DNA from: an uncultured Cytophagia bacterium
GTDB taxonomy: Bacteria > Zhuqueibacterota > Zhuqueibacteria > Thermofontimicrobiales > Thermofontimicrobiaceae
Assembly: GCA_964571835.1 (NCBI GenBank)
Contig: CAZNDR010000001.1
Coordinates: 1 to 34,063 of the forward strand
DNA: 34,063 nucleotides
Direction of reading: 5' to 3'
A model generated the notes under the pieces. The model made no database searches and was not told the origin of the DNA. It worked only from the letters and a program-made list of their open reading frames with translations. Position 1 is the first letter of the stretch. Each line of letters begins with the position of its first letter. A program made the translations under genes and the position numbers. Shown piece after piece: positions 1 to 34,063 of this stretch.

Positions 1-386
1 TGGGCTACAGACAGGTGATAACTAATCCGGAAATTAATCAATATCATGAAATTAAGGAACCTGATTACAGTTCGATTCAGCGGAATGAATTAAATCCTGA
101 TAGACCGTCAAACTTTGAATTGAAACAGAATTACCCTAATCCGTTTAATTCAAGCACAATAATCAAAATTATTTTATCTCAACAGTGTGAATTAAAATTG
201 ACCGTATTTGATGTAATGGGCAGAGAAGTAAATGTTCTGGTAAATAGAATGATGGAAGCCGGGGCCTATAATATCCGTTGGGATGGAACAGGTAGAATGG
301 GAGATAAATTACCCAGTGGCATTTATTTTTATCGAATGCAGGTTGATAATATTGTGCAAAATAAAAAACTAATCTGTGTGAGGTGA
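1..386 (+). CDS. C-terminal fragment (5' end outside window) of a CRTAC1/ASPIC-UnbV-type secreted protein with a T9SS C-terminal sorting domain
   Basis: Frame 3 is open from the window edge to TGA 384-386. The translation ...ITNPEINQYHEIKEPD...FELKQNYPNPFNSSTIIK...SGIYFYRMQV is the end of an UnbV/ASPIC module plus a type-A T9SS CTD. Nt 1-55 are identical to 1827-1881 of the next gene. Confidence 0.75.
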   Translation, partial: GYRQVITNPEINQYHEIKEPDYSSIQRNELNPDRPSNFELKQNYPNPFNSSTIIKIILSQQCELKLTVFDVMGREVNVLVNRMMEAGAYNIRWDGTGRMGDKLPSGIYFYRMQVDNIVQNKKLICVR

Positions 387-403
387 TTTTCGGAGCAATT
401 ATA

Positions 404-2212
404 ATGTACAAAAATGTAACGCTACTAATGCTCGGTTTAATTTTATTCTTTATGATAATAAACACTGCTTATTCCCAAGACATCCCAGCGTTCGAAATCA
501 TCAATAACGAAAGGGTGGGACTCACGGTCGCGCCGTTTGAAAAATACGGCATGGCAGTTTCAGACATTGATCGCAATGGTTATCCGGATATTTTTTGCTT
601 GCGCTGGAAGACACCGGGGTACAGCCGAATTTATATCAATCAGAATGGCATATTTCATGACATCACGGATCAATCGCCGCTGTCACAAATTGAAGATGAG
701 GCTGTGGAAACCAATACTCGTACCACGCTATGGGTCGATTATGATAATGACGGTGATCGCGATTTAGCCATATCAACCAATAAAGATATCCACTTGCTAC
801 GTAATGATAATAATACCTTTACTGAGGTTTCAGCGCAAGCAGGATTCGTCGGACACATACCACCAGGTTTTATCGTTAATTGGGATTACTCGATTGGCGG
901 CTGGGCTGATTATGACCTTGATGGCGATCTCGATTGTATTATATCTCAAGTAAACAATCCCGATCTTTATCTATTCCGAAATGATAACGGCATTTTTACT
1001 GACGCTGCAGTTGAAGCAGGGCTGACCGGAACAATCCTGGCAGCCAGCAGCCGGCTAACCTGGATCGATATTGATCTGGATGGAGATCCAGATTTGTACG
1101 GCTCATACCAAGTGTTTCGCAATGATGATGGCGTGTTCACAGATATCACTGCAGAGTTGGGCTTGGCAGGAATAACCGATGTCGGCTGGCGAGAGTTTTT
1201 CGATTATGATAATGATGGAGATTTTGATTATTTCAAAGCAGTGAGTGATCCGGGCGCCGCAGGAACAAATGAAGTATGGGAAAATCAAAACGGCTTTTTT
1301 GTCAATGTTACCGATGAGGTTGGATTGACGCTCAGTCGCGATCGCTACCGCAGCATGACCATCGGCGATTTTGACAATGATGGCGACCAGGATATATTTC
1401 TGCAATTAAATATCGATCCCAGTTTGGATGTGCTTTTAGTGAATGACGAAGTAGCTCCGGGCGAAAGAGCATTTGCCGATGTTGCCGAATTTGTTGGTAT
1501 CACAAAGACGGGCGACCGCAAAGGATCGGTATTTTTCGACTATGACCGTGATGGTTTTCTGGACATCTATCTGCCGTCAGCCGAGCATAATCACATCCTG
1601 TATCATAATCTGGGCGGGAATAATGCTAACTGGATCGGATTAATACTTGAAGGGACAAAGTCGAATCGAGATGCTGTTGGCAGCCTGGTGACAATTTATA
1701 CCGGAGAAAAAAAGCAAATTCGCTATACCAAATGTGGCAATGGTTTTGTTAGGCAGGATAATCCCTGGGTGCATTTTGGAATTGGTTTTGCCACAGCCGT
1801 TGATTCTATTGTCATCCGCTGGCCGCTGGGCTACAGACAGGTGATAACTAATCCGGAAATTAATCAATATCATGAAATTAAAGAGCCGGATTTAAGTTCA
1901 GTCAAAGCGAATGAGAATGCATCGGCCTTTATCAACACCTGTTTGCTTTTTCAGAATTATCCCAATCCATTCAATTTGAGCACAAAAATAGCTTATGAAA
2001 TTTCTCAACCATCACATGTCACACTAGAAATTTTTGATATGACTGGCAAAAGACTAACTACTGTAGTTAATAAAATGCAGCCGGCTGGTCATTTTGAAAA
2101 TGAGTGGAATGGATTTGATCGGGAAAATAACGAACTCCCGACAGGAGTCTATTTTTATCGTATGAGAGCAAATGATTTTACTTATACAAAAAAAATGATA
2201 CTGGCAAAATAA
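404..2212 (+). CDS. FG-GAP/VCBS repeat protein with ASPIC/UnbV module (CRTAC1 family) and T9SS C-terminal sorting domain
   Basis: The ORF spans 383-2212; the likely start is ATG 404, giving signal peptide MYKNVTLLMLGLILFFMIINTAYSQ. It has repeated Ca-binding loops DYDNDGDRD, DYDLDGDLD, DIDLDGDPD, DYDNDGDFD, DFDNDGDQD and DYDRDGFLD. The UnbV/ASPIC part reads GTKSNRDAVGSLVTIY...VIRWPLGYRQ. The CTD reads FQNYPNPFNLSTKI...GVYFYRM. Confidence 0.85.
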   Translation: MYKNVTLLMLGLILFFMIINTAYSQDIPAFEIINNERVGLTVAPFEKYGMAVSDIDRNGYPDIFCLRWKTPGYSRIYINQNGIFHDITDQSPLSQIEDEAVETNTRTTLWVDYDNDGDRDLAISTNKDIHLLRNDNNTFTEVSAQAGFVGHIPPGFIVNWDYSIGGWADYDLDGDLDCIISQVNNPDLYLFRNDNGIFTDAAVEAGLTGTILAASSRLTWIDIDLDGDPDLYGSYQVFRNDDGVFTDITAELGLAGITDVGWREFFDYDNDGDFDYFKAVSDPGAAGTNEVWENQNGFFVNVTDEVGLTLSRDRYRSMTIGDFDNDGDQDIFLQLNIDPSLDVLLVNDEVAPGERAFADVAEFVGITKTGDRKGSVFFDYDRDGFLDIYLPSAEHNHILYHNLGGNNANWIGLILEGTKSNRDAVGSLVTIYTGEKKQIRYTKCGNGFVRQDNPWVHFGIGFATAVDSIVIRWPLGYRQVITNPEINQYHEIKEPDLSSVKANENASAFINTCLLFQNYPNPFNLSTKIAYEISQPSHVTLEIFDMTGKRLTTVVNKMQPAGHFENEWNGFDRENNELPTGVYFYRMRANDFTYTKKMILAK

Positions 2213-2300
2213 TTCGTAGCATAATAAAAGAACGTCCAAGAGAAAGTAAAATAATTTTAAATAGAAATTAACTGACAATGATTTACTCATTTCCAGGAGA

Positions 2301-3353
2301 ATGCCAATGAAGCAAAAAGGATTGTTATGTTTCGTTTCACTTTTCTGTTTTATTGTTCTTTTAACGTTGAGCTATGGGCAAGAAAGCTCTTCGGCTGCGA
2401 GCAATGTTTCCAATACTGGCACAACAGTGGCAACTTTCCTTGAGATTGGCGCGGGCGCGCGAGCGCAAGCTTTGGGTGGCGCTTTCACTTCGGTCGCCGA
2501 TGATGCCACAGCCATGTATTGGAATCCGGCTGGAATTTCACGATTAGGCCGGTTAGAGGCAACCTTTAATTATGCCAATTGGTTTGTTGAAACGCAATAC
2601 GCTTATGCTGGAGTTGTCGTGCCGGCAGGAAATCGGTTTGCCGTGGGATTGAATGTTACACATTTTGATTTTGGAGAACAAGACGTTCGTACCATCGACC
2701 GTCCCGAAGGCACCGGCGAAGTTTATGGTGCTAACGATATCGCTTTGGGTTTGGCTTTTGCCATGAATTTGACGGATCGTTTTTCTTTTGGTTTTAATTT
2801 TAAATACATAAATCAAAAAATTTGGCATGAAAGCGCTACTGGCGCGGCCATGGATTTGGGCGCATTGTATGATACGCCACTGAAAGGATTGAGATTGGGT
2901 TTCGCAGTACAAAATTTTGGAACAGATATGAGCTTATCAGGAAGAGACTTGCGCCGCGCTTACGATCCGGATCCGCTCCATTATGGCAATGATGCTATTA
3001 ATGTAAATTATGAAACAGATAGTTTCTCTTTGCCACTCAAATTTCGTTTTGGCGCTTCTTACAAAATCAATTTGTCCAGCGCTCATTCGTTGCTGATAGT
3101 GTCAGATGTGATTCATCCCAGCAACAATTCGGAATCAGTGAATTTAGGCTGTGAATATGCCGCCTTTAATACTTTTCAATTGCGCGCTGGCTATGAATCA
3201 CTATTTGAAAGAGATAGTATCAGTGGTTTAAGTCTTGGCGCTGGTCTTCATTATAAACTGCAAGGTGCGATGACAATTTTATTCGATTATGGCTGGGTCG
3301 ATTGGGGTCCATTTTCCAGCGTAAATCGGTTTTCATTGGGTATGGCCTTTTAA
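2301..3353 (+). CDS. PorV/PorQ-family (UPF0164-like) outer-membrane beta-barrel protein
   Basis: It has a signal peptide (LLCFVSLFCFIVLLTLSYGQ) and the hallmark N-terminal motif TFLEIGAGARAQALGGAFTSVADDATAMYWNPAGI. The rest shows an alternating beta-strand pattern and ends in an aromatic residue (SLGMAF). ATG 2307 fits the SD CCAGGAGA slightly better than ATG 2301. Confidence 0.7.
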   Translation: MPMKQKGLLCFVSLFCFIVLLTLSYGQESSSAASNVSNTGTTVATFLEIGAGARAQALGGAFTSVADDATAMYWNPAGISRLGRLEATFNYANWFVETQYAYAGVVVPAGNRFAVGLNVTHFDFGEQDVRTIDRPEGTGEVYGANDIALGLAFAMNLTDRFSFGFNFKYINQKIWHESATGAAMDLGALYDTPLKGLRLGFAVQNFGTDMSLSGRDLRRAYDPDPLHYGNDAINVNYETDSFSLPLKFRFGASYKINLSSAHSLLIVSDVIHPSNNSESVNLGCEYAAFNTFQLRAGYESLFERDSISGLSLGAGLHYKLQGAMTILFDYGWVDWGPFSSVNRFSLGMAF

Positions 3354-3669
3354 TTTATTTTTGTTAATTTGCTGAGCAGATAAATTTCATGAGATTGTAA
3401 TGAATCTTTAAGGTGGTTTTAATTTCCCCTAGTTAATATGAGATTTGAATGATATTCAAATTGTCATGTTGTTTTTTTCACTCACTTAGTAATTCAAACA
3501 AATGAAAGGGGGTGAAGGTTTTTTAAAACATCTACCTATTAAATAGTTTTTCGTTCTTAATTTAATTTACCAGGTAGTATAAAAAGAACTCGGGAAGGAG
3601 GTGAGAAGAATTATTATATCTGTAAATTTTAATTAACCGCTTCACGATTAAAAAATTTGGAGGAGATTT

Positions 3670-6600
3670 ATGAACAAAATCTATTGTACAATTGTTGGCT
3701 TGCTGTTAGTCAGTCTGATGGCCGTGCCGGTTTTGGCTCAAGAAGTTGAACCAAACGACACCATAGTCAATGCAAGTCCACTCACACTCAACGTGTTGTG
3801 TGATGCTCAATTATCAGTGGCTGATACTATTGACTTTTTCAGTGTTGACGTTGAGAATACCAATATGTACTTAATAGGTACGGTTACAAATTTCGTATTC
3901 AATGCTGAAAAAGTCCTGAATATGGATGTCGTCGGTGCCGATGGTGTGAGCGTTTTAAATTCAAGTCCCAATGGGCGCTATAAAAATTTTGGCGCCCGGC
4001 TGACCGGATGGATTCCGCCGGCAACCGGTACGTATTATGTCAAGATTTGGAGTACTGAAGCAACACTTGCTACAGTGGCAGATGCCAGTTATCAGATGCG
4101 TTTTTGGTACGGAACACCGATAGCGACCATGATGGTTCGTGAGCCCGATAATACGGCGGCAGAATCGGATGCTTTCGGAGATACTCCAACGGACGGTACA
4201 AAGATATATGGCTATATTTACAATGATTATACTGAAGCCGACACTTTCCGGACTAACTGGAATGATATCGATTTGTACCGGATAACCGTGCCCCAAGCCG
4301 GTATGAAAATTATTGCGGAGACATTCACACCCGCTCTTGAGGATCATCCGACCTGGGTTCGCGATACAGATACGAAAATATATCTGTTCGATGCAGCGGG
4401 AAATGTGACGCCGATTAATAACGATGACAAGGATCCTTGGACTGGTGATCCCTGGGATGACAAGGCGGGTTGGTTTAGTAATACGTGTTCCCGTTTTGTA
4501 TCGCCTGAAGTTCCAGCCGCGGGTACCTATTACGTCGGTGTCGCTTCAGTTTACAACTCAATAGCGGGATTAGAAACTCGGAAGCCGCACGAAAGTGATA
4601 AGAATCCTGGTGGTGGCGAGTATTATGTATCGGTGAAAGTTGTAAGTGCAAACGATCCCAGTTTAGTGGCGCAGAACTTACCTCTCAATGAAATGAAGGA
4701 CGGTTCTATTTCTGCTTCTGACACCATGGATGTCTGGTCGATTTATGCCGAATCCGATAAGATGTACTCCATAGCCACGCAAACTGATCCGGCTGTGTTC
4801 AATGCGAAGAGCGTGCTAAAAATGGACGTTGTTGACGAAAATAACGTTAGCGTTTTGAATTCCAGTCCGGCTGGTCGCTATGAAAAGTTCGGCTGCATTC
4901 TGCGCGGATGGGTGCCCGATGTGACAGGCGTCTATTATGTCAAGATTTGGGGGACCCAGGCAGCGTTGGCGGCTGAGGCAAATCCAGCCTATCAGATGCG
5001 TTTCTGGTATGGCACGCCACTTGAAGTTGCAACGACAGTACACGAACCGGACGATTCTGTTGAAGTAGCAGTGAATCTCCCGGCGATTCCCACTGATGGC
5101 ACGATTATTCGCGGCTATCTGTACAATAATTATGTTGAAGGCGATACCTTCCGAACTAACTGGAATGATTTTGATCTGTACAAGGTGGAAGTCCCTGAAG
5201 CGGGAATGATTATGACCGCAGAAACATTTACCCCCGGTCGCGAATATGGTCATCCGGAATGGATTCGCGAGACGGACACCGAGATCATTTTATTAGATGC
5301 TGCCGGTGTGGCGACACCAATTAAAAATGATGACAAGGATGTTTGGATCGGTGATCCGTGGGAGAATATTTTAGGTTTTAACAACACCTTTTCTCGATTT
5401 GTATCACCGCCGATTCCAAGTGCGGGTACTTGGTACGTTCATGTTGCTTCGTACTATAATAGTCGAATTCGCACCAGCAAACCGCATGAGAGCCATAGGA
5501 ATGCTGGTGGTGGAGAGTATTTATTATCGGTCAGGTTAGTGAAAGCCGATGATCCCAGCTTGGTAGCGCAAGTTTTGCCGCTCAATGAAATGAAGGCTGG
5601 TTCGGTTTCAGCTTCTGATACGATGGACGTATGGGCGATTTTTGCTGAAAATGACAAGATGTACACTTTAGCCACCCAAACTGATCCGGCAGTCTTCAAT
5701 GCGAAAAATGTTTTGAAGATGGACGTGGTCACAGAAAACAATGTTAGCATTTTGAACTCCAGTCCGTCTGGTCGCTATGAGAACTTTGGCTGCATTCTGC
5801 GCGGATGGGTGCCCGATGTGACAGGCGTCTATTATGTCAAGATTTGGGGGACCCAGGCAGCGTTGGCGGCTGAGGCAAATCCAGCCTATCAGATGCGTTT
5901 CTGGTATGGCACGCCACTTGAAGTTGCAGCTAAAGTCCATGAACCAGATGACTCAGCTTCAGTGGCAGTAGCTCTCCCGGCAATTCCCACTGATGGCACG
6001 GTTATTCGCGGCTATCTGTACAATAATTATGTTGAAGGCGATACCTTCCGAACCAACTGGAATGATTTTGACTTGTATAAAGTTGAAGTTCCCACCGCAG
6101 GCATGATCCTTACTGCTGAGACAGTCACGCCTGGCCGGCTCTATGATCATCCAGAGTGGATTCGCGAGACAGATACCGAGATCATCTTATTGGATGGAGC
6201 CGGCGTAGCAACTCCGATTAAAAACGATGACAAGGATGTGTGGGCCGGTGATCCCTGGGAAAATATTCTCGGATTTAACAACACCTTTTCTCGATTTGTA
6301 TCGCCGCCAATTCCAGCTGCAGGGACCTATTATATTCATGTCGGTTCGTACTACAACAGCAGAATTCGCTCCAGCAAACCACATGAAAGCCATAGAAATG
6401 CAGGTGGTGGTGAATATTTGCTTTCAGTTTCTTTGACTATGCCAAAAGAGCAAGAGCCAAATAATGATATGGCCTCTGCTAATGTCATTGATCTGCAGAC
6501 CATCACTGATGCGGCGCTAGCTGCTGATGATTCAGTCGATTACTTCAAATTCTGGGCAGATGGCGATAAGATGTACACCCTTAATACCATTGCTCCTCGT

Positions 6601-7641
6601 GGCAAGACGTTAAAGAGTGTCATCAAAATGCAAGTATTCAATGAGAGTGGTGTGAATGTGCTTAATGCTGATCCTTCAGGTCGCTACGAAATGTGGGGCG
6701 CCCGCTTAAGTGGTTGGATTCCTCCTGAATCTGGCAATTATTTTGCTAGGATTCTTGCCATCGTGACTGAAGAGACAAAGTATCAGATCAGATTATGGTA
6801 TGGCACACCATTGCAGGTGGCAAGAAAAGTTCATGAGCCAGACGATTCTGTTGCTGTTGCCTCAGCCATGGAAGCGATCGATTTGACAACAGGTCCGTTT
6901 GAAATTCACTCGTACCTGTACAATCATTTCGTAGATACGCTGGGCAAGGTTTACAACTGGAATGACTATGATCTGTACAAAGTCAAGTTAGCGGCTGGTG
7001 ATACTTTGGTGGCAGAGACATTTACTGCCGGGCCGGATAGTACCATTCGCGATCTTGATACAGAGATAATCTTGCTAACTGAAGATGGAACCGTTACGCC
7101 TATTAAAGATGATGATAAGGTCGCCTGGGCCGGAGATGATTGGGAAAATATTTTGGGATTCAATAATACTTTCTCGAGATTCATCACACCTCCAATTCCG
7201 GCGGCCGGTATTTATTACGTTCAGGTTAATTCCTATTTTAACAGCCGCAATCGCACCAGCAAGTACACAGAGAGTGACAGAAATACTGGTGGCGGTGAAT
7301 ACAGATTTAAGATGAATCTGAAAACTGGCACTGGTGTTGCTGACAATAGCAGCAATATTCCGACGAAATTCGAGTTATCTCAGAACTATCCCAATCCCTT
7401 TAATCCGACAACGACCATCAAATACTCCATTCCGAAAAACGAACTGGTGAAATTGACGATCTATAATATGTTGGGTCAGCGGGTTGCGATATTAGTCAAT
7501 GAGAAACAAGAGGCCGGTAGATATTCAGTTATATGGGATGGAATGAATTCACAGGGACAATTGATGACTTCAGGTGTTTATCTGTTCAAGCTTGAAGCTG
7601 GTTCAAATGTCCAGGTCAATAAGATGATTCTGTTGAAGTAA
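3670..7641 (+). CDS. 1323-aa secreted T9SS cargo protein: four tandem ~299-aa units, each with two pre-peptidase C-terminal (PPC)-like domains, plus a T9SS CTD
   Basis: SD GGAGGAG lies 6 nt upstream of the ATG, and the signal peptide ends VPVLAQ. PPC-like starts (EPNDT, HEPDDS, EPNND, REPDN) each precede D-x-D-x-[FYW] motifs, and the GGGEY motif recurs. The CTD (7354-7638) reads FELSQNYPNPFNPTTTIKYSIP...SGVYLFKLEAG. Confidence 0.85.
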   Translation: MNKIYCTIVGLLLVSLMAVPVLAQEVEPNDTIVNASPLTLNVLCDAQLSVADTIDFFSVDVENTNMYLIGTVTNFVFNAEKVLNMDVVGADGVSVLNSSPNGRYKNFGARLTGWIPPATGTYYVKIWSTEATLATVADASYQMRFWYGTPIATMMVREPDNTAAESDAFGDTPTDGTKIYGYIYNDYTEADTFRTNWNDIDLYRITVPQAGMKIIAETFTPALEDHPTWVRDTDTKIYLFDAAGNVTPINNDDKDPWTGDPWDDKAGWFSNTCSRFVSPEVPAAGTYYVGVASVYNSIAGLETRKPHESDKNPGGGEYYVSVKVVSANDPSLVAQNLPLNEMKDGSISASDTMDVWSIYAESDKMYSIATQTDPAVFNAKSVLKMDVVDENNVSVLNSSPAGRYEKFGCILRGWVPDVTGVYYVKIWGTQAALAAEANPAYQMRFWYGTPLEVATTVHEPDDSVEVAVNLPAIPTDGTIIRGYLYNNYVEGDTFRTNWNDFDLYKVEVPEAGMIMTAETFTPGREYGHPEWIRETDTEIILLDAAGVATPIKNDDKDVWIGDPWENILGFNNTFSRFVSPPIPSAGTWYVHVASYYNSRIRTSKPHESHRNAGGGEYLLSVRLVKADDPSLVAQVLPLNEMKAGSVSASDTMDVWAIFAENDKMYTLATQTDPAVFNAKNVLKMDVVTENNVSILNSSPSGRYENFGCILRGWVPDVTGVYYVKIWGTQAALAAEANPAYQMRFWYGTPLEVAAKVHEPDDSASVAVALPAIPTDGTVIRGYLYNNYVEGDTFRTNWNDFDLYKVEVPTAGMILTAETVTPGRLYDHPEWIRETDTEIILLDGAGVATPIKNDDKDVWAGDPWENILGFNNTFSRFVSPPIPAAGTYYIHVGSYYNSRIRSSKPHESHRNAGGGEYLLSVSLTMPKEQEPNNDMASANVIDLQTITDAALAADDSVDYFKFWADGDKMYTLNTIAPRGKTLKSVIKMQVFNESGVNVLNADPSGRYEMWGARLSGWIPPESGNYFARILAIVTEETKYQIRLWYGTPLQVARKVHEPDDSVAVASAMEAIDLTTGPFEIHSYLYNHFVDTLGKVYNWNDYDLYKVKLAAGDTLVAETFTAGPDSTIRDLDTEIILLTEDGTVTPIKDDDKVAWAGDDWENILGFNNTFSRFITPPIPAAGIYYVQVNSYFNSRNRTSKYTESDRNTGGGEYRFKMNLKTGTGVADNSSNIPTKFELSQNYPNPFNPTTTIKYSIPKNELVKLTIYNMLGQRVAILVNEKQEAGRYSVIWDGMNSQGQLMTSGVYLFKLEAGSNVQVNKMILLK
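3742..7320 (+). repeat. Four in-frame tandem coding repeats of ~897 nt (unit starts ~3742, 4648, 5545, 6442)
   Basis: Aligning the translated units by eye gives a 5545-4648 = 897 nt period. Units 1 and 4 are diverged; units 2 and 3 are near-identical. Confidence 0.9.
4648..6441 (+). repeat. Near-identical repeat units 2 and 3, including a 141-nt perfectly identical block (4891-5031 = 5788-5928)
   Basis: Direct nucleotide comparison shows the stretch ggctgcattctgcgcggatgggtgcccgatgtgacagg...cacttgaagttgca is identical in both units. Confidence 0.9.
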
Positions 7642-7682
7642 TTGATGTCTATCGATTCTTGATGACATGGTTTTAAAAGAAA

Positions 7683-7731
7683 AGCTCGGAAGATAGCTTT
7701 ATTACATTTCTTCCGGGCTTTTTCTTTTTTC
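7683..7731 (+). terminator. Rho-independent terminator of the giant cargo gene
   Basis: A 10-bp stem forms between AGCTCGGAAG (7683-7692) and CTTCCGGGCT (7710-7719) with one G-U pair. It is followed by TTTTCTTTTTT. Confidence 0.7.
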
Positions 7732-7788
7732 GTCCAGATCGCTTAGCATCAAAATACGGCTGGTTTCACTGACAAGGTGAGGTTTAAA

Positions 7789-8601
7789 ATGCCTAATACA
7801 TCTTTAAGACAAGCAGTTCGTTTGCATGTGCTAATGACATTTGTAATAAATTAGCTTTTCATTACGAACGGCTTTTCTTGGTACCAAAAAAATCACCAGA
7901 ACATGACCAGAGCTGCGATTGATTTGCTTTCAGAGTCGGATAAAGTATTTCTTGGCGAAGCGACCGATTCTTTGACTGATCAATTTTGTATGTACCCGGA
8001 TTGGCACAGAAATACCCTGCGCGATGGAAGAAAAGAGGAGGCGTCAAAATTTGAGCCTTACGTCTGTTTGCCCTTGCTGCAAGATTTGGGCACGTAGCAT
8101 AAAAATGAAAAAAATGATAGTGAAATTTGTTACTACCTTGTTTCGGCTGCCATGAGCAAAGCTATTGCTCAATTTCAATCTGGCAACAAAATGGAAGCAG
8201 CAAAATACTTGGGTCCTCTGGTGCACTTTATTGAGGATAATACCTCGCCAGTTCATGTAGTTGACACTAAGCTGCTGGCATAATTGCTGCCAGTGCCAGA
8301 AAAATTAGAACCTTTTGCTCTGCATCGAGCCGTGGAGGAACCGACATTTTTAATTCCAAAGCTTGATTATCAGCCGCAACTGCTGGGCTCGACCATTGAT
8401 GAAGCAGCCACGGCTCTGTTTGTGCGCTTTAAAGAAATGAGGATGTGGGCACGGGCTACCTGCGTGCCAATACTTAGAGCCATTTATGCCGATAATAGAG
8501 CAGAAGCCGATAAAGGCAGAGCTCAGGCTGCTCTGCTCTCGGTGAAACTAATCGCTGATCTCATTCCTACAATTTGCACTTTGGCACAAAATCACCAATA
8601 G
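7789..8601 (+). pseudogene. Zinc-dependent phospholipase C / P1-nuclease-fold family gene interrupted by three in-frame stops (TAG 7852, TAG 8095, TAA 8281)
   Basis: SD AAGGTGAGG precedes ATG 7789, and one frame is kept for 270 codons. Motifs include FSWYQKNHQNMTRAAIDLL, AAKYLGPLVHFIEDNTSPVH (compare B. cereus PLC FFYLGLSLHYLGDVNQPMH) and FALHRAVEE. The ORF track shows only fragments 7903-8097 and 8284-8601. Confidence 0.65.
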
Positions 8602-8761
8602 CTAATGATATTTTTTAAACCTTAGCCATGCACTTTTCGAGCTAACTCGATTTAGCGAAGCAGAGCGGAACTCTGGTTAGTTAACTGGCTGTGAACAATA
8701 ATTTAAAATGAAAAATAAATCAACTTTGGCCGAGTAGCCGAGTTATAAAATCAAATGCTTG

Positions 8762-10351
8762 CTAATTTCTGCTGTTAATCCAGATCGGACTGGACCAGGC
8801 CAGACTTCCGTTAGTTTGCGCAACCCTGAGATAATACCAATCAGCAGTTTCACCATGTTGTTTATCTTTGAATCGAAATTGTGTTTGATAATTATTAGCG
8901 AATACCAGTCGGTGAAATAAAATTGATTCAGTGGTGAAAGCGCCCGTGAAAATGATATCACTGGATTTTTCCAGTTCGCTCAATGTTTTGCTGAATTTCA
9001 TTTTTACCGGCAATGATAGTGACAATGTTAAAGTCGAAGCCAGCTTACCCAATATTTCCAATACAATGCCATTGGTGGCACGTCCTTCGTAGGCTTGCTT
9101 GCGTGAGGTGTAAGAAAATACCTTGCAGCCTTTTTCTGTAATATCAGTTATTTTATTGCGCCGGTTTTCATCAAAAGGTCCTGATTGAAAACAAGGAGTT
9201 ACTGAAAGCAAGTTGGCGTCAGAAATTAAAATAGAAAATTGCCAATCACAGATTCTCGTTATATTCAAATCGCCCCATGGTCCCCAGCCAAATTCGATCC
9301 GACAAAGAACAGGTTTTGTCCAACTGAGGTTGTTTACCTCTTTATCGATGGGATGGACGCGATGAATGACCTGATTATTGCGCAGAATTTCTGCTCGATC
9401 TAAAACATCTTTACCTTTTACTTTAGCAAAAATATTTCGCTGCGGTGCAAAAGCAATTATTTCGCCCATGAGCTTGCCATTGATTTGAAAATCAAGCTCG
9501 ATTCGGTCGCCGCTGACACCATAAGTATGTCTGGCTTTTATTGCGTGAAAGATAGCTTCACGAGTCAGTGTGTCTGCCAATACTGCCGCTAATCCTTCGC
9601 CATAGGCGCCGGGATAACCCAAATGATCATCGGTGCTGGCAACGACACCGACCTGAGCGCCAGCTTGCCAGAGCCATTGCAGCGTATTCTGGGTGTAACG
9701 ATCACCCATGCTGTGACTGGTGTATGGAAAGGGCGAGCGGTCGGATTCGGCATTGCCATGTTCAGAAAATATTTCCACTACTGGCGAGATGTCCAATGAT
9801 CCTAGGGCAGCCCAATTTTGGCCACGCCACCCTTGTTTGTAGCCTGGATGGTGAGGAATCAGGATCGCACGGTTTGCTCGTGCAAAGTCTTGAAATTCCT
9901 GCAGCGACTGCGGGCAGACTAATGCTGCGGTAGAATCAGGAAAAACAATATGAACATCGCCCATCGATCTGGAATGAAATTCATAGCCGATAAAGGACAC
10001 AAATTTACCGGGCTGATAATAATCGTTGGCAAATTGTTTGACCTTCCCCCAATTTTGTTTGGTGACTTTAAATCCCTCAACCCATTTAAAGTGCATGTTT
10101 TGCGGCATAATGGGCATATCATGCTATTGAGAGTGAGGCGTGAAACAAAAAAAATCAAGATGACTTTGAGCAATGTCATAGGTGCGTTCAAGCGAGCCTT
10201 GAGCGTAACCAATAGCGTTGTGATTGTGCAAATCTCCCTAATAAATCTTTTTTCCAGCCACAGGCAACGGTTCATTTAGTTTGTTGCCTTTTAACCAAGA
10301 GCCAGCCAGAAGAATCACAATGATAGACATAACTTGCCCTTGTTTTTTCAT
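8762..10351 (-). pseudogene. Secreted PHP-superfamily / DUF3604-like metal-dependent hydrolase with two in-frame TAG codons (10240-10238 and 10126-10124)
   Basis: The minus-strand ATG at 10351 has a GGAG SD. The 5' part reads MKKQGQVMSIIVILLAGSWL...GKKIY*GDLHNHNAIGYAQGSLERTYDIAQSHLDFFCFTPHSQ*HDMPIMPQ... and continues in frame into the 451-aa tracked ORF (8762-10117). PHP-type His/Asp motifs are GDLHNH, GDVHIV, IPHHPG and STDDH. Confidence 0.7.
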
Positions 10352-10381
10352 TTGTCAGGTTCTCCAATTTGATATGATGAA

Positions 10382-12331
10382 TTAAAGTTTTTCTATGCTT
10401 ATTACCGAGGCAGCAAAGTTGATAGATAAGTTATATTTTGTCTTTTCATATCTAATCTCGAGCGCACATTCAGCCTCTGATTCAGATGAAATCTCTGCTG
10501 AGTAAGCAGGCACTTCATTCAGCCGATAGGGAAAAGCAACGACAATAAATCGATAATTTTTTTGCCGATGCAACGGACTGATAGAAATAAAGTTATTCCA
10601 TTGAGTGGTTGTCTCCCTGGTTGCTTGATAGCGCGTTTCATGTCGCTCGAAGCGGACGATACGATTATTTGCATTGGTAGGCCTCATAAAGAGCAAATCT
10701 AAATTAACCTCAGCGTTGCTAATTTTAAACAATCCAGTAGTTGCTTCTTCCACTTCTTCACAGTAATGAAATAGCCACTCAAGTTTTCGCGGCTCAGTGG
10801 CGCACACGTCATCCACAATTACCATAAATTGATTTTCAATAAGTGCAATATAGCGATGAAAGCTATTGAGCAAATTGCCATAAGCCGAATCTGCTTGACC
10901 AACGACATATTGAAAGTTTTCAGTTGAAACAAAATTGATAATTCGTCCTCTGAATTTGTCACCGTAATTTTGCCCTTGTCCATCAACAAGGAGCGTATTA
11001 TGGGCGATTGTATGATTGCTTTCAAAATCCCAACGCTGATTTTGAACATCAAAAAATCCTAAATAATGCGCATAAGGCCAGTCATTCACATCAATGAGTA
11101 GCGGCTTGCCGTACGCTTCGATTATAAAAGAATTCAAATCAAGGTGCGAATGATTGACCGCAGTTTCACCAGATTTAAAGCCAATAAAAATCGCGTCATT
11201 TTCCCAACTGCTGCGCATTGTCGCCGCTTGAATGCCGGAAAAAAATTTCCCCAGTTCAAGATTATTCGGCTTTTTTGAAAGGAGATTTGCTTTGAAAAAA
11301 AGCAGGTCCTGAATGCTATGGCCGAGGTCTTTTTCTGCGCTCCATTGCCAGTAAGGATTTTGGTAATGCGAGGCAAATAGTGCCATGAGCCAAGGGCATG
11401 GCGGATGAATATCACAGTCAGAAAAATTGAAGCAGTTGCCAGCCGGCGTTCGCATGTAAAAGCCGAAATTTGCTGTCTTTTTTAGAAAAGGCAAGTCGTA
11501 CAAATTAACCGAGCCTTTGGAAACATGATACATCGCTTCTGCAAACATCGTTGCTTGGCCAATACCGTAGCCCCAGTAACTCACGCCTTCATGCCAGTCG
11601 CCATCGATTCCGCCATACGATAAAACAGCCACGACTCCGTCCATGGCATGATTAAGGATTGCTTTCACATCAGACACATTTTCAGCCAGTGCCAGCGCCA
11701 TGACGCCCATTTCTCCACAAATAACTGAACGCCAATTGTGGTGGGCGTTAGCCCAGCGCTCGGCTTTGGAAGCATAAATTTTCTGGAAGGGGAGTAAGGC
11801 TTTTTTTAATATTGCCTGTTCAATGGCGCGGCGTTCACTTTTTGAAAGCACAGGATAGAGCCAATCATAGCACAACGCTAAAATGTATCCCACGCCAGCA
11901 ACGCCCAGGTCAATTTGCAGCGGCTTGTGTTCCTCATAAACCCAATTATCCCAGTGAATCATTTGTTGGATAATTCCTTTGGCATAATTGGCATATCTGG
12001 CATTTTTAGTGAGCACATAAGCAAAGGCTAATTTTTCCGATTCAGACCTGGCGATATAACGCGATTCATTAAAACGTGAATAGTCGGGCAGCGGGCGGTT
12101 GGAAATGGAATCGCATTCGGAGAGAAAGGTAAGGATCCGAGGCGAATTAGTCTGGAATTGTTTGAAATAATTGTCAGCTTCTTTTAAATCGAAATATAAA
12201 CGAGGATGATTTTTGTCCTCAGGCGGTTGCCATTTTTGTAATTGATCAAAAAAAATCTCCTTTTCAATAGCAAAACCATGCGCAAAAGAGAACAAAGAAA
12301 AAAGCAAGACGATGGCAAATGATTTCAGCAT
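10382..12331 (-). CDS. Heparinase II/III-like (DUF4962-type) polysaccharide lyase family protein, secreted
   Basis: The ORF is 657 aa. The likely start is ATG 12331 (MLKSFAIVLLFSLFSFAHG signal peptide, GGAG 8 nt upstream) rather than TTG 12355. It has an alpha/alpha-toroid-like N-terminal half and HNTLLVDGQGQ in the C-terminal heparinase II/III-like half. Confidence 0.6.
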   Translation of the reverse strand: MLKSFAIVLLFSLFSFAHGFAIEKEIFFDQLQKWQPPEDKNHPRLYFDLKEADNYFKQFQTNSPRILTFLSECDSISNRPLPDYSRFNESRYIARSESEKLAFAYVLTKNARYANYAKGIIQQMIHWDNWVYEEHKPLQIDLGVAGVGYILALCYDWLYPVLSKSERRAIEQAILKKALLPFQKIYASKAERWANAHHNWRSVICGEMGVMALALAENVSDVKAILNHAMDGVVAVLSYGGIDGDWHEGVSYWGYGIGQATMFAEAMYHVSKGSVNLYDLPFLKKTANFGFYMRTPAGNCFNFSDCDIHPPCPWLMALFASHYQNPYWQWSAEKDLGHSIQDLLFFKANLLSKKPNNLELGKFFSGIQAATMRSSWENDAIFIGFKSGETAVNHSHLDLNSFIIEAYGKPLLIDVNDWPYAHYLGFFDVQNQRWDFESNHTIAHNTLLVDGQGQNYGDKFRGRIINFVSTENFQYVVGQADSAYGNLLNSFHRYIALIENQFMVIVDDVCATEPRKLEWLFHYCEEVEEATTGLFKISNAEVNLDLLFMRPTNANNRIVRFERHETRYQATRETTTQWNNFISISPLHRQKNYRFIVVAFPYRLNEVPAYSAEISSESEAECALEIRYEKTKYNLSINFAASVISIEKL

Positions 12332-12361
12332 TGTCAACTCCAGATTATCTGACAAATATTT

Positions 12362-13766
12362 TTAGGTGCGTAGCATTCTTTTTTGAAAAAACAAAAAATA
12401 AAATATCACGCCAACGATAAACAGCAAGCCCGTAACAAGCGTTACCTGATGAAATTTTTTGGGAATAGTGAGAAAACCAATCTCCGTTATCAGCCAAAGA
12501 ATAGCGAGAGCGAATATGGGATAGGTGAATTTGCCAAGCGTAAAACTTGTCGCTTTGAAATGTGCTTTGCGGCGGGCTGTACCGTAAGCGATAACGGTGA
12601 TAAGATAAATCAATGCCGGCAGAACGGCGGTCGCACCAACCAGCAAAGTCAAGGATTCGGCGAAACAGGTCGAAATAAAACTGAGAACAAGAATCAGCAA
12701 AGTGGCAGCAACCGGCGAATTGGTTGTTGGAGATATTTTTTTAAAAATGCGGCTAAAGAAAAAAAGTCCATCGCGAGACATGGCATAAATCAAACGACCT
12801 GCAGAGGTAATAATAATTAGACCACAGGCGAAGATTGAGATGCACACAAATACTAAAAAGAGCTTACCAATAAAAATGCCCAAGTTGGCTTCGATAATAA
12901 AGGGAAGCGGATTGCTTGACGCAAGCGCGTCATTGATATTAGGAATGGCTAAGGTGGCAGCGATCAAAAAGAATAAGCCAAAAATTCCGCTGAGGGCAAC
13001 CGAAGCAATAATGGCTCGTGGGACAGTTTTAGGAGCCTGAACAGTTTCTTCGCTCAAATTTGCCGATGTTTCAAAACCGACTAGCGTATATGAGCCCATT
13101 CGCATTGTCAGCATAAACGATATTATGTAGTCGACTCCTGGTGCGGCATGCCCTATATTCAGGAGAATAGCTGGTTCAGCACCTTTTTTAAGCGCGGCAA
13201 CTAGTAAAAAAATAGTCAAACCAATGATTCCAATTGTTTGTAAAAACTGCTGCATTATTGATGCAGGCAGCTAATTTTACGCCGATAATATTTAAGCTCA
13301 CTTGAGACACTATAGCACACAAGATAATGAGCTTGATATTAAAATCAGTGACAGGAACATTCAGCAAATCAGCTAATACTGGCGCTAGTCCCCAATCAAC
13401 GGCGGGGATGACAAGAACGAGAAAACAAAAAGAAAGCCAACCTGTTAACCAGCTTATGAACGGATTGGTTAATCTTTTGATCCACTGATAAGAATATCCG
13501 CTGACCGGAATAATCCCGGCGAGTTCGGCATATATAAGCGCTACCAATAATTGGCCAATCACCGTTATTGCCCAAGACCATAGGCCGGCCGGACCGGCTG
13601 TCTGCAACACAAATTTATAATTAGTGAAAATGCCTGTCGTGATGGAAATGAAGGAAAAAGCGACTGCAAAAGAACTAAATAACTTTAAACTCCTTTTTAA
13701 TTCCTGATGATAATGGAAAGTTTTCAGAATTTCAGTATCTTCATTGTTGGGACTGTTTTTTTTCAT
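12362..13766 (-). pseudogene. APC-family amino-acid permease split by a -1 frameshift in a homopolymer (plus-strand A5 at 13242-13246)
   Basis: The N-terminal part (13766 down to ~13250) reads ...GPAGLWSWAITVIGQLLVALIYAELAGIIPVSGYSYQW... The C-terminal part (13255-12362) continues the multi-TM permease. Adding one T to the minus-strand run GTTTTTA restores ...INNAAVFLQTIGIIGLTIFLL... Confidence 0.7.
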
Positions 13767-14039
13767 GTTCAGGCTCCGAATCGAATTTATGCAGTTTGAC
13801 ATGAACTTAAATTTCCGCTCCAAATTTTGCCTTGATGTGATTCGAAGATAGAAAGTAAATTTGTCATTGATCATACTGATAATTTTTTTAAGAATGGTCT
13901 AATCTTCCACATCCAACATTTATAATTCTCCCTTGTGCATTTTTCGTTTCAAGCTTCGCTTTGCGCCTTATGACTCATGCTTTGCGTTTCACCTTACACA
14001 GATCCTGTCTCACAAAAACTCTAACATGAGGAAACAGAT

Positions 14040-15551
14040 TCATTTCTTATCTCTATTTTCCCAACCCCTTGCTCTGGTCACAGCATGATTCCAATCGTTT
14101 ATTAAATTTGCATGCAAAGTTTCAGCCATGGTCGGTTGATAAATTTTTTTAACTTTCCTGAGTTTTTGAACCTCCTGAAGGCTGCTCCATACGCCGGCAT
14201 GAAGGCCGGCAAGAAATGCCGCACCCAAAGCAGTGGATTCGGCAATCTGAGGTATTTCCAATGAGATTCCAAGTATATCAGATTGAAACTGCATGAGGAA
14301 ATCATTTTTTGTCATGCCGCCATCGGCGCGCAATAGCTGAATTGGCTTTTTTAATAAGCTTTGCATTGCATCAAAAACATTTTTAACTTGATAGGCAATA
14401 GCTTCAAGCGTTGCTCTCACCAGATGCTCCTTTTTAGTGCATCCAGTAATTCCGACGATCGTTCCGCGAGCAAATGGATCCCAGTAAGGTGCAGCCAAAC
14501 CGGAAAAAGCGGGGACAAAAAAAACGCCGCCACTATCCGGGACGGTTTTTGCCATCATTTCTGTGGCTTCAACTTTTTGTATAATGCCCAAGCCATCTCG
14601 CAGCCACTGAATAGCCGCACCAGCAATATAAACGCCTCCATCAATGGCATAGGTCGTTTGCCTGTCGATTTGCCAGGCGATCGTTGTGAGCAAACCGTTG
14701 TCGGTTTGCACCGGAGAAGGGCCAGTATTCATCAATAGAAAGCAGCCTGTGCCATAAGTACACTTGATCATGCCTTCGTCAAAGCAGGCTTGACCAAATA
14801 GGGCTGCCTGTTGGTCGACCACTGAGGCACAAATAGGAAATTCGAAACCAAATAGCTCTTTTTTTGTAACGCCAAACGAAGCGCTGCTGGGCAATATTTC
14901 TGCCAAAAGCTGGTCAGGTATGTGGAATAATTTTAATAATTCTTCATCCCATGCCAAGGAATGGATATTAAAAAGCATGGTTCTCGAGGCGGTAGAAGGA
15001 TCAGTAAAAAAAGACCTTCCTCCTGTCAGCTTCCAGATCAGCCAGCTATCCATCGTTCCTGCTAATGCCTGTCGCTCTTTAATTTTTTGTCGGACCTCTG
15101 GCACCTTTTCGATAATCCATTTTATTTTAGTTGCCGAAAAATAGGCATCAGGAATGAGACCGGTTTTTTGTTTTATCAGCGATGCAAGATCGGAATTTTT
15201 TTTTAGCTCATCGACTACTGCACTGGTTCGCCGGCATTGCCAGACGATTGCGTTATAAAGTGGGATGCCGCTTTTTTTATCCCAAAGCATGACCGTTTCG
15301 CCCTGATTGGCGATGCCGATCGCCTTTATAGCTTGAAAATCGATCCCATTATTTTGTGCAAAACCGAGAACATTTTTTATTACTGTTTTGGTATTCTCCC
15401 AAATTTCGTTTGGATTTTGTTCCACCCAGCCAGGCCGAGGATAAAGTTGTTGCTGTTCCAGATAACTGGCACTTATAATTTCACAAACTTCGCTCAATAA
15501 AATAGCTCTGGTGCCCGTTGTGCCTTGATCAATCGCTAATACATATTTCAT
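14040..15551 (-). CDS. glpK: Glycerol kinase
   Basis: The N-terminus MKYVLAIDQGTTGTRAIL...YPRPGWVEQNPNEIWE is the FGGY kinase signature. The protein is 503 aa full length. SD GGAGGAGGG lies upstream. Confidence 0.92.
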   Translation of the reverse strand: MKYVLAIDQGTTGTRAILLSEVCEIISASYLEQQQLYPRPGWVEQNPNEIWENTKTVIKNVLGFAQNNGIDFQAIKAIGIANQGETVMLWDKKSGIPLYNAIVWQCRRTSAVVDELKKNSDLASLIKQKTGLIPDAYFSATKIKWIIEKVPEVRQKIKERQALAGTMDSWLIWKLTGGRSFFTDPSTASRTMLFNIHSLAWDEELLKLFHIPDQLLAEILPSSASFGVTKKELFGFEFPICASVVDQQAALFGQACFDEGMIKCTYGTGCFLLMNTGPSPVQTDNGLLTTIAWQIDRQTTYAIDGGVYIAGAAIQWLRDGLGIIQKVEATEMMAKTVPDSGGVFFVPAFSGLAAPYWDPFARGTIVGITGCTKKEHLVRATLEAIAYQVKNVFDAMQSLLKKPIQLLRADGGMTKNDFLMQFQSDILGISLEIPQIAESTALGAAFLAGLHAGVWSSLQEVQKLRKVKKIYQPTMAETLHANLINDWNHAVTRARGWENRDKK

Positions 15552-15607
15552 TAACTCACTGCCCTCCTCCTGAGGCGAGATAATTCTTTGACTTTGCTGC
15601 TCTTCTC

Positions 15608-15635
15608 ATTATAGAAAATATAAAATAAAAGTCAA
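15608..15635 (-). promoter_or_regulatory. sigma70-type promoter for glpK (TTGACT-N16-TATAAT on the minus strand)
   Basis: The minus strand reads gcTTGACTtttattttatattttcTATAATgag, about 50 nt upstream of the glpK ATG. Confidence 0.6.
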
Positions 15636-15922
15636 GCAAAAATTCATTATTATTGTGCTGTTGAAATGCAAAATTACGGTGCAGAAGATCAAACAATCTG
15701 ATTAAAAACCAGAGAGAATATTTTTACCTGAGTATTATTATGAGGCGAGAGAATGAACGTTTTCTTATAACTAGAAAAAATTTATGAATCTTTATGGCAA
15801 TTTATTAGTCATATAGTAAATCGATTTTGGCAAATTCTACAGCAAATTTATTATCATAAAAATGGGCGATAGGCTGTTTTGAAAAACCAGAGAATAATAA
15901 AGGCATAATTATAGAGCGCAAT

Positions 15923-17869
15923 ATGAAACCTTCCCGTTATTCACAACACCAGTATTATCTTCTCAAATCAATTTTAAATAAATTGAACGAGGGGGTAGTT
16001 GTTTCCGATCAGAAGGGAAAATTCCTCTTTTTTAATGCTATGGCTGAAGAAATTTTAGGAATCGGTCCCAAAAATGTCGACCAATCAGAATGGACAACCA
16101 TTTATGGATGTTATCATCCAGATAAAATTACCCCATTTCCTTCAGACAAATTGCCATTAGCTCAAGCTATTCAAGGCAAAGAAATTATTAATGAGTTGAT
16201 CTTTATTAAAAATCCCCAGCGTCCAGAAGGCAGATTTGTCGAGGTATCAAGCTATCCGCTCACTGACAGACATCATACTGTGATAGGTGCATCAGCAATC
16301 CTGCATGATGTCACAACCATCAAACAAGCAGAGATCGAAAAACAACAGAGTGAGGCAAAAATAAAAGCACAATTTAAGGGCTTTCCCATTCCCACCTACG
16401 TTTGGCAATATGCGAATAATGATTTTGTGCTCATTGATTACAATCAGGCAGCGGACCAATTCACCAATAAAAATGCCCGCCAATTCATCGGTCACAAAAT
16501 CAGCGAGCTGTTTGCTGACCTGCCAGAAGTAATAACTGATTTTCACAGATGCTTTCATGAAAAAACGACCTTAAACCGCGAGATGATGTCTTACTGGATG
16601 CGCACAACTAAACAAAAAAAGGAAATGATTTTTAATTATGTCTATGTTCCTCCGGATTTGATTGTACTTCATACTGACGACATCACCGAGCAGAAAAGAA
16701 ATTTAATAACTTTAAAAAAACTATCTAATGCAGTAAAACAAACAGCAGACAGCGTCATTATTACGGATAAAGAAGGCACAATCGAATACGTCAATCCAGC
16801 ATTTGAAAAAACAACTGGCTACAGCCGCTCCGAAGCTTTGGGAAAAACACCACGCCTGCTCAAGTCACAAAAGCATCCGGCAAATTTTTATATCAATTTA
16901 TGGAATACCATACTCAGCGGACAGTCGTATCGCGGCACTATCATTAATAAGAAAAAGAATGGAGAAATTTATTGGAGTGAACAAACAATTACGCCGATGA
17001 AAGATGAGTCAGGCAATATCACGAATTTTGTGTCAGTGTTAAAGGACATTACCGAGCGCAAGCAAAAAGAGGAACAGGAATTTCAATTACAGCTCGCCAG
17101 TGAGGTTCAGCAACGGTTGAACCGAAAAGCAAAAATTTCAGTACCCGGCTTTGATATTCAAGGGATCAACTTTCCAGCGGTCGAGACGAGTGGCGACTAT
17201 TTTGATTTTTTCTGGTTAGCTGATAGCAGCTTGGCAATTGTTATTGGTGACGTTAGCGGTCATGGCATTGGATCAGCTTTAATCATGGCTGAAACGCGTG
17301 CCTATTTGCGGTCGTTTGCAAAAATTGAATCTGATCCGGCAATGCTGCTCAATCGACTTAACAATGAATTGGTTAATGATTTGGATGATGGACATTATGT
17401 TACTTTGCTCGTTGCCCGTTTATTCCCACAGGACAAAAAAATGGATTATGCCTCAGCCGGACACCTGCCTTCATTCCATTTCAATGGAGAGGGCGAATTA
17501 ATAAATACTATGGAAAGCACTGGCATTCCGCTAGGTATAATCAAAAATTATCAGTACCAGAAAAGCGACTTGATCCAACTTGAGGCCAATGATATTATCG
17601 CATCATTGACTGACGGCATATCCGAAGCTCATAATGCACAATATCAGCAATTTGGCTTTGATCGGACATGCAATATTATTAGGCTTCATAAAAAGGACTC
17701 TGCTAAACAGATCATAAAACGCCTTTATCAGGAGGTTCGCAGCTTTTCTAATGCTACGACGCAGGAAGACGATATCACCTCGATAATCTGCAAGGTGCAG
17801 GCGTCAAACGAATCAGATCAGGCCATGCTCCCAACGCAGTTTAAAGGAAAAAAGCAAAGGCAGCGATGA
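15923..17869 (+). CDS. Multi-PAS sensor fused to a PP2C/SpoIIE-type serine phosphatase (RsbU-like)
   Basis: PAS-like segments include LNEGVVVSDQKGKFLFFN and AVKQTADSVIITDKEGTIEYVNPAFEKTTGYSRSEALGKTPRLLKS. The SpoIIE core reads SGDYFDFFWLADSSLAIVIGDVSGHGIGSALIMAETRAYLR...TDGISEA...DDITSIICKV. Confidence 0.85.
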   Translation: MKPSRYSQHQYYLLKSILNKLNEGVVVSDQKGKFLFFNAMAEEILGIGPKNVDQSEWTTIYGCYHPDKITPFPSDKLPLAQAIQGKEIINELIFIKNPQRPEGRFVEVSSYPLTDRHHTVIGASAILHDVTTIKQAEIEKQQSEAKIKAQFKGFPIPTYVWQYANNDFVLIDYNQAADQFTNKNARQFIGHKISELFADLPEVITDFHRCFHEKTTLNREMMSYWMRTTKQKKEMIFNYVYVPPDLIVLHTDDITEQKRNLITLKKLSNAVKQTADSVIITDKEGTIEYVNPAFEKTTGYSRSEALGKTPRLLKSQKHPANFYINLWNTILSGQSYRGTIINKKKNGEIYWSEQTITPMKDESGNITNFVSVLKDITERKQKEEQEFQLQLASEVQQRLNRKAKISVPGFDIQGINFPAVETSGDYFDFFWLADSSLAIVIGDVSGHGIGSALIMAETRAYLRSFAKIESDPAMLLNRLNNELVNDLDDGHYVTLLVARLFPQDKKMDYASAGHLPSFHFNGEGELINTMESTGIPLGIIKNYQYQKSDLIQLEANDIIASLTDGISEAHNAQYQQFGFDRTCNIIRLHKKDSAKQIIKRLYQEVRSFSNATTQEDDITSIICKVQASNESDQAMLPTQFKGKKQRQR

Positions 17870-18192
17870 GATTTGTCGCTCTTTTGCTGAACGCAGGCAG
17901 TCTGAATCTCAAATCATTGCTCTGATTTTTAAAGATTGATTTTTGCCGATAACTCAAAATTCAACAAATTTGTTGATTGAAGAAATTTTGTCTTCGCTAA
18001 GCATACATTATTTTGCTTTTTAAATGTCCAGTTTTTTCCGGATCGCAAAATCGTCCACTCTAACTTGCAGCTGATATTATTTGACCTTCTGTCCACCATT
18101 CAATGGCATGCAAGCCATTAACTTCTCTACTAATAATGAAAATCAAATAAAAACTGGAAATAAGCGAGGGAAATTTTTTATCAAAAATTCCC

Positions 18193-18221
18193 TTGACTAA
18201 ATCACAAAAAGTTAGTATTAT
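18193..18221 (+). promoter_or_regulatory. sigma70-type promoter for selC (TTGACT-N17-TATTAT)
   Basis: TTGACT lies at 18193-18198, followed by a 17-nt spacer and TATTAT at 18216-18221. This is about 27 nt upstream of the tRNA 5' end. Confidence 0.6.
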
Positions 18222-18248
18222 TGCAGCAGCTTTTGATGAGTCTTATTT

Positions 18249-18346
18249 GGGAATGCAAGGGTACCTGGTGGGCCCCGCGGACTTCAAATCCGTAGTGTTG
18301 CGGCAACAGTCGTGATAGGTGGGTTCGATTCCCACACATTCCCGCC
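18249..18346 (+). tRNA. selC: tRNA-Sec-like gene, anticodon UCA (reads UGA), ~96 nt with a long variable region
   Basis: The acceptor pairs GGGAATG(C) with (A)CATTCCC, followed by discriminator G. The anticodon arm is GCGGA-CTTCAAA-TCCGT. The T arm GTGGG-TTCGATT-CCCAC is canonical. There is a 25-nt variable region (AGTGTTGCGGCAACAGTCGTGATAG), and the D arm can be drawn as GGTACC-TGGT-GGGCCC (6 bp/4-nt loop) with two mismatches. Confidence 0.75.
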
Positions 18347-18351
18347 GCGTG

Positions 18352-18386
18352 AATGGGTAACCGAAAATGAGTTACCCATTTTTTTA
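18352..18386 (+). terminator. Strong rho-independent terminator immediately after selC
   Basis: A perfect 10-bp stem forms between AATGGGTAAC (18352-18361) and GTTACCCATT (18371-18380) with a 9-nt loop, followed by a T run. Confidence 0.8.
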
Positions 18387-18419
18387 AAGGCACAATCTTG
18401 ATGGGAGAGTTAATGATTT

Positions 18420-18968
18420 ATGCTGAAAAAATTTTCCACGCTTGATGCTGTTTTTATAGTCCTGATGGCTGCTTGTGGATTGGTCATTAAGCCAATCGTT
18501 GGTCCGCTGACCAAAGTAATCGGTTCTGCTTTGTTTCTCTCATCTGGTTCAATAGCCGGCATGATTTATTTTATCTTTCCCCAGTTATCGTTGTTGATCG
18601 TCAGACAATTTGGTGCGGCGCTGTTGACTGGATTAATTCAAGGCATCGTTATTATGATCACCGGCATTTATGGCTCCCATGGTATTTTATCTGTGATTAC
18701 TTATGTTGTTCCCTGTTTTTTTATTGAAGTAACTTATTGGATCATCAGCAGATTCAATAAAGAGTGGCTTTATTTTTTGCCAGGAGCAATGGGCAATTTA
18801 AGCGGAAATTATATCATTGCTCTTTTATTTCTGCATCTGCCGACGGTGCCGTTGGTCGTGACCTTGGTCATTTCCTTTGTTTTAGGTGTTGTCTCTGGCT
18901 ATTTTAGTTTGACATTAAGCAAATGGCTAATCAATTTATTTCCGATTTTTAAAAAGAATTATGCTTGA
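18420..18968 (+). CDS. ECF transporter substrate-capture (S) component, YkoE-like
   Basis: The protein is 182 aa, entirely hydrophobic, with about 6 TM helices. VRQFGAALLTGLIQGIVIMITG resembles IRKPGAALVSEIIAALVECLLG of B. subtilis YkoE (recalled from memory). Gene order S-A-A'-T matches ykoEDC. Confidence 0.55.
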   Translation: MLKKFSTLDAVFIVLMAACGLVIKPIVGPLTKVIGSALFLSSGSIAGMIYFIFPQLSLLIVRQFGAALLTGLIQGIVIMITGIYGSHGILSVITYVVPCFFIEVTYWIISRFNKEWLYFLPGAMGNLSGNYIIALLFLHLPTVPLVVTLVISFVLGVVSGYFSLTLSKWLINLFPIFKKNYA

Positions 18969-19623
18969 AATTAAGAACCTGACCTTTGGCTGGGATAATA
19001 ATACTTTATTTGAAAATCTGTGTGGCGAGATAAAATCATCAGAGATTGTTCGATTAAGCGGCGAGAATGGCGTGGGCAAAACAACTTTGCTTCAGTTGAT
19101 TTCAGGAATGATTCCCCATTTTATACGCGGCGAAATTTTACTCGGTGAAATTGATATCGATGGTAAATCAATTATAAAATATCCACCCAAAGAATTTTTC
19201 CCTGCCATCGCTTATATTCCCAGGGCTAATATAAATTTTTTTTTGCTGACTGATTCGTTGGCTCATGAAATTTTGCTGGCAAGTTCACGCTTGTTCATTT
19301 CGCCAGCAGTGGCAGAGGAAAGGTTTAATGAGTTTTGTCAGTTTTTCCCGGAATTAGAAAGCGTAAAAGAAGCATCTTTTGCTGAATTATCTTTGAATCA
19401 AAAAATAGTGATGATCACTTTTATCTTTTTTTTACAAAATGCCAAGCTCTATCTTTTCGATGAAGCGCTGACTGGCTTTTCAGATTTAGAAATTGCCAAA
19501 TGGTATTCATTCTTTGATGTCTTGAAAGTGCAAGGCAAGTCAATAATTCTGGTCGATCACCACCAGCAATTAAAAAGTCATCTTCCATGGTTGCTAAGCA
19601 AGAAAAAAATCCTCATATCTTGA
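18961..19623 (+). CDS. ECF/ABC transporter ATPase (EcfA-like, diverged)
   Basis: It has Walker A GENGVGKT, a weak signature LSLNQK, Walker B LYLFDEA and an H-loop VDHH. Its ATG overlaps the S-component stop (ATGCTTGA). Confidence 0.75.
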   Translation: MLEIKNLTFGWDNNTLFENLCGEIKSSEIVRLSGENGVGKTTLLQLISGMIPHFIRGEILLGEIDIDGKSIIKYPPKEFFPAIAYIPRANINFFLLTDSLAHEILLASSRLFISPAVAEERFNEFCQFFPELESVKEASFAELSLNQKIVMITFIFFLQNAKLYLFDEALTGFSDLEIAKWYSFFDVLKVQGKSIILVDHHQQLKSHLPWLLSKKKILIS

Positions 19624-20240
19624 GCTGGCTTAACAGGAATTTTCCATCGGGAAAAAACTATTTAGTCGCTCAAAATGATGTAGAGCAAATCAATTTATAT
19701 CTGTATGATTTGCTAATAGCGCCCGAAAATTCAGGTCGAAAACATGTTATTTGGGGTGAGGCGGCTCATCAATTATCATTAATCGGAGATAAACTTGGTT
19801 GGGTGCCTAATCGCTTGCAGGCAGCTTTTCTAGCGGACACGGTCGAAATGGAAATTGCTGAGGCAGATGCTGCCAGGCAAAAACAGATCCAATCTGAAGA
19901 ACAAAATCTGGAAGCGAGTCGCCTTTTGCTGGTCCAATTTGATTTGCTGTATTTAGCTCAAAGAAATCCTTATTTTCTTTCCGAAGGGGAGAGCAAATTA
20001 ATATGGTTTTTGACCCAATGGGCAAAAAAACCGTCATATTTCATCATTGGCTATTTGCCTTTATCCCTTTCTAAAAAGCGGACGAATGAGGTGGTGAATT
20101 TTCTCAAACAGGCAGCAGATAATGATCACAATAAAAGTACCATCATTCTTGGTTATCTTCCTGCACAAATCGATTGGCTTAACGGATTATTGATCAATCA
20201 CAACTGGACGACTATCCGAAGTTTGTCGGCAGATGAATGA
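19587..20240 (+). CDS. Degenerate second ABC ATPase-like subunit (signature retained, Walker A/B lost)
   Basis: It retains LSEGESKLIWFLTQWAKKPSYFIIGY (an LSGGE-like signature), but has no GxxGxGK[ST] and no hhhhDE. It overlaps the upstream ATPase gene by 37 nt in another frame. Its position matches the second half of fused YkoD-type ATPases. Confidence 0.5.
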   Translation: MVAKQEKNPHILSWLNRNFPSGKNYLVAQNDVEQINLYLYDLLIAPENSGRKHVIWGEAAHQLSLIGDKLGWVPNRLQAAFLADTVEMEIAEADAARQKQIQSEEQNLEASRLLLVQFDLLYLAQRNPYFLSEGESKLIWFLTQWAKKPSYFIIGYLPLSLSKKRTNEVVNFLKQAADNDHNKSTIILGYLPAQIDWLNGLLINHNWTTIRSLSADE

Positions 20241-20368
20241 ATTTATTAAAAATCAACCTAAGAGTTTAGCGTGATCAGCATTGCGTGGGCGATTTTATTT
20301 TAATGAAGTCCATGCTTGACCAATCGCTGTTACTTTAGCAGAGCAAATAAAACGAGCGCAGTAAAAAT

Positions 20369-21115
20369 ATGAAGAGGAAGTTCAAAACGACCTATCATTT
20401 TGTCGTAATTTTAGCCGCCGGAATTTCCTCAAGCTATTGGGCGATTGGTACTACTTATATTTTTATGCCTTTGTTTTGGTTAATGTTTTTAGCAATTTGG
20501 GTAGTCACTATCAATTTGAGCGAATTTAATAAATTTGTCAAACGATTCCTGCAAATCGGATCGATGTTGTTGGCGGTTTCTTTGTTTCAAATAATTTTTC
20601 GTCGAACTGGTGTAGTCGTGCTTTCGTTTGAAGGATACCCACTCATTTACTCTAACGGACTTTTAGAAGCAGGCTTACTATGGATTCGTTACATGATTCT
20701 ATTTCTGCTGGCTTACCTATTTGCTCAGGTCCCAATTTTTAACTTTTTCATTTTTTTAAATAAAGTAAGGGTACCAATGCAATTTAGCCTTTTGCTGCTG
20801 ACAACGCTCAATTTTCTGCCTTTTATTTTTCAAGAGCTAAAAAGTGGCTTATGGACGTTGCGATTTCGAGGCTTCGACCTCAAGGCACTAACTGCAAAAG
20901 AAAAATATTATGTGATCAAAAAGCTCTTGAAGCTCATGCTGTTGCGAGGTATCCATTATGTCTCTTATTCATCGTTAGCCTTGGAATTGCGCGGCTATGG
21001 TGTAACTACCTTTGCACAAATTCCCTATTCCTATCCGTTGAAAAAAAGAGATTGTTTATTAATAATTTTAATGCTGTTGGCAAACGTGGCGGGCTTCTTT
21101 TATGTCCTTTATTAA
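20369..21115 (+). CDS. ECF transporter transmembrane (T) component, EcfT/CbiQ family
   Basis: The protein is a 248-aa polytopic membrane protein. It carries a CbiQ-type coupling motif ...SSLALELRGYG... in the C-terminal third. Confidence 0.7.
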   Translation: MKRKFKTTYHFVVILAAGISSSYWAIGTTYIFMPLFWLMFLAIWVVTINLSEFNKFVKRFLQIGSMLLAVSLFQIIFRRTGVVVLSFEGYPLIYSNGLLEAGLLWIRYMILFLLAYLFAQVPIFNFFIFLNKVRVPMQFSLLLLTTLNFLPFIFQELKSGLWTLRFRGFDLKALTAKEKYYVIKKLLKLMLLRGIHYVSYSSLALELRGYGVTTFAQIPYSYPLKKRDCLLIILMLLANVAGFFYVLY

Positions 21116-21190
21116 TGCGACTTGTTATATTGAGCATTCATTCTAAGAACATTGCTTGATATTACCTTTATATTTGAGGTGAGTGAGCTT

Positions 21191-21940
21191 ATGAAAGCGC
21201 TGCAAATTGTTGGACACCATAATTCAGGCAAAACGACTGTCGTCAAAGAACTGGTCAAACGGCTGAAACTGGGCAATAATATAGTGGCGACAATTAAGGA
21301 AATTCATGATCCGACTTTTCAATTGGACACGCTAAATGCCAATTCTCATGTCCATAAGACAGCAGGAGCGGATATGACTATTATTTGCGCTGAAAAAGAG
21401 ACCGATTTTCTTTATTATAAAAAATTGGATTTGATGCAGATGGTCAATAAAATATCTGCCGACTGGCTGCTGGTGGAGGGATTCCACGAATTTCCCCTGC
21501 CCAAAATAGTGTGTGCGAAACAAGAATCAGATGCCAAAAATTTTATTGATGAACGAACGTTAGCAGTCGCTGGATTAATTTCGCATTCAAAAAAGCAACT
21601 GGGCAATTTGCCCGTTTTTAATGCAATCGATCACGATCAGGCTGATCAGTTGTTCGAATTAATTTCCAGCCGCGTTTTTCCAATGTTGCCGTATGTGGAA
21701 GACAAATGCTGCCAGCTATGCGGCTTAACTTGCTCAGAAATGGTCGAGGCAATCGTGCAAGGAAAGAAAAAATTTGATGATTGCTTGATAAACCAACAGG
21801 AGGTCAATTTAAAAATTGGTGATCGAAACATCAAAATTGTGCCTTTTGTTCAAAAGATTTTGAAGAATAATGTTTTAGCTTTGGTTCAAGAACTTGACGG
21901 CTGGGAAAAAGGAAAGACGATCAAAATCAGTATCAACTAA
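21191..21940 (+). CDS. MobB-like P-loop NTPase fused to an RnfB-type putative Fe-S (Cys4) domain
   Basis: The start is ATG 21191, 9 nt after GAGGTGAG (the ORF track begins at TTG 21152). The N-terminus MKALQIVGHHNSGKTTVVKELVKRL has a MobB-like Walker A. The C-terminus LPYVEDKCCQLCGLTCSEMVEAIVQGKKKFDDC follows the LP..C-x2-CG-x2-C...A-I-x-G...C pattern of the RnfB/AcsC N-terminal Fe-S domain. Confidence 0.55.
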   Translation: MKALQIVGHHNSGKTTVVKELVKRLKLGNNIVATIKEIHDPTFQLDTLNANSHVHKTAGADMTIICAEKETDFLYYKKLDLMQMVNKISADWLLVEGFHEFPLPKIVCAKQESDAKNFIDERTLAVAGLISHSKKQLGNLPVFNAIDHDQADQLFELISSRVFPMLPYVEDKCCQLCGLTCSEMVEAIVQGKKKFDDCLINQQEVNLKIGDRNIKIVPFVQKILKNNVLALVQELDGWEKGKTIKISIN

Positions 21941-22076
21941 AGGAATCGTTGTGCATGGAGGCAAATGGTCAATTCCAAATATTTTTGTGCAGTATTCGCA
22001 GTCGAAGAAATGAACTGATTATGTTGTTGAGGCAAAGCTTTTCTACAAAAATTATGCCATCGGCAAAAGTTTGTGC

Positions 22077-22105
22077 TTGACAAAATCACATAATTATTAT
22101 ATATT
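22077..22105 (+). promoter_or_regulatory. sigma70-type promoter (TTGACA-N17-TATATT) about 320 nt upstream of pyrG
   Basis: TTGACA lies at 22077-22082 and TATATT at 22100-22105. It shares TTGAC[T/A]AAATCACA[A/T]AA with the selC promoter. Confidence 0.55.
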
Positions 22106-22314
22106 AATTTCAATTGAGAACACGAAAGATAGACTAATAACAGCACGCAAAATCAATCTGGAGTAATCTATTCAGATAATAGTTGTTCAGAGATTAGCTT
22201 AATGATAAACTAAAAATAATTGGATTGGCTGGTGCATCAAAGCTCCGCCATCGGCAGAAAACGACAAGGCTATTTTTTGCGCGAAAAAAAGAGGCCTCAA
22301 GTTGTTTCGATGTT

Positions 22315-22351
22315 GAAATCAGCAGAAGATCGTTTCATCTGATTTCTTTTC
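22315..22351 (+). terminator. Intrinsic terminator-like hairpin in the pyrG leader (candidate attenuator or sRNA 3' end)
   Basis: GAAATCAG (22315-22322) pairs with CTGATTTC (22339-22346), with extra inner GAA/TTC pairs. It is followed by TTTTC, 72 nt before the pyrG start. Confidence 0.55.
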
Positions 22352-22422
22352 ATAATATTTAATTATTTACACTGAGCAGAGTTAGCCATCAGAGAAGGAA
22401 TTAAGAAGAAAAAGGGAAAACA

Positions 22423-24036
22423 TTGAAATTAAACCATCAGACAAAGTTCATCTTTATAACGGGAGGCGTTGTTTCGTCACTGGGCAAAGGAATTGCCTCG
22501 GCTTCCATTGGCATGCTGTTGCAAGCACGTGGTTTGAAAGTGTCGCTTTTAAAAATGGATCCTTATATAAATGTCGATCCGGGCACGCTGAGCCCCTACC
22601 AGCATGGCGAAGTATTTGTAACTGATGATGGCGCTGAAACAGATCTCGATTTAGGACACTATGAACGATTTTTGGATATTAATTTATCAAAGAAAAATAA
22701 CACAACGACTGGGCAAATATATTACACTGTTATTAATAGGGAGAGAAATGGCGATTATTTGGGAAAGACGGTGCAAGTCATTCCGCATATTACCGATGAG
22801 ATAAAACGGCGCATTATGGATGTCGCTGATAACATTGATATCGTGATCACAGAAGTTGGCGGCACCGTCGGTGATATAGAAAGCCTGCCTTATCTTGAAG
22901 CGATACGTCAATTCCGGTTGGATGTCGGTTCCCAAAATCAACTCAACATTCATTTGACATTGATCCCCTTCATTAAAACTGCTGGCGAGTACAAGACCAA
23001 GCCCACACAACATTCGGTCATGCGCTTGCGCGAAATTGGTATCCAACCTGATATACTATTGTGTCGCACCGAAATTCCACTCGATCTTGATTTAAGAAAA
23101 AAAATCGGTCTTTTTTGCAGCGTGCCTGTAGATTCTGTCATTAGCGCTGATGATGTTCAAACCATCTATGAAGTGCCGCTCATGTTTCGAGATGGTGGAT
23201 TAGATGAAATTATCATCAATAAATTTAATTTGAAGACCAGCAAGCCAAATTTTTCTGGCTGGGAAAAATTTGTATCAAAGGTAAAGAGTCCATCGACAGA
23301 AGTGAAAATTGTGGTTTGTGGCAAATATGTTGAATTAAAAGATTCGTACAAAAGTATTGCCGAATCATTTGTTCATGCCGGCGTTGCCAATGAGGCGCAA
23401 GTAAAACTGGAGTGGGTAGAAGCTGAAGAAATTGAAAAAAAAGGCGCTGAAAAATACCTATCAGGGATGAATGGTTTATTGGTGCCAGGTGGTTTTGGCA
23501 ACCGGGGAAGTGAAGGAAAGGTGAAAGCGATTCAGTATGCCAGGGAGAATAAAATTCCCTTCTTTGGCATTTGTCTTGGGCTGCAATGTGCCGTCATTGA
23601 ATTTGCCCGCCATGTCTGCGGCTTGGATAATGCCAATAGCACTGAGTTCAATGAAAATACACCACATCCGGTTATTGACTTGATGGAGGAACAAAAACGG
23701 ATAAAATCAAAAGGTGGCACCATGCGGCTTGGATCTCAGCCGTGCAAAATCAAAAAAGATAGCCTGGCATTTGAAATTTATAAAATGGACTTGGTCAATG
23801 AACGACATCGGCATCGGTTAGAAGTGAACGAGCGCTATTATGAAATTTTGGAGAAGCATGGCTTGGTTTTCAGTGGCATCAATCCACAGCTTGATTTGGT
23901 GGAAATTATCGAACTACCAAATCATCCGTGGTTCGTCGGGGTGCAGTTTCACCCAGAATTGAAGTCGCGTCCTCTTAAGCCTCAGCCGTTGTTTAGAGAA
24001 TTTGTTCGTGCTGCTATAAAATATGGGAAGAAGTGA
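22423..24036 (+). CDS. pyrG: CTP synthase
   Basis: The TTG-start N-terminus reads [23 protein letters not shown]. The glutaminase domain has [12 protein letters not shown]...[10 protein letters not shown]...VGVQFHPE. The protein is 537 aa. Confidence 0.95.
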
Positions 24037-24045
24037 AGCTGTGCC

Positions 24046-24870
24046 ATGAGAACCGTTAGCATTTCACATATCACCTTTAGTCAAACTTCTCCCTTTGTTC
24101 TAATTGCTGGTCCTTGCGTAATTGAGTCTGAAGCAATTGCCAGTCAAACTGCCGAGCTGATCAAAAGGATCACCGATGAACTTGATATTCCGTTTATTTA
24201 TAAATCTTCCTATAAAAAAGCCAATCGTCAAAGCTTAAATTCTTTTGCGGGTCCGGGATTGAAAAAAGGATTAAAAATATTAGGCAAAATAAAAAATGAA
24301 TTTCAGGTGCCGATCTTAACCGATTTTCACACCGCTGACGAGGCAAAGCCGGTCAGTGAGGTCGTCGATGTGCTACAAATTCCTGCCTTCTTGTGCCGTC
24401 AAACGGATATGGTGGTGGCAGCGGCCAAAACTGGCAAGGTGATCAATATAAAAAAAGGACAATTTATGGCGCCTGAAGATATAAGCGCCATTGCCCAAAA
24501 AGCAGAACAGTTCGGCAACGATCAGCTTTTAATTACCGAGCGCGGTACGACGTTTGGGTATCATAATTTGGTTGTTGATTTTCGTTCCTTAACTATTATC
24601 CAGGCGTTAGGTTATCCGGTTATTTTTGATGCTACCCATAGCTTGCAGCTTCCGGGAGCAAGCGGAGATAAATCTGGCGGTCAGCCACAGTTTATTTTTC
24701 CTTTGGCAAGAGCTGCTGTTGCAGCAGGCTGCCAGGCGATTTTTTTAGAAACCCATCCCTGTGTGGCTGAGGCGTTGTGTGACGCATCGACCATGCTACC
24801 GCTGAAAAATTTGAGAGATCTGCTGGTACAACTGAAACAAATTGATGAGATAAGAAAAAAGTTCGATTAA
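24046..24870 (+). CDS. kdsA: 3-deoxy-8-phosphooctulonate (KDO8P) synthase
   Basis: Motifs include FVLIAGPCVIES...FIYKSSYKKANR.S..SF.GPG...GLKIL, LQIPAFLCRQTD and FDATHS. The protein is 274 aa. Confidence 0.92.
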   Translation: MRTVSISHITFSQTSPFVLIAGPCVIESEAIASQTAELIKRITDELDIPFIYKSSYKKANRQSLNSFAGPGLKKGLKILGKIKNEFQVPILTDFHTADEAKPVSEVVDVLQIPAFLCRQTDMVVAAAKTGKVINIKKGQFMAPEDISAIAQKAEQFGNDQLLITERGTTFGYHNLVVDFRSLTIIQALGYPVIFDATHSLQLPGASGDKSGGQPQFIFPLARAAVAAGCQAIFLETHPCVAEALCDASTMLPLKNLRDLLVQLKQIDEIRKKFD

Positions 24871-24876
24871 TTAGCT

Positions 24877-25392
24877 ATGGAATTGAAGGATAAGATTGCC
24901 AAAATACGATTGATTCTTTTGGATGCAGATGGTGTGCTTACTGACGAAAAGCTTTATTATGACAAGCATGGTGAAGTGATAAAAGCTTTTAATGTCAAAG
25001 ATGGATTGGTAATTAAGTTAGCGCAAGCGGCTGGTTTGGCTGTCGGAATAATTTCTTCGCGCTATTCTGATGCTTTAAAAATGCGAGCCGATGACTTGGG
25101 AGTGGAGGTTGTTTATCAAGCTCAGAAAAATAAGCTCGATGGTTATTTTCAAATAAAAAAGGAGTTGTTTGTTTCCGATGAGCAGATCGCTTACATGGGT
25201 GATGATTTGCCCGATTTGGCGATTCTGAAAAAAGTCGGCTTTAGCATAGCCGTAGCAAACGCTTGCCAGGAAGTCAAACAAAATGTTGATTTTATCACAG
25301 AAAAAACTGGGGGAAACGGTGCTGTGCGCGATGCAATTGAAATGATTTTACGTGCCCAAGGAAAATGGGAACAAGTGATAAATGGATTATGA
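24877..25392 (+). CDS. kdsC: KDO 8-phosphate phosphatase (HAD-IIIA, YrbI family)
   Basis: Motifs include LILLDADGVLTD, FNVKDG, ISSR and AYMGDDLPDL. The protein is 171 aa and lies next to kdsA. Confidence 0.88.
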   Translation: MELKDKIAKIRLILLDADGVLTDEKLYYDKHGEVIKAFNVKDGLVIKLAQAAGLAVGIISSRYSDALKMRADDLGVEVVYQAQKNKLDGYFQIKKELFVSDEQIAYMGDDLPDLAILKKVGFSIAVANACQEVKQNVDFITEKTGGNGAVRDAIEMILRAQGKWEQVINGL

Positions 25393-25484
25393 TTTATAAA
25401 ATATAAAGAAAGCAGTGGATAGTCTGCATCTGCATTATTTGTTAACTAAGCAAATGCAATCATTAATAAAGGATAAAAGTTAGA

Positions 25485-26363
25485 GTGAAGGGCAAAAGTG
25501 AGATGTGGGTAGCCGGAATTTTCCTGGTTTTGATAGCTTGTCCAAAGTTATTGGCTCAACAACAGGAGAAAATGACTTTAGCTGTTTTGGATTTTAAAAA
25601 TAATTGTTCCACGTCGAGATACGATCGCTTGCAACGGGCAATTCCAGAAATGCTCAAGACCGAATTATCTGCCTGTCATGAAATTTCTGTAGTCGAACGA
25701 AACAAAATCGAGAGCATTTTATCGGAGCAAGCTTTGGCGCAGGCTGGTTTTGTCAATGGCGAACAAGCTCAACAAGTCGGACGTTTGGCTGGAGCAGAAT
25801 ACTTAATCACCGGCGAAATCAATACCGTCAATGGACAACTTAGAGTTGATGCCCATTTGATCAAAGTCGCTAGCGGACAGATAATTGGCGAAAAAGTAAC
25901 CGGTAGAAATGACAAACAGATCGATGCCATGATAAGATTATTGGCCAATAATTTTATTCACGAGCTTAGCGGTACTGGAATACGAAAAGAAACGGTTAAA
26001 CTAAAAAATTATCAATCGACCTTGGCGCTGATTACAACTGGCTCTCTGGCTGCATTGACGACTGGTTTTCATATTGCTTATCGATATAACTATGATAAAT
26101 ATCATAAAACGACAGCGCTGAATAAATTTAATTCTTATTATGACCGGGCGAATAAGAATTACCAGGCACGAAACGTGTTTTTTGTTGTTACTGGTTTTTC
26201 AGCCTTGGCAACTTTTTTTCTTTGGCAAAAGGATAATGGCAAAGGCAATAAAATTTATGCCACGCAAGATCAATCTGACCGGCCATTCCTGCTAACTAAC
26301 TTAGCACTGGCCGTATCGACCTGCGGTGACGGCTGTACCGTTTCACTAAACTTTTGCTTTTAA
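25485..26363 (+). CDS. Envelope lipoprotein with a CsgG/LpoB-like N-terminal domain
   Basis: It has a lipobox-like VLIAC. The CsgG-like pattern reads LAVLDFKNN...IPEMLKTELS..HEISVVERNKIESILSEQALAQAGFV...GRLAGAEYLITGEI...LRVDAHLIKVASGQIIGE. The C-terminal half is hydrophobic and ends in Phe. Confidence 0.5.
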   Translation: MKGKSEMWVAGIFLVLIACPKLLAQQQEKMTLAVLDFKNNCSTSRYDRLQRAIPEMLKTELSACHEISVVERNKIESILSEQALAQAGFVNGEQAQQVGRLAGAEYLITGEINTVNGQLRVDAHLIKVASGQIIGEKVTGRNDKQIDAMIRLLANNFIHELSGTGIRKETVKLKNYQSTLALITTGSLAALTTGFHIAYRYNYDKYHKTTALNKFNSYYDRANKNYQARNVFFVVTGFSALATFFLWQKDNGKGNKIYATQDQSDRPFLLTNLALAVSTCGDGCTVSLNFCF

Positions 26364-26373
26364 GGAGTGAAAA

Positions 26374-27144
26374 GTGAAGTCATATTGGCGGTTATTTCCT
26401 GCTTATTTGTTGGTTGCGTTTTTTTGTAGCGATCTGGAGCGCGATAATATTTTAGATCCGAAAAATCCCAATAGCAAGGCAGATCAAATTGTTTTGGTGG
26501 AACTGTTTGTCAATGATAATACCGGCTACAATTATTGTGAAACGGCTTTGGAGGCAATTGAAGCATTAAGCGAGGATGATAATTATCGTAATAAAATTTT
26601 AGTACTGGAATATCACATTGAAAAAAATGATCTGGCAGATTCTTTTTCGTTGCCAGAGTGCTATGACCGATATGCCAGTTATGTGCCAGTTCAAGCCGAC
26701 CGCGGCATTCCTGATGCGTTTTTTAATGGCAAACTCCAACGAGTTCAGGGCGCTTCTGTGGAAATGGTGAAAGATCGCTACCAGACAGCTCTCTCGGAGG
26801 TGTCCGATAGAAAATCTTTTTTTAGATGTGAAGCGGAAAAGACTGTTAACGGAACTGTTGTTACCATCAACACCAAAATTATTCGACTGGGAGTAAGAAG
26901 TCAGAAGAATGTGAATATTTCAGTTGTACTTGTTGAAGATCTGGGGATGCCTCAGCAACGATTTGTGGTGAGGAAAATCTTACCCTCTCAAGTGATGGAT
27001 ATTATCAATCCGGGTGAGGTGAGATCATTTGCTTTTTCAGGCACTTTATCAGGCATCCGAAATTTCAATAATGCGAAGGCAATCGTTTTCATTCAGAATC
27101 GAAATGAAGCGACCATGGAAATATATCAAGCAGCACAATTTTGA
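26374..27144 (+). CDS. Hypothetical lipoprotein, possibly a degenerate Omp28/thioredoxin-fold-like protein
   Basis: It has a GTG start and a signal ending LLVAFFC. IVLVELFVNDNTGYNYCETALEAIEAL resembles the Omp28-type vLvEeFTG..C..CP segment but lacks the CxxC. Confidence 0.35.
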   Translation: MKSYWRLFPAYLLVAFFCSDLERDNILDPKNPNSKADQIVLVELFVNDNTGYNYCETALEAIEALSEDDNYRNKILVLEYHIEKNDLADSFSLPECYDRYASYVPVQADRGIPDAFFNGKLQRVQGASVEMVKDRYQTALSEVSDRKSFFRCEAEKTVNGTVVTINTKIIRLGVRSQKNVNISVVLVEDLGMPQQRFVVRKILPSQVMDIINPGEVRSFAFSGTLSGIRNFNNAKAIVFIQNRNEATMEIYQAAQF

Positions 27145-27163
27145 CTAAGCGGGGGAGACGGCG

Positions 27164-27823
27164 GTGAAAAAAATCATCATATTTTTGGCACTTATTTTCT
27201 CTGTTAGTTTTAAGAGTTGCGGCGTAGTTGAAAAACTTGCCAATAAAAATCCAATGATAAAAAGTATTTCTGCCACTCCAGCGCAGATAAGTACTCAGGA
27301 CACGACAATCTTAGTTGTTCGCGCTGAAGATCCAGACGGTGATTTGTTATCTTTTAAATGGGACTGCGATAACAACGGTACACTGCTTTCCTTTACCGAG
27401 GAGGAAGTTAAGTGGATTGCGCCAAATTATTCTGGAAAATTTAGGATCGAAGTTAAAGTAACGGATGAGAATGGCGGAAAAGTTACTGGTGAAATTTATG
27501 TTGAGGTCAAAGGAGATGAAGTGCCAGTTGTTACCATCACTGAGCCATCAGAAAATCAGGTTTTCACTGGCATTGGTTATGTGCCCATTAGCGTTTCAGT
27601 AAGTTACCAGTGGCCCATTAGTCGAGTGGAATTTTATTTGGGAAAAGATTCACTTTTATTCAGTGACAGCGCGATGCCCTATCAATATAATGGCTGGAAT
27701 GTAGCGGCTTTGTCAGGGCAAAAATTGCTCAAAGCGCGAGCCTATGATAGAAGTAATGAGGCGAATTTCGGTGAAGATTCGGTTCATGTTTATATCGAGG
27801 GAGTTTTTCCTATTCCCAAATGA
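27164..27823 (+). CDS. Lipoprotein with two Ig-like (PKD/Big-type) domains
   Basis: It has a GTG start and a signal ending SFKSC. A PKD-like segment reads VVRAEDPDGDLLSFKWDCDNNG. A Big-like segment reads VVTITEPSENQVF...ISRVEFYLGKDSLLFSDSAMPYQYNGW...AYDRSNE. Confidence 0.55.
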   Translation: MKKIIIFLALIFSVSFKSCGVVEKLANKNPMIKSISATPAQISTQDTTILVVRAEDPDGDLLSFKWDCDNNGTLLSFTEEEVKWIAPNYSGKFRIEVKVTDENGGKVTGEIYVEVKGDEVPVVTITEPSENQVFTGIGYVPISVSVSYQWPISRVEFYLGKDSLLFSDSAMPYQYNGWNVAALSGQKLLKARAYDRSNEANFGEDSVHVYIEGVFPIPK

Positions 27824-27857
27824 TAAAAGCAAAATGTTTTCATGAATATAAGAATGA

Positions 27858-28847
27858 ATGGAGAATAGCAATATTTCAGAAATTGATCAGATCATAAAAA
27901 ATGGCAGAGAAGTTGTGCGCAAAGAGGCGCAGGCGATAGCGGAGTTGGAAAAGCGGATCGACGAAAATTTCGCCAAAGCAGTGGATTTGATCTATCAGTG
28001 CAAAGGGCGAGTGATCATTACCGGCATGGGCAAATCGGGAATTGTCGGCAGGAAGATAGCTGCAACTCTAACTAGCACGGGAACGGCAGCGTTGTTCCTT
28101 CATCCAGCCGAAGGAATGCACGGCGATTTGGGCATTGTTCACAAAGATGATGTGCTGATATGTATTTCCAAAAGCGGCAATACGCATGAGCTGTTCCAAA
28201 TAGTTCCGTTGATAAAAAGAATTGGCGTGCCAATCATTTCGCTGACCGGCAATCGCCGCTCGCGATTGGCTGAGCGCAGCGATGTGGTGTTGGATGCCAG
28301 CGTTGAACAAGAAGCCTGTTCCAATAATTTAGCACCAACTTCCAGCACGACGGTGGCGTTAGTTTTGGGAGATGCCCTGGCAGTCGCTTTGCTTGAAAAA
28401 CGAAATTTTAAGTCTCAGGATTTTGCTCTGCTGCATCCAGGTGGTAGCCTTGGCAAAAAATTAACGATGAAAATTGACGATATCATGTTTACGAGTGATA
28501 GAATTCCCATTGTTTCAGTAGAAATGAAACTGGAAGAGGTGATCTTTGAGATCACGTCAAAACGATTTGGTTCGACCTGTGTCGTCGATAAAAATAAGCG
28601 TCTGGTTGGCATTATTACCGATGGTGATCTGCGGCGGCTGTTGGAAAGGACCAAGGACATTTGGCAGCTAAAAGCGGCTGATGTCATGACCAAAAATCCC
28701 AAGACGATAAAAACCGGCATTATGGCTGCTGATGCGCTTAACATGATGACCGATTATAGCATTATGCAGGTGGTGATTGTGGACGATAAAAATGTTCCGC
28801 AGGGAATCATTCACTTGCACGATATACTTGAGGCAGGGATTTTGTGA
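27858..28847 (+). CDS. kdsD: Arabinose-5-phosphate isomerase (KpsF/GutQ family: SIS domain plus tandem CBS)
   Basis: The SIS domain reads GRVIITGMGKSGIVGRKIAATLTSTGT.A.FLHPAEGMHGDLG. It also has LAPTSSTT and GGSLGKKL, followed by two CBS motifs. Confidence 0.9.
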   Translation: MENSNISEIDQIIKNGREVVRKEAQAIAELEKRIDENFAKAVDLIYQCKGRVIITGMGKSGIVGRKIAATLTSTGTAALFLHPAEGMHGDLGIVHKDDVLICISKSGNTHELFQIVPLIKRIGVPIISLTGNRRSRLAERSDVVLDASVEQEACSNNLAPTSSTTVALVLGDALAVALLEKRNFKSQDFALLHPGGSLGKKLTMKIDDIMFTSDRIPIVSVEMKLEEVIFEITSKRFGSTCVVDKNKRLVGIITDGDLRRLLERTKDIWQLKAADVMTKNPKTIKTGIMAADALNMMTDYSIMQVVIVDDKNVPQGIIHLHDILEAGIL

Positions 28848-29761
28848 AAAAGCTGCTGAAGAAATTGACGAAGCGATTTAAAAACTGGCTAATTTATGCT
28901 GCCGTCAGAAGCGGAATTCTGTGGATGTTGTCCGTACAAAGAGCTACGTCCATCAAATTTCTGCAAGCGATGGCTAAGTTTGGGTACTATGTTGTTCCAA
29001 GTGAAAGAAAAAAAACCAATGCCAATTTGCAGAAAATTTTTGGTGACAAGAAAACGGAAAATGAGTTAAAAGCCATGGCAAAAAGTGTGTTTGGCAATTT
29101 AGGCAAAAACATGGCTGATGCGTTTGCTATCCCGCGCTTCAATCGTGTCAACATCGATAATTATGTAAAAGTCGAAGGCATTGAACATCTGCAGAACGGC
29201 TTGAAAAATGGTACAGGCGTGATTGCGCTGACTGGGCACATTGGCAATTGGGAACTGATGGGCGCTTATCTGGCAATGAAGGGTTATCCAATAAACGTAG
29301 TTGGCGCGCCAATTTATGATCAGCGCCTCGATGATCTGGTCGTGAAAAATCGGGAGCAGGCCGGGATGAAGAATATCGCACGTGGCTCGGCTACCAGAGA
29401 AATATTAAGAGCCTTGCGCCGAAATGAAGTGGTGGGAATTCTTATCGATCAGGACTCCAAACGAATTGAAGGGATTTTTGTCGATTTTTTGGGACATCAA
29501 GCTTATACGCCAGTAGGACCGGTTGTATTGGCTATGAAAACAAAATCATTGATAATACCCATGGCAATTCATAGCAGAAAAGACGGAACTCATTTGATTG
29601 AAATCAAAAAGGCTTTGCCTTTACAATTTACCGATGATACAGACAGCGATCGTTTAGTTAACACGAAGCTTTGCAATGACGCCTTGTCAGAATTTATCTT
29701 AAAATACCCAACGCAATGGGTGTGGATGCATGAGCGCTGGAAAACGCAAGCAGAGGCATGA
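28844..29761 (+). CDS. Lipid A biosynthesis (Kdo)2-lipid IVA acyltransferase family protein (LpxL/HtrB/MsbB-like)
   Basis: It has LTGHIGNWELMG (the H-x4-E/D acyltransferase motif) and a C-terminal YPTQWVWMHERWK, typical of the family. Its GTG start overlaps the kdsD stop (GTGA). Confidence 0.8.
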   Translation: MKKLLKKLTKRFKNWLIYAAVRSGILWMLSVQRATSIKFLQAMAKFGYYVVPSERKKTNANLQKIFGDKKTENELKAMAKSVFGNLGKNMADAFAIPRFNRVNIDNYVKVEGIEHLQNGLKNGTGVIALTGHIGNWELMGAYLAMKGYPINVVGAPIYDQRLDDLVVKNREQAGMKNIARGSATREILRALRRNEVVGILIDQDSKRIEGIFVDFLGHQAYTPVGPVVLAMKTKSLIIPMAIHSRKDGTHLIEIKKALPLQFTDDTDSDRLVNTKLCNDALSEFILKYPTQWVWMHERWKTQAEA

Positions 29762-29938
29762 AAAAACTTGTCCTGTGCTTAAATAATAAAAGCTAATAGC
29801 TTTCTTGTGAAAAAGGCAAAGCATATCAGTATGCTGATACTTAAAAAGCATGTTAATTCTTTTATTAAGCCACTACCTGTGCTGGTGGTCCCCTGAAAGG
29901 GTTCCACCGTTGTATTAGTTATAAAAATTAGGTAAATT

Positions 29939-29976
29939 GTACCTCTCTGAAGGATGCGGAAATTTACAGGAGGTAC
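29939..29976 (+). promoter_or_regulatory. Stem-loop sequestering the tnpA Shine-Dalgarno sequence
   Basis: GTACCTC (29939-29945) pairs with GAGGTAC (29970-29976). This overlaps SD AGGAGG (29968-29973), 5 nt before ATG 29979. Confidence 0.55.
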
Positions 29977-29978
29977 AG

Positions 29979-30365
29979 ATGAGTCGATTCAGTAAATTAA
30001 GTCATACGATCTATGAAGGTAAGTATCGTATTGTATTCTGTCCGAAATCTCGTTATCGAATACTACAAGGTGATATGGCAGAATACTGTAAAACTTAAAT
30101 CTATTTTTTATGTCGCCAGAAAGACAAGATCGAAATACTCGAACTGAACATTCAGGTCGATCATATTCATATAGCGGTATCAATAGTATCGAAATACTCA
30201 GTTTCATCATTCACGGGTTTTCTCAAAGGAAGGTTGGCGTTGAAATTGTTTGAGCATTATGAGAAACTAAGCAAGCGCTATTGGGGTCGTCATTTATGCT
30301 TTCGTGGATACGGTGTCAGTACTATTGGTTTGAATGAGGAACAGATCCGCAAATATGTTAAATAG
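29979..30365 (+). pseudogene. tnpA: IS200/IS605-family Y1 transposase TnpA with one in-frame TAA (30096-30098)
   Basis: My own translation reads MSRFSKLSHTIYEGKYRIVFCPKSRYRILQGDMAEYCKT*IYFLCRQKDKIEILELNIQVDHIHIAVSIVSKYSVSSFTGFLKGRLALKLFEHYEKLSKRYWGRHLCFRGYGVSTIGLNEEQIRKYVK. It contains the HUH motif (DHIHI), the catalytic-Tyr region (GY.VST.G) and the RYWGRHL signature. Confidence 0.8.
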
Positions 30366-30617
30366 CAAGAGAAAACCGATAAAATGATGAACAAGCACGA
30401 CAAAATATAAAATAACCGCCAAACCCAACAGCGCACCTTTCAGGGCTAATATATCAAGCCACTGCCTCTGGCGCTGGTAAGTTGACTATGCTAATGGAGC
30501 AAAGTAACAAATCGGTGAGCTTTTAGTAGTTGACTATTTATTAATCAAAAATGCAAGGCATGAATTACGTTCACTTGGATGGCAGCGATCCCGACATTGT
30601 AAATCAACGCGATAAAA

Positions 30618-31283
30618 ATGAACAACCTAAGCTTAAATTTATTAAAGTTATTATTGTACCTGATACTTGCTCTCCAATTTTTTGCCCATTGTGGGAAAAA
30701 AAGCGACAGCCAAAGCGCGAACTTAGAGTCATTTGAATATCCAGATCAGGAAGGCTGGAATGCGACCATGACTTCAACGAAAAACGGCATTTTAAATGCC
30801 GTCATTCGCTATGGTCACATGCAACGCTTCAAAAAGAGGAAGGTAGTCGACTTCGATAATAAGATCGCCATTGACTTTTATGATGAAAAAGGCAGGCCTA
30901 GTTCAAAATTGACCTCGGAAAAGGGAAGGTTAAACGAGGCGACTAATGATATCGAAGCGATCGACAATGTCGTTGTCACTTCTGATAGTGGTATCAATTT
31001 GCGTACTGAACAGCTTTGGTGGGATAATAGCATCGAAAAAGTAGTGACGAATAAATTTGTTACTATTACTACCAGCAAGAACGATACTTTTTATGGTTAT
31101 GGTTTTGAGTCGGATCAGCATTTGAATAATTGGTCCATCCGGAAAATTTCCGGCAAAGCTGGCAGAGGATTGGATTTGGGTACGGAATTTATCGAGAAAA
31201 AGACTCAAAAAGATAGCCTGCCGTCGGATTCACAGGCTTTTCCAAGCAAGGCTGCAGCAGACACTTTACAGGAACAAAAATGA
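30618..31283 (+). CDS. lptC: LptC-like LPS export periplasmic/anchored protein
   Basis: It has an N-terminal anchor/lipobox (LALQFFAHC) and is a ~220-aa beta-jellyroll-like protein. It lies directly upstream of, and overlaps by 4 nt, an OstA/LptA-like gene followed by lptB. This is the canonical lptC-lptA-lptB-rpoN synteny. Confidence 0.55.
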   Translation: MNNLSLNLLKLLLYLILALQFFAHCGKKSDSQSANLESFEYPDQEGWNATMTSTKNGILNAVIRYGHMQRFKKRKVVDFDNKIAIDFYDEKGRPSSKLTSEKGRLNEATNDIEAIDNVVVTSDSGINLRTEQLWWDNSIEKVVTNKFVTITTSKNDTFYGYGFESDQHLNNWSIRKISGKAGRGLDLGTEFIEKKTQKDSLPSDSQAFPSKAAADTLQEQK

Positions 31284-32395
31284 AATTAAGGGTTGTCTAT
31301 TTTACACTTGTTAGTTTTATGCTTGTTCAGGTCGATTCCTATTCACAAAACCAGGATCAACTGGAAATTATTCGGACGGACAGCACTGATTTCAAGCAAG
31401 AAAAAACGAGCCAGGGAATCTTGCGTGAGTTGGTGGGTGATGTCCATTTGCGACAAGGCGGCACTGATATGTTCTGCCACAGCATGCGTTGGTGGGTGGA
31501 TTTGGAAAAAGTAATTGTCGAAGGCGAGGTCGAAATCTTTGATAATGTTAAAAAATTGTCAGCCGATGAGGTGCACTATGATTTGAAGACAAGAATTTAT
31601 TTAGCATCAGGAAGGGTTGTATTAAGGGACACTGTCCGGCAGATTTCAGCAGATGAGATCACCTATTATAAACTGGAAGACCGAATTATTGCTAAAGGAC
31701 ATGTGGTCATGAGCGATTTAGCCGAGCGGGTCGAAATCAATTCGCAATGGGCTGAACTTAATAATGAAAAAGATTATGCTAAGGCGACAGACAATCCAAT
31801 TCTGATCAAAAAAGATAGCACTAATCAAGAAGAGATGAGAATTACTGGTCTAGTAATGGAGCTGTTTGACGGCGGAGAAAAGGCAGTGGTGACGGATAGT
31901 GTTCGTTTCACCCAGGAAAAAGCTTCGGCGGCTTGTGGCGTTGCAGAATTTTATCGCAACAGAAATGAAATTATTCTCAAAAGAAATCCGATAGCTTGGC
32001 AAAAGTTTGATCGACTTTCTGGCAGTGAAATACATTTATTTCTTAAAGACGATAAGCTGGTGCAAGCAGTGGTTAAAGACAGGGCGCTGGTGATGTCTCG
32101 AGTCGATACTCTTGGCACTGACAATCGATATAATAAACTGTCCGGTGAGCAAATTACCATGTTTTTTAAGGATCAGGAGTTGAATAAGGTCATAGTTGAA
32201 AATAAGGCGACCAGCTTTTATTATGTTTTTGAAGAGGGCGAAGAGAAAGGCATGAACAAAATTATCGGCGATAAAATTATTGTCCAGATAAAAAATCGTA
32301 AAATTGTCGATATATGGATAAAAAGCAATCCTCAATTGTCGGAGGGAATTTTCTATCCGCCTGGCTACGAAACAGAAGCAAAGGATAACAGATAA
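31280..32395 (+). CDS. OstA/LptA-like periplasmic LPS-transport protein, double length (371 aa)
   Basis: It has a signal peptide ([16 protein letters not shown]). OstA_N-like strand patterns repeat ([70 protein letters not shown]). The synteny with lptC and lptB supports the call. Confidence 0.6.
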
Positions 32396-32397
32396 CG

Positions 32398-33129
32398 ATG
32401 ATGCTGAAATTAAAAGCTGAGAATTTGGTAAAAGTATATAACAAACGACCTGTCATTGATAAAGTAAGTTTAGAAGTCGAGCAGGGTGAAATTGTTGGCC
32501 TTTTGGGACCGAATGGCGCTGGTAAAACCACTTGTTTTTATATGATCACTGGAATGATTCGTCCCACCAGCGGCGCAATTTATCTTGATAGCCAGGAAAT
32601 CACCCATTTGCCGATGTACAAAAGAGCGCGGCTGGGTATTGGTTATCTGCCGCAGGAGGCATCAATATTCAGAAAATTAACGGTCGAAGAAAATATTTTG
32701 GCGATTTTAGAGAGCATGCAGCTATCACGTCAGCAGAGGAAAGAACGTGTGGAAGAGCTGCTTAATGAGCTGAACATAGCGCACCTGGCAAAAAATAAAG
32801 CCTATACGCTTTCCGGAGGGGAACGCCGTCGCGCTGAAATTACCCGAGCCTTAGTGACTAACCCAAAATTTATTTTGTTGGATGAGCCTTTTGCCGGCAT
32901 TGATCCCATCGCGGTCGAAGATATCCAATCCATTGTTCAAGGATTGGTAAAAAAAGGAATCGGTGTGCTAATTACTGACCACAATGTCCATGAAACATTA
33001 TCTATCACTCATCGGGCTTATTTGCTATATGAAGGTGTGGTGCTAAAATTTGGCAGCTCTGAATTTTTAGCAAATGATCCAGAAACGAGAAGATTATATT
33101 TAGGAGAAAAATTTAAACTGGACAGATAA
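32398..33129 (+). CDS. lptB: LPS export ABC transporter ATP-binding protein
   Basis: It has Walker [15 protein letters not shown], signature LSGGERRR, Walker [14 protein letters not shown]-loop TDHNV and the LptB-typical C-terminus RRLYLGEKF. The protein is 243 aa. Confidence 0.92.
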
Positions 33130-33240
33130 GGATTGAAAAACCAAAGAAATGGAAAGATAGGCAATTGTTTTTTTTCGCTATCACTCTATTGATAATACCA
33201 GCAGTATATTGGATTCAAATCATTAATAGGAAAAAACATC

Positions 33241-34063
33241 ATGATGAATATTGGTTTTTATCAGAAGCCGGGGCTGTACATGAAACAATCGCCTCAGCAA
33301 GTTCTCTTGTCAACGCTTCTTCAATTACCAATTTTAAGCCTCGAGCAACGGATAAAACTCGAGCTGGAGCAGAATCCGCTGTTAGAGGAAGACCTGGAAA
33401 TGGAACAGGAATTGGAAGAAGAGCTAAAGACAGAAGAGTTGGAATTAAAGGAAGAAAAACAACAAGAAGACGCCGACCAAGAGGAAGAGATTATTAATGA
33501 AGATGAAGATGAGATAGATTGGGATACGATTCTCAATGATGAGAATAATTATGAGATAAAAGCTCCTAAAGACGAAAGTGCTGAAACCTATACTCGACCT
33601 GAAGTCTATGAAGCGACGCTGCCTGAGCATCTGCTCGATCAATTAAACATGACCAAACTAACAGATGTGGAATTGACAATTGGTGAATATATTATCTGGA
33701 ATATTAATGAGGTTGGTTATCTTTCTTGCAGCATCGAGGTCATTTCACAAAATTTGGGTGTAACGACCGAACAAGTGGAGAAAGTACTAAAGGTTATCCA
33801 ATCGTTAGACCCTCCGGGCATTGCTGCCCGTGATTTGCAGGAATGTTTGCTGATTCAGCTTATGGATAATCCAGAAGAAAACGAATTGGCGATTAAGGTG
33901 ATTAAAGATTTTTTTGAAGATTTTAAAAATAAGCGTTTTGAGAAGATTGCCAGGAAATTGGGCGTGTCCATCGATGAATTTAAAGAGGTGTTGAACGTCA
34001 TTTTGCAGCTTAATCCTAAACCGGGATCAGGATACTTAATTTTGTTTGACAATACAATTACTC
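33241..34063 (+). CDS. rpoN: RNA polymerase sigma-54 factor, N-terminal part (3' end outside window)
   Basis: Frame 1 is open from ATG 33241 to the window end; it is absent from the ORF track because it has no stop. Region I reads QSPQQVLLSTLLQLPILSLEQRIKLELEQNPLLEE. An acidic region II follows, then ...LDPPGIAARDLQECLLIQL...LNPKPG. It lies downstream of lptB as in the canonical locus. Confidence 0.88.
   Translation, partial: MMNIGFYQKPGLYMKQSPQQVLLSTLLQLPILSLEQRIKLELEQNPLLEEDLEMEQELEEELKTEELELKEEKQQEDADQEEEIINEDEDEIDWDTILNDENNYEIKAPKDESAETYTRPEVYEATLPEHLLDQLNMTKLTDVELTIGEYIIWNINEVGYLSCSIEVISQNLGVTTEQVEKVLKVIQSLDPPGIAARDLQECLLIQLMDNPEENELAIKVIKDFFEDFKNKRFEKIARKLGVSIDEFKEVLNVILQLNPKPGSGYLILFDNTIT

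Follow-up and report, generated by a model that had tools for sequence, protein, structure and literature searches.

Three genes in a 34,063-nucleotide stretch of DNA from an uncultured Cytophagia bacterium (contig CAZNDR010000001.1, the whole stretch that was analysed, hereafter the window) are interrupted by in-frame TAG and TAA codons, which raises the question of whether these codons are read as sense, were made by a special mutational process, are errors of assembly, or mark genes that are dead. We found that the premature stops are real and fixed in this bacterium and represent plain mutational damage of three dead genes. It is highly probable that gene A, gene B and the IS200 tnpA are ordinary pseudogenes fixed in the species, belonging to a decaying accessory locus and to a dead insertion sequence copy.

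Premature stops in the convergent genes A and B

Gene A and its stops are as follows:
7789..8601, plus strand: gene A pseudogene, 270 codons by translation; a secreted uncharacterised family with a putative zinc-dependent phospholipase-C-like fold
7852..7854, plus strand: TAG in the signal-peptide region, at a column variable among homologs; TTG in the nearest homolog, P0121
8095..8097, plus strand: TAG from TGG at a conserved Trp ('xWHKN'), W in 16 of 17 homologs; TGG in P0121
8281..8283, plus strand: TAA from CAA at a Gln/Glu position, Q or E in homologs; CAA in P0121

Gene A had no Pfam family match, and its 17 homologs (41–73% identity) were alignable over the full length in a single frame. 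The predicted phospholipase-C-like fold is known only from a fold search, in which a structure model of the family (pLDDT 81) resembled C. perfringens alpha-toxin, B. cereus PLC and Listeria PlcB at a TM of about 0.5; a PDB sequence search had no matches for the family profile of either gene A or gene B. The order TAG, TAG, TAA in a phospholipase-C-like gene, described in an earlier reading of the DNA from its sequence alone, was seen in frame at 7852, 8095 and 8281. Judging from P0121, the ancestral codon of the TAG at 7852 was probably TTG (Leu), which would make this change a transversion.

The second gene and the neighbouring permease are as follows:
8762..10351, minus strand: gene B pseudogene, 529 codons; DUF3604 (PF12228) by Pfam, convergent with gene A
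10238..10240, minus strand: TAG from TGG at Trp38 in the YWGDLHNHN motif, W in at least 90% of 23 homologs
10124..10126, minus strand: TAG from TGG at the invariant Trp76 (HSQWHD), W in 23 of 23 homologs
12362..13874, minus strand: APC-family amino-acid permease pseudogene, two overlapping ORFs with a frameshift in the T5 run at 13242–13246

Homologs of gene B number more than 1000 and reach 71% identity, and the two TAGs reported for a PHP-like gene proved to be in the frame of gene B (10240–10238 and 10126–10124). On the contig of the nearest relative, the annotation (rather than a comparison of the DNA) places a DUF3604 gene before a convergent 253-residue gene lacking a Pfam match. This convergent layout fits the view that A and B are a conserved gene pair that was lost together.

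The permease, 2 kb from gene B, is a fourth disrupted gene. Pfam AA_permease_2 positions 1–150 fall on the ORF 13874–13188 and positions 147–417 on the ORF 13255–12362, and the two frames differ.

Between strains that are 0.26% apart overall, gene B (1590 bp) showed no SNP. This is unlike a freely drifting pseudogene and counts against the decay reading, with the caveat that the SNPs cluster in tracts.

The IS200 transposase gene

The third gene lies apart from this locus:
29979..30410, plus strand: IS200/IS605-family tnpA (Y1 transposase, Pfam Y1_Tnp) pseudogene with two nonsense changes, one frameshift and six invariant residues lost
30096..30098, plus strand: TAA from CAA at Gln40, Q in close relatives; CAA in the intact relative L170
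30363..30365, plus strand: TAG from TGG at Trp129, nearly invariant in 'YVKWQEK'; TGG in L170
30382..30383, plus strand: 1-bp deletion, GATAAGAAC in L170 against GATAA-AAT here by DNA alignment, leaving the C-terminal tail frameshifted

The TAA at 30096 had been taken for the sole stop of this gene, which is wrong, as homology runs on past a further TAG at 30363. The six UAG/UAA codons that had been counted in the three genes are all real, and with the overlooked one the total is seven (three in gene A, two in gene B and two in tnpA). The absence of UGA held, as none of the three genes has an in-frame TGA.

Damage other than nonsense mutation

The sequence-only reading held that the lesions were nonsense-only, that frameshifts were lacking and that catalytic motifs remained intact. 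Frameshifts are in fact present, both as the 1-bp deletion in tnpA and as the split of the permease in its T-run. The motifs are preserved in part; six invariant residues have been lost in the IS200 TnpA, and the invariant YIRHSMGGR motif of gene B is altered at I211T, R212S and G217D. Replacements at conserved columns also speak against nonsense as the only kind of lesion. Gene A departed at 6 of 66 conserved columns (9.1%, homolog mean 4.3%) and gene B at 16 of 236 (6.8%, homolog mean 2.9%), about twice the usual level in both, while tnpA departed at 6 of 42 invariant columns, which ranked it first of 20, that is worst, in a comparison with 19 relatives. Over the three genes the departures amount to about 2–5 times the homolog mean, the signal of gene A being modest.

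Mutational origin of the stops

Protein alignments and homolog DNA gave a firm ancestral codon, one base away from the stop, for six of the seven stops; the seventh falls in a variable column. The ancestral residues were W and W in gene B, possibly L followed by W and Q in gene A, and Q and W in tnpA; they are thus heterogeneous, although mostly Trp or Gln, which answers a check proposed earlier. In codons, four TGG (Trp) became TAG, two CAA (Gln) became TAA and one probable TTG (Leu) became TAG. Neither the absence of TGA among the seven stops (P about 0.12–0.16 under realistic mutation models) nor the origin of at least six of them by G:C-to-A:T transition (P about 0.05–0.2 under realistic mutation spectra) was significant.

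The number of stops was set against the missense load. Seven were observed over the three genes where about 2.7 were expected, and three in gene A where about 0.6 were expected (P about 0.02), but the genes were chosen by their stops, which inflates both excesses. For the indels, an internal calibration was obtained from the comparison of IS200 with its intact relative (72 substitutions to 2 indels, about 1:36), and the 89 SNPs and 2 indels between strains gave a similar ratio. Since the nonsense share of substitutions is about 4.7% and about one indel occurs per 36 substitutions, seven nonsense changes and two frameshifts are about what would be expected.

Coulondre and Miller reportedly found that most amber and ochre mutations in lacI come from G:C-to-A:T transitions that hit Trp and Gln codons. 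The dominance of TGG to TAG and CAA to TAA here is like that spectrum, but we saw no evidence for 5-methylcytosine hotspots or a specific sequence motif.

It had been proposed that a transition-biased process such as cytosine deamination recently inactivated these genes. The changes are indeed single-base and mostly G:C-to-A:T at Trp and Gln codons; a special deamination process is neither needed nor supported. Such a process would be a context-specific burst turning CpA/TpG into TpA, which makes TAG and TAA but never TGA; it might come from an interbacterial deaminase toxin, from loss of uracil repair or from a RIP-like process. The six transitions are each of the type CA to TA or TG to TA, and the stop number lies somewhat above the missense-load prediction, as such a burst would have it. 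However, the CpA context is imposed by the codons TGG and CAA themselves, and one stop is probably a transversion. The missense changes at conserved sites are mostly of other types (for example I to T, V to A, E to G and C to G). Against intact relatives, G:C-to-A:T changes and their reverse were balanced over the whole sequence (27 and 28 in the IS200 tnpA, 76 and 84 in gene A), so that no directional excess was present in either. Genes A and B also equal their neighbours in GC and GC3, and their codon usage and GC3 are normal for the contig. Fungal RIP and retroviral APOBEC3G hypermutation likewise make stops by CpA-to-TpA and TGG-to-TAG changes, but unlike in those systems there is here no overall G:C-to-A:T excess and no drop in GC, and the affected genes are non-repeat except for the single IS copy. 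We regard a deamination burst as very unlikely.

The context after the stops had also drawn attention, with four of the six said to precede C. The count is three of those six, and four of all seven. C as a leaky context was rejected because it opens the conserved next codon, His, Gln or Leu (W-H, W-H, W-Q and L-L).

Probable pseudogene decay

The data establish the lesions, the codons from which they arose and their fixation across several strains and samples, and likewise the additional frameshifts, the higher rate of replacement at conserved positions and the absence of mutational asymmetry. Pseudogene decay explains them best. The convergent pair of the phospholipase-C-like gene A and the DUF3604 gene B, together with the nearby amino-acid permease, would form a non-essential accessory locus in decay, and the IS200 copy, which is separate from it, would be dead. 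The stops would have come from spontaneous single-base substitutions along the commonest routes (four TGG to TAG, two CAA to TAA and probably one TTG to TAG). In the order of events that we infer, each gene would first have received one inactivating lesion and then, free of selection, further stops, missense changes and occasional indels. Both TAG and TAA would be decoded as stops, without recoding, suppression, RNA editing or targeted deamination, and we infer that the proteins of the disrupted genes are not made in functional form.

Bacteria such as Salmonella Typhi, Shigella and Mycobacterium leprae have unitary pseudogenes in decaying accessory loci, and dead IS copies. The genes described here are like them in that stops and frameshifts fall at sense positions of intact homologs, conserved sites show raised replacement, and several damaged genes are clustered in one locus and fixed in the population. 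Nothing essential is different; nonsense changes outnumber frameshifts (7:2) more strongly than in some surveyed genomes, and this agrees with the scarcity of indels relative to substitutions in our own comparison (about 1:36).

Terminators, suppression and recoding

A further proposal was that the stops are read through by an amber or ochre suppressor tRNA encoded elsewhere, whereas global reassignment was thought unlikely since TAA and TAG end many genes of the window. The latter judgement is sound for TAA, which ends 13 intact genes, but the statement about TAG on which it also rested is wrong. Among the 29 genes of the window, TAG ends only A and B, and the 26 intact genes, a small sample for judging TAG, end in TGA (13) or TAA (13). 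In the alignments, the TAGs that end A and B sit at the C-termini of most homologs, which indicates that TAG acts as a terminator there. Recent foreign origin of A and B as the cause of their TAG terminators was rejected, as neither gene stands out from the contig in GC, GC3 or codon fit.

The proposal can be narrowed to amber suppression or an incipient TAG-to-Trp reassignment, in which a CUA tRNA-Trp or a weak or absent RF1 would keep gene B functional while TAG was purged as a terminator. Four of the five in-frame TAGs fall at a nearly invariant Trp; TGG to TAG is, however, the change by which mutation most often makes a stop, and the Trp enrichment (P about 0.09 from codon counts) does not discriminate. 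TAG is absent as a terminator from all 26 intact genes, against 51 of 257 stops (about 20%) in distant relatives of similar GC, where the share is very uneven between loci; yet these 26 genes also contain no in-frame TAG or TAA, and the terminal TAGs of A and B match homolog C-termini. Gene B itself is free of TAA, TGA and frameshift lesions, and the strains show no SNP within it, but it has three replacements in an invariant motif. The other two genes also have a TAA at Gln and tnpA is frameshifted, so that they are dead regardless.

The search for suppressors that had been suggested was run on the window with ARAGORN and Rfam, and no tRNA with a CUA or UUA anticodon was present within these 34 kb, the only tRNA being tRNA-Sec (UCA). 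The stops are not conserved in diverged orthologs. The closest of these, at 71%, 73% and 86% identity, are uninterrupted and encode W, Q or L where the stops fall, and shared in-frame stops are limited to strains at least 99.2% identical. Readthrough therefore finds no support, given the tRNA-Sec as the window's sole tRNA, the TAA beside the TAG, the Trp or Gln in relatives at 71–86% and the other signs of decay. A natural bacterial UAG-to-Trp code was not found in our literature search, and we hold this reading to be more improbable still than the deamination burst. The same slim chance applies to a deep-branching, poorly sampled lineage in which a weak or absent RF1 and an amber-suppressing tRNA-Trp would have TAG read as Trp and gene B still expressed. 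The lineage has no close relatives in the contigs searched, the best GlpK being at 55% in genome contigs and the best PyrG at 65% in metagenome contigs.

Stop-codon reassignments include UGA to Trp or Gly (codes 4 and 25) and UAG to Gln in recoded phages (code 15). The locus resembles them in having in-frame stops at conserved sense positions and in that TAG does not end the intact genes of the window. Unlike in those codes, the stops here are confined to three damaged genes and involve two stop codons and three ancestral residues, the 26 intact genes are uninterrupted, TAA is a frequent terminator and a cognate tRNA was not seen in the window. Global or partial recoding was rejected on the intact genes without in-frame stops, the common use of TAA as a terminator and the heterogeneous ancestral residues.

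Pyrrolysine decoding of UAG does not apply, as the window holds no pyl genes or tRNA-Pyl, the genes are phospholipase-C-like, DUF3604 and IS200 tnpA and not the methylamine methyltransferase genes in which such UAGs lie, and the ancestral residue at TAG is Trp or Leu. Repair by A-to-I or U-to-C RNA editing was judged improbable because two different editing types would be needed. Neither type is known to occur in such contexts in bacteria.

Occurrence in other assemblies

Exact sequence look-ups turned up nothing beyond contigs that overlap this region, and these differ from the window by 0.04–0.8% SNPs. The stops of all three genes are identical in JGI 3300022556 (contigs L001 and L002) and ENA ERZ27245470 (L086 and L168); a contig of JGI 3300010302 (L167), which covers the IS200 region only, has the same IS200 stops, and the permease split is likewise called in L001 and L086. 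An assembly, consensus or sequencing artefact of the metagenome bin, as had also been suggested and as the origin of the contig from a MAG and the position of the permease frameshift in a homopolymer might indicate, is refuted by these identical lesions and is the least credible of the explanations, since genuine strain SNPs (23 in 8753 bp) occur in some of the matching contigs, which therefore represent independent populations and assemblies.

Significance

The finding as it stands matters little. A point of possible weight is that none of the 26 intact genes has a TAG terminator in a lineage without close sequenced relatives, and the reading of TAG as Trp, if true, would be the first case in nature of a bacterium that decodes UAG as Trp. 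As a locus of ordinary pseudogenes, the region can be used as a negative control for alternative-code screens based on in-frame stops, and such screens should check frameshifts, missense load at invariant sites and the presence of the codon in intact genes. Enrichment of Trp-to-TAG and Gln-to-TAA changes without TGA is the default mutational outcome and not a signal of recoding, and a cluster of nonsense-bearing genes in a MAG contig can consist of real, fixed pseudogenes.

Damaged genes of the window

The window, 34,063 bp long, is one entire contig from an NCBI MAG. In-frame stops do recur in three of its genes, as reported, but the account was incomplete, and what made the pattern striking does not survive closer inspection. 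The sequence-only reading counted six stops, including TAA 30096, and these were confirmed; it missed a second stop in the IS200 gene (TAG 30363), which brings the number to seven, five TAG and two TAA. A permease gene 2 kb from gene B is also split.

7789-8601, forward strand: gene A, 270 codons; in-frame TAG 7852, TAG 8095 and TAA 8281; terminal TAG 8599-8601
10351-8762, reverse strand: gene B, 529 codons; in-frame TAG 10240-10238 and 10126-10124; terminal TAG 8764-8762
12362-13874, reverse strand: APC-family amino-acid permease in two overlapping ORFs, 13874-13188 and 13255-12362
29979-30410, forward strand: IS200 tnpA (Pfam Y1_Tnp); in-frame TAA 30096 and TAG 30363

Gene A matched no Pfam family and no PDB sequence. 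The label "PLC-like" is reasonable, as the predicted model of its family (pLDDT 81) resembles zinc-dependent phospholipases C (C. perfringens alpha-toxin, B. cereus PLC, Listeria PlcB) with a TM of about 0.5. Gene B encodes a DUF3604 protein (PF12228); its homologs number over 1000 and reach 71% identity. The two genes are convergent and both lie inside the interval originally reported. The contig of the nearest relative shows the same arrangement, a DUF3604 gene and then a convergent one that encodes about 250 residues without a Pfam match, and this suggests that A and B are a conserved pair whose members were lost jointly here, as was the permease next to them. The first permease ORF spans Pfam positions 1-150 and the second, in another frame, positions 147-417; the frameshift site is a T5 run (13242-13246), and the identical split was found in two other assemblies. 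The permease is a fourth pseudogene, adjoining the A/B locus. The heparinase II/III-like gene between gene B and the permease keeps an open frame.

T9SS sorting domains, LPS-transport genes and a tRNA-Sec point to a Gram-negative host with type IX secretion. No close sequenced relative was found among GTDB species representatives (best GlpK match, 55% identity) or in the metagenome collection (best PyrG match, 65%). A secreted protein of 1323 residues (3670-7641, forward) has four long internal repeats of about 290 residues each and a T9SS C-terminal sorting domain. The genes at 15-386 and 383-2212 (forward) are tandem paralogs; the first is cut by the contig start, and its C-terminal part recurs at the C-terminus of the FG-GAP/ASPIC protein after it, T9SS tail included. 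The ORF at 19587-20240 (forward), which follows the ABC ATPase of an ECF-type transporter, has no Pfam match and carries degenerate ABC-like motifs (LSEGE); instead of being a pseudogene, it may encode a second, degenerate ATPase subunit.

Origin of the stops

In the alignment with 23 homologs, Trp occupies the two TAG positions of gene B: W76 is invariant and W38 is present in at least 90%. In the gene A alignment (17 homologs), TAG 8095 corresponds to Trp in 16 and TAA 8281 to Gln or Glu, while TAG 7852 falls in the variable signal peptide; the DNA of the nearest homolog reads TGG, CAA and TTG at these respective sites. For IS200, 19 homologs and a DNA alignment with an intact relative of 86% protein identity (contig L170) trace the TAA to CAA (Gln40) and the TAG to TGG (Trp129); TnpA similarity continues beyond TAG 30363. 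The ancestral changes are thus TGG to TAG four times, CAA to TAA twice and probably TTG to TAG once. All are single base changes, and six of the seven are G:C-to-A:T transitions.

From the codons present in the three genes, we enumerated all single-base routes to a stop under four mutation models. Nonsense changes made up 4-5% of all substitutions, about one per 14-17 missense changes. Only about 25% of new stops should be TGA, which gives its absence among seven a P of 0.12-0.16; at least six G:C-to-A:T transitions in seven has a P of 0.05-0.2 under realistic spectra. With 22 Trp and 47 CAA or CAG codons, a Trp share of 4/6 among transition-derived TAG/TAA stops has a P of about 0.09.

The lesions had been described as nonsense-only, which does not hold. 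IS200 tnpA has a 1-bp deletion at about 30382/30383 that shifts the frame of its C-terminal tail relative to L170; the old frame still gives "...QNIK*", as in that relative. Six residues invariant in 19 relatives are replaced (C14G, H17R, Y24S, W107C, S108F, C112G), the worst loss at invariant residues of the 20 sequences. Of 236 conserved columns, gene B differs from its family in 16 (6.8%, homolog mean 2.9%; rank 3 of 24), with three replacements within the invariant YIRHSMGGR motif; gene A differs in 6 of 66 (9.1%, homolog mean 4.3%; rank 3 of 18). Together with the permease frameshift, this damage indicates relaxed constraint. Because indels are rare (2 against 72 substitutions between IS200 and its intact relative; 2 against 89 SNPs between strains), frameshifts are expected about half as often as nonsense changes, and seven nonsense changes and two frameshifts over four damaged genes fit this ratio. 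Stops are about 2.6 times the number predicted from excess missense (7 against about 2.7), chiefly owing to gene A (3 against about 0.6), but this carries little weight since the genes were chosen for their stops.

The intact IS200 relative occupies another genomic context in other samples. Contigs of two other assemblies both stop about 120 bp beyond the IS200 gene (30527-30533), which hints that the right end of the element is repeated or variable in the community.

Alternative explanations

Cytosine deamination had been proposed as one possible source of the stops. The bias of the stops agrees with it, but the wider differences show no directional excess: G:C-to-A:T and reverse changes number 27 and 28 between IS200 and its relative, and 76 and 84 between gene A and its nearest homolog. 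Genes A and B are also typical of the contig in GC, GC3 and codon fit, so a deaminase or RIP-like burst is unsupported. The CA-to-TA and TG-to-TA pattern of the stops arises because the codons TGG and CAA dictate the context.

Amber suppression or reading of TAG as Trp is, in our judgment, very improbable. Three oddities together leave it a small probability: the stop excess over missense load, the lack of TAG among the terminators of the 26 intact genes (13 TGA, 13 TAA), and the lack of any strain SNP in gene B. Against it, none of those 26 genes is interrupted by an in-frame stop of any type, TAA is a common terminator, and the TAGs that end genes A and B match the C-termini of most homologs. 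The earlier statement that TAA and TAG both end many genes is right for TAA, whereas TAG ends only A and B, both of them damaged. Among distant relatives whose GC is similar, about 20% of terminators are TAG, ranging from 0/12 to 5/12 between loci. At 71-86% identity, the nearest relatives have intact genes that encode Trp, Gln or Leu at the stop sites, so the stops are not conserved features. The only tRNA gene in the window, which offers no support for a suppressor, is a bona fide tRNA-Sec (18249-18343, forward; anticodon UCA; ARAGORN; Rfam RF01852, 64.6 bits). It sits between a PAS/SpoIIE phosphatase gene and the ECF-type transporter operon, and no selA, selB, selD or obvious selenoprotein gene was found in the window. 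No bacterial code that naturally reads UAG as Trp was listed in a literature search. Four of the stops have a C after them, which in each case begins the conserved codon that comes next (W-H twice, W-Q, L-L); being inherited from the protein sequence, this C was rejected as a readthrough context.

An assembly or consensus artefact is excluded, as every stop is unchanged in other assemblies, in both regions (L001 and L002 of JGI 3300022556; L086 and L168 of ENA ERZ27245470) or in the IS200 region covered by L167 (JGI 3300010302), and several of these contigs carry genuine strain SNPs relative to the window (e.g., 23 in 8,753 bp of L086) and therefore represent independent populations.

Strain SNPs are strongly clustered, with 10 in 135 bp (25751-25886) of a CsgG/LpoB-like lipoprotein gene, common to three assemblies, and 22 in 510 bp of pyrG (22803-23312) in contig L169. 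Such clusters resemble recombination tracts more than divergence that has spread evenly.

Across the species, the lesions are fixed. The affected genes are ordinary, fixed pseudogenes that owe their stops to the commonest mutations able to generate nonsense codons, a phenomenon that is already known and of low interest.
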